From: Acidobacteriota bacterium
GTDB lineage: Bacteria; Acidobacteriota; UBA890; WLXD01
Assembly: GCA_963666055.2 (NCBI GenBank)
Contig: CAXWPH010000015.1
Coordinates: 1,152,001 to 1,216,000 of the forward strand
Direction of reading: 5' to 3'
DNA: 64,000 nt
In this document: positions 1 through 64,000 of the stretch, piece after piece
Position numbering within the stretch: position 1 is the stretch's first letter
Layout of the letters: every line of letters starts with the position of its first letter
Notes under the pieces: model-generated
The model's input: only the letters and a program-made list of their open reading frames with translations
Told to the model about the DNA's origin: nothing
The model's database searches: none
Program-made: the position numbers and the translations under genes

Positions 1-2
1 TT

Positions 3-1631
3 GACGCGGCGATGTATGCGCACGCCAGCGTCGGCGTTATCCACGTTCGCCCGATCCTCGACCTGCGGCGCAGCGACGACATCGAGAAGATGCGACAGAT
101 CGCCGAGCGCACGTTCAAGCTCGTTGTTCGATACGGCGGAGCGTGGTCGGGGGAACACGGCGACGGTCTGGTGCGCAGCCCGTTTAACGAACGCTACTTC
201 GGGCCTCGACTCTATCGCGCCTTCGGTGAGGTCAAGCAACTCTTCGATCCCCAGAACCTGATGAACCCCGGCAAGATCGTCGATGCGCCGCCGATGCACC
301 ACAACCTGCGGTACGGCGAGACGTATCGCGTTGACGCGGGCGACTCGGTGTTCCAGTACCGTGCTGACGGCAGCTTCGCGGCTGCGGTCGAGATGTGCAG
401 CGGCGTCGGCGCCTGTCGTAAGACGCTGGGCGGCACGATGTGCCCCAGCTATATGGCGACGCGCGACGAGGAGCACTCGACACGCGGCCGCGCCAACGCG
501 CTGCGCCTGGCGATGTCGGGACAGCTCGGTGCCGAGGGGCTCACCAGCCGCCGCCTCCGCGAGGCGCTCGATCTCTGCCTCTCCTGCAAGGCGTGCAAGA
601 CCGAGTGTCCTTCGAACGTCGATATGGCAACGCTCAAGAGCGAGGTTTTGCAAAAGGTCTATGACCGTCACGGCGCGACGTTGCGCGATCGGCTGATTCG
701 TGACTCGTCCATGGTGGCGCGCCGGCTCGCTGGCCGCTGGGCGCCGGTGGTGAACTCGTTGCAAGCGAGCTTCGTCTTCCGGTACTTGCTGGAGACCATG
801 GCCGGCATCGATCGGCGCCGCACGTTGCCCGCACTCGCCGCCGAGCCGTTGCATCGCTGGATGGGTGGGCAGGCAGCAACGGACGGTGGTCGCGAGGTGG
901 CACTGTTTGCCGACACATACATGGATTGTCACGAGCCCGGCAACGGCAAAGCGGCCGTCGAGTTGCTGACCGCGTGTGGTTATCGGGTCGTGCTGGTGTC
1001 CGGCGGCTGTTGCCAACGTCCGCGCATCTCGCACGGCTTCCTGCGCCTGGCCCGTGAGGACGGCGAAGCTACGCTCCGGCAGCTCGACGCCTACGTCCAG
1101 CGCGGTGTCCCGGTGCTGGTGTGCGAGCCCAGCTGTGCCTCGGCGCTGACCGATGACCTGCCCGATTTGGTTGGCGATCACGAACTGGCGGATCGCGTTG
1201 CCGCCGGCGTGACGATGATCGACGTGTTCCTCGACGCCGAGATCACGGCGGGACGGATCGAGCCCGGTTTCAAGCCGAGCACCGACCGTGTGTTGATCCA
1301 CGGTCACTGTCACCAGAAGGCCCTGTACGGCACCGATGCCATGAAGCGCGTGCTGAGCCAGGTACCGGGACTCGTGGTCGACGAAGTCGACTCCGGGTGC
1401 TGTGGCATGGCCGGCTCCTTCGGTTATGAGAGGGAGCACTACGAGATCTCGCGCAAGATCGGTGAGGATCGGTTGTTCCCGGCGATTCGGGCGCTCGACG
1501 AGGCCACCGAGATCGTCGCCTGCGGGTTCAGTTGCCGTCACCAGATCGAGCACTTCACCGGTCGCCGGGCACGACACTGGGTCGAAGCTGTTCGCGACCA
1601 GCTGCGGTCGCAACCCGTGGCGCGCCTTTGA
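3..1631 (+). CDS. FAD-linked / Fe-S oxidoreductase (GlcD-GlcF fusion, YdiJ-like), 5'-partial
   Basis: Frame is open from the window edge. Motifs: GEHGDG and FDPQNLMNPGK (FAD-oxidase C-terminus), ferredoxin-like CSGVGAC and CLSCKACKTECP, CCG-type GCCQRP and CCGMAGSFG. Confidence 0.9.
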   Translation, partial: DAAMYAHASVGVIHVRPILDLRRSDDIEKMRQIAERTFKLVVRYGGAWSGEHGDGLVRSPFNERYFGPRLYRAFGEVKQLFDPQNLMNPGKIVDAPPMHHNLRYGETYRVDAGDSVFQYRADGSFAAAVEMCSGVGACRKTLGGTMCPSYMATRDEEHSTRGRANALRLAMSGQLGAEGLTSRRLREALDLCLSCKACKTECPSNVDMATLKSEVLQKVYDRHGATLRDRLIRDSSMVARRLAGRWAPVVNSLQASFVFRYLLETMAGIDRRRTLPALAAEPLHRWMGGQAATDGGREVALFADTYMDCHEPGNGKAAVELLTACGYRVVLVSGGCCQRPRISHGFLRLAREDGEATLRQLDAYVQRGVPVLVCEPSCASALTDDLPDLVGDHELADRVAAGVTMIDVFLDAEITAGRIEPGFKPSTDRVLIHGHCHQKALYGTDAMKRVLSQVPGLVVDEVDSGCCGMAGSFGYEREHYEISRKIGEDRLFPAIRALDEATEIVACGFSCRHQIEHFTGRRARHWVEAVRDQLRSQPVARL

Positions 1632-1715
1632 CGTCGTCGTTGCGCCGCTAACCCTCCGGCGCTAGAGTCTCGGCTACCAATCGTCCGCGATCGACGGCAG
1701 CCAGGGAGGCGTGCC

Positions 1716-1994
1716 ATGCGCTTCATGATGACCTACCAAATTCCCTCGGACGCCTGGGAGACCGCTGTCGAGCGCTTTCTCGACAACGGTGGTGTGGCTC
1801 CTGATGGGGTGACGATGGTTGATCGCTGGCACGCAGCCGCCGGTCGACACGGCTTCATTCTGCTCGAGACCGACGACCCGACGGCGATTTATCAGTTCGC
1901 GGCCGAGTGGAGCGACGTGTGTGACCTTGCAGTCACGCCGGTGCTCGACGACGACGAGGCAGCGGCGGTGCTCGCGCTACGTGCCGACGACTAG
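1716..1994 (+). CDS. DUF3303-like small dimeric alpha/beta protein
   Basis: 92 aa with P.GV....RWH......GF...ETDD...W.D pattern; GGAGG RBS upstream. Confidence 0.7.
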   Translation: MRFMMTYQIPSDAWETAVERFLDNGGVAPDGVTMVDRWHAAAGRHGFILLETDDPTAIYQFAAEWSDVCDLAVTPVLDDDEAAAVLALRADD

Positions 1995-2018
1995 CAGGAT
2001 TCTGAAGAGTCCTGCTAG
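1991..2018. repeat. Mini-palindrome CTAGCAGGA-N10-TCCTGCTAG related to the MITE ends
   Basis: Perfect 9-bp inverted repeat sharing CTAGCAGG with the MITE terminal repeat; overlaps the TAG stop of the upstream gene. Confidence 0.65.
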
Positions 2019-2136
2019 AGCGACGTCCGCACGGATGCTGTAGCGAACCGATCCTGAGAACGGCATGACCGGGCGGACCGTCATGACGAACCGGTGCGAA
2101 CTCGCCGAATCGGCGACCGGCCGACGGAGGGTTTTC

Positions 2137-2508
2137 ATGGGACGACGGATCGTTGCGGTAGTTGCCGGTGTGCTGGTCTGGGGCGTGCTCTGGGCGTTGG
2201 GCAACCAGGTACTGCTTTCTCGTCTGCCTGACGTGGCGCAAGACCTCGCGGCAATCGGCGAGCATCCGGGCGTGTTGTTCGGGTTGATCGTGTGGAGCGT
2301 CGTGCTGTCGGTCCTGGCCGGCTACGTGACCGCGGCGGTCGCCAGCGTAGAGCGAATGAAGGCCGTGTGGGCGCTGGCGATCTTCCAGCTGGCGCTCGGG
2401 GTGTTCTTCCAGGTCTCCAGTTGGGACGTCATGCCGATCTGGTATCACGTGATCTTCTTGGGGCTGATTGTCCCGGCGACACTGTACGGTGGCCGCATGC
2501 GGTCCTAG
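2137..2508 (+). CDS. Small integral membrane protein (about 4 TM helices)
   Basis: ATG 2137 after GGAGG; four hydrophobic segments; P.WYH motif. Confidence 0.7.
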   Translation: MGRRIVAVVAGVLVWGVLWALGNQVLLSRLPDVAQDLAAIGEHPGVLFGLIVWSVVLSVLAGYVTAAVASVERMKAVWALAIFQLALGVFFQVSSWDVMPIWYHVIFLGLIVPATLYGGRMRS

Positions 2509-2784
2509 CAGGCCGTGGTGAAAGTGTGGTGGGTCTGGTTACGGCGAGTTGGGGCCAGATGCAAGGCGGCCTGACACAGGCGATGCCCCGGCCATCGTCG
2601 AGGAAGGCCAACGCCGCAAATGGCCCCAAATCGCCGTAACCCTTCGGGCGACAGGGGGTTGCGCGCGCAGGCTGCGTCGTTCCTCGTCAACGATGGGCTA
2701 ACCATCGCCTCCTCCTCTCTCCTTGGCTCCGCCCCGCAAGACCCTGTCGCCAGACCCACCACACTTTCCACCACGGGCTGCTAG
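2505..2784. mobile_element. MITE-like repeat, copy 1 (280 bp)
   Basis: About 34-bp terminal inverted repeats CTAGCAGGCCGTGGTGAAAGTGTGGTGGGTCTGG with CTAG at both ends; highly similar copies at 47799 and 49275 in the opposite orientation; no transposase. Confidence 0.85.
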
Positions 2785-2825
2785 CAGGCGGACTTGCCGC
2801 CATCCACCCGGTGTCGCTAAAGTAG

Positions 2826-2850
2826 TCGATGTCTAGTAACCAGACATCGA
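2826..2850. promoter_or_regulatory. Candidate PadR operator TCGATGTCT-N7-AGACATCGA
   Basis: Perfect 9-bp inverted repeat directly before the RBS (GAGG 2851) and ATG (2860) of padR. Confidence 0.55.
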
Positions 2851-2859
2851 GAGGCAGAC

Positions 2860-3189
2860 ATGGGTGGTGCAGGGTTCCTGGGAGAATTCGAGCATCTGGT
2901 ATTGCTCGCGGTAATGCAGCTCGGCGAGGCGGCGCATGCGATCAGCGTGCGACGCCGCATTGAGAAGCGCGCCGGACGATCGGTGGCGCGCGGTGCGCTG
3001 TACGGGACGCTGGCGCGGCTGGAAGACAAAGGCTTCCTCGACTGGCAGGTCGAGGAGGCGACTCCGGCGCGTGGCGGGATTCCACGGCGACGCTTCACTG
3101 TCACAGACGACGGGCTGGGCGCGCTGCGGATGTCGCAGCGGGCGATCGCTAGCCTCTCGGAAGGCCTCGAGAGCGCGCTCGAGCAATGA
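2860..3189 (+). CDS. PadR-family transcriptional regulator (acidobacterial, ADOP-associated type)
   Basis: [12 protein letters not shown]...[14 protein letters not shown]...RRRFTVT winged-helix pattern; ATGA overlap with the downstream permease. Confidence 0.9.
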
Positions 3190-5898
3190 GCTCACGACGT
3201 CGCCCAGCCGACGCTTCACCGCCGCGGATTGCCGAGGCTTGGCTGCTGCGGCGACTCGCCGCATCTCCGGCGGCGCAGGTCGTCATCGGCGATCTTCGCG
3301 AGGAGTACGTTGAGCTGCGCGCACGTCGCTCGCCGCTTGTCGCCGGGCTCTGGTACTGGGTGCAAGCGTTGCGCCTGGCGTTCTCGCGTCGCGCCGGCGC
3401 ACTGCGCCGTCCTCCTGTCACTCGAACCGGATCCCCGCATCGGTTGGGCTACGTCGAGATGATCACGTCGATTCTGCAAGACCTACGCTACGGACTGCGA
3501 GCGCTGGCCAAGAGCCCGGCGTTCACCATTGCCGCGGTGTTGACGCTGGCGCTGGGAATTGGTGCCAACGCTGCCATCTTCAGCATCGTCAACGCGGTGC
3601 TACTCCGGCCGCTGCCGTTCCCGCAGCCCGATCGGCTGGTGCGGATCTACTTCGGCCTATCCGGAGCGTGACTCGTGGGGCGGCAACGTCTCGCCCGACG
3701 ATCTGCGCGACTGGCGCGAGCAAGGCTCCTCGTTCGAGCAGATCTCCGCTTTCCCCTACGTCTCGCTCGCCGGCTTCGTGTTGACGGGTGGAGATCGGCC
3801 CGAGTCGTTACAGGCGCACTTCGTTGAGGAGATGTTCTTCGAGACGCTCGGTACGCCGCCGTTGCGCGGGCGCACGCTGCAGCTCGGCGACCACGTGGAC
3901 GGCAAGAATGCCGTCGCCGTGCTGTCGTATCGGAGCTGGCAGGGGCGTTTCCACGGCGATGTATCCATCGTTGGGGCGACGATTACGCTGAGCGACAGCC
4001 CCTTCACAGTCATCGGTATCATGCCGCCGGGCTTCGATTACCCGTCGGCAGATGCGGAGATCTGGGTGCCCTTGTCGCTCATTCCGGAGAGGGGCATCCC
4101 CCGCCAGCGCGGCGTTCGCTTCCTCGCCGCGGTCGGCCGTATGAGTCCTGGAGTGAGCCTCGCGGCGGCGCAGGCCGAGCTCACGACGGTGGCGCGCCGC
4201 CTGGCGGCCGAGTACCCGGAATCCAACGATCAGCTCACCGAGGTGCGGCTCGTGCCGCTGCATGATCAACTGACGGCGGGCGCCCGAGCCGGCTTGCTGA
4301 TGCTTCTCGGTGCGGTGGGCACGGTGCTGCTGATCTGCTGCGCTAATGTTGCCAACCTGATGCTAGTGTGAGCGCAGGCGCGCACGCGGGAGTTCGCCGT
4401 GCGCGCGGCGCTGGGCGCCAGTCGAACTCGCCTGGCCCGGCAGCTGCTGACCGAGGCGGTGCTGCTAGCGGCGGTCGGGGGCGCGGCTGGCACGGCACTG
4501 GGCTCACTGGTGCTGCGTTAGCTCATAGCCGTGGCGCCGGCGGCGGTTCCGCGGCTCCGTGAGGTGGGTCTCGATCCGGCGACGCTGCTTTTTACCTCGC
4601 TGGTGTCCTTGGCTACGGGGGCGCTGTTCGGACTCGCCCCCGCCTGGCGCGCCTGGCGGGGCGATCTTCAGGCCGAGATCCGCATGGCGGGCGGCAGCGG
4701 CGCGGAGACCCGCGGCCACAGCCGCATGCGCGGCGCGCTCATCGTCGCCGAAGCGGCGCTCGTGGTGGTTCTGGCGATCGGAGCCGGCCTACTGCTCCGT
4801 AGCCTCGACAATCTGCTCAGCGTCGACCCGGGTTTCGACGCCGAGCGTGCTGTATCGATGCAGGTAACGGTGCCCGGCTACAAGTACACCACCAGCGAGG
4901 AGATCCAGCAGTTCTTCCTCGAGGTGCTCGAGAGCGTTCGCCAGGTTCCCGGCGTAGCCGCCGCGGGTCTCGTGCGACCCATGCCGTTGGCACCAGATAC
5001 GTTCCAGGGGGAGGACTTCCGATTTACCGTGGTCGGGCAACCGCCGCCGGTCGAGGGGCAGGAGCCGGCCGCGGTGCTGCGCTTCGCGTCCGCGGGTGTC
5101 TTCGAAGCCATGGGGGTACCGTGGATCGCCGGGCGTGACTTCACCGCGGCCGATGATCGCTCACTTGACCGGTTGATGGGCGTTATCAACCAGAGTATGG
5201 CCGACCGATTCTGGCCCGACGAGAACCCGGTCGGGCAGCGGATTGCCAACGACTACATCGAGCTCGAGGTCATCGGCGTGGTCGGCGACGTGCGCCAGTC
5301 CAGTCTGGACGAGGAGATCCGCAACGTTGTCTACACCTCGCTCCGGCAAGTCACACGAGTCGGCATGACGCTTGTCGTGCGCACCGAAAGCGATCCTGTG
5401 CCGCTGCTACCGAACATTCACGCGGCAATCTGGGAGATCAACTCGGATCAGACGATCGAGGGTGTTACGACGCTCGGCGGGCTCGTGGGGCGGTCGGTGT
5501 CGCAACCGCGGTTCTCGGCGTTGCTCGTCGGCCTGTTCGCCGGCCTGGCGCTGCTCCTCGCGGGCATTGGCGTATACGGGGTGGTGTCAAACGCGGTGGC
5601 GCAACGGGCTCGCGAGATCGGCATCCGAATGGCGCTCGGTGCTCGCGGTATCGACGTCGCGCGCTGGGTAGTTGGACAGGGTATGGCATGGGTCGGTCTC
5701 GGGATCGTCCTCGGCCTGGTGGCTTCGATGGGCCTCAGCCGGCTGGTTTCGTCGCTGCTGTTCGGTGTGGGCGCCATGGATCCGCTGACCTATTCCGGAG
5801 CAGCGGCGGTTCTCGGCACCGTCGCCCTGATCGCGAGCCTGCTGCCTGCCCGGCGCGCTATCGCCTTGGATCCGGTCAAGTCTCTGCGAGCCGAATAG
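3186..5898 (+). pseudogene. ADOP-family duplicated ABC permease (MacB/FtsX-like), disrupted
   Basis: [31 protein letters not shown] and EIGIRMALGA motifs are collinear, but there is a frameshift near 3651, an in-frame TGA at 4369-4371 (where Arg is expected) and an in-frame TAG at 4519-4521. Confidence 0.85.
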
Positions 5899-5920
5899 GA
5901 GAGGCGTTGCTAGTAGTTTT

Positions 5921-8536
5921 TCAGGGCGCCTGTTGGCCCCCTGAGCCGTCGTCATTTCGAGCGTGGCTGAGACCGAACTCAACACGCTGAACGAGCCCGG
6001 CGGCGCCGATCGTGACCGTCGTTGGCCAGCAGTTGACGCCGTAGCGTCCGGAGATCGATCTGTCGGGGTCGGGCACGAGGCGAAGCGTCAGCTCATGCTC
6101 TCGCGCGAAACGGGTCACCTGCTCGGGATCCTCTCCGTCGCCGACCGCGAGAATCACCGGTGCGTCCTCGTCGGCCCGATCGTGCAGGGCTTGCAGCTGC
6201 CGTAACTGAGCCAGGCAAGGTGCCGAGAACCCTTTCCAGAAGCTCAGCAATACGGAGCGGCCGCGCAGCCGTCGCAGGGCAATCGGTTGGTCCCCGATGG
6301 GCTCGATCAGAAAGTCCAGGGCGCGGCGCCCCGGCGTCACCGTCAGGCGCAGCGGGCTGGAGGTCGGTGGTGGTCCGGTGATCGCGTGCTCCTTGAGTGC
6401 CCGTGCCAGCGCGTCTGTATCCAGCGCGCCCGCCTTGTCCCACACGAACTCACCATGGGCGTTCATCAGGAACGTCGCCGGTGCCGTCTCGACGCCGAAG
6501 GCGCGCGACCAGGCGCCGCCGTAGTCCTCGGTGATCTCCAGGGAGGCGGTGAAGCCGCGACCGGGGGAGCCGAGCCCGCGTTCCACCGCCGAGCGCGACT
6601 CGCCAAAGGACCCCGCCGGCATCACCAGGTACATTGCCACGTGAGTATCCTCGCCGACCCCCGCGAAGGCTTCCCCGAGGCCCTCCAGCGGCGCCGACCC
6701 AGGCGCGGCGAAGTGAAACAGCACGTTGGGGCCGGAGCTACCGGCGCGCTTCGAATGGGCGAGCACGTTGACGTGTGCCGTGATCGCCTCGTCGAGGATG
6801 AGTTCGGGCGGCGGATCGGGCAGCCAAATGGGCGCCATGATGGTCTCCCACCACGACGGCATCGCCCACACGAACTCCTTGCCGTTGACTGAGCAGGTCT
6901 CTCCGCCGTCGACGGCCTGCTCGAACCCCGTCTCATGCACCTGCGTGCCGACGACGCGCAGGCAGAGCTTCTTGCCGGTGGGCACGTCCTTCTCGAGCAG
7001 CACGAAACGGTGCTCGTCGGCGTGTACTTTGGTCTCGGCCTCCCACGGGATCCAGGCGTGTCCTTCGGTCCAGGACCATTCGAACCGGTCCGTCGCACCG
7101 GCCGGCACCCAGCTCTGGAGCGCCGTGTAGCCGTCATCGTTGGCTCGCGGCGTGAACTCCACGAACACGTCGGAGCGCCCACCCGCCGTGATATCGCCGT
7201 GCAGGACGATACCGTCGGGAACGATATCGAGCGACGAGTAGCGTGCGGTGGCGCCGTTGTCGAACGACTTGACGATGTCCTGCATCGACACACCGTCGAT
7301 CAGCGCCTCTTTCATCGCCGTCTCCGCCTGGGCGAGCGCCGGGCCTTGCTGTGCCTGTACCGCGCTCTTGACGGTGCCGATGGCCGCCGACGGCAGGCCG
7401 GACACAGAAAGGCCGCCGGCTTGCAACGACACGGTCTGGGTCGCCGCATCCAGGGAGGCGGTGATCGTCTCGGTGATGGTGAAGTTGTAGTTCGGAAGTA
7501 TCGACCCGGTGACCGCGCTTCCCTGCACCGTCACCTTGATCGAGCCCGTCTGCCAGGTAAGAGACACGCTCGAGATCGAGACGTTGTAGGTCACGGTGAA
7601 AACCCACCAGCCGATCTCGTAGGAGACGCTGAACCCGTTGATCGTGTCCTTGAAGCTTTGCATCTCCGACTCGACGTGCTCACGCCTCACGGCCACCCCG
7701 TACTCGTCGCCGGAGCTCAGGAACAAGTTGTTGACGCTGCCGAGCGCGCTCGCCGCCGGCGCCTCACCCCCCAGAGTCACAGGCAGCGCCACGACCTGAT
7801 TCGAGCCGCTTCCGAGCGGCTTGAAGTTGTCGAAAGGAATGTCGTCCGGTACTTCCACGGTGGTCGGCTCGAAGCCGCTCTTCACGACCTTGCGGACCTG
7901 CGTGGTGATCTTGCCAGCGTCCTCGGAGCTGAGGGTGCCGCTGGCGGGGTGAAACTCGATGTCGTTGTCAGAGTCGATGCTGGCCTCGACGACCGTCTTG
8001 CCCTCCACGAGCTTCGTCCCGATGGCAAAGGTGATCCGCACTTCGCCGTGGATGGGATCGGGGAGCGACAGGGTGTCAGGATCCGGAATGTAGTTGGCGC
8101 GCACCGGGTAATGGGCGGTCACGCTGGAGCCGACCCCGCCGGAAAAGCTGAGCTTCGGCGCGCCGAGCTGCACCTGCGCCAGCCCGCGTACCGTTCCCGG
8201 CGTGGTCATCGCGTCCTGCAGATCGTTGATCTCCTTCCACAGGTCGTCCTTGGCTCTGGACGCCCCTGGAGGCTGTTTCTTGGAGCTGCCGCCCGGTTGC
8301 CCGCCGCCACCGGAGCCAAAGCTGCCGAAGATGGAGCTCGAGTTCCAGTCGATGAACTTCGCCAGCAGGACGGATAGCTTGGTGGGGTCGCCGACCCGCA
8401 GCGCGAAGCTGTGCGGGATGCTCGGCGACACCTCGTCGTGGGCGCCGTTCTGATGCACGCTCGCCAGGATCGTGTTGACAGTCTTGACGCGGACGAGTGC
8501 AACGGCGTCGAAGTCGCCCGTGAGTCCGTTGGCCAT
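5921..8536 (-). CDS. 871-aa multidomain protein: beta-rich N-terminal region plus two C-terminal thioredoxin/redoxin-like folds (SxxC variant)
   Basis: C-terminal TlpA/AhpC-like pattern LRGRSVLLSFWKGFSAPC...YGVNCWPTTVTI; a preceding degenerate copy AFGVETAPATFLMNAHGEFVW; GAGG RBS; no signal peptide. Confidence 0.8.
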   Translation of the reverse strand: MANGLTGDFDAVALVRVKTVNTILASVHQNGAHDEVSPSIPHSFALRVGDPTKLSVLLAKFIDWNSSSIFGSFGSGGGGQPGGSSKKQPPGASRAKDDLWKEINDLQDAMTTPGTVRGLAQVQLGAPKLSFSGGVGSSVTAHYPVRANYIPDPDTLSLPDPIHGEVRITFAIGTKLVEGKTVVEASIDSDNDIEFHPASGTLSSEDAGKITTQVRKVVKSGFEPTTVEVPDDIPFDNFKPLGSGSNQVVALPVTLGGEAPAASALGSVNNLFLSSGDEYGVAVRREHVESEMQSFKDTINGFSVSYEIGWWVFTVTYNVSISSVSLTWQTGSIKVTVQGSAVTGSILPNYNFTITETITASLDAATQTVSLQAGGLSVSGLPSAAIGTVKSAVQAQQGPALAQAETAMKEALIDGVSMQDIVKSFDNGATARYSSLDIVPDGIVLHGDITAGGRSDVFVEFTPRANDDGYTALQSWVPAGATDRFEWSWTEGHAWIPWEAETKVHADEHRFVLLEKDVPTGKKLCLRVVGTQVHETGFEQAVDGGETCSVNGKEFVWAMPSWWETIMAPIWLPDPPPELILDEAITAHVNVLAHSKRAGSSGPNVLFHFAAPGSAPLEGLGEAFAGVGEDTHVAMYLVMPAGSFGESRSAVERGLGSPGRGFTASLEITEDYGGAWSRAFGVETAPATFLMNAHGEFVWDKAGALDTDALARALKEHAITGPPPTSSPLRLTVTPGRRALDFLIEPIGDQPIALRRLRGRSVLLSFWKGFSAPCLAQLRQLQALHDRADEDAPVILAVGDGEDPEQVTRFAREHELTLRLVPDPDRSISGRYGVNCWPTTVTIGAAGLVQRVEFGLSHARNDDGSGGQQAP

Positions 8537-8583
8537 AGGATTACCTCGTTTTTCGGGCTGCCGGCCTTAGCCGGTACGCGGGC

Positions 8584-8982
8584 TCAGATGAGCGTGAAGC
8601 CGGACGTCAATTCGAACTGCGGGGAGGGCTCGCACTCGATCTTCGGCTTGGACAAGGAGACAGGGGGGGCACCCGGCGGGGTGAAACTACAGGAGCAGGT
8701 GACGGTACCCGCGATATTGATTCCTGCACTGCCGACGTATGCAGGGTTCGCGGAGGCTGCTGTGACCGGCGTGTTTTTAGGAGACGACAGCGTGGTGGAA
8801 CCTTCCTCGTCCACCTTTAGCGAGACGTTGATGGTGCTCACCGTGCCGAAGATTGTGCCGGGAAAGCGGAGATCGATCGGTGAGGCCCCTCCCGCTCTGT
8901 CCAGAACGCACCCCACGTATCCGAACAACAGGATGATGGGCAACAGCACCAATGGAATGAGCAGCACGAACCAGTCGACCAT
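8584..8982 (-). CDS. Putative lipoprotein (132 aa) with atypical signal peptide
   Basis: ATG 8982 after GGAG. MVDWFVLLIPLVLLPIILLFGYVG-C hydrophobic stretch ends in a lipobox-like Cys25; beta-rich mature part with CxC and one further Cys; lies next to lgt and lspA. Confidence 0.7.
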   Translation of the reverse strand: MVDWFVLLIPLVLLPIILLFGYVGCVLDRAGGASPIDLRFPGTIFGTVSTINVSLKVDEEGSTTLSSPKNTPVTAASANPAYVGSAGINIAGTVTCSCSFTPPGAPPVSLSKPKIECEPSPQFELTSGFTLI

Positions 8983-8999
8983 CGGCCGGACTCCAGAGC

Positions 9000-9743
9000 T
9001 CAGTGGGTGTCGATCCACCCGGTGAACAAGACCGCCAGAGCGATGAGCGCAAAGGCGACGGAAAGCGCGCGCTGCACATTGAGCGCGCCGAAGTGTTCTT
9101 GGGTGGCGCGGGTGGACTGCAGCGCGTATCGACCGAGCATGTAGCCGACGGTGGCAGTCCAGAACACGGCCCCTGGGAAGAGGCGCGCACGCCACATCAT
9201 GACCGCGCCGAGCAGCAAAACGACCGCAAGCCCCGCCTCGAGTAGCTGGCTGGGAATGCGTCGTTGCCACCTGCCCGCCTCATCGGGGAGGTACAACGCG
9301 AGCGGCCCAGCGCTCGCTCGTCCGCAGCAACAGCCGTGCAGCAGACAGCCGATCCTCGTGAACACCATGGTGATGAGGATCGTGAAGATCGTCACGTCCC
9401 AGAACTGGCCGAAGGGGACCCGTAGTACCGCCAGCAGGGGAACGGACCCGGCGATGATCAGCGGCAGCCCGCCTAGCAACGACATGCCCCCTTCCGTTCG
9501 CCGCCAAATACGCTTCGGTTCGCTGCGGTACTGGTGCCATTCAGTAGCGACGAACAACAGGCGCGCGCCGATCAGCGCCGGGGCGATCAACAGCAGCATC
9601 ACCACCAGGACGCGCGCGCTATCGAGGCCGGCCAGGTTTGCGGCATAGTTCCCTGCGGTCATTCCAACCACCAGGCCCAGGTACAGCATGGCCGGGTAGC
9701 TGTGTATCCGGATATCACGCCAGGTGAACAGCACGCGTCGCAT
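9000..9743 (-). CDS. lgt: Prolipoprotein diacylglyceryl transferase family protein (divergent Lgt)
   Basis: HSY, GARL, GGMSLLGG, RIGCLLHGCCCG and PSQLLEA motifs in Lgt order; multiple TM helices; start taken at ATG 9743. Confidence 0.85.
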   Translation of the reverse strand: MRRVLFTWRDIRIHSYPAMLYLGLVVGMTAGNYAANLAGLDSARVLVVMLLLIAPALIGARLLFVATEWHQYRSEPKRIWRRTEGGMSLLGGLPLIIAGSVPLLAVLRVPFGQFWDVTIFTILITMVFTRIGCLLHGCCCGRASAGPLALYLPDEAGRWQRRIPSQLLEAGLAVVLLLGAVMMWRARLFPGAVFWTATVGYMLGRYALQSTRATQEHFGALNVQRALSVAFALIALAVLFTGWIDTH

Positions 9744-9778
9744 CGGCAACCTAACTAGAAAGGGCGTTGGTTCCCTTC

Positions 9779-10216
9779 TTACGAGGGTGTGACGAACATG
9801 GCGAGTCGCCAAAGTGTGGCGCCACCACCCAGGACGATGGCCAGATCTGCCAGGTTGAAAACCGGCCAGATGCGCAAGTCGATGAAGTCGACGACCGCGC
9901 CTCTGAGCGCAATGTCCATGAGGTTGCTGGCGGCGCCACCCAGGGCAGCCCCAATCCCCAGCTGCGCTGCGGGGGCTCGCAGAGCCGCGAGTTGATCGAC
10001 CAGCACCGCGATTCCCAACAGCGAGACCACCCACAGGATGCACAACATGCGCCTGCTACCAAGGAGGCCGTGCCCAAGTCGCGAATTCCGTAGCGGCCGG
10101 ATCCGTGGCGCCCACCAGGCGTCCGAGCCACAACCCGGGCCGGCTCGGCGGATTACGAGCCGCTTGCTTTGTTGGTCGAGCGCCAGCACCACGCCAGCCG
10201 CTAGTAGCCAGATCAT
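9779..10216 (-). CDS. lspA: Signal peptidase II (lipoprotein signal peptidase)
   Basis: [21 protein letters not shown] and FNLAD motifs; both catalytic Asp positions present. Confidence 0.9.
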
Positions 10217-10335
10217 GAGTCACAATCCTCATGGTTACCGGGGCGCGCAGTCTATGGCGGTGCCTCGCGGCGCGTCAAAGGAATGGCGATCGTACGGGTG
10301 CGGTAGGCGAGGGCCGCTAGTAGTAGGCTACGCCG

Positions 10336-11625
10336 ATGCGAAACACTCCTGATCGAAATGCGCTCGTCCCACGGGTCGTCGTTCTGTTGGTTGCGTCCGC
10401 ATTGGTGCTGTCGTGCGGCGGGGCGGAGGTCCCACAACCAGGCACTGCCTGGGGACAGTTCCGCGGTCCGAACCGTGACGGCGTGGCGCCGGACTTCTCG
10501 GGGCCGGATGAATGGCCCGATGCTCCCTCGGCAGTTTGGAATACGAACGTCGGCGCTGGCTACGCGTCGCCGATAACGGACGGTACGGCGGTCTATATGC
10601 ACAGTCGCGTCGACCAGCGCGAGGTGGTCTCGGCGCTCGATTTTGCCACCGGCGACCTCGTGTGGAGTGACCAGTACGACGCTCCTACGACGAAGGCGCC
10701 GGAGTTCGCGGCGAGCGAGGGGGAGGGGCCCTATGCGACACCGGTACTGCATGAGGGTGGTCTGTATACCTTCGGAGTTCACGGCATCGCTTCGGCGTAC
10801 GACGCCGAGTCGGGTGATCTGCGCTGGCGGCGTGATTTTGGTGATCGCATCGTCGAGGTCGAACGATCCTGCGGTGCCTCGTCGTCGCCGCTGATCGTCG
10901 ACGATCGGGTCGTCCTGCAGATCGGTGACGACGACTCCGGCGAGGTGCTTGCGTTGAGCCTCGAGAGCGGCGAGACGGTGTGGGCCTGGACCGGCCCTGC
11001 GGCGGGCAATGCTTCGCCGGTGCTGGCGACGATCGACAGCGTTCGGCAGATCATCACGATGACCGATGAGGCTGCTGTGGCGTTCGACGCGGCCGATGGC
11101 AAGCTCCTCTGGAGGCACCCCTTGCAGGGGGTGCCGGGATCGTGCTCGACGAACATCCCGTCGCCCGTCGTCGCTGAGCAGGTGGTGATCATTGCCGGGA
11201 TCCAGCACGGGACGGAGGCCGTCGCACCGATGAACGGCGCCGGCGGCTGGACAGTGGACACCGTATGGAAGAACGACGAGATCAAGCCCTTCTGGAGTAA
11301 CTTCGTGCTCGAGGGCGCCGAGCTGTTCGGTGTTTCCGGCCAGCGGAAGGGTCAGCTGTTCGCACTCGACCCAGCTACCGGGGAAGCACTTTGGACGACC
11401 GACGGGCGTGCGGGCGAAAATGGCTCGGTGCTGGCGGCCGGCGACTACGTCTTCTTCGTCATGAACGAGGGGGACCTCCACGTTGCGCGCCGCACGAGGC
11501 CGGGCCTCGAGCTCATCGCCGAGTACACCATTGCCGACGCCGCGGTCTGGGCTTACCCGCTTATCCACGACGGCGACCTGCTGGTGAAGGCCGGCGACAC
11601 GCTGACACGCTGGTCGTTCGACTAG
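10336..11625 (+). CDS. PQQ-binding-like (BamB-type) beta-propeller lipoprotein
   Basis: LVLSC lipobox, WGQFRGPNRDG, repeated A.D..TG...W and SSP motifs. Confidence 0.85.
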   Translation: MRNTPDRNALVPRVVVLLVASALVLSCGGAEVPQPGTAWGQFRGPNRDGVAPDFSGPDEWPDAPSAVWNTNVGAGYASPITDGTAVYMHSRVDQREVVSALDFATGDLVWSDQYDAPTTKAPEFAASEGEGPYATPVLHEGGLYTFGVHGIASAYDAESGDLRWRRDFGDRIVEVERSCGASSSPLIVDDRVVLQIGDDDSGEVLALSLESGETVWAWTGPAAGNASPVLATIDSVRQIITMTDEAAVAFDAADGKLLWRHPLQGVPGSCSTNIPSPVVAEQVVIIAGIQHGTEAVAPMNGAGGWTVDTVWKNDEIKPFWSNFVLEGAELFGVSGQRKGQLFALDPATGEALWTTDGRAGENGSVLAAGDYVFFVMNEGDLHVARRTRPGLELIAEYTIADAAVWAYPLIHDGDLLVKAGDTLTRWSFD

Positions 11626-11643
11626 CGGCTCGCGATCGTCGCC

Positions 11644-12354
11644 TCAGCCGCCGGCGCGCTCGAGGGATTCCTGCAACCAATCGGATCCGGCCTTCGACCC
11701 CACGGCGCGGGCGAGGAACCCCGTTGCGTTGGCTACCGCGAAGCTGATGCCGCGCACATTGCGCTCTGGGGGCACCCCGGGGATCGGCCGTGGTAGCGGC
11801 GACGCCCGCAGCGTCAGGCCGGCGCCGGGCGCAGCACTGTCTACGATGATCTCGTCGCGGGCACACTCAGCGTCGGCGACGACGCCGACGACCTCGGGCA
11901 GGCTTCCCGGCCACCAGCGCACGGCGCGGTGACTCCGTGCGGAGACCACCAGCAGGCCTGCGTCGCGAGCCCGGAGCACGGCGCCGCGCAGCAGCTCGGC
12001 ATGCTCGCGACGGGGCGTGCCGAGGCTGAGGTTGGCGATCTGCAGGCGTTGCGTTGCGGCCCAGTCGATGGCGCGGGCCAGGTTGGCGGCGCTGGTCGAC
12101 AACGAGGTCTCGAACACCTTCACAACGTGCAGCTCCGCACCGGGCGCCTTTTCCTGGATTGCCGCCGCCACGGCGGTTCCGTGGCCGAGTCGGTCGAGCA
12201 CGTCATCGTGTTCGACGCCGCCTGGGTCAATCGCCACACCGGACGCATACGCTCTGATATGTGGGTTGTCGGTGTTGATGCCGCTGTCGATGATCGCTAC
12301 TCGGACACCGTCTCCGTTGCTGTCAAACGGAGGCTCGTCGAGGCGCCACCTCAC
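11644..12354 (-). CDS. qhpE: Subtilisin-like S8 protease, QHNDH gamma-subunit leader peptidase
   Basis: IIDSG, HGTAVA and GISFA triad motifs; short 236-aa form; GTGA overlap with qhpF. Confidence 0.85.
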   Translation of the reverse strand: MRWRLDEPPFDSNGDGVRVAIIDSGINTDNPHIRAYASGVAIDPGGVEHDDVLDRLGHGTAVAAAIQEKAPGAELHVVKVFETSLSTSAANLARAIDWAATQRLQIANLSLGTPRREHAELLRGAVLRARDAGLLVVSARSHRAVRWWPGSLPEVVGVVADAECARDEIIVDSAAPGAGLTLRASPLPRPIPGVPPERNVRGISFAVANATGFLARAVGSKAGSDWLQESLERAGG

Positions 12355-14147
12355 GTGAGAGAGCGGTCTTGCGGGGGCGCCGCATCGTCGACCGGCTTGG
12401 CGGCCGACCGTTCGACGTCGGTTCCGAACAGTGCCGAGAACGCCCCTGCTCTTGCGGCCAGGGTCTCGGGTGCACCCTGTTCGACGATACGCGCGCCGTC
12501 CACTACCACCACACGGTCTGCACGGCGGGCCATCTCGTAGCGGTGCGAGATCAGCAGTGTGGTACGTCCGCGCATGATCGCCTCGTAGCTGTCGATGACG
12601 TGCCGCTCCGATACTGGATCGAGCGATGCGGTGGCCTCGTCCAGCACCAGCACCGCCGGATCGGCGAGAAACGCGCGAGCGATGGCAATGCGCTGACGCT
12701 CGCCGGCCGATATGGCCGTGCCGCGCTCACCGACCACTGTGTCGTAGCCGTCGGGTAGGCCGTCGATAAACGCCGCGATGCCCGCTGATCGAGCCGCGTC
12801 GCGCACCTGATCGTCGCTGGCGTCGGGCCGCGCGTAGCGGATGTTCTCCGCGATGGAGGTGTTGAACAGGAACGGCTCCTGCTCCACCGCCACGACGTGG
12901 CGGCGCACGTCGTCGAGACGAAGATCGCGTAGCCGGTGGCCATCGAGGCGCACGTCTCCCTCATCAGGGTCGAGATGGCGCAGCAGCAGGTCGACGACGG
13001 TCGACTTGCCACCGCCGCTCGGTCCGACGATGGCGACCACCTCGCCGGGCCTCACCGACAGCGTCACGTCGTCGAGCACCGCGCCACCACGGTCGAACGT
13101 GAAGCTCACCCCTTCGAGCTCGACCTCACCGCGCGCCTCACGTAGAGCAATGGCGTCCTCACGCTCGGTCACCTCGATCGGCGTGTCGAGAATCTCGTGC
13201 ACGCGACCCAGCGATACCCGCGCCGTCGCCAGGTTCGTGTACAAGCCCATCAAGCCCTGCACCGGCGAGAGCAGCCGCGTTTGATAGGCCATGAACGCGA
13301 CCAGATCTCCCATCGTGATGGCGCCGGCGATAACCCGGCTGCCCCCATACAGGAAGACGACCGCAGTGCCGGCGGAGAGGATCAGCCCGGGCAGGCCGCC
13401 GGCCAGGTAGCTGAGTCGCCGCATGCCCATGAGCGCCTCGATGAAGGCATCGTTCTTGCCACGGAACCGACCCTCTTCCCGCAACTGTGCGTTGGACGAG
13501 ACGATGAGCTTCATGCCTTGCAGCGTCTCGATCAGAAAGCTGCCGATGTCGGCGCTGCGCTCGCGCATCGTCAGTACCCTCGACTCGAGCCGCCGGCGAT
13601 AGTAGACCAGCGCCACCATGCTGATCGGCATCAGGATCACGCTCACCGCGAACAGCCGCGCGTCGAGCCAGATCATCACCGCCACGGTGCCAACGAGAAA
13701 CAGGATGTTGCCAACCCAGGCGAGTGCCGTTTCGGCGGCGATGCGCTGGATCTCACCGATATCGTTGTTGATACGCGACACGACGTCACCGAGCTTGGCA
13801 TGGGCGTAGAAGCGTGGTGACAGCCGCTGCATGTGGCGGTACAGATCGAGCCGCATGTCGAAGAGGATCTCGGCCGACACGCGTGTGTAGCGCAGTCCAC
13901 TGACCACGTTGATCGCGAAGCCCAGCAACGTGGCGATGCCGAACAGCGCGATGATGCGCACCAGCGCGCCCATGTTCTGTCCCAGGAGGGCGTTGTCGAC
14001 GAGGTCTTTAGACAGGTAGGGCACATAGAGCGACACCAGCGTGCTGGCGAAGCTGAGCACGATGACCAGAACCAGGCGATGCCAGTACGGCACCACGTAG
14101 GCCAACGCCCAACGGAGCTCGCCGCGGCGCGGCACCCGGGCGGTCAT
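12351..14147 (-). CDS. qhpF: ABC exporter (fused TMD-NBD) of the qhp cluster
   Basis: N-terminal TM domain; Walker A GPSGGGKST, signature ISAGERQR, Walker B LVLDEAT; cluster position. Confidence 0.85.
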   Translation of the reverse strand: MTARVPRRGELRWALAYVVPYWHRLVLVIVLSFASTLVSLYVPYLSKDLVDNALLGQNMGALVRIIALFGIATLLGFAINVVSGLRYTRVSAEILFDMRLDLYRHMQRLSPRFYAHAKLGDVVSRINNDIGEIQRIAAETALAWVGNILFLVGTVAVMIWLDARLFAVSVILMPISMVALVYYRRRLESRVLTMRERSADIGSFLIETLQGMKLIVSSNAQLREEGRFRGKNDAFIEALMGMRRLSYLAGGLPGLILSAGTAVVFLYGGSRVIAGAITMGDLVAFMAYQTRLLSPVQGLMGLYTNLATARVSLGRVHEILDTPIEVTEREDAIALREARGEVELEGVSFTFDRGGAVLDDVTLSVRPGEVVAIVGPSGGGKSTVVDLLLRHLDPDEGDVRLDGHRLRDLRLDDVRRHVVAVEQEPFLFNTSIAENIRYARPDASDDQVRDAARSAGIAAFIDGLPDGYDTVVGERGTAISAGERQRIAIARAFLADPAVLVLDEATASLDPVSERHVIDSYEAIMRGRTTLLISHRYEMARRADRVVVVDGARIVEQGAPETLAARAGAFSALFGTDVERSAAKPVDDAAPPQDRSLT

Positions 14148-14163
14148 GTCGAGGAGGCTGCTC

Positions 14164-15306
14164 TCAGGGGCGCCCGGAATCTGTTGCTGGAACCACGATC
14201 AGATCGGTGGTGGTATCGCCGTCTAGCGTCAGCGTACGCTGGTAGCGGTAGTCGGCGGCGCTGTAGATATCGACCGTGTTGCCGGCGTTGAATACGTATA
14301 GCAACTTGCCGTTCGAGCTCGGCATGACGCGCATGCGCGGACGCCCCTCAAAGGTCTGGCGGCTCTCTACTCGCCGACCTTCCAGGTCGAAGGTCCAGAA
14401 CTCGTAGTGGCCGATGCTCTGGAACAGGCCGTACGCCTTCTTGCCATCCGGGGCAAGCGAGAAGCTCACCCCCATGGACGGGCCAAGCGTGTAGTAGTCG
14501 ACGCTCTTGTCCGGCAGGTTGACCCGTGCCACCCCCATCAGACGCCTTCCGTTGATCGGATCGGTGGTGCGGAACAGCCCCGTGAAGAACCCGGGCTCGT
14601 CGTAGATGTTGGGGCTGATACCGAAGTTCAGCGCCCCCATCCCCGACTCCATCGGACGGGAGATCTCCCACGTGTCGACTTCCTCGAAGCTCTCGGTCTC
14701 GAGGATCGTCACCTCCTCGGTCATGATGTACAGCAGGTCGCCGTCGGGCGAGAACATCATCTGGCTGAACTCGCGTTCCACGCCGCCCGGCCAGGGGATA
14801 TCGCGCATGACCTCGCGCGTCTCGAGGTTGTACTGCTGCAACACCGGCGGTCCGATCTCGAAGCGATCAATGAGCTTCGTATCCGTGCTGGTGTGCAGAA
14901 TGAGGTACTCCTCGCTGGGATGGATGGCGACTCGCCAGATCCGCACCTTCGAGTTGTCGTGGCTCAGCGAGTGGACGTCGATGGACTCACGGCTGGCGAC
15001 ATCGAAGATCTCGATGTACTCGAAGTCCGCGCTGGTGGAATAGAGCCGCTGGCGATCGCGCGTCAGCTGCAGGTTACGAGGGATCCCCGCGGTGGCCTCG
15101 ATGCGGTCGACGACCGCCATCGTGGCCTCGTCGATGACCATGATGGCGTGTTCGTAGGTGCCGACGTACATCGTCGCGTTGCCGCCGCTGGGGTGCTGCT
15201 GCGCTGTCGCGCCGCCCAGCAAGAGGCCCAGAACACACAACGTGACGGCGCTCGACAAGACCACCCGCCGGCCAGCGCCGGCTGCGAAGACCCGCGTCGA
15301 GCTCAC
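14164..15306 (-). CDS. qhpB: Quinohemoprotein amine dehydrogenase beta subunit (beta-propeller)
   Basis: GTG 15306 overlaps the qhpC stop (GTGA); signal-like N-terminus; YVTN/WD-like repeats (FSPDGDLLY, LAPDGKKAY, SSNGKLLY); position after qhpC. Confidence 0.8.
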   Translation of the reverse strand: MSSTRVFAAGAGRRVVLSSAVTLCVLGLLLGGATAQQHPSGGNATMYVGTYEHAIMVIDEATMAVVDRIEATAGIPRNLQLTRDRQRLYSTSADFEYIEIFDVASRESIDVHSLSHDNSKVRIWRVAIHPSEEYLILHTSTDTKLIDRFEIGPPVLQQYNLETREVMRDIPWPGGVEREFSQMMFSPDGDLLYIMTEEVTILETESFEEVDTWEISRPMESGMGALNFGISPNIYDEPGFFTGLFRTTDPINGRRLMGVARVNLPDKSVDYYTLGPSMGVSFSLAPDGKKAYGLFQSIGHYEFWTFDLEGRRVESRQTFEGRPRMRVMPSSNGKLLYVFNAGNTVDIYSAADYRYQRTLTLDGDTTTDLIVVPATDSGRP

Positions 15307-15650
15307 GGGAAGATCAGGTCGATCTTGCGCCAATCCTTCTGTGCCGCGGCGCAGGTCTTTGTCCAATCGGGCGTGTAGTTGAGCTGGTCGGGTACCTGTG
15401 CCGGCCAGAAGCAGCCCAGGTAGCAATCGAACAGGTCGCGCTCCACTGGCGAACAAAGGCCCGCGGTCCCGCCGCTGCTGTCGACTTCCCAACCGGGCTG
15501 GAACACCAGCGAGCAGCCGAGCGGAATGTGTGGCTCGTCGGGTTGCTGCGGGACAGCTTGCCCTTGCGGGTCGCTCAAGGCCACCACATCGCGTGCCAGG
15601 TGCTGCTCGATGCGCCCGGCCTTCATGTTGACTGGCTTCAGGTGCTTCAT
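15303..15650 (-). CDS. qhpC: Quinohemoprotein amine dehydrogenase gamma subunit (CTQ precursor)
   Basis: Leader MKHLKPVN.KA...DVVA; core GC....PGWEVD...LC.P.E.DL..C...C.WPAQV.D...DWRK with the canonical cross-link spacing. Confidence 0.95.
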   Translation of the reverse strand: MKHLKPVNMKAGRIEQHLARDVVALSDPQGQAVPQQPDEPHIPLGCSLVFQPGWEVDSSGGTAGLCSPVERDLFDCYLGCFWPAQVPDQLNYTPDWTKTCAAAQKDWRKIDLIFP

Positions 15651-17098
15651 TGGTCCCTACCTTCGAAGATAGCGAGGTAGCCAGGATTGTGCTCGGCTAT
15701 TTCACCATAGACGCGCAAACAGGTGTCGGTCCAGGCGCGGATCCAGTCGCAATAGTGGAGGTTCGGTCCGCGGGTAGTCCCGTAGCGGGTGTGCGCCTCG
15801 TGGTAACAGCCCCCGGCGCATAGGGGTCGTGCCCAGCATTTCTGGCAATCGGTCTTGTCGTCGACGTGATGAGTCTCGAGGAAGTGCAGCTGCTGGCTGC
15901 GATCGATGCCGTCCTCGACGGTGCCGAGCTTGTGCTCATCGGATCCCGCGAAACGGTGGCAGAGCGCGACGTCGCCGCCGGTAGCCACGCCGAGCAGCCC
16001 GAGCCCGGCGCCACAGGGATAGGCCTTGCTTATGCCTTTGTGGATTTCCTCGATGGTGTCCTTGACGTTCGAGAAGCCGTGATGACGGTTCTCGAGCGCT
16101 GCCTCGAGAAACTCCTCGGCGAGCTCGTCGAAGCCTGAGAGCATGGTGTCGAAGCCGTTGTTACCGATCGCCCAGTCGCGACCCCATGACGTGGTGACGG
16201 GGGCGAATCCGACTTCCCTGAAGCCGATATCGTCGCGCAGGTGATGGTAGATACGCTTCACGTCCAGGTTGTTCTTGGTCAGCGTGACCCTGGCACCGAT
16301 CGGCCGCGTCGTATGGCGCTTCAGCAGCTCACGCACCTTGGGAACGATGATGTCGTAGGTACCGCCGCCCCCCTTGAAGACGCGAAGCTCGTCCTGCATC
16401 TCCTTGGGCCCGTCGATCGACACGGTGACACCGATCTCGTTTTCGGTGAGCCACTCGATAATGTCGGGTCGCAACAGGGTGGCGTTGGTGGTGAGGCTGA
16501 ACTCGATGCCCTTGCCGAGCTGCTCGGCGCGCTGGCGCGCGTAGCCAACTGTCTTCTTCAAGACGGGGAAGTTCATCAGCGTCTCACCGCCGAAGAACGT
16601 CAGGTGTACGGTCTCGATCTCGGCCGATTCCTCCAGCATGAAGTCGACGCTCTGTTGTGCCGTCTCCTCGCTCATGAACTTGGGCTGGCGACCGTTCTCG
16701 GTGTCGACGATCTTGTCGTCGCTGTACTCGTAGCAGTAGCCGCAGCTCAGATTGCACTGGTTGGTGACGTTCAGGACCAGCGTGGTCAGCGGGAACGGTG
16801 TCGGCGGCATCTGCTTGGGTAGCGGCTGCGGTGCGGCGCCGGCCTCGCCGACGGCGCGCACTTGCATGAGCTCGTTGACGCTGTGGTAGACGGCTTCCGG
16901 GTCGAAGCGCTCGGCGAGCTGGTCGACCAGCTCGGACGCCGCCATCGGCTTTTCGTCGAGACGCTCGAGGACCGCCGCTGACGTCTCGTCGAGACCGAAT
17001 ACCGCGGCACTGGGAACCATGTAGAGGAACTGCCGGCCGGCCGCCTCGAAGGCGTGGTACTCGCCCACCGACAGCGCTACTTCCGTACGCATGTTCAT
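15647..17098 (-). CDS. qhpD: Radical SAM/SPASM thioether-forming QHNDH maturase
   Basis: CNLSCGYC, FFGGETL, PCGAG, CHRF and CQKCWARPLCAGGCYH; ATGA overlaps with qhpA and qhpC. Confidence 0.95.
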   Translation of the reverse strand: MNMRTEVALSVGEYHAFEAAGRQFLYMVPSAAVFGLDETSAAVLERLDEKPMAASELVDQLAERFDPEAVYHSVNELMQVRAVGEAGAAPQPLPKQMPPTPFPLTTLVLNVTNQCNLSCGYCYEYSDDKIVDTENGRQPKFMSEETAQQSVDFMLEESAEIETVHLTFFGGETLMNFPVLKKTVGYARQRAEQLGKGIEFSLTTNATLLRPDIIEWLTENEIGVTVSIDGPKEMQDELRVFKGGGGTYDIIVPKVRELLKRHTTRPIGARVTLTKNNLDVKRIYHHLRDDIGFREVGFAPVTTSWGRDWAIGNNGFDTMLSGFDELAEEFLEAALENRHHGFSNVKDTIEEIHKGISKAYPCGAGLGLLGVATGGDVALCHRFAGSDEHKLGTVEDGIDRSQQLHFLETHHVDDKTDCQKCWARPLCAGGCYHEAHTRYGTTRGPNLHYCDWIRAWTDTCLRVYGEIAEHNPGYLAIFEGRDQ

Positions 17099-18840
17099 TC
17101 GCCTGCCTCCCATCCTCTCCAGTTGAGATAAAGCGGCACGGTCACCACAAGGTGCGATCGGCCGCGTAGCGGGTGCTCTTGTCCAATCTCGTCGTAGGCG
17201 GCCACCACCCAGACGTCGCCGATGTTATTGCGGTTGCCGACGCGCTCAGGGTTCGGTCCGTCGACCGCGGGGGTGAAGAGCCCATTGTCGTCGAGAGTAC
17301 CGACATACTCCAGGTCCTCGTCGTTGAACGTCGCGGCGTACTCCTCGAGGCTCCAGTCCACCTCGACGACGCCCAGGTCGAGGTCGTCTGCTGTTCCGGG
17401 CTCACCGTCGGGCCCGTTGGAAGTGCCGAAGGCCTCGAACTGCGCCAGTTGCTTGGGCGCGACCTCGCCGCCGAGACGCGCCATGCCCCATTCGGGCGAG
17501 ACGCGGATGGAGTCGACCTGTTCGTACACCACCAGGCCTTCCGGTCGGCTTATGTCGCGCACGAAGACATCGCGCAACCCGACCGCAGCGTCGTCGGCAG
17601 CGCTGGCGCGAACGCGAATCGCGCTGTCGCTCGCCTCGATTACCTCGGTGACCTCGACCCCTGGGCCGAGATCGATATCCGCTGTGGTCACATCGGCCGG
17701 CAGATTGGCGCCGAAGATCGTTACTTCGCTGGACCCACCGTCGCTGCGGAGCGCTACTGGGTAGACGCCCGCGATCAACGGAACGTCAGCACGGTACAGC
17801 GTCACGTCGATGCCGATCTCGTCGTACGCGCCGGTGAACCAGCGGCCTTCCATCGTGCGCCAGTCGCGCTCGACGAACATCACCTCACGTAGAGATCCCA
17901 TGAGGTTGCCTTCAGTGCTCGAGCGGCCGCGCCACTGGAAGCCGGTATAGACGATGGCCCGGCCGCTGCGTCGCCTGGTGATCCCGGTGCGCGGGTTGGT
18001 GAGCGCTGCCTCGGTGCGGAACTGGCTGTCGCTGTCGTTCACCGCGCTGATCTCGACCGTGCCATAGACCGGACCATGACCCGGCGAATGGCCGGCAACC
18101 GCCCAGCGGCCGGCGAGACGCGCCGGTCGACGGTTCGCCGACCATGCCGACCACTCGGGAGTGTCGAGCGGGAAGGCCTCGGAGAGGTGCGCGATCGCCT
18201 TGTCCATCGGATGTCCGGAGTCGGCGTCGTCTGCGGCGGGGCCAGATCGCTGCGTACGCCGGAACGCTTGAAAGTCAACGTACGGGAAGTAGCCGCGGTG
18301 CATGGCGATAAGCAGCCCCCACTCGTCCTTGGTGCGGCGCTCGGTGATCACCCGGCCCATCGAATGGCATTGGATGCAGGTCGTCTCGGTGTCGTCGTCG
18401 GCGGTGTAGTCGTGGTCGATCAGCCGCCGCTCAGCCTCGAAGGCGCCCGGCTTGGCCTCCTCGGGAGCCAGCCCGTGGTTGTCGGACAGGTAGCGCACGA
18501 TGTCGCGGGCCATGGCGGGATCGAGCTCGACCCCGTTGAGCATCACCATACGTCGCAGCGTCTGTTGCCATCCTTCAGGTGACTTACGGATGTAGGAGAT
18601 CCGCGTCATATGCCCGTCGTCGTCGACGGCGTGACAAGAGGCGCAGTTGGACACGGTAGCTTCGTCGGTGACCGGGATACCGGCGGCCTTCGAATCGTCG
18701 TCAGAGTCGTTCGAGGTGCCTTCCGACTGCAGTAGTGCGGCGCTCGAGAACGGCGGGGCGGCAAACCCCAGGCTCATGACGACGACAAGCGAAGCCAACA
18801 GGCGGATTCGCGCCGGCGGAAAAACTATTCCTCTGATCAT
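17095..18840 (-). CDS. qhpA: Quinohemoprotein amine dehydrogenase alpha subunit (diheme c)
   Basis: Signal peptide; CASCH and CIQCH heme motifs; RISYIRKSPEGW and GPNPER..NN.G conserved segments. Confidence 0.95.
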   Translation of the reverse strand: MIRGIVFPPARIRLLASLVVVMSLGFAAPPFSSAALLQSEGTSNDSDDDSKAAGIPVTDEATVSNCASCHAVDDDGHMTRISYIRKSPEGWQQTLRRMVMLNGVELDPAMARDIVRYLSDNHGLAPEEAKPGAFEAERRLIDHDYTADDDTETTCIQCHSMGRVITERRTKDEWGLLIAMHRGYFPYVDFQAFRRTQRSGPAADDADSGHPMDKAIAHLSEAFPLDTPEWSAWSANRRPARLAGRWAVAGHSPGHGPVYGTVEISAVNDSDSQFRTEAALTNPRTGITRRRSGRAIVYTGFQWRGRSSTEGNLMGSLREVMFVERDWRTMEGRWFTGAYDEIGIDVTLYRADVPLIAGVYPVALRSDGGSSEVTIFGANLPADVTTADIDLGPGVEVTEVIEASDSAIRVRASAADDAAVGLRDVFVRDISRPEGLVVYEQVDSIRVSPEWGMARLGGEVAPKQLAQFEAFGTSNGPDGEPGTADDLDLGVVEVDWSLEEYAATFNDEDLEYVGTLDDNGLFTPAVDGPNPERVGNRNNIGDVWVVAAYDEIGQEHPLRGRSHLVVTVPLYLNWRGWEAGE

Positions 18841-18897
18841 CGAGTCCTCAGGCAGGAGGGCGAAGGTCAGGCGGGAGCGGCTGCCCGGAAGTTTCTA

Positions 18898-20391
18898 TCA
18901 CGCAGCGCCGTTTCTGAGGAACCCCTTGGCCAAAAGCACCGATAAAGCTCCGACGAAGTCGGGTAGAGCGACTGCTGGGTAGTGCTCGTTGTATGCGGCG
19001 AACAGGTCGGGTACCTGCTCGTGGTCTGGAGCCAGCGCCATCAGGTGTCGTACGTCGATCCCGCGGAGGAAGCGGAGCCCGCCGGGAATGGCAGGTGTCG
19101 CCAGGCGCTGTTCCATTACCACGCGCCGATCGCCGATCGCGGGCGCCTCGATTACCTGCACGGTCGGCTCGACCACCAGCTGGATCGACGTGCCTGCCTT
19201 GAGTGCTTCGAATGCCGACAGAACCTCGCGATCGGCGCGGAGCGCGTCGACATCGTCGGGCGCGGCTTGCTGATCGTCGCCAATGGAGCGGCCGGTCCAG
19301 AACGGGTGATGGTGATCCTCCGCTACCGCCTCAAAGAAACGTGAGGCCTGCGAGCGGAAGCTGTCGTACATCTGTCGCTCGCGATCGGCAAAGAGCGCCG
19401 CGGCCGCATCGTGCAGCGCTGGCTCTCGCAGCCACGTATTGCTCACGATCGCCGCCAGCCAGCCCGACGCCAGGGCCTTCTTAACCCCAAACGACGATAG
19501 CGGATCGATGCACGAAGCGGCGTCGCCGAGCAGCAGAAAGTGCTCGCCGAACACCTGCTCGGCACGATACCAGGAGGCATCGCAGCCCCAGGGCTCGGAG
19601 TCGAGATTGGCGCCGTGGAGCAAACGTTTGAACGCCGCGGTGCGCTCTAGCGCTTCTAGGTAGCGCTGCTTCACCGTCCCGCGCGACAGCTCCGATACCT
19701 GTGGATCGAGCATGCACGTGAAATAGCGGTGGCCGGTGCCGACCGGAACGGACCATGCCCAGCCTTCGGCGAACGATTCCACCAGGGTGTGGGTATCATC
19801 TGCCAGGTCCCAGGGGTCGTCGCGCTGCCAGGTTCCGATCAACGCCACGGTGCGAGATGGCTCGGGCTCCGGGTGCCATCCCATGGACCGAGCAACCACG
19901 CCCTGTCGTCCGGATGCGTCGAGCAGGTAGCGCGCCGACACTTCGCCCGCACCGTTTTCTGTGGCGTAGCGGACTCGTGCGGGCTCGATCTCGACGGCGA
20001 CGTCGACCACGGTGGCGTCGCGAACCACTGTCGCGCCGGCGGTCTCTGCCGCGGCGAGGAGCAAGCCGTCGAACTCCGCGTGCCGCACCTGGTAGCCGGT
20101 CTCACCGCCGGCAAAGCACTCGGAGCGCGGTGCACCGCCGCCCCACCAGACGGTGTTGCCAGTCGAGCGCACGAACCCCGCGATGTCGACGGCGTCGAGC
20201 ACGCCGATCTCACGCAGGAGCTTGCGAACGCTTGGCGGCAACGATACCGCCAGACTGCGCTCCGGGTCCTCGGGGCGGGTCATCACCACGACGTCGTACC
20301 CCCAGAGCGCCAGCAGCCGCCCGGCGGCGGCTCCCGCCGGCCCGCCGCCGACGATGGCCACGTCGTACACGCGCCCGTCGCGGGTTACCAC
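18898..20391 (-). CDS. qhpG: FAD-dependent monooxygenase (Trp hydroxylase for CTQ biogenesis)
   Basis: GGGPAG, DASGR, GWAW and LLGDAASCIDPLSSFGV motifs; directly upstream of qhpA. Confidence 0.8.
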   Translation of the reverse strand: MVTRDGRVYDVAIVGGGPAGAAAGRLLALWGYDVVVMTRPEDPERSLAVSLPPSVRKLLREIGVLDAVDIAGFVRSTGNTVWWGGGAPRSECFAGGETGYQVRHAEFDGLLLAAAETAGATVVRDATVVDVAVEIEPARVRYATENGAGEVSARYLLDASGRQGVVARSMGWHPEPEPSRTVALIGTWQRDDPWDLADDTHTLVESFAEGWAWSVPVGTGHRYFTCMLDPQVSELSRGTVKQRYLEALERTAAFKRLLHGANLDSEPWGCDASWYRAEQVFGEHFLLLGDAASCIDPLSSFGVKKALASGWLAAIVSNTWLREPALHDAAAALFADRERQMYDSFRSQASRFFEAVAEDHHHPFWTGRSIGDDQQAAPDDVDALRADREVLSAFEALKAGTSIQLVVEPTVQVIEAPAIGDRRVVMEQRLATPAIPGGLRFLRGIDVRHLMALAPDHEQVPDLFAAYNEHYPAVALPDFVGALSVLLAKGFLRNGAA

Positions 20392-20448
20392 CGGATCGCC
20401 GCCGATGCCCCGTGCCCGTCGATCGAATCAGCGACCGGCACAGCCGCT

Positions 20449-21684
20449 TCAGACGGTTTCGGGAGTGCGGGGGGGCGGCGCGCCACTGGCTCTCAGAACG
20501 ATGAAGGCGCCGGCGCCGAGCAGAGCCGCGAAAGCAAACGAGACACCAGGGAAGCTCACCACTGCGTCGGCCGCCGTGAAGCGGCGAAACAGCTGCGTCA
20601 TCAACGGCGGCCCGATAATGGCCGAGACACTGAACAGGCTCGCCACCGCCCCTTGCAGTTCACCCTGTGCATCCGGTGGGACCCGCTGCGACAACAGGGA
20701 CTGGGTCGAGGGCATCACCAGCGCGCCGAGCAGCCAGGTGAGCTGAAGCGCGAACATCATCCAGCCGTGTGACGCGAAGGCATACCCGACGAACCCCACG
20801 CCACCGACGATCAAACCAAGCGAAGCGGTGAGATGCTCGCCCAACTTTGGAACCACGATGCGCGGCAGCGTGCTCTGGCCGACCACCATGATGATCCCGA
20901 AGGACGCCAGTGAGGCGCCGATCATGGCCTCCGACCAGCCGAACTTGAGCATCGTGTAGTAGGTCCAGACGCTCGGCATCACCTGGTGTGCGACCTGCCA
21001 CAGAAAGAGTGCCGCCAGCATGCCGAGCACCGCCGGATAGCGTCGAATCTGCAGCAAAGTACCGACCGGGTTAGCGCGCCGCCATTTGAACTGTCGCCGC
21101 TTGTCGTCGGCAAGCGTTTCCGGCAGCACGAACATACCGTAGACGAAGTTGGCCAAGCTCAGCCCGGCGGCGACGAAGAACGGAGTTCGCGGGCCGTAGG
21201 CACCCAGCAGGCCACCGATTGCCGGGCCGAGAATGAACCCGGCACCGAAAGCGGCGCCAATCATGCCGAAGTTCTGTGCCCGCTTCTCCGGCGGACTGAT
21301 GTCGGTGATGTACGCGTACGCGGTGGTAAACGAGGCTCCCGCGATTCCCGCCAGCGCACGCCCGACGAACAGCCAGGCAATCGTCGGCGCCATGGCCATC
21401 ACCAGGTAGTCGATGCCGAGGGAGGCAACCGAGTACAGCAATATGGGTCGCCGCCCGAATCGATCGCTCAGGTTGCCGAGGATCGGAGCGCACACGAACT
21501 GCATCATGGCGTAGGAGAACGCCAACCAGCCGCCGAAGATGGAGGCGCGGCTGAGCCCTTCCCCGGTCAGCTCCATGATGAGCTCCGGGGTGACCGGGAT
21601 GATGATCCCCAGTCCGACGGTATCCATCAGCACGGTCAGCAGCACGAAGACGAGCGCCAGCTTTCCAGGAGCTCGAGGGGACAT
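20449..21684 (-). CDS. TCR/Tet-family MFS transporter
   Basis: [19 protein letters not shown] (motif A) and [10 protein letters not shown]; about 12 TM helices. Confidence 0.9.
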
Positions 21685-21897
21685 GACCGCCCTTTCCGCC
21701 GGTTGAGACCGACCTCTATGAGGTTGGCCAGTACGCCGAGCACCGACCACGTTGGCCTACTCTGCCATGTGTCGCTGCCGAGTGTCCCACCACCGACCAG
21801 GCTCGCAGCAAGGTCACGCCGCGGTCGCGCAGCCGCGACTGTCAGCGCAGCATCGCGGTGTGAGACGCCACCGACCGGGTCTTGTAAGGTGGCAGCA

Positions 21898-22719
21898 ATG
21901 CCTGATCGAGCCGCGCGCTGCGTACCCGACACCCTGGTACAGGACTACGCTCGAGATGGCGCCGTCGTGGTGCGCGGTCTGTTTTCCGCTGACGAGATCG
22001 AGCTGTTGCGCGAGGGCATCGACGCCAATATCGCCTCGCCGAGCCCACGCTCGCTCGTCGCCAGCCGGCCCGATGACCCCGGTTGGTTCATGGAGGACTT
22101 CTGCAACTGGCAGGACAACCCTGCATATCGCCGCTTCATCGAGGAGACGGCGGTCGCGCCCGCCGCGGCGCGGCTGATGCAGTCGCGCCAGGTGCGTCTC
22201 TTCCACGACCACATGCTGGTGAAAGAGCCCGGCACCGCGCAACGCACTGCGTGGCACCAGGATCAGCCGTTCTACAACGTCGACGGGCGCCAGAACGTCA
22301 GCTTCTGGATTCCCGTCGATCCGGTTCCCGAGGAGTGGACGCTCGAGTTCGTGGCCGGCTCGCACACGGGTCCTTGGCTCATGCCGCGCACCTTCATGAC
22401 GGCCGAGGCCCGGTGGTTTCCCGCCGGCTCACTCCAAGAGGTCCCCGATATCGAGGCCGATCGCGACGCCTACCGCATCCTCCGTTGGGCCATCGAGCCC
22501 GGCGATGCCGTCGCCTTCCACATGCTGACGTTGCACGGGGCGGCCGGAGTGCAAGGAACACAACGACGACGCGTTTTCTCCGTGCGCCTGTTGGGCGACG
22601 ATATAGTCCACGCACCGCGGCCGTGGAAGACGTCGCCCGAGTTCCCCGGCATTGACGAGGAGCTGCCCGCCGGTAGCCCGATGGACCACTCGCTCTTCCC
22701 GGTGCTGGCGCAGAGTTAG
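21898..22719 (+). CDS. Phytanoyl-CoA dioxygenase (PhyH) family Fe/2OG oxygenase
   Basis: WHQD (HxD), GSH, PGDAVAFH..TLHG; start at ATG 21898. Confidence 0.85.
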   Translation: MPDRAARCVPDTLVQDYARDGAVVVRGLFSADEIELLREGIDANIASPSPRSLVASRPDDPGWFMEDFCNWQDNPAYRRFIEETAVAPAAARLMQSRQVRLFHDHMLVKEPGTAQRTAWHQDQPFYNVDGRQNVSFWIPVDPVPEEWTLEFVAGSHTGPWLMPRTFMTAEARWFPAGSLQEVPDIEADRDAYRILRWAIEPGDAVAFHMLTLHGAAGVQGTQRRRVFSVRLLGDDIVHAPRPWKTSPEFPGIDEELPAGSPMDHSLFPVLAQS

Positions 22720-22823
22720 CGCCCCGGCGCGCCGGCCAGGGGATCCCGTTCGTAGCGCCGGGCCGCTTGCTGCCGATAGAATGCTCGAGGCATAGAGGAC
22801 ACTAACTCCCCAAGGAGAACGGC

Positions 22824-23924
22824 ATGAACAAGCGCGTCCTTACCTGGTGCATTGCTGCCGCGATCGCGGTGTCGCTGGGCTGGATCTACCTGGATGAGGA
22901 AGGCACGCTGGTCGATCCGCCGATGCGGTCGATTGGTGCGCTCGAGTTCGCCGACGGCGTGCTCTTCGCTGGCGACTCGGTCGGCGGCACGCTCTACGCG
23001 CTGGAGGTTGGCAGCGCCGGCACGGCGCCGGATGAATTCCAAGCGGTGAGCAACCTCGACGCCAAGATTGCCGAGATGCTCGGGACCACGTCGTCCGAGA
23101 TCTTCGTCAAGGACATGGCGGCCGACAGCAAGTCGGGGGTCGCGTACCTGTCGATCATGCGGGGTGGCGGCAACGATGCGGCACCCGCGTTGATGAAGGT
23201 CACGCCAGACGGACAGGTGCACCACGTCGACCTGGCGCAGGTAGCCTATACGAGGCACGACCTGACCAACGCCCCGGACGACGACCCGAGTGAGCGTCGA
23301 AACCCGCGCTCGATGACGATCACCGACATCGAATTGCTCGGCGACGAGCTGTTCGTGGCGGGTCTGTCGAACGAGGAGTTCGCTTCGGTCATGCGGCGGG
23401 TTCGCTGGCCGTTCGCGTCTGCTTCCAAGGCTACCGGGCTCGAGATCTACCACGGTGCGCACGCCCAGTACGAGACTCACGCGCCGATCTACACGTTCCT
23501 GCCGCTCGTGCTGGACGGCGAGCAGCACCTGCTCGCCGGTTATCTGTGCACGCCGCTGGCGACCTTCTCGGTCGAGGAGATGCGCGGCGCCGACCGCATG
23601 CGCGGCAAGACGATTGCCGAGCTCGGCTTCGGTAACGTGCCGATCGACATGGTGTTGCTCGAACAGAACGGCGAGCAGTACGTCCTGATGACCAACTCCC
23701 GTCGTGGCACGATGAAGATCCCGATGAGCGACATCCGCGCGGCGCAGAGCAAGCCGAGCATCGAGCAAGAGGTCGGCCCGCGCACCGGCGTCGACTACGA
23801 GGGTGCGCCGCTGGGTCTGGTGGTGCAGATCGACAAGCTACGTGCCGACACGTTGTTGATACTCGAGCGCATGCCCGAGAACGGGGCGCTGAGGCTTTCC
23901 GCGCGCCCTTCCGAGTGGATCTGA
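22824..23924 (+). CDS. Uncharacterised exported, probably beta-propeller protein
   Basis: AAGGAG RBS; N-terminal hydrophobic segment; motif-like blocks GLSNEEFAS, YHGAH..ETHAPI, YLCTPL, GKTIAELG.GN.P.DM. Confidence 0.7.
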   Translation: MNKRVLTWCIAAAIAVSLGWIYLDEEGTLVDPPMRSIGALEFADGVLFAGDSVGGTLYALEVGSAGTAPDEFQAVSNLDAKIAEMLGTTSSEIFVKDMAADSKSGVAYLSIMRGGGNDAAPALMKVTPDGQVHHVDLAQVAYTRHDLTNAPDDDPSERRNPRSMTITDIELLGDELFVAGLSNEEFASVMRRVRWPFASASKATGLEIYHGAHAQYETHAPIYTFLPLVLDGEQHLLAGYLCTPLATFSVEEMRGADRMRGKTIAELGFGNVPIDMVLLEQNGEQYVLMTNSRRGTMKIPMSDIRAAQSKPSIEQEVGPRTGVDYEGAPLGLVVQIDKLRADTLLILERMPENGALRLSARPSEWI

Positions 23925-23940
23925 GCTGAACAAGATTCGG

Positions 23941-25041
23941 TTGACCGCGGCCGCGACGCTGATCGCGGCCGCGGTGTCAACCGGGTGTGCGGATCCGCCT
24001 GCTGACAAGCCTGAGCTGCGCTTCGTCGGTGATTCCGAGACCGGTTGGTATGTCGAGTTGACCGGAGTCGGCGCCGGTGAGCCGAATCTGGAGATCTACA
24101 CGGGTACGCCCGAGCAGCTCGATGGCCAACGGCTGCCTGTCATCGGTCGCCTGACACTGGATCGCGGCGTCGCCCGTTGGCGGCCTCGCTACCGGCTCGC
24201 CGCCGGTCAGACCTACACTGCGGTTTGGTGGCGCGACGATGACGAGAGGCTGGTGCGCGCGTTCACCGCGCCGCGCCGAGACGGCGCGGCCACGACGGTG
24301 GTGCGCGCCGTGTACCCGGCTGTGGAGACGGTTCCAGAGAACCTCTTGCGTCTGTACGTGCAATTCTCGGCGCCGATGAGCCGCGGTCGCGCGCGCCAGT
24401 TTCTCGAGCTGGTAGACGCCGATGGCAACGTTGTCAGCGGCGCCTTCGTGGTTCCCGAACAGGAGCTCTGGAGTCCGGATGGCGACCGCCTGACGCTGTT
24501 CTTCGACCCGGGCCGCATCAAGCAGGACGTCGGGCCGAACCTGGCCCTGGGAGCGCCGCTGCGCGCCGGGCAGACGATCACGCTACGTGTTTCTGCCGAC
24601 TGGCCCGACGGCGACAGCGCCCCCCTTGCCGAGGGTTTTGAACGCACCTGGATCGTCGGTCCGGCCGATCGGTCTCGTCCTGAGGCCGCCGACTGGACTC
24701 TATCCGCCCCGGCGGTGCCGGAGGCGCCGGTCGAGCTGTGGCTCGCTGAACCGCTCGATCACGCGCTGCTCGAACGCCTCATCACCGTCGAGTCATCGAG
24801 TGGGGAGCGGGTTCACGGCCGGTCGCTGGTATCCGACGGGGATCGACGCTGGGCGTTTACGCCCGACGAGCCGTGGTTGCCGGGTGCCTACCTCCTCCGT
24901 GTGGACCCGGCTCTGGAGGACCTTGCCGGCAACAGCCTGTCGCGGCTATTCGACCAGCCTTTCGATGCGGAGCGCGTCGGAACGCCAGCGATGGCGCCGC
25001 TACAGCTGCCTTTCGAGCTCGACGCTGGCGCGGCACGCTAG
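23941..25041 (+). CDS. Uncharacterised putative lipoprotein with Ig-like repeats
   Basis: VSTGC lipobox-like site; PENLLRLYVQFSAPM, ELW, LFFDPGRIK and LEDLAGN (Big_5-like); start uncertain. Confidence 0.65.
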   Translation: MTAAATLIAAAVSTGCADPPADKPELRFVGDSETGWYVELTGVGAGEPNLEIYTGTPEQLDGQRLPVIGRLTLDRGVARWRPRYRLAAGQTYTAVWWRDDDERLVRAFTAPRRDGAATTVVRAVYPAVETVPENLLRLYVQFSAPMSRGRARQFLELVDADGNVVSGAFVVPEQELWSPDGDRLTLFFDPGRIKQDVGPNLALGAPLRAGQTITLRVSADWPDGDSAPLAEGFERTWIVGPADRSRPEAADWTLSAPAVPEAPVELWLAEPLDHALLERLITVESSSGERVHGRSLVSDGDRRWAFTPDEPWLPGAYLLRVDPALEDLAGNSLSRLFDQPFDAERVGTPAMAPLQLPFELDAGAAR

Positions 25042-25183
25042 TGTTTCTCGGCTGGCGCCCGCTCCGCTAGCTTCTGCGTGTAAGGTTGGCGTTCGCGAGC
25101 GCGGTTAACCGACGATCTTCCCGGAGATCGCCCGGGCGATCGATATTACGTGCTGATCCGCGACACCGACGATTGGAGCAGCG

Positions 25184-27079
25184 ATGGAGAGCCGCCAGTC
25201 AGACCTCCACAGACGATCGTTGCAGGACCCGGCCGAGTTCTGGGCCGAGGCTGCCGAGGACGTTCACTGGTATCGCCGCTGGGATCGCGTGCTAGATGAC
25301 TCCAACCCGCCCTTCTACCGATGGTTTCCCGGCGCTCTAGTCAACACGTGCTACAACGCCGTCGATCGGCACGTCGAGTCGGGGCGCGCCGAGCAGCTGG
25401 CGCTGGTGCACGATAGCCCGGTCACCGGTACGACCGCGAGCCTGACGTATGCCGAGCTCCAGGATCGGGTAGCGAGATTCGCCGGGGGGTTGGCGGCGCG
25501 TGGGGTCGAGAAGGGCGACCGCGTGATCATTTACATGCCAGCGGTGCCAGAGGCGATCGTCGCGATGCTGGCGTGCGGTCGTATCGGCGCGATCCACTCG
25601 GTGGTTTTCGGGGGCTTCGCGTCAAACGAGCTCGCCACTCGCATCGACGACGCCAAACCCAAGGTGATCGTGTCAGCCTCCTGCGGCATCGAGGTCACTC
25701 GCGTCATCGAGTACAAGCCGCTCCTCGATAAGGCGATCGAGATGGCGTTGTTCAAGCCTGATTGCTGCATCATCCTGCAGCGCCCACAGGCCTTGGCAAC
25801 AATGGTGAATGAGCGCGACGTCGATTGGCTGGAGGTGGCCGACGAGGAGCCCGTCGATTGTCTGCCGGTGGCGGCCACCGACCCGCTGTACATCCTCTAT
25901 ACGTCGGGAACCACCGGCGTCCCCAAGGGCGTGGTACGCGACCACGGAGGTCATCTGGTGGCCCTCAAGTGGACGATGAAGAACGTCTACGACGTCGACC
26001 CCGGTGAGGTGTACTGGGCTGCCTCCGACGTTGGCTGGATTGTCGGCCACTCCTACATCGTCTATGCGCCTCTGTTCCATGGCTGTACCACTGTGCTGTA
26101 CGAGGGCAAGCCGGTGGGCACGCCGGATCCCGGCGCGTTTTGGCGGGTCATCTCCGACCACAAGGTCAACGTGATGTTCACGGCGCCCACTGCATTTCGG
26201 GCCATCAAGCGCGAGGATCCGGAGGGCGAGTTCATGCAGCGCTACGATCTGAGTTGCTTCCGGGCTCTGTTCCTCGCCGGCGAGCGCTGCGATGCCGACA
26301 CCCTCGAGTGGGCGCAGCGGCGGCTCGGTGTCCAGGTGGTCGATCACTGGTGGCAGACGGAAACCAGCTGGGCGATCGGTGCCAACTGTGCTGGGTTAGG
26401 TGATCTGCCCGTCAAACCGGGCTCGTGCGGCCTGGCCGTCCCCGGCTACGACGTGCGGGTGCTCGACGACGCCGGCAACGAGGTCGCAGTCGGCGAGACC
26501 GGTAGCATCGCCATCAAGACGCCGTTGCCGCCCGGCTGCCTACCCACCCTGTGGAACAACGATGACGGTTTCGTCGACACCTACCTCAGCGCCTTTCCCG
26601 GTTACTACTCGACCGCCGACGCCGGCTTCAAGGACGAGGACGGCTACTTGTGGATCATGAGCCGCACCGACGACATCATCAACGTCGCCGGCCATCGGCT
26701 CTCGACCGGCGGTATGGAGGAAGTTCTCGCCGCGCACCAGGACGTAGCCGAGTGCGCCGTGATGGGCGTGCCCGATGCCATCAAGGGCGAGATTCCTGTC
26801 GGAATGATCGTGCTCAAGGCCAACGTCGAGCGGGCCGATGACGAGATCATCGGCGAGCTCGTGCAGATGATCCGCTCGCAGATCGGACCGGTGGCCTCGT
26901 TCAAGGTCGCAACGATCGTCCGGCGTCTTCCCAAGACTCGCTCCGGCAAGATACTGCGCGGAACCATGCGCAAGATCGCTGCTGGTGAGGAGTTCAAGAT
27001 ACCGGCAACGATCGACGAGCCGGCGATCCTGGATGAGATCGCCGATTCCCTAGGTCGGCTCGGATACCCGGCCAGCTGA
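25184..27079 (+). CDS. prpE: Propionyl-CoA synthetase
   Basis: YILYTSGTTGVPKG, DHWWQTET, NVAGHRLSTG and LPKTRSGKILR. Confidence 0.9.
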   Translation: MESRQSDLHRRSLQDPAEFWAEAAEDVHWYRRWDRVLDDSNPPFYRWFPGALVNTCYNAVDRHVESGRAEQLALVHDSPVTGTTASLTYAELQDRVARFAGGLAARGVEKGDRVIIYMPAVPEAIVAMLACGRIGAIHSVVFGGFASNELATRIDDAKPKVIVSASCGIEVTRVIEYKPLLDKAIEMALFKPDCCIILQRPQALATMVNERDVDWLEVADEEPVDCLPVAATDPLYILYTSGTTGVPKGVVRDHGGHLVALKWTMKNVYDVDPGEVYWAASDVGWIVGHSYIVYAPLFHGCTTVLYEGKPVGTPDPGAFWRVISDHKVNVMFTAPTAFRAIKREDPEGEFMQRYDLSCFRALFLAGERCDADTLEWAQRRLGVQVVDHWWQTETSWAIGANCAGLGDLPVKPGSCGLAVPGYDVRVLDDAGNEVAVGETGSIAIKTPLPPGCLPTLWNNDDGFVDTYLSAFPGYYSTADAGFKDEDGYLWIMSRTDDIINVAGHRLSTGGMEEVLAAHQDVAECAVMGVPDAIKGEIPVGMIVLKANVERADDEIIGELVQMIRSQIGPVASFKVATIVRRLPKTRSGKILRGTMRKIAAGEEFKIPATIDEPAILDEIADSLGRLGYPAS

Positions 27080-27118
27080 CCACGGCCTGCTGGACCACAG
27101 TTCTCGAGAGGGAGATCC

Positions 27119-30100
27119 ATGAAGCTGGCTCCGTTCCGTTCGCGTCCACGCTGCCTTTCGTTCGCCTTTGCCGCCCTCGGCGCCCTGATCGTCGCGGCGT
27201 CGGTGGCGAGCGCCCAACAAGGCTCGGCCGGCGGTGACGATGGGCTGCCCTTGGAGCCCGACGGCAAGCTCGAGTTCACTACGGACGAGGGAACGTGGTT
27301 GTCGCTCGACGTGTTCCCCGACGGCCAGTCTCTGGTGTTCGACCTGCTCGGCGACCTCTACACGCTTCCGATCGGTGGCGGTACAGCGACGCGGATCACC
27401 GAGGGAATGGGTTTCGACAGCCAGCCGCGTGTATCGCCGGACGGCCAGCGGATCGCCTTCATCAGCGATCGGAACGGCAGCAACAACCTGTGGATTGCCC
27501 GCGCCGATGGCACGCAGCCACGCAAGCTGTCGTCGGAGCGCCGAGCGGCAATGATCTCGCCGGCGTGGACGCCCGACAGCCAGTACGTGATCGTGACGCG
27601 GCGCGAGACGCGATCCGAGCTGCGCATGTATCACGTCAACGGCGGCTCGGGCCTGACCCTGGGTAAACCGAGGCAGCCCGGCGAAGCGACCCCTGGTCCC
27701 GGTCGTGGCCCCACCGGGCCAGCGCAATTGGGAGCGGCGATGTCACCTGACGGTCGCTACCTGTACTTTTCCCAATCCGGTACCCGTAGCGCCGCCAACT
27801 TCCCGAGTTGGCAAATCGCGCGTATGGACATGCGCAGCGGCGACATCGATGTGCTAACCCAGGCGGAGTACAGTGCCGTGCGGCCGGCGCTGTCGCCCGA
27901 TGGAAGTCAACTCGTATACGCCACGCGCCACGAAACCCGCACCGGGCTTCGAGTTCGGAATCTCGAAACTGGTGCTGATCGCTGGTTGATATGGCCGGTG
28001 CAGCGCGACGAGATGGAGAGCGGCGCCGCGCCGAGCCGCGACACATTCCCAGGCTACGCGTTTACTCCTGATGGTGAGTCGGTGGTCGTAACCGCCGGCG
28101 GCAAGCTGTGGCGCGTGAACGTCGCCGACGGAGCTCCTTCGGCCATTCCGTTCATTGCCGACGTGGCCCTCGATATCGGCCCCGAGCTGGAGTTTCCCTA
28201 CCGACTGGAACAGGGGCCGGTGCGCGCCCGACTCATCCAGGATCCACAACAGTCGCCCGACGGCCAGCGGATCGCCATGTCGGTGCTCACCAAGATCTAC
28301 GTGATGGATCTTGCCGCCGCCGCCCCGCGACGGCTGACGGCCGGCGATGCCTGGGAGTTCAAACCCGCCTGGTCGCCGGACGGCGAGTGGATCGCCTACG
28401 TGACGTGGTCGATGAACGATGGCGGGCAGATCTGGCGTATGCGCGCCGACGGCGGCGGTTCACCTCAGCAGCTCAGCGAGCACCCGGCCTTCTATACCGA
28501 CATCGCCTACTCGCCTGAGGGCACGCGCATCGTCGGCCTGCGGGGCAACGAGTACGTGCGCCATCAGACCTTCAGCGAGTTCGGTGGCCTGCGGCTGCCG
28601 CTGGATCTGGTTTGGTTACCGGCCGAGGGAGGGAATGTGGAGCTGGTAGTGCCGGCGCGCGGTGTCGGCGCACCACATTTCTCCGGCGATCCGGAGCGCA
28701 TCTTCGTCTACTCCGACGACGGGCTGATCTCGCTTCGATACGACGGTACGGATCGTCAGGTTCACCTGAAGGTCACCGGCCCGTCTCGAGGTCCGCGCCC
28801 TGCTGCGGCGAACCGTGTGCTGATGCGCCCCAGCGGTGACTGGGCGCTCGCCTCGGTGAACAACCAACTCTGGGTCGTCGCCGTGCCACGGATCGCCGCT
28901 GAGCCGGAGGTTTCCGTTCGCGACGCGTCAGTGCCGGCTGAGCAGATTACCGACATCGGTGCCGACTACTTCGCATGGGCCGATGGTGGCGACACGATCA
29001 CCTGGGCGATCGGCTCGACGTTTTACCGGCGTGCCTTCGATACGATCGATTTCACCCCCGAGGCGACGGATGCCGACGAGGCGGAGGACGATTCTGCGGC
29101 CACCCAAGCCGACGCCAGCGATGAGCGCGGTGCCGGCGACGCGGACGAAGACCAGGAACCCGACGCCGATGACGACGAGCCGCACGCGCCGCGCGATGAT
29201 GCGGAGCACGTCGACTCGATCGAGGTCGTCCTCGAGTTCCCGCGCGCCACGCCGAAGGGGACGATCGTGCTGCGCGGTGGTACCGCCATCACCATGGCCG
29301 GCGACGCGATCATCGCCGACGCCGACATCGTGGTCACCGACAACCGCATCGTAGCGGTGGGGCAACGCGGGCAGGTGGAGATTCCGAATGGCGCCCGTCA
29401 GTTCGATATCACCGGCAAGTACGTCGTACCCGGCTTTATCGACACTCACGCGCATTGGGAGTTTCGCACCCACGACGTGCTAGAGCCGCAGAACTGGAGC
29501 CTGGTCGCCAACCTTGCATACGGCGTTACCGCTGGGCTCGACGTGCAGACATCGACCAACGACTACCTCGCCTATCAGGATCTGGTGGACACCGGGCAAT
29601 CGCTGGGCCAGCGCGCCCTGATGACCGGTGTCGGCATCTTTTCCAACAACGACTTCCAGAGCTACGAGGCAACGCTCGACTACTTGCGTCGCTATGTGCG
29701 CCACTATCGCATCAGGAACATCAAGTCGTACATGGTAGGTAATCGGCGACAGCGACAGTGGGTGGTGAAAGCATCGAAGGAGCTCGGGCTCATCCCCACA
29801 ACCGAGGGCGGCCGCAACTTGGCCCTCGACCTCACCCACGCCATCGACGGCATGCACGGAAACGAGCACACGCTTCCGGTCACGCCGCTGTTCAAGGACG
29901 TCGTGGAGCTTTTCGCGCGAACCCTGACGGCGTACACGCCAACCCTGCTGGTGCAGTACGGCGGGACGATCGCCGAAGAGTATTTCTACTCGCGTACCGA
30001 GGTACACGACGACCCGAAGCTCAATCGCTTCTACCCGCACAATCGGCTCGACGAGATGTCACGCCGCCGTCGTGGCTGGGTTCGCGACGACGAGTTCAGC

Positions 30101-30517
30101 TTCGATGAAGCGGCCGCCGACGCTGCCAAGATCCAGCGTGCCGGCGGCCTGGTCGGCGTCGGTGGCCACGGTCAATTACAGGGTCTTGGCTACCACTGGG
30201 AGATGTGGGCCCTCGCTATGGGTGGCATGACGTCGCGCGAGGTGCTGCAGGCGGCGACCATCGACGGCGCCCGCATCATCGGCATCGAGCAGGACCTCGG
30301 CAGCCTCGTAGCCGGCAAGCTGGCGGATCTCGTGGTACTCGACGCCAACCCGCTCGACGACATACACAACACCAACACGGTGCATTGGGTGATGAAGAAC
30401 GGCGAGCTATTTGATGGCGACACGCTGAATCAGCTGTGGCCGGTGGAAAAGGAGCTGCCGCGCTTCTGGTGGTGGGACGCCGAGCCCGAGGACGCGAGGC
30501 TAACGAAGCCGGAATGA
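27119..30517 (+). CDS. Secreted amidohydrolase with N-terminal PD40/TolB-like propeller repeats
   Basis: Signal peptide; many SPDG repeats; PGFIDTHAH (HxH) and GKLADLVVL; acidic linker at about 29060-29210. Confidence 0.9.
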   Translation: MKLAPFRSRPRCLSFAFAALGALIVAASVASAQQGSAGGDDGLPLEPDGKLEFTTDEGTWLSLDVFPDGQSLVFDLLGDLYTLPIGGGTATRITEGMGFDSQPRVSPDGQRIAFISDRNGSNNLWIARADGTQPRKLSSERRAAMISPAWTPDSQYVIVTRRETRSELRMYHVNGGSGLTLGKPRQPGEATPGPGRGPTGPAQLGAAMSPDGRYLYFSQSGTRSAANFPSWQIARMDMRSGDIDVLTQAEYSAVRPALSPDGSQLVYATRHETRTGLRVRNLETGADRWLIWPVQRDEMESGAAPSRDTFPGYAFTPDGESVVVTAGGKLWRVNVADGAPSAIPFIADVALDIGPELEFPYRLEQGPVRARLIQDPQQSPDGQRIAMSVLTKIYVMDLAAAAPRRLTAGDAWEFKPAWSPDGEWIAYVTWSMNDGGQIWRMRADGGGSPQQLSEHPAFYTDIAYSPEGTRIVGLRGNEYVRHQTFSEFGGLRLPLDLVWLPAEGGNVELVVPARGVGAPHFSGDPERIFVYSDDGLISLRYDGTDRQVHLKVTGPSRGPRPAAANRVLMRPSGDWALASVNNQLWVVAVPRIAAEPEVSVRDASVPAEQITDIGADYFAWADGGDTITWAIGSTFYRRAFDTIDFTPEATDADEAEDDSAATQADASDERGAGDADEDQEPDADDDEPHAPRDDAEHVDSIEVVLEFPRATPKGTIVLRGGTAITMAGDAIIADADIVVTDNRIVAVGQRGQVEIPNGARQFDITGKYVVPGFIDTHAHWEFRTHDVLEPQNWSLVANLAYGVTAGLDVQTSTNDYLAYQDLVDTGQSLGQRALMTGVGIFSNNDFQSYEATLDYLRRYVRHYRIRNIKSYMVGNRRQRQWVVKASKELGLIPTTEGGRNLALDLTHAIDGMHGNEHTLPVTPLFKDVVELFARTLTAYTPTLLVQYGGTIAEEYFYSRTEVHDDPKLNRFYPHNRLDEMSRRRRGWVRDDEFSFDEAAADAAKIQRAGGLVGVGGHGQLQGLGYHWEMWALAMGGMTSREVLQAATIDGARIIGIEQDLGSLVAGKLADLVVLDANPLDDIHNTNTVHWVMKNGELFDGDTLNQLWPVEKELPRFWWWDAEPEDARLTKPE

Positions 30518-30525
30518 ACGATTGT

Positions 30526-30555
30526 GCAAACTCTTCGTGTCCGCGGACCGTCTAA
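30526..30555 (+). promoter_or_regulatory. Candidate ECF-sigma promoter GCAAAC-N17-CGTCTAA
   Basis: Fits the general ECF consensus (-35 AAC, -10 CGT) about 60 bp upstream of the permease ATG. Confidence 0.4.
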
Positions 30556-30615
30556 CGAGGCGATGGTCCTGAAGGCCTTGCGGCACCCCTGTGCGAATCC
30601 CCCAACCGAGTTCCG

Positions 30616-33120
30616 ATGACTGCCTTCAAGTTCGCCTTCCGAACGCTTGCCCACACGCCCTTCGTTACCGCTGTTGCGATTCTCTCACTGGCGCTCGGCA
30701 TCGGCGCCAACGCGGCGATCTTCTCGCTGTTCGATCAGCTGTTGCTCAAGTCTCTGCCGGTGCAAGACCCGGGCACCCTCGTAAATTTCGCCAACCCGGG
30801 GCCGAAGCCCGGATCGCAGTCGTGCGGTGGCGCGGGTGATTGCAGCGAGGTGTTCAGCTACCCGATGTTCAAGGATCTGGAGGCCGCAGAAAGCGGCTTT
30901 TCGGGCATCGCCGCGCACATGGCCTTCGGCGCCAATCTGGCTCAGGACGGAGAGACGGTACACGGGCGCGGCATGCTGGTGTCGGGCTCCTATTTCGGTG
31001 TGCTCGGTGTACGCCCGGCGCTGGGACGGCTGCTCGGCCCCGCCGACGACCAGAACATCGGCGAGCACTTCGTCGCCGTCTTGAGCCACGACTACTGGCG
31101 TAATCGCCTGGGCGGCGATCCGGGTGTGCTCAACGAGACGATCATCGCCAACGGCAAGTCGATGACGATCGTCGGCGTTGCACAGGAGGGGTTTCGCGGC
31201 ACGACGTTCGGCGGCGAGCCCGACATCTTCATCCCGCTCGTCATGCGCAACGCCATGTTTCCTACTTGGCCGGGATTCGAAAGTCGCCGCGGTTACTGGG
31301 CATACCTGTTCGGTCGCCTCGAGCCGGGCGTGTCGATCGAGCGCGCCGGGGCGGAGCTCAACAACCTTTACGCGGCCGTCCTCAATGACGTGGAGGCCGA
31401 GCTACAGACGAGCATGAGCGACGCGACGATGGAACGATTCCGCGCCAGGGAGCTGGTCTTCGAGCCGGGCCACAGAGGACAGAGCGAGTTCTACGATGAG
31501 GCGCGCATGCCTCTCTTGCTGCTGTTCGGGATCACCGGCACGGTGCTGCTGATCGCTTGCGCCAACATCGCCAACCTCTTGCTGGCGCGAGGCGCCCAGC
31601 GCGAACAGGAGATCGCCATCCGCGGCTCGATTGGCGCCAGTCGCTGGCAGCTCCTGCGCCAGCTGCTGCTGGAATCGTGCCTCTTGGCGATGCTCGGCGG
31701 CATCGCCAGCCTGTTGGTTGCCCAGTGGACGCTGGCGGCAATCGGGGCGGCAGTGCCGGCGGATGGGCTCGCCACCATCACGCTCGAGCTGCGCCCAGCT
31801 GTGGTGGCGTTCGCCGCCATCCTGGCGCTCGGTACCGGCCTCGTTTTCGGGCTCTACCCAGCGTTGCACAGCACACGGTCCGATTTGTCCACGGTGCTGC
31901 GATCCAACGCCGGGCAAGCGGCGGGCGATATCGATGCGGCGCGTTTTCGCCGGTCGCTGGTGATCGCGCAGATTGCCCTGTCGACGGCGCTCCTGGTGGT
32001 CGCGGGGCTGTTCGTCAGGAGCTTGCTCAACATCAGCCAGGTGGATCTCGGACTGCAGACCGACAATGTCGTTACGTTCGCCATTTCGCCGCAGCTCAAC
32101 GGCTACGAGCCCGAGGAATCGAAGGCCTTGTTTCAGCGCACCGAGGAGGCGCTGTCGGCAATGCCGAGCGTGACCGGCGTGACTGCCGCCATGGTACCTA
32201 TCCTCAGCGGCGACAGCTGGGGAAACAGCGTGTCGGTGGAGGGTTTCGAGTGGGGCCCGGATGTCGACAACGGCGCCCGCCTGAACCGCATCGGTGCTGA
32301 TTATTTCGGCACGCTCGGTATCCCGCTGATGGCGGGTCGGGAGTTCGCGACCGACGATGCCATGGACACCCCGGGAGTCGCGGTGGTGAACGAGGCCTTC
32401 GCGGAGAAATTCGGTCTGGACGGGGCGCGCGCCGTGGGCAAGCGGATGTCGACGGACGGTGGCCGGGGCGCCGAGCTCGATCTCGAGATCGTCGGGGTGG
32501 TGCAGAACGCCAAGTACGCGCAGGTAAAGGAGGTGGTGCCGCCGATGTTCTTCACTCCCTATCGCCAGGACGAGAGCATTGGCAACATCACGTTTTACGT
32601 GCGCTCGTCGGGCGATTCCCAGCAGGTTCTCAGCGCCATTCCCGGCGTCATTGAGGCGCTCGACCCCAATCTGCCCGTCGAGAGCCTCATCACACTCGAG
32701 CAGCAAGCCAACGACAGCGTCTTCCTGGATCGCTTCCTCGGGACCCTGTCGAGTGCCTTTGCGCTGCTTGCTACGCTGCTGGCCTCGGTGGGGTTGTACG
32801 GTGTTCTTGCCTATACCGTCGCCCTGCGCACGCGCGAGTTCGGCATTCGCATGGCTTTGGGTGCCGACGGCGGTCGCGTGCGCCGCTTGGTGTTCAAGCA
32901 GCTCGGCCGCATGGCGCTCATCGGCTGCGCAGTCGGCCTGGCTGTCGCCCTGGCGCTGGGCCGGGCCGCGGAGTCGCTATTGTTCGAGCTGCAGGGAAGT
33001 GATCCGCTGGTGGTCGGCCTAGCGATCGCGGTGCTCGGCGTCGTCGCGCTGGCGGCGGGAACGATCCCGGCGCTGAGAGCGTCGCGCATCGATCCGATGA
33101 CCGCGCTGCGCTACGAATAA
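30616..33120 (+). CDS. ADOP-family duplicated ABC permease
   Basis: [37 protein letters not shown] and C-terminal DPMTALRYE; intact 834 aa. Confidence 0.9.
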   Translation: MTAFKFAFRTLAHTPFVTAVAILSLALGIGANAAIFSLFDQLLLKSLPVQDPGTLVNFANPGPKPGSQSCGGAGDCSEVFSYPMFKDLEAAESGFSGIAAHMAFGANLAQDGETVHGRGMLVSGSYFGVLGVRPALGRLLGPADDQNIGEHFVAVLSHDYWRNRLGGDPGVLNETIIANGKSMTIVGVAQEGFRGTTFGGEPDIFIPLVMRNAMFPTWPGFESRRGYWAYLFGRLEPGVSIERAGAELNNLYAAVLNDVEAELQTSMSDATMERFRARELVFEPGHRGQSEFYDEARMPLLLLFGITGTVLLIACANIANLLLARGAQREQEIAIRGSIGASRWQLLRQLLLESCLLAMLGGIASLLVAQWTLAAIGAAVPADGLATITLELRPAVVAFAAILALGTGLVFGLYPALHSTRSDLSTVLRSNAGQAAGDIDAARFRRSLVIAQIALSTALLVVAGLFVRSLLNISQVDLGLQTDNVVTFAISPQLNGYEPEESKALFQRTEEALSAMPSVTGVTAAMVPILSGDSWGNSVSVEGFEWGPDVDNGARLNRIGADYFGTLGIPLMAGREFATDDAMDTPGVAVVNEAFAEKFGLDGARAVGKRMSTDGGRGAELDLEIVGVVQNAKYAQVKEVVPPMFFTPYRQDESIGNITFYVRSSGDSQQVLSAIPGVIEALDPNLPVESLITLEQQANDSVFLDRFLGTLSSAFALLATLLASVGLYGVLAYTVALRTREFGIRMALGADGGRVRRLVFKQLGRMALIGCAVGLAVALALGRAAESLLFELQGSDPLVVGLAIAVLGVVALAAGTIPALRASRIDPMTALRYE

Positions 33121-33140
33121 CGCGCGAATACAATGCGGCC

Positions 33141-34220
33141 ATGAGAGCCGCTGTATGTCACGAGTTCGGCAAGCCACTCATTGTCGAGCAGGTCGACCTC
33201 GCTGCGCCGCAAGCTGGAGAGGTCAACGTAAGGCTCGCAGCCTGCGCCATTTGCCATACCGACATACACGCCATCGAGGGAGCGTGGGGCGGGCCGCTGC
33301 CGGTGGTATACGGGCACGAGGCGGCCGGCGTGGTCGAGGAAGTCGGCCCCGGCGTGGCGCTCGTGGAGGTGGGTCAGCGTGTCGTGGTCACGCTGCTGCG
33401 CTCGTGCGGGCACTGCTTCTTCTGCTCCCAGGGCCTGCCGGCCCAGTGCGAGACGACCTTCCCTCTGCACGAGCAGAGTCCGCTCACGACGGGCGACGGC
33501 GTGTCGATTTTCCAGGGCTTTCGTACCGCGGCGTTCGCCGAGCAGGTGGTCGTGGACCAATCCCAGCTGGTCGTCATTCCGGAAGACGTGGCTTTCGAAA
33601 GCGCGTCATTGCTGGCGTGCGGAGTCATCACGGGTGTGGGGGCAGTAGTGAACACGGCCAAAGTACCGGCTGGCAGCAGCGTGGTGGTGATTGGCGCCGG
33701 CGGTGTAGGGCTCAACAGCGTTCAGGGAGCGAAGCTCTCGAAGGCGGATCCCATCATCGCCATCGATCTCGTGGAACCCAAGCTCGAGGCGGCGCAGGTG
33801 TTCGGAGCCACCCATCGCGTCAACGGCCGTGAGGACAACGCCGCCGAGGTGGTCCGCTCCCTGACCGCGGGACGTGGTGCCGACTACGTCTTCGTGACGG
33901 TGGGCAGCGCTCCGGCCTTCGAGCAGGGGCTCGGGCTGCTGCGCCGCGGCGGCACCCTGGTGATCGTCGGCATGCCGGCAACCGGTGAGACGTCGGAGAT
34001 CGAGTTGGGTAATCTCGCCGACGCCGGACAGACCATCCTCGGCAGCAAGATGGGGTCGGTACAGATTCAAGTCGATGTGCCGAAGCTGGTGCGTCTCTAC
34101 CAGCAAGGCGAGCTCAAGCTCGACGAGCTCGTTACTAGTCGCTACCCGCTTGAAGAGATCAACGAGGCAATCGCGGCGGTGAACCGGGGCGAAGCGCTGC
34201 GCAACGTCATCCTGTTCTGA
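33141..34220 (+). CDS. Zn-dependent alcohol dehydrogenase (MDR family)
   Basis: CHTD, GHEAAG, CGHCFFC..C and GAGGVG. Confidence 0.92.
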
Positions 34221-34233
34221 GCCAGGAGCGACC

Positions 34234-35340
34234 GTGTCTCCCAAGATCCACAGCATCGAGACCTTCAGCAACGAGTTCGTCAGCATCGTGCGACTTCGCG
34301 CCGACGACGGCGCCGAGGGCTGGGGCCAGCTGTCGCCCTACAACGCCGACATCGCTGCGCGGGTGGTACACCGTCAGGTCGCACCCCACGCGCTCGGTGA
34401 GGACGCTGGCGACATCGACGCGTTGCTCGACCGCATTGTCGAGATCGAGTTCAAGTTCCCCGGCTCCTACGTGCGCCGGGCGTTGACCGGTCTCGACACG
34501 GCGCTGTGGGATCTGCGCGGCAAGCGCGAAGGCAAGAGCGTATGTGAGCTTCTCGGCGGTACGCCGCGCCCGTTGGCGGTGTATGGCGCCAGCATGCGCC
34601 GCGACATCACACCCGAGGACGAAGCCCAGCGCCTGGTGCGGCTGCGTGACCAGCATGGCTTCAACGCCTTCAAGATCCGCATTGGCAAGGAGTGTGGTCA
34701 CGACGAGGACGAGTGGCCGGGTCGTACCGAGGCAGTCGTATCGCAGGTGCGGAGAGCGCTCGGTGACGACGTCTCCCTGCTGGTCGATGCCAACTGCGCC
34801 TACACCCCCAAGAAGGCTATCGAGGTTGGCCGCATGCTCGCCGACCACGGCGTGTGCCACTACGAGGAGCCCTGCCCGTATTGGGAATTCGAGTGGACCG
34901 CCGAGGTGACCCGCGCCACCGAGGTGCCGGTTGCCGGGGGCGAGCAGGATTGCTCCGTCTCGCAGTGGCGCCGCATCCTGGAGGCGCACGCTTTTGACAT
35001 CGTCCAGCCCGACGTCTGCTATCTAGGCGGCCTCACCCGAACCCTGCGGGTGGCGGCGATGGCCAACGAAGCCGGGCTGCCCTGCGTCCCGCACTCGGCC
35101 AACCTGTCGATGGTCACGGTGTTCACGCTCCACATGATGGGAGCCATCGAGAACGCCGGGCCGTACGTGGAATTCTCCATCGAGCCGACCGAGTACTACC
35201 CATGGCAGGAAGGCCTCTACGCGCCTGCACTGGAGGCCGTCGACGGCAAGGTGCAGATCCCCGACGGCCCTGGTTGGGGCGTCGAGGTCAACCCCGAGTG
35301 GCTTGCCGGCGCCGAGCGTCAGATCAGCGAGCTGGATTGA
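34234..35340 (+). CDS. Mandelate racemase / muconate lactonizing enzyme family protein
   Basis: [24 protein letters not shown] and QPDV enolase-superfamily motifs. Confidence 0.9.
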
Positions 35341-35449
35341 AGCGATGGGGCTCGGTGTGAGTTTTTCCATGCAATCGACCGCGGTACTCTTCCTGGCGCC
35401 ACGAACCCACAGCTGGCAGTCTACGATCCACGCTTCCGAGGAATATGTC

Positions 35450-36100
35450 ATGCGACGGTGGACGCTGTTCTGGGCTTTTGCAGCCGCGATGACCGCGGTC
35501 GCTGTGTGGGGGCTGGTGGCCGGCGCAGCGGACGAGGAAACGGCGCGTCTGCTGGTCCGCTGGACCATTCGCGCCTGCCTGGTGCCCTTTCTGTTGGCTT
35601 TTGTTGCCGCGGCCGTCGGCACGCTGTCGCCCGGTGGCGCCGCCGATTGGCTGCTGGACAATCGCAAGCACCTCGGCCTCGCCTTTGCCTACGGCTTCGC
35701 GCTGAACATGATGACGATCGTATGGCTGGCTAGCTTCAATTTCGGCGTCACCTGGAGCCGACTGTCGTTGCTGGATCGGGTCGAATCGTACGGCGGTCTC
35801 GCTGTCGTCGTCGCCATGACGCTGACGTCGTTCGACCGCTTCAGCAAACGGATGAGCCCCGGCGCCTGGCGCCTGCTCCACACGCTCGGGATGTACGGGC
35901 TCTGGTGGGTGTTCTTCAGGACGAACTGGTTGTATTCGCTGTCGGCGGTGCGACGTGGGTTGATGGCCGAGCGGTGGCTCTATCTGTTGATCACATCGTT
36001 GTTGATCGGCTCGCTGCTGCTGAGGTTCACGGCGTTCATTGCCCGGCGACGCCACGGCGCAACCCGGGTGCTTCCGCGCGAGCCAGCACTCGGCCGCTAA
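35450..36100 (+). CDS. Ferric-reductase-like / MsrQ-like membrane protein
   Basis: NRKHLGL, LTSF and WRLLH motifs; 5-6 TM helices; GAGG RBS before ATG 35450. Confidence 0.65.
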   Translation: MRRWTLFWAFAAAMTAVAVWGLVAGAADEETARLLVRWTIRACLVPFLLAFVAAAVGTLSPGGAADWLLDNRKHLGLAFAYGFALNMMTIVWLASFNFGVTWSRLSLLDRVESYGGLAVVVAMTLTSFDRFSKRMSPGAWRLLHTLGMYGLWWVFFRTNWLYSLSAVRRGLMAERWLYLLITSLLIGSLLLRFTAFIARRRHGATRVLPREPALGR

Positions 36101-36229
36101 CCCCACGCAGACTCTTGTGAGGGAAACGCTGGAGTACTACGCAGGGAAGATGAAATAGACGCGTTGCCAGACGGCACCGCTGCGCTTGGACCGACAACCT
36201 CGTCGGTGCCACGGCTCAAGGAGAACACC

Positions 36230-37819
36230 ATGAGGTTAATGCGCCTTCCCGTCATGCCAGTCGCGGTCGCCGTGGCGGCCTTACTCCTGGCGCTTCCGAG
36301 CGTTGGAGAAACCCAGGAGCGCGGACCCGTGGTGCTGCGGCTTCCGGACCCTGGCCAGGTGGACGCGGTGTTCGCGCGGTTCGATGCGCCGGGGTCGGTG
36401 GGGTGTGCCCTGGGTGTGGCTCATCAGGGCCAGCTCATCTACAAGAAGGGCTACGGGCACGCCAACCTCGACTGGAATATCCCGATGAGCCCGACGACCG
36501 CCATCTACGTTGGCTCCATCTCCAAGCAGTTCACCGCTGCGGCGATCGCGCTGCTGGCTCACCAGGGCAAGCTCGGTCTCGACGACGACGTCCGCGAACA
36601 TCTGCCGGAGATGCCCCACCGCAACCCGCCGGTCACCGTACGTCAGTTGGTGCACCACACCGGCGGCGTGCCCGACATGTACCGGGTGATGCGCGAGAAC
36701 GGGCTCACGACGTGGGACCAGTTCAGTCGAGAGGAGGCCTTGGAGCTGCTGTCGCGCCAGGAGCTCGACTTCCCGCCCGGCCACCAATACCAGTACTCCA
36801 ACGGCGGTTACTTTCTGCTGTCGATGATCGTGCAGCGGGCCAGCGGCAAGACCTTGCGTGGGTACACCAGCGAAATGATCTTCAAGCCGCTCGGCATGCG
36901 TGACACGCACTTTCACGACGACCCGGTGCACGTGGTCAAGAACCGCGCCATGAGCTACATGCCGTCGCCGCATGCGGGCGACGAGGGTGCCAACCACTAC
37001 ATCCAAAGCTACCAGGGAAACTTCGCGCTTCCCGGTGCTGGTGGTCTCTACACCACGGTTGAGGACTTGGTGCGTTGGGACCGCAACTTCCTCGACAACC
37101 GTTTGGGCGGGCCAGACTTCATGGAAGTCATACACAGCAAGGGTGTGCTCAACAGCGGCGAGCCCCTCGACTATGCGTTCGCGATTCGAGAAGACGAGCA
37201 TGACGGTCTCCGAACCCTCGGCCACGGCGGATCGTTCATGGGGTTCAAGGCGCACTACGTGCGCTTTCCCGAACAGCAGCTCTCTATCTGGGTGATGTGC
37301 AACATGGGCGAGATCGTGCCCGAGGATTTCGCACTGCGGGTGGCCGATGTCTACCTGGAGTACCCGGCGTCGGAGAATTCCGCACCAGCAGCGCACGTCA
37401 ACGCTGCGCAGGTTGGCTGGTCGACCTCGGAGCTTGGAGAACGGCGCTCAAACAGAATCATCGGCGGCGAATCGCTTCCCGACGACGACTTGCACGTGGG
37501 CTTTTGGGAGCTCGCGCCGCGGGCCATCTACGCTGGTCACGTTCACCCGGTACCGGAGTTCTACGTCATCCTCGACGGGCAGGCCGAGTGGACCCTCGGC
37601 AAGGACACCTTCCTCGCCGCGCCGGGCGAGGTGATCTACATCGCCCCGAATACGATGCACCGGATGGTGAACCTGACCGACGATATAGTGCGGGCGGTCT
37701 GGGGCCGCTGGGCTCCGAACGGTGACCGCAGCGTGTACGAGGGCGAGTCTCGATATGTGGAGCCGATTCCGGAACAACCGCCGGAGGCGGTGTTGTTCAC
37801 GGAGCCTGTTGGGCAGTAG
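36230..37819 (+). CDS. Serine hydrolase (class C beta-lactamase-like) fused to a C-terminal cupin
   Basis: Signal peptide; SISK, YSN and GHGG; C-terminal HVHPVPEFY...GEVIYIAPNTMH cupin motifs. Confidence 0.85.
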   Translation: MRLMRLPVMPVAVAVAALLLALPSVGETQERGPVVLRLPDPGQVDAVFARFDAPGSVGCALGVAHQGQLIYKKGYGHANLDWNIPMSPTTAIYVGSISKQFTAAAIALLAHQGKLGLDDDVREHLPEMPHRNPPVTVRQLVHHTGGVPDMYRVMRENGLTTWDQFSREEALELLSRQELDFPPGHQYQYSNGGYFLLSMIVQRASGKTLRGYTSEMIFKPLGMRDTHFHDDPVHVVKNRAMSYMPSPHAGDEGANHYIQSYQGNFALPGAGGLYTTVEDLVRWDRNFLDNRLGGPDFMEVIHSKGVLNSGEPLDYAFAIREDEHDGLRTLGHGGSFMGFKAHYVRFPEQQLSIWVMCNMGEIVPEDFALRVADVYLEYPASENSAPAAHVNAAQVGWSTSELGERRSNRIIGGESLPDDDLHVGFWELAPRAIYAGHVHPVPEFYVILDGQAEWTLGKDTFLAAPGEVIYIAPNTMHRMVNLTDDIVRAVWGRWAPNGDRSVYEGESRYVEPIPEQPPEAVLFTEPVGQ

Positions 37820-37839
37820 GACTACGCTCAGGCAGCCTG

Positions 37840-37866
37840 CGGCAGGCGGCGGTGGACCGCCTGCCG
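37840..37866. terminator. GC-rich hairpin, possible terminator
   Basis: Perfect 10-bp stem CGGCAGGCGG/CCGCCTGCCG 20 bp after a stop codon; no U-tract. Confidence 0.4.
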
Positions 37867-37924
37867 ACCCCGATCCGTGTTACTTACTAGTAGTGTGCCG
37901 CTCTTGCCTCGATACAGAGGTGGC

Positions 37925-40393
37925 ATGAGAAAACTGATCCTCGCAGTACCGATCTGCACGCTCCTGTTGCTCGGGCTTACGGTCGACGTCGGCCTGGCGC
38001 GACGCCTCGCGCAAGCGCCTCCGGTATCCAGTGAGTCGCCGGTCTCGATGAGGCGCGCGCCGTCGCGGAATCTCGAGGAGCGGTTGTCCTACGATGACCA
38101 GAATCAGGCGCTCGGACGGTTTTGCGTACGCTGCCACAACGACGCATCGCTCAGCGGCGGGCTGACGCTCGAGTCGTTCGATGTGGCACGTGCCGCCGAG
38201 CGTGCCGAGATCGCCGAGAAGATGATCCGTAAGCTGCGCGCCGGCATGATGCCGCCGCAGACCGCCCGACAGCCGGATCGAGCCGTCGTAGAAGCGCTGG
38301 TTGCGGCGCTCGAGAACACCATCGACGAGAGCGCGGCGGCAGATCCCGAGCCCGGTCGCAGAACGTTCCAGCGGCTCAACCGCGCTGAGTATGCTGCCTC
38401 GGTTCGGCATCTGCTGGGGATCGACATCAACGTCAGCGCTTTTCTGCCGCTCGACACCAAGAGCGCCAGCTTCGACAACATTGCCGACGTCCAGATGCCC
38501 TCGGCGACGCTAATGGAGGGCTATCTGCGCGCCGCCGGACACATCAGCCGCGCCGCGCTGGGCGACGCCGAGGCCGACTCCGCTTCCACCGTGTACACGG
38601 TGCCGCGCACGGCGTCGCAGAAGGAGCGCGTCGAGGGAGCGCCGTACGGTACGCGCGGCGGAATCTCCGTGGTGCACAACTTCCCCGCTGATGGCAAGTA
38701 CGAGTTTCGCGTCATGCCCCATGTGGCACCCGAGGGGGAGCTGTTCGGTCGCACTTCCCTGGGCGAGGCGATCGACATCTCGATCGACGGTGCCCGGGTG
38801 GCGTTCGTGGAGCTCGACCGGTGGATGTCTGAATCGGATGCCGGTGGCGCCACCATCGTCACCGAGCCGATCGACATTCGAGCGGGTCCACGGCAGGTGG
38901 CGGTGGCGTTCATCCGCCGCGACGATGGTCCGGAAGACGACCTGATCACACCGATCGACCACACGCTGGCCGACCAGCAGATCGGTCTCGGGTACGGCGT
39001 CACTACCTTGCCCCATCTGAGCAATTTCTCGATCGTGGGTCCGTTCGAGGTAACCGGTGTGTCCGACACGCCCACCCGACGACGTATCTTCACCTGTCGC
39101 CCGACGGCGCCCGACGAGGCCGCCCCGTGCGCCGAGAGCATCCTGGCTCGCTTGGCTACTCAGGCGTACCGGCGGCCGTTGCGCGCGGATGACCTGGCTG
39201 GCTTGATGCGGTTCTACGAGCAAGGGGCGACCCAGGGTGGCTTCGAGGGTGGCATCCGGATGGCCGTGCAAGCGTTGCTGGCAAGCCCACACTTCGTTTT
39301 CCGAATGGAAGCGGCGCCCCATGGGTTGAGCTCGGGGGAGGTGTATCGGATCAGCGATGTCGCGCTGGCGTCGCGACTCTCGTTCTTTCTCTGGGGTGTA
39401 CCGCCCGATCAGGAGCTCGTCGACCTGGCGGCACGCCGCGAGCTCTCCAAGCCGCCGGTGCTCGAAAGTCAGGTGCGGCGGATGGTGGCAGAGGCGCGTT
39501 CCGAGGCGCTGGCCACCCGGTTTGCCGCTCAGTGGCTGCGCTTGCAGGATCTCCAGAAGGTTCATCCGGACGCTCTGAACTATCCGTATTTCGATCACAC
39601 GCTCGCCGAGGCGATGCAGCGCGAGACCGAGATGCTATTCTCGTTCCTGGTCCGCGAGGACCGCAGCGTGCTGGAGTTGTTGACTGCCGACTACACGTTC
39701 GTGAACGAGCGCCTGGCGCGCCACTACGGCATGCCGGGTGTCAGCGGCAGCGAGTTCCGCCGCGTGACCTACACGGATGAGCGACGACGCGGTGTGCTGG
39801 GGCACGGCAGCATCCTCACGCTTACCTCGCATGCCAACCGCACCTCGCCGGTGCTGCGCGGCAAATGGATCATGGAGGTCCTGCTCGGTAGCCCGCCGCC
39901 TCCCCCACCGCCCGATATTCCCGACCTCGAGGAGACCGACAGTGTGAGGGGTGACCGCTTGCTGTCGGTTCGCGAACAGCTCGCCGAGCACCGCGCTAAT
40001 CCGGCTTGCAGCTCGTGTCACAACGTTATCGACCCGATCGGGCTGGCGCTCGACAACTTCGACGTCACCGGCGCCTGGCGCATTCGCGACCGCGGCGTCC
40101 CCGTCGACGCCTCCGGCCAGCTCTACGATGGGACGCCGATCCACGGTCCCAGCGATCTACGTGAAGCGTTGCTGAGCCGCTCGGACGTGTTCGTCACATT
40201 TTTCACGGAGAGTCTGATGGCCTACGCTCTTGGACGACGGGTGGAGTATTACGATATGCCCGCGATTCGGCAGATCGTCCGCGAGGCGGAAAAGGGCGGG
40301 TATCCGATGTCGTCCTTGGTACTGGGCGTCGCCAAGAGCACGGCGTTTCTGATGAGTAGAACGCAGACCGCAACGGCCGACGGAATCGAGTAG
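37925..40393 (+). CDS. DUF1592/1588/1587/1585/1595 (PSD/PSCyt) cytochrome c-like protein
   Basis: CVRCH and CSSCH; RLNRAEY, LASRLSFFLW, TSPVLRGKW, PPPPPP and YALGR. Confidence 0.9.
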   Translation: MRKLILAVPICTLLLLGLTVDVGLARRLAQAPPVSSESPVSMRRAPSRNLEERLSYDDQNQALGRFCVRCHNDASLSGGLTLESFDVARAAERAEIAEKMIRKLRAGMMPPQTARQPDRAVVEALVAALENTIDESAAADPEPGRRTFQRLNRAEYAASVRHLLGIDINVSAFLPLDTKSASFDNIADVQMPSATLMEGYLRAAGHISRAALGDAEADSASTVYTVPRTASQKERVEGAPYGTRGGISVVHNFPADGKYEFRVMPHVAPEGELFGRTSLGEAIDISIDGARVAFVELDRWMSESDAGGATIVTEPIDIRAGPRQVAVAFIRRDDGPEDDLITPIDHTLADQQIGLGYGVTTLPHLSNFSIVGPFEVTGVSDTPTRRRIFTCRPTAPDEAAPCAESILARLATQAYRRPLRADDLAGLMRFYEQGATQGGFEGGIRMAVQALLASPHFVFRMEAAPHGLSSGEVYRISDVALASRLSFFLWGVPPDQELVDLAARRELSKPPVLESQVRRMVAEARSEALATRFAAQWLRLQDLQKVHPDALNYPYFDHTLAEAMQRETEMLFSFLVREDRSVLELLTADYTFVNERLARHYGMPGVSGSEFRRVTYTDERRRGVLGHGSILTLTSHANRTSPVLRGKWIMEVLLGSPPPPPPPDIPDLEETDSVRGDRLLSVREQLAEHRANPACSSCHNVIDPIGLALDNFDVTGAWRIRDRGVPVDASGQLYDGTPIHGPSDLREALLSRSDVFVTFFTESLMAYALGRRVEYYDMPAIRQIVREAEKGGYPMSSLVLGVAKSTAFLMSRTQTATADGIE

Positions 40394-40402
40394 AAGCCAG
40401 CG

Positions 40403-41845
40403 ATGTACATCACCAAGAAGCACATTTCCCGTCGCATGGTCCTTCGGGGGCTAGGCGCAAGCGTCAGCGTGCCTCTCCTCGACGCCATGGTCCCCGCCGG
40501 CGCGCTGCTGGCCGAAACCACGGCCGGCGGGGCATCCGGGCACACCCGCCTGGTCTGTATCGAGCAGGTGCACGGCGCGGCGGGCTGCAATGAGATCGGG
40601 GAGTCGCTCAACCTCTGGGCGCCGGCGAAGGTGGGTCGTGGCTTCGACCTGGCCCCCAGCAGCCTCAAGCCGTTGGCCCCATTCCAGGACTACCTCACGA
40701 TCGTCAGCAACACCGATGCCAGGATGGCGGATGCGTTGAATCCCGAGGAGATCGGCGGCGACCACTTTCGCTCGAGCGCTGTCTTCCTGACGCAGGCTCA
40801 TCCGAAGCTCACGGAAGGGTCGGATGTCTACGTCGGTACCTCAATGGACCAGCTCTACGTGCAGCGCTTCGGACAGGACACGCCCATTCCGTCGATGCAG
40901 CTATGCATTGAGAACGTCGACCAGGCGGGTGGGTGTGCCTACGGCTATGCCTGCGTATATACCGACACAATCTCCTGGGCGTCGCCGGCGCAGCCGTTGC
41001 CGATGGTGCGCGATCCACGCGCCGCTTTCGAGCAGATGTTCGGTGCCGGCGGCACGCCGGAGCAGCGATCCGCACGTCGCCGCGTCGACCGCAGCATCCT
41101 CGACTGGGTGATGGAGGAGATGGCTGGGCTTCGGCGTGAGATCGGCCCCGACGACCGGTACCGGCTCGATCGCTACGTCGACAGCATCCGCGAGATCGAG
41201 CAGCGGATCCAGCGCATCGAGGCACGCAACACCAGCGGCGAGCGGCGCGAGCTACCGGAGGCACCCGCCGGGGTGCCGGATTCGTTCGAAGAGCACGTCA
41301 AGCTGATGTTCGATCTGCAGGTGCTGGCGTTCTCTTCGGACATTACGCGGGTGTTCTCGTTGAAGCTGGGGCGCGACGGTTCGGGCCGGGTCTACCCGGA
41401 CAGCGGCGTGGAGAAAGGATTCCATGTGGCGTCGCACCACGGCGGCCGCGAGGACCGGGTGCTCGACTACGCCAAGATCAACGAGTATCACGTCGGCATG
41501 CTGCCCTACTTCCTGCAGAAGCTGCAGGACACCGCCGATGGCGACGGCAACCTGCTCGACAACACGCTGATCGTGTATGGGTCGCCGATGGCCGATAGCA
41601 ACCTTCACAACCACCGGCGATGCCCGCTGATTCTTCTGGGCAGGGCCAACGGCGAGCTGGACGGCGGCGTGCACGTTGCCGCCCCGCAAGGCACGCCGAT
41701 GGCGAACGTCATGCTGACCCTGTTGAACAAGCTCGGCGTGTCGGACCTGGAGAGCTTCGGCGACAGTACCGGCGCGTTTTCCTTCGCCGCCGAGGCCGCT
41801 ACGGGCGCTCCTGAAGAACACGTGCTCGAAGCGACCGATGCGTAA
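40403..41845 (+). CDS. DUF1552 (HxxSHH) protein
   Basis: Tat-like SRRMVLRG; SMDQ, HVASHH and LLDNTLI. Confidence 0.9.
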   Translation: MYITKKHISRRMVLRGLGASVSVPLLDAMVPAGALLAETTAGGASGHTRLVCIEQVHGAAGCNEIGESLNLWAPAKVGRGFDLAPSSLKPLAPFQDYLTIVSNTDARMADALNPEEIGGDHFRSSAVFLTQAHPKLTEGSDVYVGTSMDQLYVQRFGQDTPIPSMQLCIENVDQAGGCAYGYACVYTDTISWASPAQPLPMVRDPRAAFEQMFGAGGTPEQRSARRRVDRSILDWVMEEMAGLRREIGPDDRYRLDRYVDSIREIEQRIQRIEARNTSGERRELPEAPAGVPDSFEEHVKLMFDLQVLAFSSDITRVFSLKLGRDGSGRVYPDSGVEKGFHVASHHGGREDRVLDYAKINEYHVGMLPYFLQKLQDTADGDGNLLDNTLIVYGSPMADSNLHNHRRCPLILLGRANGELDGGVHVAAPQGTPMANVMLTLLNKLGVSDLESFGDSTGAFSFAAEAATGAPEEHVLEATDA

Positions 41846-43811
41846 CCGACTGCTCGTTATCGCCCTCGGTGCTCTGGCATTGCCGGCCCTCGCCGCGGCG
41901 GCAGCACTGGCCGCCGGGCCAGCGGCCGAGGCGCCGGTCGCCGACGCGGCCATGCGCGGCGATGCCGATACGGTGCGGTCGCTGCTGCGCCAAGGTGCGG
42001 ACGTGAACGCGCCGCGTGGCGATGGCATGACCGCGCTGCACTGGGCCGCGATGAACGACGACACCGAGCTTATCGGCGTGCTGGTTTACGCCGGTGCGAT
42101 GGTGGAGCCGACGACGCGTCTGGGTGGCTACACGCCGCTGCACTTGGCCAGCCGCGAAGGGCGCGCGCTGGCCGTAGCGGCATTGCTCGGGGCTGGCAGC
42201 CAACCCGAGACCCTCACTTCGACGGGCGCCAGCGCCATCCACCTCGCCGCTCAGTCGGGCAGTACCGAGGCTATTCGAGCCCTGCTCTTGCATGGGGCCG
42301 ACGTCAATGCGAGGGACGCACGTGCCGATCGTACGCCGCTCATTTTTGCTACCGCCAAGGGCCGAACCACGGCGGTCGAGACCTTGCTCGCCGCCGGCGC
42401 CGACGTCACGCTGGCCACCCGAGTCGTCGACTACCGCGAGCGTGCGGATGCGGACGCGGTGCAGCGTCGCCGCCGGCAGCGCCTCATCGAGGCGGCCAAA
42501 GAGCCTGAGGAAGAGGAAGCTGAAGAGCCCGACGCGGCTGCCGTTCCGGACGAGCCCGATACCGCGCCGCCGGCGCCAGACGTTCAGAATCCGGACGAGC
42601 CCGATACCCCGACGAGTGTCCCGAGTGCTCCCGACCCGGACGAGCCCGATCATCCGACGACGGTGCCGGAGCCAGAGGATCCGGATTTGCCGGCGGCCGC
42701 CCCACACCCGGAGCCGGCTCACCCTGAGCAACCCGACGCCGAGCAGCCGGAGGAACCCGACAAGCCGGAAGAGCCGGAGCCACCCTCGTACACCGACCTG
42801 GTGGGCGCTCAGGGCGGCATGACGGCGTTGCACTACGCGGCGCGCGATGGCCGCAGCGATGTGGTTTCTCGCCTGCTCGAGGCCGGCGCCGACGTCAATC
42901 AGACGACTGTTGGCGACGTCTCGACGCCACTGTTGGTAGCCATCATCAACGGCAATTTCGACCTCGCGATGATGCTGCTCGGTGTCGGAGCCGAACCCAA
43001 CCTGGTCAGCGAGGACGGAGTGGGGCCCCTCTTCGCGACGATCAATAGCGAATGGGCGTTGCGCACCTGGTACCCGCAGCCGACGGCCTCCAAGCAGCAG
43101 GAGACCTCATACGTTGAGCTGATGGGCGCGTTGTTGGCTGCCGGAGCCGATCCCGATGCGCGTGTCAGTACGCATGTCTGGTACGCGGCCTACAACGCCG
43201 GGCGCATGGGGGTGGACTTCGCCGGCGCAACGCCTTTCTGGCGCGCTGCGTACTCGTTGGACGTCGCCGCCATGCGCATGCTCGTGGCAGCGGGCGCGGA
43301 TCCGAACATTCGCACGAAGAAGCCGGCGGAGCGCCGTCGTCGGTTTGATGGCGCCGGCCCTCCGGGCGCACAGCAAGCGGCGGAGGAAGAGGAAGACGAG
43401 GACAAGTCGGGCCTGCCTCCGGTGCTCGTCGGCGGGCCGGCGGTCCACCCGCTGCACGCTGCCACCGGCGTGGGCTACGGAACCTCGCGGGTCGGACAGC
43501 AGCATCGCTACGTACCCGACGGCTGGATTCCGGCAGCGAAGTATCTCATCGAGGAGCTCGGGATCGACGTCAACCTCCGGGATCACGCTGGGTACTCGGC
43601 CTTGCACAACGCCGCAGCGCGCGGCGACAACGAGCTCGTCGAGTATCTGGTTTCTCAGGGGGCCGACATCATGGTCGTGAGTCGCAAGGGCCAGACGACG
43701 GTCGACATGGCCAACAGCCCGCACCAGCGAGTGCAGCCTTATCCCGACACAGTCGGGCTGCTGGAGAGCCTGGGCGCCGTCAACAACAACGACTGCAGCG
43801 CCTGCGACTGA
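41838..43811 (+). CDS. Exported ankyrin-repeat protein with Pro/Asp/Glu-rich insert and C-terminal CxxC
   Basis: Signal peptide; GMTALHWAA, GYTPLHLA and GMTALHYAA repeats; ends NNNDCSACD. Confidence 0.9.
   Translation: MRNRLLVIALGALALPALAAAAALAAGPAAEAPVADAAMRGDADTVRSLLRQGADVNAPRGDGMTALHWAAMNDDTELIGVLVYAGAMVEPTTRLGGYTPLHLASREGRALAVAALLGAGSQPETLTSTGASAIHLAAQSGSTEAIRALLLHGADVNARDARADRTPLIFATAKGRTTAVETLLAAGADVTLATRVVDYRERADADAVQRRRRQRLIEAAKEPEEEEAEEPDAAAVPDEPDTAPPAPDVQNPDEPDTPTSVPSAPDPDEPDHPTTVPEPEDPDLPAAAPHPEPAHPEQPDAEQPEEPDKPEEPEPPSYTDLVGAQGGMTALHYAARDGRSDVVSRLLEAGADVNQTTVGDVSTPLLVAIINGNFDLAMMLLGVGAEPNLVSEDGVGPLFATINSEWALRTWYPQPTASKQQETSYVELMGALLAAGADPDARVSTHVWYAAYNAGRMGVDFAGATPFWRAAYSLDVAAMRMLVAAGADPNIRTKKPAERRRRFDGAGPPGAQQAAEEEEDEDKSGLPPVLVGGPAVHPLHAATGVGYGTSRVGQQHRYVPDGWIPAAKYLIEELGIDVNLRDHAGYSALHNAAARGDNELVEYLVSQGADIMVVSRKGQTTVDMANSPHQRVQPYPDTVGLLESLGAVNNNDCSACD
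42546..42725 (+). repeat. Degenerate 45-bp tandem repeat (PDEPD-X10) inside the ankyrin gene
   Basis: CCGGACGAGCCCGAT at 42546, 42591 and 42636; a fourth degenerate unit at 42681. Confidence 0.75.
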
Positions 43812-43977
43812 GTCGAAGGATCAGCAAGACGTCGCCGCTATGCGGCACACGTGCGTGCAGTGCGCACCGGCCGACATAGCCCCGCCGCCGCAGCCTACAA
43901 TGATCTCGAGTCGCCGCCGCGGCGGATCCCGAACCGACCCGTTCGATGGCGATCGGCGACCGACTGGGAGATCCGGA

Positions 43978-44631
43978 GTGAAGTTGTTTCGTGCCATTCG
44001 AGACGATATCGATTCCATCATGGTGCGCGATCCGGCCGCCTGCTCGCGTCTCACGGTGCTGTTCGCCTACCCGGGCTTCCACGCTGTCTTGATCCACCGG
44101 CTCGCCAATCTGTTCGACCGCAATGGTCTCTGCTTCCTCGGGCGGATGGTGTCGCATCTGGGCCGCTTCCTCACCAGCATCGAGATTCACCCCGGTGCTC
44201 AGCTTGGCTGCCGTCTGTTCATTGATCACGGGGTCGGATGTGTGATCGGCGAGACCACCATCATCGGCGACGACGTGACCCTGTATCAGGGCGTCACGCT
44301 CGGAGGTGTCACGTTGGCGCCCGAGAAACGCCACCCGACCCTGGAGGACAGCGTCATCGTCGGCGCCGGCGCCAAGGTGCTGGGGCCCTTCACGGTGGGC
44401 GCCGGGGCGCGGATCGCAGCCAACGCAGTGGTGCTGAAGGAGGTCCCTCCGGGGGTGACCGTGGCGGGCGTGCCCGCCCGGGCGATGCAGAGCCGGGTGC
44501 GGGAGCCAGCCTTCCGTGCCTATGGAATGCCGGGCGCAGACGTCCCCGATCCCGTCGCTGGGGCGCTCGATACGCTCACCGGCGAGGTCAATACGCTGCG
44601 CAAGCGGCTCGACGAACTGGAGCAGAAATGA
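43978..44631 (+). CDS. cysE: Serine O-acetyltransferase
   Basis: RDPA, YPGFHA, IEIHPGA, FIDHG, YQGVTLGG and KRHPT; GTG start 43978. Confidence 0.95.
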   Translation: MKLFRAIRDDIDSIMVRDPAACSRLTVLFAYPGFHAVLIHRLANLFDRNGLCFLGRMVSHLGRFLTSIEIHPGAQLGCRLFIDHGVGCVIGETTIIGDDVTLYQGVTLGGVTLAPEKRHPTLEDSVIVGAGAKVLGPFTVGAGARIAANAVVLKEVPPGVTVAGVPARAMQSRVREPAFRAYGMPGADVPDPVAGALDTLTGEVNTLRKRLDELEQK

Positions 44632-45641
44632 GCACAAGCCACACCCCGGTCCGCGAAGGGTTCGTGGGCGCGGTTGGCAACACACCTTTGATTCGCTTGC
44701 CGGGCCCCTCACAGGCGACCGGCTGTGAGATTCTCGGCAAGGCAGAGTTCCTGAACCCCGGCGGCTCGGTCAAGGACCGCGCCGCGTTATCGATGATCCA
44801 GCAGGCCGAGCGAGACGGTACGTTGCGGCCCGGCGGTTTGATCGTCGAGGGAACTGCCGGGAACACCGGCATCGGGTTGGCGCTGGTCGCCAACGCCCGC
44901 GGGTATCGGACCCTCATCGTCATGCCGGACAATCAGAGCCAGGAGAAGAAGGACATGCTCCGGCTGTGCGGCGCCGAGGTCATGGAGGTGCCGGCGGCAC
45001 CCTACAAGGAGCCCGGCAACTACGTGCGGGTATCGGAGCGCGTCGCCGCCGAGAAGGCCGAAACAGAGGCCGACGGCGTGCTCTGGGCGAACCAGTGGGA
45101 CAACCCCGCCAACTGGGGGGCGCACTACCACACGACGGGCCCGGAGATTTGGGGCCAGACCGACGGCAAGCTCGACGCCTTCATCTGCGCGATCGGAACT
45201 GGTGGGACGATGGGCGGGGTCAGCAAGTACCTCAAGGAGATGAACCCTGACGTGACCATTGGGCTTGCCGATCCCATGGGCGCGGCGATGTACCGGTACT
45301 TCACCGACGGCGAGCTCGAGAGCGAGGGCAGCTCGATCGCCGAGGGCATTGGACAGAGTCGCATTACCGGAAACGTCGCAGAGGTCCGCATCGACGTGCC
45401 AATCCGGATCACCGATGCTGAGGCACTACCGGTGCTCTTCGACCTGTTGAAGAACGACGGTCTGTGCCTGGGTGGATCCAGTGCGATCAACGTGACCGGA
45501 GCCATGCGCCTGGCCGACAAGCTCGGCCCCGGTCATACGATCGTGACCATCCTCGGCGACAGCGGCCAGCGATACCAGAGCAAGCTCTTCAACCCCGTTT
45601 TCCTGCGCCAGAACGACCTGCCCGTACCCGACTGGCTGTAG
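44628..45641 (+). CDS. cysK: Cysteine synthase (PLP-dependent)
   Basis: GNTPL, EFLNPGGSVKDR, TAGNTG and GTGGT; ATGA overlap with cysE. Confidence 0.9.
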   Translation: MSTSHTPVREGFVGAVGNTPLIRLPGPSQATGCEILGKAEFLNPGGSVKDRAALSMIQQAERDGTLRPGGLIVEGTAGNTGIGLALVANARGYRTLIVMPDNQSQEKKDMLRLCGAEVMEVPAAPYKEPGNYVRVSERVAAEKAETEADGVLWANQWDNPANWGAHYHTTGPEIWGQTDGKLDAFICAIGTGGTMGGVSKYLKEMNPDVTIGLADPMGAAMYRYFTDGELESEGSSIAEGIGQSRITGNVAEVRIDVPIRITDAEALPVLFDLLKNDGLCLGGSSAINVTGAMRLADKLGPGHTIVTILGDSGQRYQSKLFNPVFLRQNDLPVPDWL

Positions 45642-45670
45642 CCCGCCACACTTCCACCAGGGCGTGCTAG
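45641..45670. repeat. Degenerate solo MITE end
   Basis: CCCGCCACACTTCCACCAGGGCGTGCTAG resembles the TIR CCCACCACACTTTCACCACGGCCTGCTAG; its CTAG contains the TAG stop of the minus-strand gene. Confidence 0.55.
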
Positions 45671-46506
45671 AAGGTCTGGAAAACCCCGATATTGAAGACC
45701 GGCCCGGCCGGCCAGTTTTGCCCGCTAATGCTCAGAGGTACTGACAGCTCCAGGGTGCGGCGGGGCGATAGCTCCACCATCACGCCGGGCTCCATGTACA
45801 CGATGCGTCGCTCGAGCGACCGCAAGGGCAAGCCGAAGCTGGTGGTCTCGAGGCCGTGCAGTCCCCGGACTAGGGCCTTGAGAGTAATGCGTGAGGCGAC
45901 GCCGTAGCCTGCCTCGAAGCTCCAGAGCACCTCGTTGCCATGGTGAATGCCAGTCTCCTTGTTAGCTGCTCGCCACCGGTAGCCGATCAAGGCGGTCACG
46001 TAGCCGGGACGCGGCCAGAGGGAACGAGCGATCTCCGCGGTAATCTCGAAATCGTACTGGCCCTCGCCCACCGGCACGATCTCGGCGTCGTTGACGAACT
46101 CGCCTGTCGGAAACTTGACCGTCGCACCCAGGGTGGCCACGATCGGGCCCGGTAAGACGTTGTAGCGCAGTCCCACACGCAGATCGCCGATGCCAGTGGT
46201 GTTGCGCTCGGCGGCGAAATCGTCGAACGAGATGCTGAAGAACGGCAGCTGGACGGCCGCCTCTAGCCGATCCGAGATGCCGTGCCGGAGATCGACAAAG
46301 GCCGCCAGAGTTTGGTTGTGTCCTTCGAAGAAATAGGGAATGCGGCGCCCGTCGATGAAATAGCGGTCGTTGGTAATCTGCACCATGAAGCCGGTGCGCA
46401 GCCAGGTTGTCCCGCGCGACAGCGTCCACCCGCCGGCCTGGGCGTCGTCCTGTAGACTCGGCAAAAGCAGCAAGATTGCCGCAGCGATCATTGTCGTGGC
46501 GCTCAT
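45667..46506 (-). CDS. Putative outer-membrane beta-barrel (MetA-pathway/transporter-like)
   Basis: Signal peptide ending AQA; GIGDL, KFPTG and G.GQ.D; amphipathic strands; C-terminal Phe. Start uncertain (46506 or 46572). Confidence 0.7.
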   Translation of the reverse strand: MSATTMIAAAILLLLPSLQDDAQAGGWTLSRGTTWLRTGFMVQITNDRYFIDGRRIPYFFEGHNQTLAAFVDLRHGISDRLEAAVQLPFFSISFDDFAAERNTTGIGDLRVGLRYNVLPGPIVATLGATVKFPTGEFVNDAEIVPVGEGQYDFEITAEIARSLWPRPGYVTALIGYRWRAANKETGIHHGNEVLWSFEAGYGVASRITLKALVRGLHGLETTSFGLPLRSLERRIVYMEPGVMVELSPRRTLELSVPLSISGQNWPAGPVFNIGVFQTF

Positions 46507-46732
46507 CCGCCGCCAGCGATGTCGACTTGGCTTCACGCCGTGGTGCTCGGGGTCAGGTTCTTGATTTGGCATCGATTCTGCAACGTAGCATTGACGCCTC
46601 TTCCGGCGGTGCGGGCCGCTACCTGGCCGTGTTGCAGCGCTGACAGACGGCACCAGCAGCTTATCGACAGAGGGTGAGCCCGACGTTACCTTGGTTGGAT
46701 AGGCAGCCCTACGTTTCTCCAATGGAGCCTTC

Positions 46733-47802
46733 ATGTCTCCACGACACGTCCACCTGTGGACCGTTGCCCTGCTCGCGGCCGGTGTGTTGATACCCGCGGC
46801 CGCTGGGGCAAAGTTGCAGCACTGTCTCAATTCCGAGCTACCCATTCTCTCCGGAGGGGTAGGACGGGAGGGGATCCCGGCGCTGACGAACCCGGTGCTC
46901 GCATCAGCGGCGGCGGGCGACGGCTTCATGGCCCCGACGGACATGGTGCTCGGAGTCGTTATCAACGGCACCGCGCGTGCCTATCCGCACCGCGTCCTCT
47001 GGTGGCACGAGATCATCAACGACGTGATCGACAGCGTCCCGCTCGCGGTGACGTACTGTCCGCTCACTGGAAGCGGTCTGGTGTACGACCCGGTGATCGG
47101 CGGAGAGCACGTGACCTTCGGGACCTCGGGACTGCTGCTCGAAAGCAACCTGATCATGTTCGACCGCACCACCGAGACCCTCTACGCGCAGATGAAGGTG
47201 TTGGCAATCTGTGGGCCGGATCGTGGCTTCGTGCCGTCGCTTATTCCGGTCGCTCAGTCGACCTGGGCGGCGTGGAAGGCGTTACACCCCGCCATTACTC
47301 GAAATACCCTTATGGCACCTACGATCAGATCGACGAGCCACTGTTGATATTCCCGGTGACCGTGTTTGACCAGCGCCTGCCGAGCAAGCTGCTGGTGCAC
47401 GGAATCGAACACGAGGGGAAGGCCAAGGCCTACCCTTACGACGCGCTCGCCTCGCGAGGCAGACGCGTGGCGGTGAACGACGAGGTCAACGGTCGACCAG
47501 TGCTCGTCGTGTTCGATGCGGATGGCGAGATGGTGTTGTCGTTCGATCGCCGGGTACAAGTACGGAAGAAGAACGGTAAGCTCCGCACCCGGACGCTGAC
47601 CTTCGACGTGGTCGACCCCGACGTGTTTCCGTTCCAGCTCGAGGATGTGAACACCGGCACGCGCTGGAATCTCTTCGGGGAGCCTGTGCAAGGATCACTA
47701 GTGGGCCAACTGGTGGGCGACCGATTGCCGCGGATCACCAACGCTCACACGGCGTTCTGGTTCGCCTGGGCGGCGTTCAACATCGGTACCGACATCTTCT
47801 AG
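46733..47802 (+). pseudogene. DUF3179-family protein, frameshifted
   Basis: GIPAL, RAYP..L.WHEIIND, TYCPLTGS and FGTSG.L..SNL.M.DR.T in one frame; KAYP and AFWFAW in another; the frame switch follows W..W.ALHP near 47289. Confidence 0.8.
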
Positions 47803-48007
47803 CAGGCCGTGGTGAAAGTGTGGTGGGTCTGGCGACAGGGTCTTGCGAAGTGTAGGCAAGGAGAGAGGAGGAGGCGATGGATTTGGGGCCATCTGCAGCG
47901 TTGGCTTTCCTCGACGATGGCTAGGGCATCGCCTGTGTCAGGCCGCCTTGCATCTGGCCCCAACTCGCCGTAACCAGACCCACCACACTTTCACCACGGC
48001 CTGCTAG
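47799..48007. mobile_element. MITE-like repeat, copy 2 (209 bp, internal 70-bp deletion)
   Basis: Perfect 34-bp TIR; collinear with copy 3 except for 70 bp missing after GAGGCGATGG. Confidence 0.85.
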
Positions 48008-48114
48008 CCGCGGCCACCCGGAGGGGTGGGCCGAGACGCGACGACCTCCGTTTCGTGATAAGTGAACGGCACTGTTCAAGGCTGTTCCTTGCACCGGACC
48101 CGAGGGAGCAAGCG

Positions 48115-48633
48115 ATGACCGGGGCCGATTGGCGGCGAGATATTTTCCAAGCGCTGGTGGATCTTGATGTCCGCCAGGTCGCTTTTGTCCCCGATGCCGG
48201 GCACACACGATTGATCGAAATGTGCTGCGACGACAGCCGCATCGTTACGGTGCCGTTGACCACGGAGGAGGAGGGTGTTGCGCTGCTCGCCGGCGCCTGG
48301 CTGGGCGGTCAGCGCGGTGCGCTGCTGATGCAGAGTAGCGGCGTTGGCAACTGCATCAACATGTTGACGTTGGTGAAGAGTTGCCGCTTCCCGGCATTGA
48401 TTATTGTCGCCATGCGCGGTCAGTGGGGCGAGACCAATCCGTGGCAGATGGCGATGGGCCAGGCGACCACAGAATCGCTACGTTTGATGGGCGTGGTGTC
48501 GATCGATGCCGACCGGGCCGAGGAGGTGGGAGCCGCCGTAAAGGCCGCCGGCGACATGGCGTTCAACGGAGCTGGCGGTGCCGCCGTCCTGCTGTCGCAG
48601 CGCCTGATCGGCGCCAAGGTATTCGAGGACTAG
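48115..48633 (+). CDS. TPP-dependent decarboxylase alpha subunit (sulfo-/phosphonopyruvate decarboxylase, ComD-like)
   Basis: FVPD, TEEEGV..LAGA.LGG, LMQSSGVGN and MRG..GE.NPWQ..MG. Confidence 0.85.
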   Translation: MTGADWRRDIFQALVDLDVRQVAFVPDAGHTRLIEMCCDDSRIVTVPLTTEEEGVALLAGAWLGGQRGALLMQSSGVGNCINMLTLVKSCRFPALIIVAMRGQWGETNPWQMAMGQATTESLRLMGVVSIDADRAEEVGAAVKAAGDMAFNGAGGAAVLLSQRLIGAKVFED

Positions 48634-48646
48634 CAGGCCGTGGTGG
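48630..48646. repeat. Solo MITE end fragment
   Basis: CTAGCAGGCCGTGGTG is identical to the TIR start; overlaps the TAG stop. Confidence 0.6.
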
Positions 48647-48654
48647 ATAGGCCG

Positions 48655-49260
48655 ATGGATGCCGCGCGTGCCACGACCTACCCACTGCGCCGCCGCGAGG
48701 TGGTTTCGAGCCTGCTGTTCGACCGCGGCGAGCTCTTGGTCATTGCCGGTTTGGGCGCCCCGGCGTGGGATGCCACCGCGGCTGGGGATTCGCCATTGAC
48801 CTTCCCGTTGTGGGGAGCGATGGGCGGCGCGTCGTCGATGGGTCTTGGCCTCGCTATCGCCCGGCCCGAGCGGCGAGTGCTGGTGCTGACCGGCGACGGC
48901 GAGATGCTGATGGGCATGGGGTCGCTTGCTACGGTCGCCGCCTTGGCGCCCGGCAATCTGGCGATCGCCGTGCTCGACAACGAGCGTTATGGTGAGACGG
49001 GAATGCAGCCCACCCACACTGCGGGCACAACCGACCTCGCCGCGATCGCTGCGGCCGCCGGCATACCGGTGACCGGCACGGCGCACGATGCCCAAGGGCT
49101 GAAACGGGCGCTAAGCGATCTGCGCGGTGCGGTGGGGCCGGTCTTTTACGCCATCAAGGTGCGGGCGGAAGAGCTTCCTCTAGCCCTGCCGCCGCGCGAT
49201 GGCGTGTGGTTGAAGGACCGGTTTCGAACGGCGCTGTTGGGAGACGGAGCTTCAACCTGA
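48655..49260 (+). CDS. TPP-dependent decarboxylase beta subunit (ComE-like)
   Basis: GAMG, GLGLA and the TPP-binding motif GDGE...DNERYGETG.Q. Confidence 0.85.
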   Translation: MDAARATTYPLRRREVVSSLLFDRGELLVIAGLGAPAWDATAAGDSPLTFPLWGAMGGASSMGLGLAIARPERRVLVLTGDGEMLMGMGSLATVAALAPGNLAIAVLDNERYGETGMQPTHTAGTTDLAAIAAAAGIPVTGTAHDAQGLKRALSDLRGAVGPVFYAIKVRAEELPLALPPRDGVWLKDRFRTALLGDGAST

Positions 49261-49274
49261 CGCCGATGGATCGA

Positions 49275-49553
49275 CTAGCAGGCCGTGGTGAAAGTGTGGT
49301 GGGACTGGCGACAGGGACTTGCGAAGTGGAGGCAAGGAGAGAGGAGGAGGCGATGGTTACCCCATCGTTGACGAGGAACGACGCAGGATACGCGCGCAAC
49401 CCCCTGTCGCCCGAAGGGTTACGACGATTTGGGGCCATCTGCAGCGTTGGCCTTCCTCGACGATGGCTAGAGCATCGCCTGTGTCAGGCCGCCTTGCATC
49501 TGGCCCCAACTCGCCGTAACCAGACCCACCACACTTTCACCACGGCCTGCTAG
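49275..49553. mobile_element. MITE-like repeat, copy 3 (279 bp)
   Basis: 34-bp TIR with one mismatch, CTAG ends; close reverse-complement match to copy 1. Confidence 0.85.
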
Positions 49554-49666
49554 CGCGTTCCGAGGCCTGCCGTTTCGCGTGTCAACGGATCTCGGGTGTC
49601 GCGAGTACAGGGTGGCGAGGAGTGTCCTGAAGACATTCCCAGGTACACGCGCACCGGAGAGAATCC

Positions 49667-50035
49667 ATGAAGACACTGCACAGTGCTTTGATGGCCGTGA
49701 TGTTATGCGCCGTCCTGGTGGTCGCCGCCGGGTTCATGCCGCCGCGGAGCCTCATCGCCGAGGTCCAACATGGCGAGGCCGATGACCCACAGGCTCATTT
49801 CGAGGTAGTCGCCAAGCAACTCGACTTGACCGCCGACCAACAGGAGGCCATCGCGCCGTCCTTTCACCAAGCGTTCGCGGCGATGCAGGAGCTGCAGCGA
49901 CTCCACGAGACAATCGCTGCGGAGCTTACCCACGAGCAGCAGCAAAAGCTCGCCCAGATAATCCACCATGCGTTCGGCGGCTCCATGTCACAAGAAGGGC
50001 ATGGCCGGAGGCATCACGGGCAGGGTAGCCGCTGA
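49667..50035 (+). CDS. Exported Spy/CpxP-like helical protein, His-rich
   Basis: Signal peptide; LDLTADQQ and LTHEQQ (LTxxQ) motifs; His-rich tail. Confidence 0.65.
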   Translation: MKTLHSALMAVMLCAVLVVAAGFMPPRSLIAEVQHGEADDPQAHFEVVAKQLDLTADQQEAIAPSFHQAFAAMQELQRLHETIAAELTHEQQQKLAQIIHHAFGGSMSQEGHGRRHHGQGSR

Positions 50036-50039
50036 CCGA

Positions 50040-50068
50040 CTAGCAGGCCGTGGTGGAGGTGTGGTGGG
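50040..50068. repeat. Solo MITE end fragment
   Basis: CTAGCAGGCCGTGGTGGAGGTGTGGTGGG matches the TIR with two mismatches. Confidence 0.65.
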
Positions 50069-50111
50069 CCGGGTCCCGGGGGCAGCTGACATATGCTCCC
50101 GGGAGGGAGCC

Positions 50112-50666
50112 ATGAGCGATGCAGCGGAACCAACCGACGAGGAGCTGGCGCGGGCGGCCAAGCGCGGCGACGCGGTTGCCTACGACGCGCTTGCGCGGCG
50201 CTACCTGCGCCCCGCCATGGCCCTCGCCTGGCAATATGCGCGCCGCGTCGAGGATGCCGAGGACGTCGTCCAGGATGCGTTTCATCGAGCTGTGCGCTCG
50301 CTGGCCAGCTACGATGATCGACGCCCGTTCAGTGCCTGGTTTTACGCCATCGTTCGAAACGTGGCGCGAACCGCGATCAGCAAGGATGGCAGGCGCGCGG
50401 CTCTCGCTCCGCTCACCTTGCTCGACACCGAACCGCCGACGCCGACCATCGCCGATCCGGTCGTCGTCGGTGACGTCGAGCGGGCCATCGAGGCACTCGC
50501 ACCAATGCAGCAAGCGTGTGTTCGTCTCTGCGACATCGAAGGCTATACGAGTGTCGAGGCTGCCCGGATGCTCGGCGTCGGCGAGACCACGGTTCGCACC
50601 CATGTGCACCGCGCACGCAAGCAGCTGCGGGCCGTCATCGGCCCTCGGCAAGGTATCCTGCAGTGA
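50112..50666 (+). CDS. ECF-type RNA polymerase sigma-70 factor
   Basis: DAEDVVQDAF and FSAWFYAIVRN (region 2); EAARMLGV..TVRTHVHRAR (region 4). Confidence 0.92.
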   Translation: MSDAAEPTDEELARAAKRGDAVAYDALARRYLRPAMALAWQYARRVEDAEDVVQDAFHRAVRSLASYDDRRPFSAWFYAIVRNVARTAISKDGRRAALAPLTLLDTEPPTPTIADPVVVGDVERAIEALAPMQQACVRLCDIEGYTSVEAARMLGVGETTVRTHVHRARKQLRAVIGPRQGILQ

Positions 50667-51022
50667 TGGCTGAGCTCCCGAGGTCGCAGCTGCCGCAAGA
50701 ACCCGAGTACTGGGAGCAGCTGGCGCGAAGGATTCGCCAGGACGCGGTCGGCCCGCTCGCCGCGCACGCCGCAGCCCACGACGCGTGGTACGGCGTGTTG
50801 GCCCGGCGTGCGCCCTGGCTGGTGGCGGCGTCGGCGGCCGCCATGCTCGTTCTGTGGCTTGTCCTGCCGTTGCCAGACGCCTCCGCATCCTTCCGTCCGA
50901 TCGAGCATTCGCTGGAGCCCAGTGAGGTCGCCGGAACGCTAGTCGGCGGTCCGGCGCCGCCCAGCGTCGACGTGCTGATGGTGCAGTTTCCGCCCGCGCT
51001 CGACGTCGAGGCGCGGCAGTGA
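50666..51022 (+). CDS. Putative anti-sigma membrane protein
   Basis: TGATG coupling to the sigma gene; YW..L..RI segment followed by one TM helix. Confidence 0.6.
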   Translation: MAELPRSQLPQEPEYWEQLARRIRQDAVGPLAAHAAAHDAWYGVLARRAPWLVAASAAAMLVLWLVLPLPDASASFRPIEHSLEPSEVAGTLVGGPAPPSVDVLMVQFPPALDVEARQ

Positions 51023-51393
51023 TCGGGGCGCGGTTTCGTGCCGGCTTGGTGCTGCTGTTCGTGTTTGCGGTCGGTGTTCTTGCCGGGATGTTCTTCGAGC
51101 GGCACCACTTACTCTCCCTGCACGCATCGATGTCACCGGCAGACTTGCATGCGGCGGCCATGGCCGAGATGCGGGAAGCGCTGGACCTCGACGATCGCCA
51201 GGCCGAACAGATCCACGCCATCATGTCGGAGCGCCAGCAGCTCGTGGAGCACCTGTGGGGGCAGCTTCGTCCCGAAGTGCAGAGCGCTATGCGGCAGGTG
51301 CACGCCGAGATCGCCGACCTGTTACGGCCGGATCAGCTCGAGCGCTTCCACAGTTGGCTGACCGAGCGCGGCGAACAGGCTCTCCCACACTGA
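51019..51393 (+). CDS. Periplasmic Spy/CpxP-like (heavy-metal-sensor-like) protein
   Basis: N-terminal TM FAVGVLAG; LDLDDRQ and LRPDQ motifs; His/Met-rich; GTGA overlap. Confidence 0.7.
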   Translation: MIGARFRAGLVLLFVFAVGVLAGMFFERHHLLSLHASMSPADLHAAAMAEMREALDLDDRQAEQIHAIMSERQQLVEHLWGQLRPEVQSAMRQVHAEIADLLRPDQLERFHSWLTERGEQALPH

Positions 51394-51417
51394 TTCCCCA
51401 CCGCAGGACGACGCTCC

Positions 51418-53826
51418 ATGGAAAACTTCAAGGCGGCGATGCGGTCGCTGCGCTCCACCCCCGGACCTACGCTGGTGGTAGTGGCGACGCTGGCGATCGC
51501 CATCGGCGCCAACACCGCGATCTTCAGCGTCGTCGACGGCGTGCTGCTGCGTCCGCTCGGCTATGGCGACGATAGCCGGCTCGTAGTCGTGTGGGCAACC
51601 AGCGGATCTGGAGGATCCGACATCTTCCGCCTATCGCCGGCCGACTACCGCGACCTGCGCGATAGCGCCGAGTCCTTCGACGGTCTGGTCGCCCTATACC
51701 GTTCTATCGGTTCCACTCTTACCGGCTTCGAGCGACCGGTTCGGGTAGGCAGTTTTACCGTGACGCCGCGGCTGTTTCGCGTTCTGCAAGCAAGGCCGGC
51801 TGCGGGTCAGTTCTTCACTGATCAGGACGAAGTCCCGGGCGGCGGCAAGAAGGTGATCATCACGCACGCCTCGTGGACGCGACGCTTCGGAGCGGACCCG
51901 TTGATCGTCGGCTCCACCATCGAGGTCGACAGCGAGCCGCGCACGGTCGTCGCGGTTACCGAACCGGGCTTCCAGTTTCCGCCCGGGAACGACGATGTCG
52001 AGATGTACTTCCCGATGGGCATCGGCGACGCGATCTTGCTCGACCGCGATCACCGCATGTTCGACTCGATTGCCCGCCTTGGCGACGGTGTTGCGGTGGA
52101 TGCTGCGCAGGCCGAGCTCGATGCGATCGCGGATCAATTGGCAGGTGAGTTCCCGGACACCAACGACGGCTGGGGGCTGATGGCCCGGCCGCTGCGCGAC
52201 GAGCTGTTCGGCGATCTCACCACGACCCTGTGGGTGCTTTTCGGTGCCGTGACGCTGGTATTGCTCACCGCGTGCGCCAACATCGCCAATGTTCTGATCG
52301 CCCGCTCGACAGCGGCGGGGCGGGAGTTCGCCGTCCGTGCCGCCCTCGGGGCCCGGAGGAGCGACCTGTGCAAGCGCTCGCTGGCCGAGACACTGATCCT
52401 GGGTCTGCTCGGCGGGACGGCCGGCGTGCTGTTGGCCTTGTGGGGCATGGGGTTGCTACGCGCCGTGTTGCCGGGCGGCATACCCCGCGGCGAGTCGATC
52501 GGCGTCAACACCACCGTCCTGTTGTTTGCTGCGGTCCTGTCGCTTGGTGCGACGGTGCTGTTCGGGTCGCTGCCGGCGCTGCGAAGTATGACGCCCGACT
52601 TGAGCGAGTTACTCAAGCCAACCGGAGCGGCGGTGGGCTCGAGCGGCGGTGGGCGCCGACTGCGCGAGCTCATGGTGGTCGTCGAGATCGCTCTGGCGAT
52701 CGTTTTGCTGGTGGGCGCCGGGCTGATGTTGCGCAGCTTCACACGTCTGAGCGAGGTGGATCCTGGCTTCCGAACGGAGGGCGTGGTCTCGGTGGCGGTC
52801 AAGTTGCCGACCCTACGCTACGGCCGCACGGAATGGCGTCCGTTCTTCGAGCAGTTGGTCGAACGGGTGGAACAGTTGCCCGGCGTCAAGGCTGCGGGTG
52901 CGGCCTCGGATCTACCGATGAGCGACGTCGGGTTGGGTTTCGAGATGGAGTTCACCGTGGTTGGCCTCGACGCACTGTCGCCAACCGCCCGGCCCAATGC
53001 CGACTTCCGGCTCGTGTTACCTGGGTACTTCGATGCGATGGGCATGGAGATCGTTCGTGGCCGTGCCTTCGACAAGCTCGATCCGACCAGCGATCGCTTC
53101 GTTGCGATCATCAACCAGACCGTCGTCGAGCACTACTTTCAGAATGTCGATCCGATCGGACGATCGGTGCGCATGGCGTCGCTGGGCGAGGTCGAGGTGG
53201 TGGGTGTGGTCGCCGACATTCGCCACGCCGGCCTGCAATCCAAGTACGAGTCGGAGCTCTTCCTGCCATACGGTCGTATCGCGACGTACGAGATGCACGT
53301 CGTCGTGCAATCCGACCTCGGCACCGCGGCTGTCGCTAGCGCCGTGGGCGACGTGCTCGCCGACATGGATCCGCAGCTGGCGCCATCCCAAGTGGTGGCG
53401 ATCTCCGACCTGCTCTGGGAGTCCGTCGCCCAACCACGCTTCAACACCGCATTGATAGGCAGCCTGGCGCTCTGCGCAGCTATCCTCGCCGTGATCGGCA
53501 CCTATGGGATCGTTGCCTACGCAGTGTCCCAGCGCACGGCGGAGATCGGGATCCGCATGGCGCTGGGGGCCGATTCCACCGTGACGGTGACGATGATCGT
53601 ACGCCAGGCCCTCGGCATCGTCTTGGCAGGAGCGGGCCTCGGCGTCTTCGGTGCCTTGGGTGCGACGCGGTTCCTCGGCCGGCTCCTGTTCGATGTGCAG
53701 CCCACCGACCCGCTTACGTACGGCGTAGTGTTGGTCGCTGCCGTATTGATCGGCGTCCTGGCGGCCTGGATACCCGCCCGTCGGGCTACACGCATCGATC
53801 CGGTCGCGGCGCTGCGCGACGGGTAG
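51418..53826 (+). CDS. ADOP-family duplicated ABC permease
   Basis: LAIAIGANTAIFS, ACANIAN, EIGIRMALGA and DPVAALR; intact 802 aa. Confidence 0.9.
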   Translation: MENFKAAMRSLRSTPGPTLVVVATLAIAIGANTAIFSVVDGVLLRPLGYGDDSRLVVVWATSGSGGSDIFRLSPADYRDLRDSAESFDGLVALYRSIGSTLTGFERPVRVGSFTVTPRLFRVLQARPAAGQFFTDQDEVPGGGKKVIITHASWTRRFGADPLIVGSTIEVDSEPRTVVAVTEPGFQFPPGNDDVEMYFPMGIGDAILLDRDHRMFDSIARLGDGVAVDAAQAELDAIADQLAGEFPDTNDGWGLMARPLRDELFGDLTTTLWVLFGAVTLVLLTACANIANVLIARSTAAGREFAVRAALGARRSDLCKRSLAETLILGLLGGTAGVLLALWGMGLLRAVLPGGIPRGESIGVNTTVLLFAAVLSLGATVLFGSLPALRSMTPDLSELLKPTGAAVGSSGGGRRLRELMVVVEIALAIVLLVGAGLMLRSFTRLSEVDPGFRTEGVVSVAVKLPTLRYGRTEWRPFFEQLVERVEQLPGVKAAGAASDLPMSDVGLGFEMEFTVVGLDALSPTARPNADFRLVLPGYFDAMGMEIVRGRAFDKLDPTSDRFVAIINQTVVEHYFQNVDPIGRSVRMASLGEVEVVGVVADIRHAGLQSKYESELFLPYGRIATYEMHVVVQSDLGTAAVASAVGDVLADMDPQLAPSQVVAISDLLWESVAQPRFNTALIGSLALCAAILAVIGTYGIVAYAVSQRTAEIGIRMALGADSTVTVTMIVRQALGIVLAGAGLGVFGALGATRFLGRLLFDVQPTDPLTYGVVLVAAVLIGVLAAWIPARRATRIDPVAALRDG

Positions 53827-53947
53827 CTCTCGCCCTGAGTTCAAATCCGCTCTCGGGATGATCCCCGTTGCCGGGTCCCTACCTTGTGGTTTGATAGGGC
53901 TCGCGATTTCCGCGAGATGAGCGTCTGGCACATAGGGAGCGTGTTGC

Positions 53948-55810
53948 ATGGGCATCGGCCGCAGGTTGTTCGTTCTATCGATTGCGATTCTGATCGTCTG
54001 CCTCGCAGCCCCGGGAGGAGCGGCCGGCTGGGGTCAGCGCAGCACCCAGGACTCGGACGTTGCGATTACCAAGGAACGCAGCAACATGATTCCGATGCGC
54101 GATGGCGCCGGGCTCTCGACGGATCTGTACTTTCCTGAAGGTGTTACGGAGGGGCTCTCCACCATTTTGATCCGCACGCCGTATGGCAAGGACGGCGGCA
54201 GCCGAATGGTGTCGCGGTTCGTGGAGGAAGGCTACGCGGTGGCCATCCAAGACATGCGTGGGCGGTTTGAATCGGAGGGTGTCTACAAGCCATCGACCGG
54301 TGATCGCAACGATGGTCACGACACGGTGACCTGGCTGGTGGAGCAGCCATGGTCAAACCAGAAGGTTGCGACCTATGGGTGTTCCTATCTCGGGGATGTA
54401 CAGGTCGTGCTGGCGGCAACGCAACATCCGAACCATGTTGCCGCGATGCCGATGGCCTCCACTACGGGCTACTACGCCCACGGCCGCCCCTGGGTCTCGT
54501 ACGACGGTGGGGTCTTCGAGCTTGCCCAGACAGCCGGCTGGTTCTCTGGAAGTGGGACCAAGGTCTACTACGGACCACCCGCCTGGGCAGATCGGCAGGA
54601 GTGGTTTCGCTCCGACGCAGCACAGCTCTTCCGATCTACACCCGAGCGTCGACAGACTGACCACTCACTCCTCAAGACGCTGCCGATCGTCGACATTCTG
54701 AAGAAGTCCGGGGCGCCGCCCACAGACTACGAGGACTTCGTCTCCAACAATCCGGAGGCCCCCTACTTTCACCAGCTGGATTGGGTTGGAGAGGCCGATC
54801 GGTTCGACGTCCCCGCCATCTTCTTCGACTCCTGGTATGACTACGGCGTCGCAGAGACCATGGAGCTGTTCAACCTCTTTCAGAGCAATGCGGTCAGTGA
54901 TCGGGCGCGCGACAACCAGTTCGTAATCATCGCGCCCACCACTCATTGCGGCTGGGACCGGGCGACCGAGCATACGATCATCGGTGAGCGCGACCTGGGC
55001 GACGCCCGGCGCGACTTCATGGACATATACCTGCGCTGGTACGAGCGCTGGCTCAAGGGCGTCGACAACGGCATCACCGACATGCCCAAGGTGCAGTACT
55101 ACCTGATGGGCAAGAACGAATGGCGCAGCGCCAATGAGTGGCCGCTGCCCAACACCACGTACCGTCGCTACTATCTACACAGCGACGGTCGGGCCAACAG
55201 CCGCTACGGTGATGGCACGGTGTCGTTGTCGATGCCGGGCGAAGAGCCACCCGATCGTTTCGTCTACGATCCAGCCGCCCCGGTTCCGTCGCTCGGGGGG
55301 CAGGCTTGTTGCACCGGAATGAACACCGGTGCCGGCGCGTTCGACCAGTCGGAGATCGAGATGCGCCACGACGTGCTCGTCTACACGTCGCCGGCACTCG
55401 AAAACGGCATCGAGGTAACCGGGCGGCTCGAAGTAGTGCTCTACGTCTCGTCGTCGGCCAAGGATACCGACTTCATGGCCAAGCTGGTGGACGTCTATCC
55501 GGACGGCAGGGCGTTCAACGTGCAAGAAGGCGCCCAGCGAATGCGTTACCGCGAGGGATTCGACCGGAAGGTGTGGATCGAGGAGGACGAGGTCTACGAG
55601 ATTCGCCTCGATCTGCACGCCACCGGCAACTACTTCGGCCCGGGCCATCGGATTCGCCTGGAGGTGTCGAGCTCCAGCTTTCCGCGCTTCGATCGCAACT
55701 TGAATACCGGCGGCAACAACTACGACGAGACGGAGTGGGTGGTGGCGCACCAAGCGCTGCACCATTCCGCACAATACTCGTCGCACCTGGTGTTGCCGGT
55801 AATCGAATGA
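53948..55810 (+). CDS. CocE/NonD family hydrolase (peptidase S15)
   Basis: MRDG..L, RTPYGK, QDMRGRFESEG, nucleophile GCSYLG and GHRIRLEVSSS.FPR. Confidence 0.92.
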   Translation: MGIGRRLFVLSIAILIVCLAAPGGAAGWGQRSTQDSDVAITKERSNMIPMRDGAGLSTDLYFPEGVTEGLSTILIRTPYGKDGGSRMVSRFVEEGYAVAIQDMRGRFESEGVYKPSTGDRNDGHDTVTWLVEQPWSNQKVATYGCSYLGDVQVVLAATQHPNHVAAMPMASTTGYYAHGRPWVSYDGGVFELAQTAGWFSGSGTKVYYGPPAWADRQEWFRSDAAQLFRSTPERRQTDHSLLKTLPIVDILKKSGAPPTDYEDFVSNNPEAPYFHQLDWVGEADRFDVPAIFFDSWYDYGVAETMELFNLFQSNAVSDRARDNQFVIIAPTTHCGWDRATEHTIIGERDLGDARRDFMDIYLRWYERWLKGVDNGITDMPKVQYYLMGKNEWRSANEWPLPNTTYRRYYLHSDGRANSRYGDGTVSLSMPGEEPPDRFVYDPAAPVPSLGGQACCTGMNTGAGAFDQSEIEMRHDVLVYTSPALENGIEVTGRLEVVLYVSSSAKDTDFMAKLVDVYPDGRAFNVQEGAQRMRYREGFDRKVWIEEDEVYEIRLDLHATGNYFGPGHRIRLEVSSSSFPRFDRNLNTGGNNYDETEWVVAHQALHHSAQYSSHLVLPVIE

Positions 55811-57411
55811 TCGATGCTCCCCTCAGCGAGAGCTATGTCGCTGCCGACGAGAGCTCACCGGTGCTCGAGACCACCGTCGGCTCGATCCTGCGCGATGCGG
55901 CAGGGCGCGCGCCCGACAACGTGGCGCTGGTCGAGGGCGCTCCCGGCGGCGGCCGGCGCTGGACCTATGGCGAGCTGCTGCTCGACGCCGAGACCGTCGC
56001 TGGCGCGCTGACGGCGCGCTTCGAGAGGGGTGAGCGGGTGGCGGTGTGGGCACCCAACATCCCCGAGTGGGTGTTGCTCGAGTATGGGGCGGCGCTTGCC
56101 GGGGTCGTGCTGGTGACGGTCAATCCGTCCTTCCAGCCCAAGGAGCTCGAGTACGTGCTTGGCCAATCGCGGTCCTCGGGCATCTTTTACACTCCCGCCT
56201 TCCGCGGCAATCCGATGCACGAGCACTTGCAGCAGGTGGTCGGTGATCTCCCCGAGCTGCGCGAGATTATCTCGCTCGACGAGTTCGACGCTTTCTTGGC
56301 ATCGGCCGACGACGACGTCGAGCTGCCCGAGGTGCAGCCCGGTGACCCGGCGCAGATCCAGTACACCTCGGGCACCACCGGCTTCCCCAAGGGCGCCTAC
56401 CTGCACCATCGCGGCATCACCAACAACGCGCGCTTCTTCGCTGAGCGCCTGCGCATCGACCCGGGCTCCGTCTACATCAACCCGTTCCCGCTTTTTCACA
56501 CCGCCGGCTGCGTGCTCGCGGTGCTCGGTTCCTGCCAGGCGCACGCCAAGCTGGTCAACATGATGCAATTCGAGCCCGGCCTGATGCTGGAACTTGCCGA
56601 GACCGAGCGTGCCACCCACCTACTGGGCGTGCCGACGGTGTTGATCGCCTTGATGGAGCACCCGAGCTTTTCCGAGGTCGACCTGTCGACCGTGCGCACC
56701 GTGTGTTCGGGCGGTGCGACGGTGCCGGCCGATCTGGTGCGGCGCATCGAGAGCACGCTGGGCGTCGACCTCTCGATCATCTACGGCCAGACTGAAACCT
56801 CACCCGGTGTGACCCTGATGCGCCTCGACGACAGCAACGAAGACAAGGCCAGCACCCTCGGCCCGGTATTGCCGCAAACCGAGATCAAGGTCATCGACCC
56901 GGAGACCGGCAAGACCCAGCCAATCGGCGTTCAGGGCGAGCTCTGCGTACGCGGATATCTGGTGATGCTGGGCTACTTCGAGATGCCGGAGATGACCGCT
57001 GAAACGATCGACGACGAAGGGTGGCTGCGCACCGGCGACCTGGTGTCGATGGACGAGCGCGGATACACCACGATCACCGGACGGCTCAAGGACATGATCA
57101 TCCGTGGCGGCGAGAACATCTATCCCCGCGAGATCGAAGAGCTGTTGTTCGAGCACCCCAAGGTCGCAGACGCGGTGGTGGTCGGTCTGCCCGATGCCAA
57201 GTGGGGCGAGGTCGTCGGCGCCTTCGTGCGCGATGCCGATCCGAGCGACCCGGCGACCGACGCCGAGCTCCACAGTTATTGCCGCGACCATCTGTCGCCG
57301 CAGAAGACGCCTTCGGTGTGGGTGCGGGTCGAGGAGTTTCCGTTGACCCCGTCGGGCAAGATCAAGAAGTTCGTGCTGCGCGAGCAGTGGGAGCGGGGCA
57401 GCGCCGACTGA
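55807..57411 (+). CDS. AMP-binding acyl-CoA synthetase
   Basis: QYTSGTTGFPKG, YGQTE, WLRTGD, GRLKDMIIRGGENI and SGKIKK; ATGA overlap. Confidence 0.92.
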   Translation: MIDAPLSESYVAADESSPVLETTVGSILRDAAGRAPDNVALVEGAPGGGRRWTYGELLLDAETVAGALTARFERGERVAVWAPNIPEWVLLEYGAALAGVVLVTVNPSFQPKELEYVLGQSRSSGIFYTPAFRGNPMHEHLQQVVGDLPELREIISLDEFDAFLASADDDVELPEVQPGDPAQIQYTSGTTGFPKGAYLHHRGITNNARFFAERLRIDPGSVYINPFPLFHTAGCVLAVLGSCQAHAKLVNMMQFEPGLMLELAETERATHLLGVPTVLIALMEHPSFSEVDLSTVRTVCSGGATVPADLVRRIESTLGVDLSIIYGQTETSPGVTLMRLDDSNEDKASTLGPVLPQTEIKVIDPETGKTQPIGVQGELCVRGYLVMLGYFEMPEMTAETIDDEGWLRTGDLVSMDERGYTTITGRLKDMIIRGGENIYPREIEELLFEHPKVADAVVVGLPDAKWGEVVGAFVRDADPSDPATDAELHSYCRDHLSPQKTPSVWVRVEEFPLTPSGKIKKFVLREQWERGSAD

Positions 57412-57419
57412 GCGGGGAG

Positions 57420-57436
57420 CCCCCCCCCCCCCCCCC
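57420..57436. repeat. C17 homopolymer (G17 on minus strand) followed by CCG/CCT-rich sequence
   Basis: Read directly from the sequence; intergenic. Confidence 0.9.
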
Positions 57437-57618
57437 GCCCCCGCCGGACTTCCGCCTTCCGCCTTCCTCCGCCCGCCGCGCCGTGCTCCGGCGTCGCCCG
57501 GGTGACATGATCGGTCTCACTCATGCGGAGCTTCGTTCTACCCACCTTGGGAGTCGATCGGATGATGTATTGCGTATGGAATCGGACATCTCGTCGGCGG
57601 CGCAATTCAGCACCGGGC

Positions 57619-59034
57619 GTGTGCCGCGCGTACCGGCGCGGTCGAGCTCGCCGGCGCGGCTTAGTGGTAGCCGGGGTCGCGGCGGTCGTCTGGCTCGGTC
57701 CGCAGACGGCGCACGCCGAGCAGCAGCCAACCACCCTCGCACAGCAGCAAAGTGATGCCGAGCGTATCGCCGCGCTCGAGGCGCGTGTGGCCGCCTTGGA
57801 GCGGTCGCTGCGGCAGACGAACGAGCGGTTCGGAACCCGGCTCGAGGAGCTGGAGCAGCGCCTGATGGCACCGCAAGAGGTGCAGCTTGATGCGGCCGGC
57901 CAGGCGGCCGCGCCGACACTGGAGAACGCCGAGCGCGACGTCTTCCAGGACGAGCTGGCGCGCGCCCTGGCCGCCTTGGAAGACCAGCCGGAGCAGGCAG
58001 CCACGCCTGCGTCGGCACCTGCGGCCGACGATCGGCAGTTCACCGATCGGGCGCGCAACATGCGCGAGCTCAACCCCGAGATCTCCGTCTCGGGCGATGT
58101 GTTCGGCACCTGGGCGGATCGGTCGGGCGACCCGACGGTGAACCGCTTTACACTCGGTGAGTTCGAGGTGGCGTTTCAGGCGCCGCTCGATCCATTCTCG
58201 CAAGCGCGCGCCTTCCTCGTCGAGGAGGACGGCAAGGTCGGTGCCGAGGAGCTCTATATCGACTGGACCACACTCCCCGGTGGGCTGGGAGTCAAGTTCG
58301 GCAGGTTCCGCAATGACTTCGGCAAGTTGAACCGTTGGCACAACCACGCCCTGCCGCAGGTCGACCGGCCGCTGGCGCATCGGGCGTTCCTGGGCGAGGG
58401 AGGGCTGGCGGGCCTCGGGGTCTCGCTGTCGTGGTTGCCGCCAACCTTCCTGGGCGATTACAACGAGCTGTGGGTTCAGGTCACCAACGACGACAACGAC
58501 GTTGCGTTCTCCGGACGGGGGTTCGACACCCCGGTGATCACGCTGCACGAAACCAACTACTGGGACCTGTCGCCATCGACCTACTTCGAGCTCGGCCTGT
58601 CGGCGGCGACCGGCGTCAACGATGCCGACGGCCGGTTCCGCAGCTGGCTGCTGGGCGCCGACGTCAACCTCGGCTGGTCGCCACCCGCTGAAGCCCGGTA
58701 CAAGGGGCTCGAGTTGCGCGGCGAAGTTCTATACGAGCGCCGGGAGATGCCCGATGGAACCCGCGGCAGCTGGGGCGGGTACCTGTATGCCACTCGGAAG
58801 CTCGGACCGCGTTGGAGCATTGGCCTACGGGGTGACTTCACCGAGCTGCCCGACCAGCCTGGCGAGAGCGTCTGGGGCCTCAGCCCGTATGCCGAGTGGT
58901 GGCAGAGCGAGTGGGCGAAGCTCCGTTTCCAGTATTCTTATGGTTCGCGTCGTCTCGAGGAGGATGAGCGCGACAACCGCTTCTCGATCCAGGTGATCTG
59001 GGCTCTCGGGCCACACAAGCACGAGAAATACTGA
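57619..59034 (+). CDS. Outer-membrane protein associated with metal uptake (coiled-coil N-terminus plus beta-barrel)
   Basis: Signal peptide ending AHA; coiled coil; NPEISV.GD, FGKLNRWHNH and C-terminal GPHKHEKY. Start uncertain (ORF open from 57523). Confidence 0.75.
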   Translation: MCRAYRRGRARRRGLVVAGVAAVVWLGPQTAHAEQQPTTLAQQQSDAERIAALEARVAALERSLRQTNERFGTRLEELEQRLMAPQEVQLDAAGQAAAPTLENAERDVFQDELARALAALEDQPEQAATPASAPAADDRQFTDRARNMRELNPEISVSGDVFGTWADRSGDPTVNRFTLGEFEVAFQAPLDPFSQARAFLVEEDGKVGAEELYIDWTTLPGGLGVKFGRFRNDFGKLNRWHNHALPQVDRPLAHRAFLGEGGLAGLGVSLSWLPPTFLGDYNELWVQVTNDDNDVAFSGRGFDTPVITLHETNYWDLSPSTYFELGLSAATGVNDADGRFRSWLLGADVNLGWSPPAEARYKGLELRGEVLYERREMPDGTRGSWGGYLYATRKLGPRWSIGLRGDFTELPDQPGESVWGLSPYAEWWQSEWAKLRFQYSYGSRRLEEDERDNRFSIQVIWALGPHKHEKY

Positions 59035-60128
59035 TGTACCGACAACATCGAATCGCCGCTGCGGCACTTGTCGCGACGGCCCTTATCGTTGCAAGCGGGC
59101 TCGGCATTGCCGACGCAGCGCAGCTCAGCATCGCCGATGCAGCCCAGCAAGGGCTCCAGGTCGTCGCTACGCTACCGGCGTACGAGGCCATCGCCCGCCA
59201 CCTGCTGGCAGACGACGCCGAGATCGGGTCGATCGCCAGCGCCCATCAGGACGCCCACTTCGTGCAGCCGAAGCCGAGCTATTCGATCCGAATCGGCCGC
59301 GCCGACCTGCTGATCGCCACCGGGCTCGACCTGGAGCTCTGGCTGGCTCCGGTGGTCGACAAATCGCGCAATCGGCGGGTGCGGTCGGGTGAGCCAGGCT
59401 TCGTGGCGGTGGCCACCGGTGTGCCGATGCTCGACGTGCCCGACAACCCGAGCCGGGCAGGCGGCGATATCCATATCTACGGAAACCCGCATGTTCACGC
59501 CGATCCGCTGCGCTCTGTGATGCTTGCCGACAACATCCGCGTTGGCTTGCAACGCGTCGATTCGGGCAACGCCGGCCTGTACCAGCAACGCTTCGACGCC
59601 TACAAGGAGCTCGTCTATCGTCGACTCTTCGGTGCCGAGCTCGTCGGCCTGGTTGGCGGCGACAAGCTCGCACGGCTCGAGATGGCCCACCGGCTGTTGC
59701 CGTTCCTCGAGTCGACCTCCCTCGGCGGCGCTCCGCTTGTGGACCGCCTGGGTGGCTGGATGGCCGAAGCCTCGTGCCTGCGAGGCAAACGGCTGGTTGC
59801 GTACCATCCGAACTGGGTCTACTTGATGGACCGGTTCGGAATCGACATCGCCGCGTACGTCGAGCGCCGCCCCGGGATCCCACCGTCGGCGGCGCACGTC
59901 GCCGAGCTCGTGGACCTGATCCGACGCGAGAAGATCCGGGTCCTGTGGGTCGCGGACTATTTCGGTCGCCGAGTGCCCGAGCTGATCGGAGAGCGCACCG
60001 GCGCCATACCGCTGACTGTGCCGCTGTATCCAGACCCCGGCGCTACCGACGGGCCTCGCGACATTCTCGATCTGTACGATGAGTGGATCGGCGCGCTGCG
60101 TGGCGCGTTCCCGGACTGCGCCGGGTAA
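59034..60128 (+). CDS. Metal ABC transporter substrate-binding protein (ZnuA/TroA family)
   Basis: QDAHFV, GLDLE.W, GDIHIYGNPH, YH..W.Y and PGIPPS..H. Confidence 0.9.
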   Translation: MYRQHRIAAAALVATALIVASGLGIADAAQLSIADAAQQGLQVVATLPAYEAIARHLLADDAEIGSIASAHQDAHFVQPKPSYSIRIGRADLLIATGLDLELWLAPVVDKSRNRRVRSGEPGFVAVATGVPMLDVPDNPSRAGGDIHIYGNPHVHADPLRSVMLADNIRVGLQRVDSGNAGLYQQRFDAYKELVYRRLFGAELVGLVGGDKLARLEMAHRLLPFLESTSLGGAPLVDRLGGWMAEASCLRGKRLVAYHPNWVYLMDRFGIDIAAYVERRPGIPPSAAHVAELVDLIRREKIRVLWVADYFGRRVPELIGERTGAIPLTVPLYPDPGATDGPRDILDLYDEWIGALRGAFPDCAG

Positions 60129-60182
60129 GGCATCGGGCCCGCCGGGCCGCGGACAGAACAGAGCATCGATACTCGGAGGTAG

Positions 60183-61622
60183 ATGTTGGAGCTCGCGCTC
60201 GAGATCTTGTTGCCGCCGTTCGTGGCCTGCCTCGTGCTGACAGGGATTCACACTTACCTCGGGCTGCACGTGGTGGCGCGCGGCGTGATCTTCGTGGACT
60301 TGGCGCTGGCGCAGGTCGCCGCGCTGGGTGCGACCTTCGCTTTCCTGCTCGGGTACGATGCCGCCGGCACGGGCGGCTACCTGTACTCGCTGGCCTTTGC
60401 TTTTGTTGGCGCCACGGTCTTCTCGCTGTCGCGACTCAAGGACCAACGCGTTCCTCAAGAGGCGATCATCGGGATCACGTTCGCGGTTGCGAGCGCGGCG
60501 ACGATCCTCATCGCGGATCGCGCTCCCGAGGGGTCCGAGCTGATCCAAGCCATACTCGCCGGCAGCCTGCTGTGGGTCCCGTGGAGCAAGATTCTTGGCA
60601 CCGCCGCTATCTACGCGGTCATCGGCGCGTTCCACTGGAGGTACCGCGACCGTTTCCTGGCGCTGTCGATGAACCCGGCTCAGGCTGAAGCGTCGGGATG
60701 GAACGTGAGGCTGTGGGACTTCCTGTTCTACATGTCGTTCGGGTTCGTGATCACCTCGAGCGTGTCGATGGCCGGCGTGCTGCTGGTGTTCTCGTTTCTG
60801 GTGATTCCCGCGGTGATTGCCATGCTGTTCGCCACGCAGATACGGTCCCGGCTGATGATCGGCTGGGCCACCGGAACGCTGGTGAGCGTGATCGGCCTGG
60901 CGCTTTCGTATGCCTACGATCTGCCAAGCGGACCGGCCGTCGTCGGTGTGTTTGGCGTGGCCATGGCGCTGGCAGCTACGGTTCGTTATACGGCCAGTGC
61001 GGCGCGGCCTGCCGCGGCGCTGGCGCGTGTCGGAATCGTCGCGATGGCGGCGCTGATCGCCGTCGTAGTAGCTGTCCGCACGGCGCCGATCAGCGCCGTC
61101 GGGCCGGTGACCGGAGGCGCGGGAAGCACCACCAGCCCGGTTGCCGACTCCGCGGCGCCGGCGAGCGGCGCGGAGCGCGTCACCGACGCGTTGGCCGAAT
61201 TGCGCAACAGTAGTGGCACCGCCACCCAGGTGGTGAGCGCCATCGCCGAGTCGGGCGTCGATATCCACGAGCTCATGTCCTCTGGCTTGGTGAGCTTCAC
61301 CGAAGACGACGTTGCGGCGCTGCGCGAGGTTCCCGGAGCCGACGCGTTGAGCGTGCTGCACGAGATTGCCTTTCACGCCCCCGACGCGTGGGCTCGGTTG
61401 CGCGCCGCGGAGCACCTGGTGACTCAGGCCGGCACGCTTGGCGACGACGCGCTCCTGCAGCTCATGGTGGGAGACAATCCCGCGCTGCTGAAGGCCGAGG
61501 CCAACGAGGCCCTGGAGGCGGCGACCGGTCAGGACTTCGCCTTCGACCCGCTGGCTCCCGACCGGCAGGCGGAGGCCATCGCCCGCTGGCGCGCCTGGCT
61601 CATTGCCAACCCCAGCCGTTGA
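60183..61622 (+). CDS. Metal ABC permease (ZnuB/ABC-3 family) with a C-terminal helical HEAT-like extension
   Basis: YLGLHVVARGVIFVDLALAQ, GVLLVFSFLVIP and DLPSGP; about 160-aa soluble tail ending ALEAATGQDF..W..W. Confidence 0.85.
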   Translation: MLELALEILLPPFVACLVLTGIHTYLGLHVVARGVIFVDLALAQVAALGATFAFLLGYDAAGTGGYLYSLAFAFVGATVFSLSRLKDQRVPQEAIIGITFAVASAATILIADRAPEGSELIQAILAGSLLWVPWSKILGTAAIYAVIGAFHWRYRDRFLALSMNPAQAEASGWNVRLWDFLFYMSFGFVITSSVSMAGVLLVFSFLVIPAVIAMLFATQIRSRLMIGWATGTLVSVIGLALSYAYDLPSGPAVVGVFGVAMALAATVRYTASAARPAAALARVGIVAMAALIAVVVAVRTAPISAVGPVTGGAGSTTSPVADSAAPASGAERVTDALAELRNSSGTATQVVSAIAESGVDIHELMSSGLVSFTEDDVAALREVPGADALSVLHEIAFHAPDAWARLRAAEHLVTQAGTLGDDALLQLMVGDNPALLKAEANEALEAATGQDFAFDPLAPDRQAEAIARWRAWLIANPSR

Positions 61623-61627
61623 TCTAA

Positions 61628-62971
61628 TTCTCGCTGAATCGCGTCGCCAAGATCCTCTGCTCGGCGGTCTTCGTCTCGGGGCGCGAGCTGGATGAGGCGC
61701 TGCACAACAGCGCTCGCCGAATTCTCCCGGAGGCTGACTGGCAGCGGCTGGCGGGGCGCTCGGAAGGAGACTCCGACGCGGAGGTCAGCATCGACTGGAA
61801 TGCCCGTGCGGTGCGCGCCACGCTGCACGGCTTTAGCGGGCGCGCGAAGCACCATGGCGACCAGGGCTGCGTGATCCTGCCGACCGGGCTGGATGAGGTG
61901 TTCTTCAAGACCGTGACCGTCGAGAGCTCGCTGCCGGATCCCGCGCACCAGCCATGGCCGATGGGCAACCGACTCCCCGATCTGCCGCCGTTCCCGGCGC
62001 TGGATCAGGCGAAGGTGCAGCAGGCGGTCGATGCCGCGTTCCAGGGCGACGGGCTGACCGCCGCGTTCGTGGCCGTCCACAAGGGAAAGATCATCGCCGA
62101 GCGCTACGGGCAGGGTGCGAACAAGAACACCCAGCTGGAGAGCTGGTCGATGGGCAAGAGCCTCACAGCCACGCTGGTCGGAGTCCTGATCCAACAGGGC
62201 CACCTGAGCCTGGACGGTCCGGCGCCGGTGCGCCTGTGGCACGAAGACACGGCAGATCCACGCGGCCAAATCACCATCAGCGACCTGATGCGCATGAGCT
62301 CCGGCTTGCGGTTTAGCCATGCGAGTCAGCCGGCCTACGAGTGGGGCCGCGGCGTCCCCGACCACCTCTACGTCTACGCGGCGGCGATCGACGCGTTCAA
62401 CCTTTCGATCACGCGACCCGCCGAGTTTCCGCCGGGCTCCGTCGGCCGCTATCGCAACTCCGATCCGCTGACCTTGGGGTACATCATCCGACAAACCGTG
62501 GAGAGCCTCGGATACAACTACTTGTCCTGGCCACAAGCTGCTCTGTTCGATCGCATAGGCATTCGCAAGCAGGTGCTCGAGACCGACGCGTATGGAAACT
62601 TCCTTCTCACGGGCCACGACTACGGCACCGGGAGGAACTGGGCACGCCTCGGTTTGCTGTACCTGCAGGACGGCGTCTGGGAAGGCGAGCGGATCCTGCC
62701 CGAGGGGTGGGTGGAGTTCGTGAGCACGCCGGCGCCCGCCTGGGACCCTCCGGTGTATGGCGGGCTCTTCTGGATCAACAGCGACGGCCGTTGGAATGTG
62801 CCGCGGAGCGCGTACTACATGAGCGGAGCCGGCGGCCAGCAGGTCATCATCGTGCCCACCCACGATCTGGTGGTTGCCCGACTGGGTCACTCACGAGGAA
62901 GCGCGGCCGGGCAGGCGGCGCTCAACGTGGCTGTCGGGAAGTTGATCGAAGCGATCGAGAGGTCGCTGTAG
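61628..62971 (+). CDS. Serine hydrolase (beta-lactamase-like), apparently 5'-truncated
   Basis: SWSMGKS (SxxK), YRN and WARLGLLYL; the frame extends upstream of GTG 61811 through AKILCSAVFVSGR to an in-frame TAA at 61625 without ATG/GTG/TTG. Confidence 0.75.
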   Translation, partial: FSLNRVAKILCSAVFVSGRELDEALHNSARRILPEADWQRLAGRSEGDSDAEVSIDWNARAVRATLHGFSGRAKHHGDQGCVILPTGLDEVFFKTVTVESSLPDPAHQPWPMGNRLPDLPPFPALDQAKVQQAVDAAFQGDGLTAAFVAVHKGKIIAERYGQGANKNTQLESWSMGKSLTATLVGVLIQQGHLSLDGPAPVRLWHEDTADPRGQITISDLMRMSSGLRFSHASQPAYEWGRGVPDHLYVYAAAIDAFNLSITRPAEFPPGSVGRYRNSDPLTLGYIIRQTVESLGYNYLSWPQAALFDRIGIRKQVLETDAYGNFLLTGHDYGTGRNWARLGLLYLQDGVWEGERILPEGWVEFVSTPAPAWDPPVYGGLFWINSDGRWNVPRSAYYMSGAGGQQVIIVPTHDLVVARLGHSRGSAAGQAALNVAVGKLIEAIERSL

Positions 62972-63025
62972 GCCACGGAGGGTGGTGAAGAACTCTGGTG
63001 CGTCTGGCAAGAAGGGACAGATCAC

Positions 63026-63051
63026 GGCGGGAGTCGTCGTCGACTCCCGCC
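63026..63051. terminator. Hairpin between convergent genes
   Basis: Perfect 11-bp stem GGCGGGAGTCG/CGACTCCCGCC with a 4-nt loop; no U-tract. Confidence 0.5.
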
Positions 63052-63083
63052 ACGGTTCCCCATCGTCGCCCCGAGCTCAACCC

Positions 63084-63737
63084 TCAGGACACGGATCGCG
63101 TCCTTGCCCCGCCTACCGCAGCCTGCCGGCTATAGTCGAGCGCGTAGAGCACGTAAGCCGGGTAGATCCCGGTGCCCTGGGAGCCGGAGATCGTGTAGTT
63201 GTTGCGGCCCGTACCCCGAGACACGAAGGCGATCTCCACCCGCCCGGTGACGCTGCTGAAGCCCTTGTCCTCGGCGTGGGCGCCGAACGTGAAGTAGGTC
63301 CAGACGACCCCGGTGCCGGAGCCGATGGGCCGCACGCGATCCGGCAGCCCGAGCGTTACCGCGATGCGTCCGCGGTCCGACTTCCAGCCGCGGAACGGCG
63401 TGTCCCGGTATCTGGTGTTGGCATGGGCGACGCGCTCGTAGAACGCATCCTTGAACGGCCTCCCCTGGTCGCCGGGTTCGTTTTCACGACGCTCCCAGAA
63501 TCGGGCGATGAAGGAGGCGCGCTGGTCGGTGGTCGCCAGCTCGTTCCAGGTGTCGCTCTCCTCGTCGAGAATCAGGTACTCGGCTGGTCCGTCCAGCCAT
63601 CGGTCAGAGTCGCTCTCGTAGTAAGCCATCGCCGCGGCGCCCGTTGTCGGGTACTCGTCGCGCGCGGCTGCCGGCGCCGCCGGGGGCAGCGCAAGGATCA
63701 GGGCCACTGTCAGGGCGGTCGCGGTCGGAACTCTCAT
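63084..63737 (-). CDS. GWxTD-domain protein
   Basis: Signal peptide; FW..R, ERVAHAN..Y and GWKSDRGRI...LG.PD; AGGAG RBS. Confidence 0.85.
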   Translation of the reverse strand: MRVPTATALTVALILALPPAAPAAARDEYPTTGAAAMAYYESDSDRWLDGPAEYLILDEESDTWNELATTDQRASFIARFWERRENEPGDQGRPFKDAFYERVAHANTRYRDTPFRGWKSDRGRIAVTLGLPDRVRPIGSGTGVVWTYFTFGAHAEDKGFSSVTGRVEIAFVSRGTGRNNYTISGSQGTGIYPAYVLYALDYSRQAAVGGARTRSVS

Positions 63738-64000
63738 GTCTTTCTCCTGTAGCCTCAGATCGGTAGGACCGAACCTCGTCGTCGGGCTCGGCGTTGGGCT
63801 CTACACATGATTTGTCCACGGCTCGCGAGGTGGTTACAAGTAATGTGACTCAACGGCGCCCTGCTGGGGTATCGCCTGGGTCGAGTGATGGGCCTGTTAG
63901 CACCCAGATAGCCCACCTCGATGGCATCTGGCTGGAAACATCCAGCGCCCTGCGGGAGAGCAACATCCGAACCCTGCAGGACCTCACGCTAGTGAACCTG

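Follow-up and report, generated by a model that had tools for sequence, protein, structure and literature searches.

Gene organization of the locus

The window, i.e. the whole stretch of 64,000 nucleotides of an Acidobacteriota genome that was analysed, contains four minus-strand genes in the order lspA-like, lgt-like, atypical lipoprotein and 871-aa gene, with gaps of 35, 17 and 47 bp. Specifically, these encode an LspA (signal peptidase II) paralogue of 145 aa (9779..10216; PF01252, E 1e-19), an Lgt paralogue of 247 aa (9000..9743, with its start at the ATG at 9743; PF01790, E 9e-32), a cognate prolipoprotein of 132 aa with signal and lipobox (8584..8982) and a leaderless protein of 871 aa (5921..8536). 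The prolipoprotein begins with an atypical signal peptide recognised by a signal profile, which ends at Cys25 (8908..8982; Cys25 codon 8910-8908). The 871-aa protein is predicted to consist of a double TULIP, a beta-rich domain and two thioredoxin-like folds, with its TULIP region at 7187..8536 assigned from structure matches of the predicted model. Gene calls and gaps reproduced the co-directional cluster described in the initial annotation, as well as its convergent and divergent neighbours, namely an ABC-permease gene ending at 5898 and a PQQ-type beta-propeller gene starting at 10336. Upstream of lspA one promoter-like site was found versus 0.6 expected, which is chance level.

The cassette is a 4.4-kb insertion here and is missing from three congeners. 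It is bounded by a 9-bp direct repeat, GCTAGTAGT, with the left copy at 5909..5917 and the right copy at 10316..10324 of the plus strand, and the empty site of congener G039 holds one near-identical copy. Inspection of the insertion ends by eye revealed no terminal inverted repeats, and no match in IMG/VR or PLSDB indicated carriage by phages or plasmids. Two sequencing runs, each from a different study and either of them possibly the source of the window, both have positions 3000-13000 on a single contig, so that the cassette is not a misassembly.

Accessory status and distribution

In the window genome PF01790 and PF01252 have exactly two matches each. The better-scoring lspA-lgt pair lies at a separate locus (G000:C15:940-942.5 kb), followed by a presumed pseudouridine synthase gene. 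The cassette therefore holds neither the only nor the housekeeping lgt/lspA, and the separate housekeeping copies foreseen in the initial annotation do exist. All 37 other genomes encoded at least two PF01790 matches (the second copy being fragmentary in three), and 35 of 37 at least two PF01252 matches, with one each in G020 and G025. Decayed duplicates are ruled out by dN/dS values of 0.10-0.47 in 9/9 pairwise gene comparisons.

The module was present in 37/37 GTDB genomes with the large gene, spread over many phyla, and at 33 of 40 GTDB loci both enzymes were encoded within 10 kb of the large-protein gene. Linkage of the large protein with lspA and lgt is far beyond chance, and in all genomes covered by the neighbourhood search its homologues were linked with lspA, lgt and a gene for a cognate lipoprotein. 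Together with the housekeeping copies elsewhere, this conserved linkage bears out the suggestion of an accessory module with its own enzymes. Phylogenetic analysis, also proposed in the initial annotation, placed the cassette Lgts and the cassette LspAs in one monophyletic clade each (100/100; SH-aLRT 96), and tree distances within the cassette correlate (rho 0.55-0.84). The enzymes are shown to be dedicated paralogues co-inherited with substrate and TULIP protein. The large-protein family is not rare, since its N-terminal part matches 507 clusters at 50% identity. In G660, lspA, lgt and lipoprotein occur together although nothing there matches the TULIP part, so a large protein is not required in every case; variant loci have a 160-aa leaderless coiled-coil gene in its place or no TULIP gene. 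Frame breaks in the large gene at L014, L026, L029 and G866 are possibly sequencing errors. Neither lnt or lol genes nor a toxin gene were found conserved near the cassette.

Reversed charge bias of both enzymes

For both enzymes we calculated a charge bias as K+R of the canonical cytoplasmic loops minus K+R of the canonical periplasmic loops, with the canonical topology taken from PMC8689077, loop borders placed by hand and housekeeping controls drawn from the same genomes. Cassette Lgts showed a mean of -10.5 (34/34 negative) versus +6.0 for housekeeping Lgts (29/31 positive), and cassette LspAs a mean of -5.9 (34/34 negative) versus +3.2 (29/31 positive). The window copies score -10 (Lgt) and -7 (LspA) versus +8 and +4 for the housekeeping enzymes of the same genome. 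All 13 loops (eight of Lgt, five of LspA) shift in the inverting direction, with K+R lost on one face and gained on the other, and overall K+R content is alike (0.092 in cassette against 0.078 in housekeeping enzymes). The same-genome controls rule out an artefact of GC content or Arg-richness. Second-copy Lgts from outside the cassette are normal (6/6 at +8 to +10), as are eleven housekeeping Lgts with the CxxxGCC motif of the cassette enzymes (+5 to +10), whereas values between -10 and -16 were obtained for six of six additional cassette-type Lgts, and 117/117 further homologues have a negative bias. Since each enzyme clade has a single origin, 34/34 denotes persistence over deep divergence and not 34 independent events, and the p-values come out too strong.

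The cationic cytoplasmic face of the canonical pathway is thus absent from the cassette enzymes, with K+R bias as a sequence proxy for topology. From charge only, we infer that both enzymes are probably inverted in the cytoplasmic membrane.

The cognate prolipoprotein

The signal of the prolipoprotein consists of an acidic n-region without K/R, a hydrophobic stretch of about 20 residues with two Pro, and a YVG-C25 lipobox, followed by a beta-rich domain of 107 aa without Pfam match. On a profile built from the signals of other loci it scored 45.8 bits, against at most 11.6 anywhere else in the genome, and the profile found no further substrates in the window genome. This fits the single cognate substrate envisaged in the initial annotation, a description that does not extend to other loci, which carry up to three. 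The n-region contained K/R in 0/48 cassette signals versus 158/163 lipobox proteins of the window genome, and D/E in 35/48; the basic n-region of canonical signals is therefore lacking, and alternative upstream starts would bring in K/R for only one of the 48. The uncharged stretch measures 23 residues versus 16 in ordinary lipoproteins. All 48 signals end in Cys, which the search pattern required. The 15 residues C-terminal of the signal contain 0.58 K/R versus 2.0 D/E, similar to ordinary lipoproteins, so that an N-out orientation of the substrate is argued for only by the missing basic n-region.

Domains of types usually found outside cells are predicted in the substrates (LamG in 10/28 and FN3 in 8/28 scanned), Pro/Thr linkers and Cys-rich modules occur, and in one subgroup the lipobox is directly followed by a mini-domain with four Cys. 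These domain assignments speak against inversion. So do conserved cysteines in the 871-aa protein (Cys525/Cys548) and in Lgt (CxxxGCC), which suggest disulfides and would thereby favour an oxidising compartment; the CxxxGCC of Leptospira Lgt may form one (PMC13251419). An unlikely alternative is a dedicated Lgt/LspA pair of normal topology, which would mature an exported lectin or adhesin lipoprotein with a signal poorly handled by the housekeeping enzymes, its basic outer face binding acidic partners and the large protein exiting by some route. Besides substrate domains and Cys pairs, the acidic mature N-terminus, as in ordinary lipoproteins, and known plasmid-borne accessory lgt linked to lipoproteins (PMC13251419) are consistent with it. 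However, while normal topology accounts for the K/R gained on the outer face, it does not account for the simultaneous loss of K/R from all seven canonical cytoplasmic loops and tails in two unrelated folds, nor for the missing basic n-regions and the consistent lack of a signal peptide in the partner. The normal bias of other second-copy Lgts also speaks against it.

Active-site residues of Lgt and LspA

Family membership of both enzymes is clear, with 110.7 bits for Lgt on PF01790 (curated cut-off 24.9) and 71.4 bits for LspA on PF01252 (cut-off 25), although Lgt stays under the TIGR00544 equivalog cut-off (62.8 vs 118.9). The window LspA retains both catalytic aspartates (D110 and D124). 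The VVDF and FNxAD aspartates, present in 34/34 cassette LspAs, align to P. aeruginosa 124 and 143, which we take to be the catalytic ones; the N-x-G and D-R motifs are eroded. The window Lgt retains the equivalents of E. coli Y26, R143, G154, E202, Y235, R239 and R246, and carries L for H103, C for N146, I for H196 and Q for E243 (E. coli numbering). Y26, R143, G154, Y235, R239 and R246 occur in 31-34 of the 34 cassette Lgts (Lys at 143 counted): R239, R/K143 and E/D202 in all, Y235 and R246 in 33 each. CxxxGCC is found in 34/34. H196 and Y201 are absent from every cassette Lgt. Position 103 varies between Y, F, L and Q, and H103 is also missing from 20/31 housekeeping Lgts. Ordinary Lgts likewise show Y/W/F at 103 and C at 146 (PMC13251419); Leu at 103, as in the window copy, is not among the variants given in the excerpt of that paper.

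By alignment, the catalytic and lipid-binding residues of both enzymes are largely retained, and the enzymes are probably active. Against activity stand the lost H196 and Y201, Leu103 and Gln243 of the window copy, and the eroded LspA motifs. The same changes, together with the variable residue 103, E243 replaced by Q in some Lgts and SH..E in place of GN..D in one LspA subclade, would fit a different chemistry in inverted enzymes, in which Lgt would draw on a different lipid donor, follow a different mechanism or be a membrane scaffold only, and LspA would release into the cytoplasm a substrate that is unlipidated or carries some other modification. We consider this improbable. LspA normally requires a lipidated Cys, and a terminal Cys is common to all signals, albeit by the design of the search pattern; R143, E202, Y235, R239 and R246, which bind the phosphatidylglycerol head group (PMC8689077), are retained.

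The 871-aa protein

The layout predicted for the large protein is a double TULIP (residues ~1-450), a beta-rich domain (~460-550) and thioredoxin-like folds at ~600-720 and ~730-860. Its only Pfam region is AhpC-TSA/Redoxin at residues 736-854, so the earlier label of a large redoxin-fold protein suits only the C-terminal third; for the most part the protein is predicted to be of the lipid-binding TULIP type. A low-confidence single-sequence model has a mean pLDDT of 38, for which reason only its C-terminal TULIP is usable; in this model, residues 285-427 resemble BPI (Z 9.6, rmsd 3.4, 130 aligned), SPLUNC1 (Z 8.6), CETP (Z 8.5) and Der f 7, and the top seven VIA matches of this region are all TULIP proteins. 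Full-length VIA searches were filled by thioredoxins. A model from 14 sequences gave Foldseek E values of 1e-7 to 1e-5 to OrfX3, P47, LBP, CETP and BPI. A putative N-terminal TULIP domain is suggested by secondary structure and whole-length Foldseek alignments of 397-561 columns, which fit, but at an rmsd of 10-20 A. At sequence level, the N-terminal half had no match in Pfam or among the best 60 PDB sequence matches listed.

All 111 full-length homologues begin directly at the first strand of the fold, and none has a Tat motif. Cys525 (110/111) and Cys548 (109/111) sit in the beta-rich domain. A thioredoxin fold is present (ResA Z 17) with SAPC as the motif there, Cys774 occurs in 54/111 homologues, and the first thioredoxin-like domain lacks a conserved Cys. 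The protein thus has no conserved CxxC or peroxidatic Cys, and a redox enzyme as core function is ruled out by the unconserved thioredoxin-fold cysteines.

Proposed mechanism

Reversed enzymes, reversed signals and a leaderless partner can be combined in one scheme. The acidic, K/R-free, long signal would, judging from its charges, insert with its N-terminus out, so that Cys and folded domain stay inside, where the Cys would be out of reach of housekeeping Lgt and LspA. The inverted Lgt would move diacylglyceryl from inner-leaflet phosphatidylglycerol to the substrate, and the inverted LspA would cleave ahead of the modified Cys. In the weakest step, the TULIP tube would cover the acyl chains in the manner of a cytoplasmic LolA or LBP, so that carrier and lipoprotein form a soluble complex. 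Because the substrates bear lectin and adhesion domains, this complex would more likely leave the cell, through lysis or a non-Sec route, than remain inside.

A role of the TULIP protein as lipoprotein carrier seems reasonably likely. We also lean towards the scheme as a whole, in which inverted Lgt and LspA lipidate and cleave their own substrate on the cytoplasmic face and the TULIP protein binds the anchor. With slightly more reserve we favour its broadest form, a mobile, cross-phylum mirror-image pathway for cytoplasmic-leaflet diacylglyceryl-Cys lipoproteins with a cytoplasmic double-TULIP as LolA-like carrier. No exporter was found conserved near the cassette, which argues against this mechanism, as does the G660 locus without the TULIP part. 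The missing exporter would agree with inverted, active enzymes that give the substrate a permanent anchor in the inner leaflet, where it would be a sensor or scaffold facing the cytoplasm. In that case the TULIP protein would move free lipids or dock by protein contact rather than carry the lipoprotein. The variant loci with the coiled-coil gene or without a TULIP gene point the same way, as does Bdellovibrio TipA, whose binding partners are free lipids and a small beta-sandwich protein (bioRxiv 2025.09.09.675085). But the substrates, with their LamG/FN3 domains, Pro/Thr linkers and Cys-rich modules, would fit a function outside, none of the four cassette proteins matches PADLOC defence models (library of 2023), and we rate such a permanent anchor as the least probable of the alternatives.

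No bacterium is known to lipidate proteins inside the cell. Carrier-based lipidation on the inner face would, if true, be the first case of bacteria making lipoproteins that face the cytoplasm, and would have arisen by concerted inversion of two enzymes and substrate. Two unrelated enzymes and a substrate flipping together would be a natural case that directly tests the positive-inside rule in evolution. Such a system would also supply an orthogonal pair of enzymes as a tool to attach proteins to the cytoplasmic leaflet, and would point to a candidate ligand of a TULIP protein in bacteria. In the accepted view, lipoproteins mature once they have been translocated, at the outer side of the cytoplasmic membrane (PMC13721041, PMC8689077); maturation at the inner side would overturn this rule.

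Comparison with known systems

Our literature search, mostly at the level of listings and abstracts, yielded no description of the cassette or of inverted Lgt/LspA, in line with the initial annotation, which could match the arrangement to no described system; members could be present in Table S2 and Fig. S8 of PMC13251419. The large protein shares its predicted BPI-like fold with OrfX2/OrfX3/P47, Bdellovibrio TipA-TipB and eukaryotic BPI/LBP/CETP. OrfX and P47 are leaderless. TipA, too, is encoded in an operon with a small beta-sandwich protein. Unlike all of these, the 871-aa protein, which has no sequence-level match to them in Pfam or among the best 60 PDB sequence matches listed, is fused to a beta domain and two thioredoxin folds, and is linked to lipidation enzymes and to no conserved toxin gene.

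Extra copies of lspA and lgt are known from Myxococcus (lspA3/4 in the myxovirescin cluster), from Streptomyces and M. smegmatis (second lgt), and from plasmids carrying lgt with conjugation lipoproteins (PMC8689077, PMC13251419). These resemble the cassette as accessory paralogues beside housekeeping ones, some of them mobile and near lipoprotein genes, but the excerpts describe neither a unit of lspA, lgt, substrate and TULIP gene nor inversion for them. The Skillet-1 Lipocone (PMC12419801), as the cassette, pairs a predicted dedicated lipidating enzyme with a lipobox-like protein. As far as the excerpt goes, this partner has a serine-lipobox with concanavalin, Ig or jelly-roll domains, the enzyme fold is unrelated, Ser replaces Cys, LspA and a TULIP partner are lacking, and inversion is not described.

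With the canonical pathway (Lgt PF01790, E. coli 5AZB; LspA PF01252, 5DIR/6RYO) the cassette shares both enzyme families and most of the active-site residues, and its signal, too, is hydrophobic with G-C at the end. It differs in the absence of a conserved lnt/lol neighbour, the leaderless TULIP partner, the reversed charge bias of its enzymes, a signal that is acidic, K/R-free and longer with an aromatic residue at -3, and the range of its presumed substrates, which are between one and three cognate proteins and not all lipoproteins of the cell.

Gene content of the locus

The four-gene cluster proposed in the initial annotation was borne out. Four co-directional genes on the minus strand, separated by gaps of 35, 17 and 47 bp, encode an LspA-like protein (9779-10216; Pfam Peptidase_A8), an Lgt-like protein (9000-9743; Pfam LGT), a 132-aa prolipoprotein without Pfam assignment (8584-8982) and an 871-aa protein (5921-8536) with an AhpC-TSA domain at residues 736-851. 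Both enzymes lie under the NCBIfam equivalog cut-offs, and one more, higher-scoring adjacent pair of lspA and lgt, about 220 kb away in the genome, represents separate housekeeping copies. In each of two public runs, which stem from separate studies, a single contig contains positions 3000-13000. At position 3651, within the region of a MacB/FtsX-like permease gene (3186-5898) that seems to be split over frames, run X3 lacks one base; the gene upstream of the permease gene we take to be PadR-like. Positions 11644-18840 hold genes for an S8 peptidase, an ABC exporter, a beta-propeller, a small Cys/Asp-rich protein, a radical SAM protein and a diheme protein, presumably a quinohemoprotein amine dehydrogenase (qhp) cluster, of which the domain search covered the S8 domain only.

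Conservation and insertion of the cassette

A profile search with the large protein retrieved 40 loci in 37 GTDB genomes, with records that include Gamma-, Alpha- and Deltaproteobacteria, Acidobacteriota, Actinomycetota, Verrucomicrobia, Planctomycetota, Gemmatimonadales, Rokubacteria and Methylomirabilota. Among the carriers is a cultured strain, Mycolicibacterium xanthum Y57 (L037). The suspected linkage to lgt and lspA is evident, with both enzymes within 10 kb at 33 of the 40 loci. Three of the remaining seven loci lie in genomes that also have a complete one; in four genomes, the enzymes are encoded next to a large-gene copy on a different contig. Both enzymes therefore occur beside the large gene in all 37 genomes. 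A protein with the common signal is encoded at 38 loci; at the two others there is an ORF belonging to the same lipoprotein cluster. The genes differ in order and orientation among loci. Apart from common regulators and permeases, no further conserved gene family was found around the loci, and no exporter was linked to them. Both enzymes were also detected in 39, and the signal in 52, of 77 metagenome loci (from the best 80 of 200 confirmed matches, many on short contigs), and 507 clusters at 50% identity match the N-terminal 560 residues of the large protein. Phylogenies separate the cassette copies as one clade from the housekeeping copies, for Lgt (same genomes, 100/100) as well as LspA (SH-aLRT 96). 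The three gene trees are correlated in their distances (rho 0.55-0.84), and three locus pairs, compared gene by gene, gave nine dN/dS values between 0.10 and 0.47. The cassette is a conserved unit.

In the window, the cassette is an insertion. A search of 40 relatives, including four congeners, did not detect the large gene, which was present in 2 of 400 genomes sampled across the phylum. The genes flanking the cassette are adjacent to each other in three congeners (G039, G040, G041). Two copies of GCTAGTAGT (5909-5917 and 10316-10324) bound the inserted block, and the empty site in G039 has a single near-identical copy. The GC content of the block is in line with that of its flanks, and the cassette had no match among the viral contigs and plasmids searched (IMG/VR, PLSDB). 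The cassette is real, mobile and cross-phylum. A 280-bp non-coding, MITE-like element with inverted ends CTAGCAGG...CCTGCTAG lies at 2504-2785; it has 125 near-full-length BLAST matches in the genome, a number that its palindrome may double-count, is also abundant in congeners, and has a CTAG core in common with the repeat flanking the cassette.

A predicted TULIP protein

An AlphaFold2 model of the large protein (14 sequences; pLDDT 73.5) matched OrfX3, P47, LBP, OrfX2, CETP and BPI in Foldseek, besides thioredoxins. For residues 285-427, seven TULIP proteins ranked top among 48,161 chains (BPI, Z 9.6) with a weak single-sequence model. In all 111 homologues of at least 820 aa (from 160), the sequence opens with the first strand of the fold, as judged from a pattern for 81 and by eye for 30. 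A Tat motif was seen in none of them, and eight contain a 19-residue window with hydropathy above 1.8. We predict from the models and these homologues a leaderless TULIP protein. The Cys pair Cys525/Cys548 is kept in 109-110 of the 111 homologues. Since only about half of the family members have the thioredoxin cysteines, redox catalysis was ruled out as the common function.

The TULIP gene is absent in genome G660 and unlinked in G717. At a second locus of G029 (L198:7504-7986) and G383 (L219:6634-7113) it is replaced by a gene for a leaderless 160-aa coiled-coil protein with C-terminal CCPPP...PC.YE.C, also encoded at L115. At TULIP-less loci this gene lies between a cassette-type lgt and LamG lipoproteins. 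There are 74 homologues of the protein, which Pfam does not confidently assign; a search of 38 cassette genomes detected it in one.

Substrate signals and reversed charge bias

The 48 substrate signals approximate M-x-D/E-W, some 20 hydrophobic residues including prolines, and F/Y-x-G-C. Their n-regions never contain K/R and in 35 cases contain D/E; K/R was found in 158 of 163 lipobox proteins of the window's genome, chosen without a charge filter and under start rules unlike those for the signals. Starts further upstream would bring K/R into a single signal, and an SD-like motif precedes 36 of the chosen starts. Within the window's genome the signal profile matches only the window's gene (45.8 bits; next 11.6). 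The signals would fit inverted enzymes; the region after the lipobox Cys is not basic, so N-out insertion stays a prediction. Of the 48 substrates, 28 were scanned, and of these ten contain LamG, eight FN3 (two slightly below cut-off) and ten gave no domain match; some substrates have a four-Cys mini-domain.

In canonical Lgt the cytoplasmic side is cationic, with arms and head outside, and canonical LspA has both termini inside and the beta-cradle outside (PMC8689077). We counted K+R on canonical cytoplasmic minus canonical periplasmic loops, with borders set on the genome's own housekeeping sequences and long loops cut to 15 residues from each end. Cassette Lgts scored negative in 34/34 (mean -10.5; window copy -10), against a mean of +6.0 for housekeeping Lgts (the 30 best matches and the genome's own), positive in 29/31. 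The only exceptions, near-neutral at -1 and -3, are housekeeping Lgts of two Verrucomicrobiae (L060, L061). For LspA the means were -5.9 (negative in 34/34; window copy -7) and +3.2 (positive in 29/31, two at zero), respectively. The shift is in the inverting direction in all 13 loops of both enzymes, total K+R content is similar, and 117 of 117 further homologues (the best 120 of 588, minus the query and two over-long proteins) are negative; six second-copy Lgts outside cassettes scored +8 to +10. Each enzyme clade arose once, and the counts therefore reflect maintenance and not independent origins. Overall, there is strong sequence evidence for the prediction that the cassette encodes inverted lipoprotein-maturation enzymes.

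Both cassette enzymes seem to be active. The two LspA aspartates (D110 and D124 in the window copy) are present in 34/34, with the N-x-G and D-R motifs eroded. The cassette Lgts retain R/K143, E/D202, Y235, R239 and R246, which PMC8689077 describes as holding the head group of phosphatidylglycerol. H103 is replaced by Y/F/L/Q and N146 by C; housekeeping Lgts also deviate at these positions (20/31 and 14/31), and swaps of both types are reported for Lgt in PMC13251419. The loss of H196 and Y201 extends across the cassette Lgt clade and is specific to it. One LspA subclade (L011, L016, L018, L019, L020, L022, L024, L025, L036, L049) has S[HN]..E and D-Y-V-C-L-R-F instead of GN..D and D-F-I-D, and its substrates are FN3-type or without assigned domain.

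Proposed mechanism

The charge sign is reversed from that of the canonical pathway in Lgt and LspA, which have unrelated folds, and in the substrate; the fourth protein consistently lacks an export signal. The sidedness of Lgt, LspA and their substrate must agree. The simplest account would be a pathway turned inside out: the substrate would be lipidated and cleaved on the cytoplasmic face, and its lipid anchor might then be captured by the TULIP tube. In such a pathway, the C-terminus of cassette Lgt and both termini of LspA would lie outside and the catalytic loops inside. Dedicated enzymes would be needed because the housekeeping active sites would face the wrong way.

The LamG and FN3 domains, the four-Cys mini-domain, the conserved Cys pair of the large protein and CxxxGCC, a motif that cassette Lgt retains and for which a disulfide has been proposed in Leptospira Lgt (PMC13251419), point to an oxidising final location. 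The same features would suit cassette enzymes in normal topology, which we consider unlikely given the opposite charge sign in two enzymes and their substrate and a partner without export signal. Further points against the inside-out pathway are that no exporter is linked to the cassette and that the TULIP gene is missing, unlinked or replaced in some genomes. Because an oxidising location is indicated, we leave that topology some weight and, for the inside-out pathway, favour a later release of the carrier-lipoprotein complex.

Comparison with known systems

The initial annotation could not match the arrangement to a described system, and our search of the literature outside subscription papers and supplements likewise found no published description of the cassette or of inverted Lgt/LspA; the available portions of PMC6791001 and PMC13721041 mention nothing like it. 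The roles described for extra lspA/lgt copies are antibiotic self-resistance or plasmid conjugation (PMC8689077, PMC13251419). In TipA-TipB, a double TULIP protein of bacteria is paired with a beta-sandwich protein from its operon, without lipidation enzymes in the portion available of bioRxiv 2025.09.09.675085, and Skillet-1, a predicted dedicated lipidation system, differs in fold from the cassette enzymes (PMC12419801, in part). The closest comparison is the canonical Lgt-LspA pathway, to whose families the enzymes belong and which the cassette would resemble in its workings, but the cassette lacks two features that define that pathway, the outward-facing charge pattern and the basic signal.
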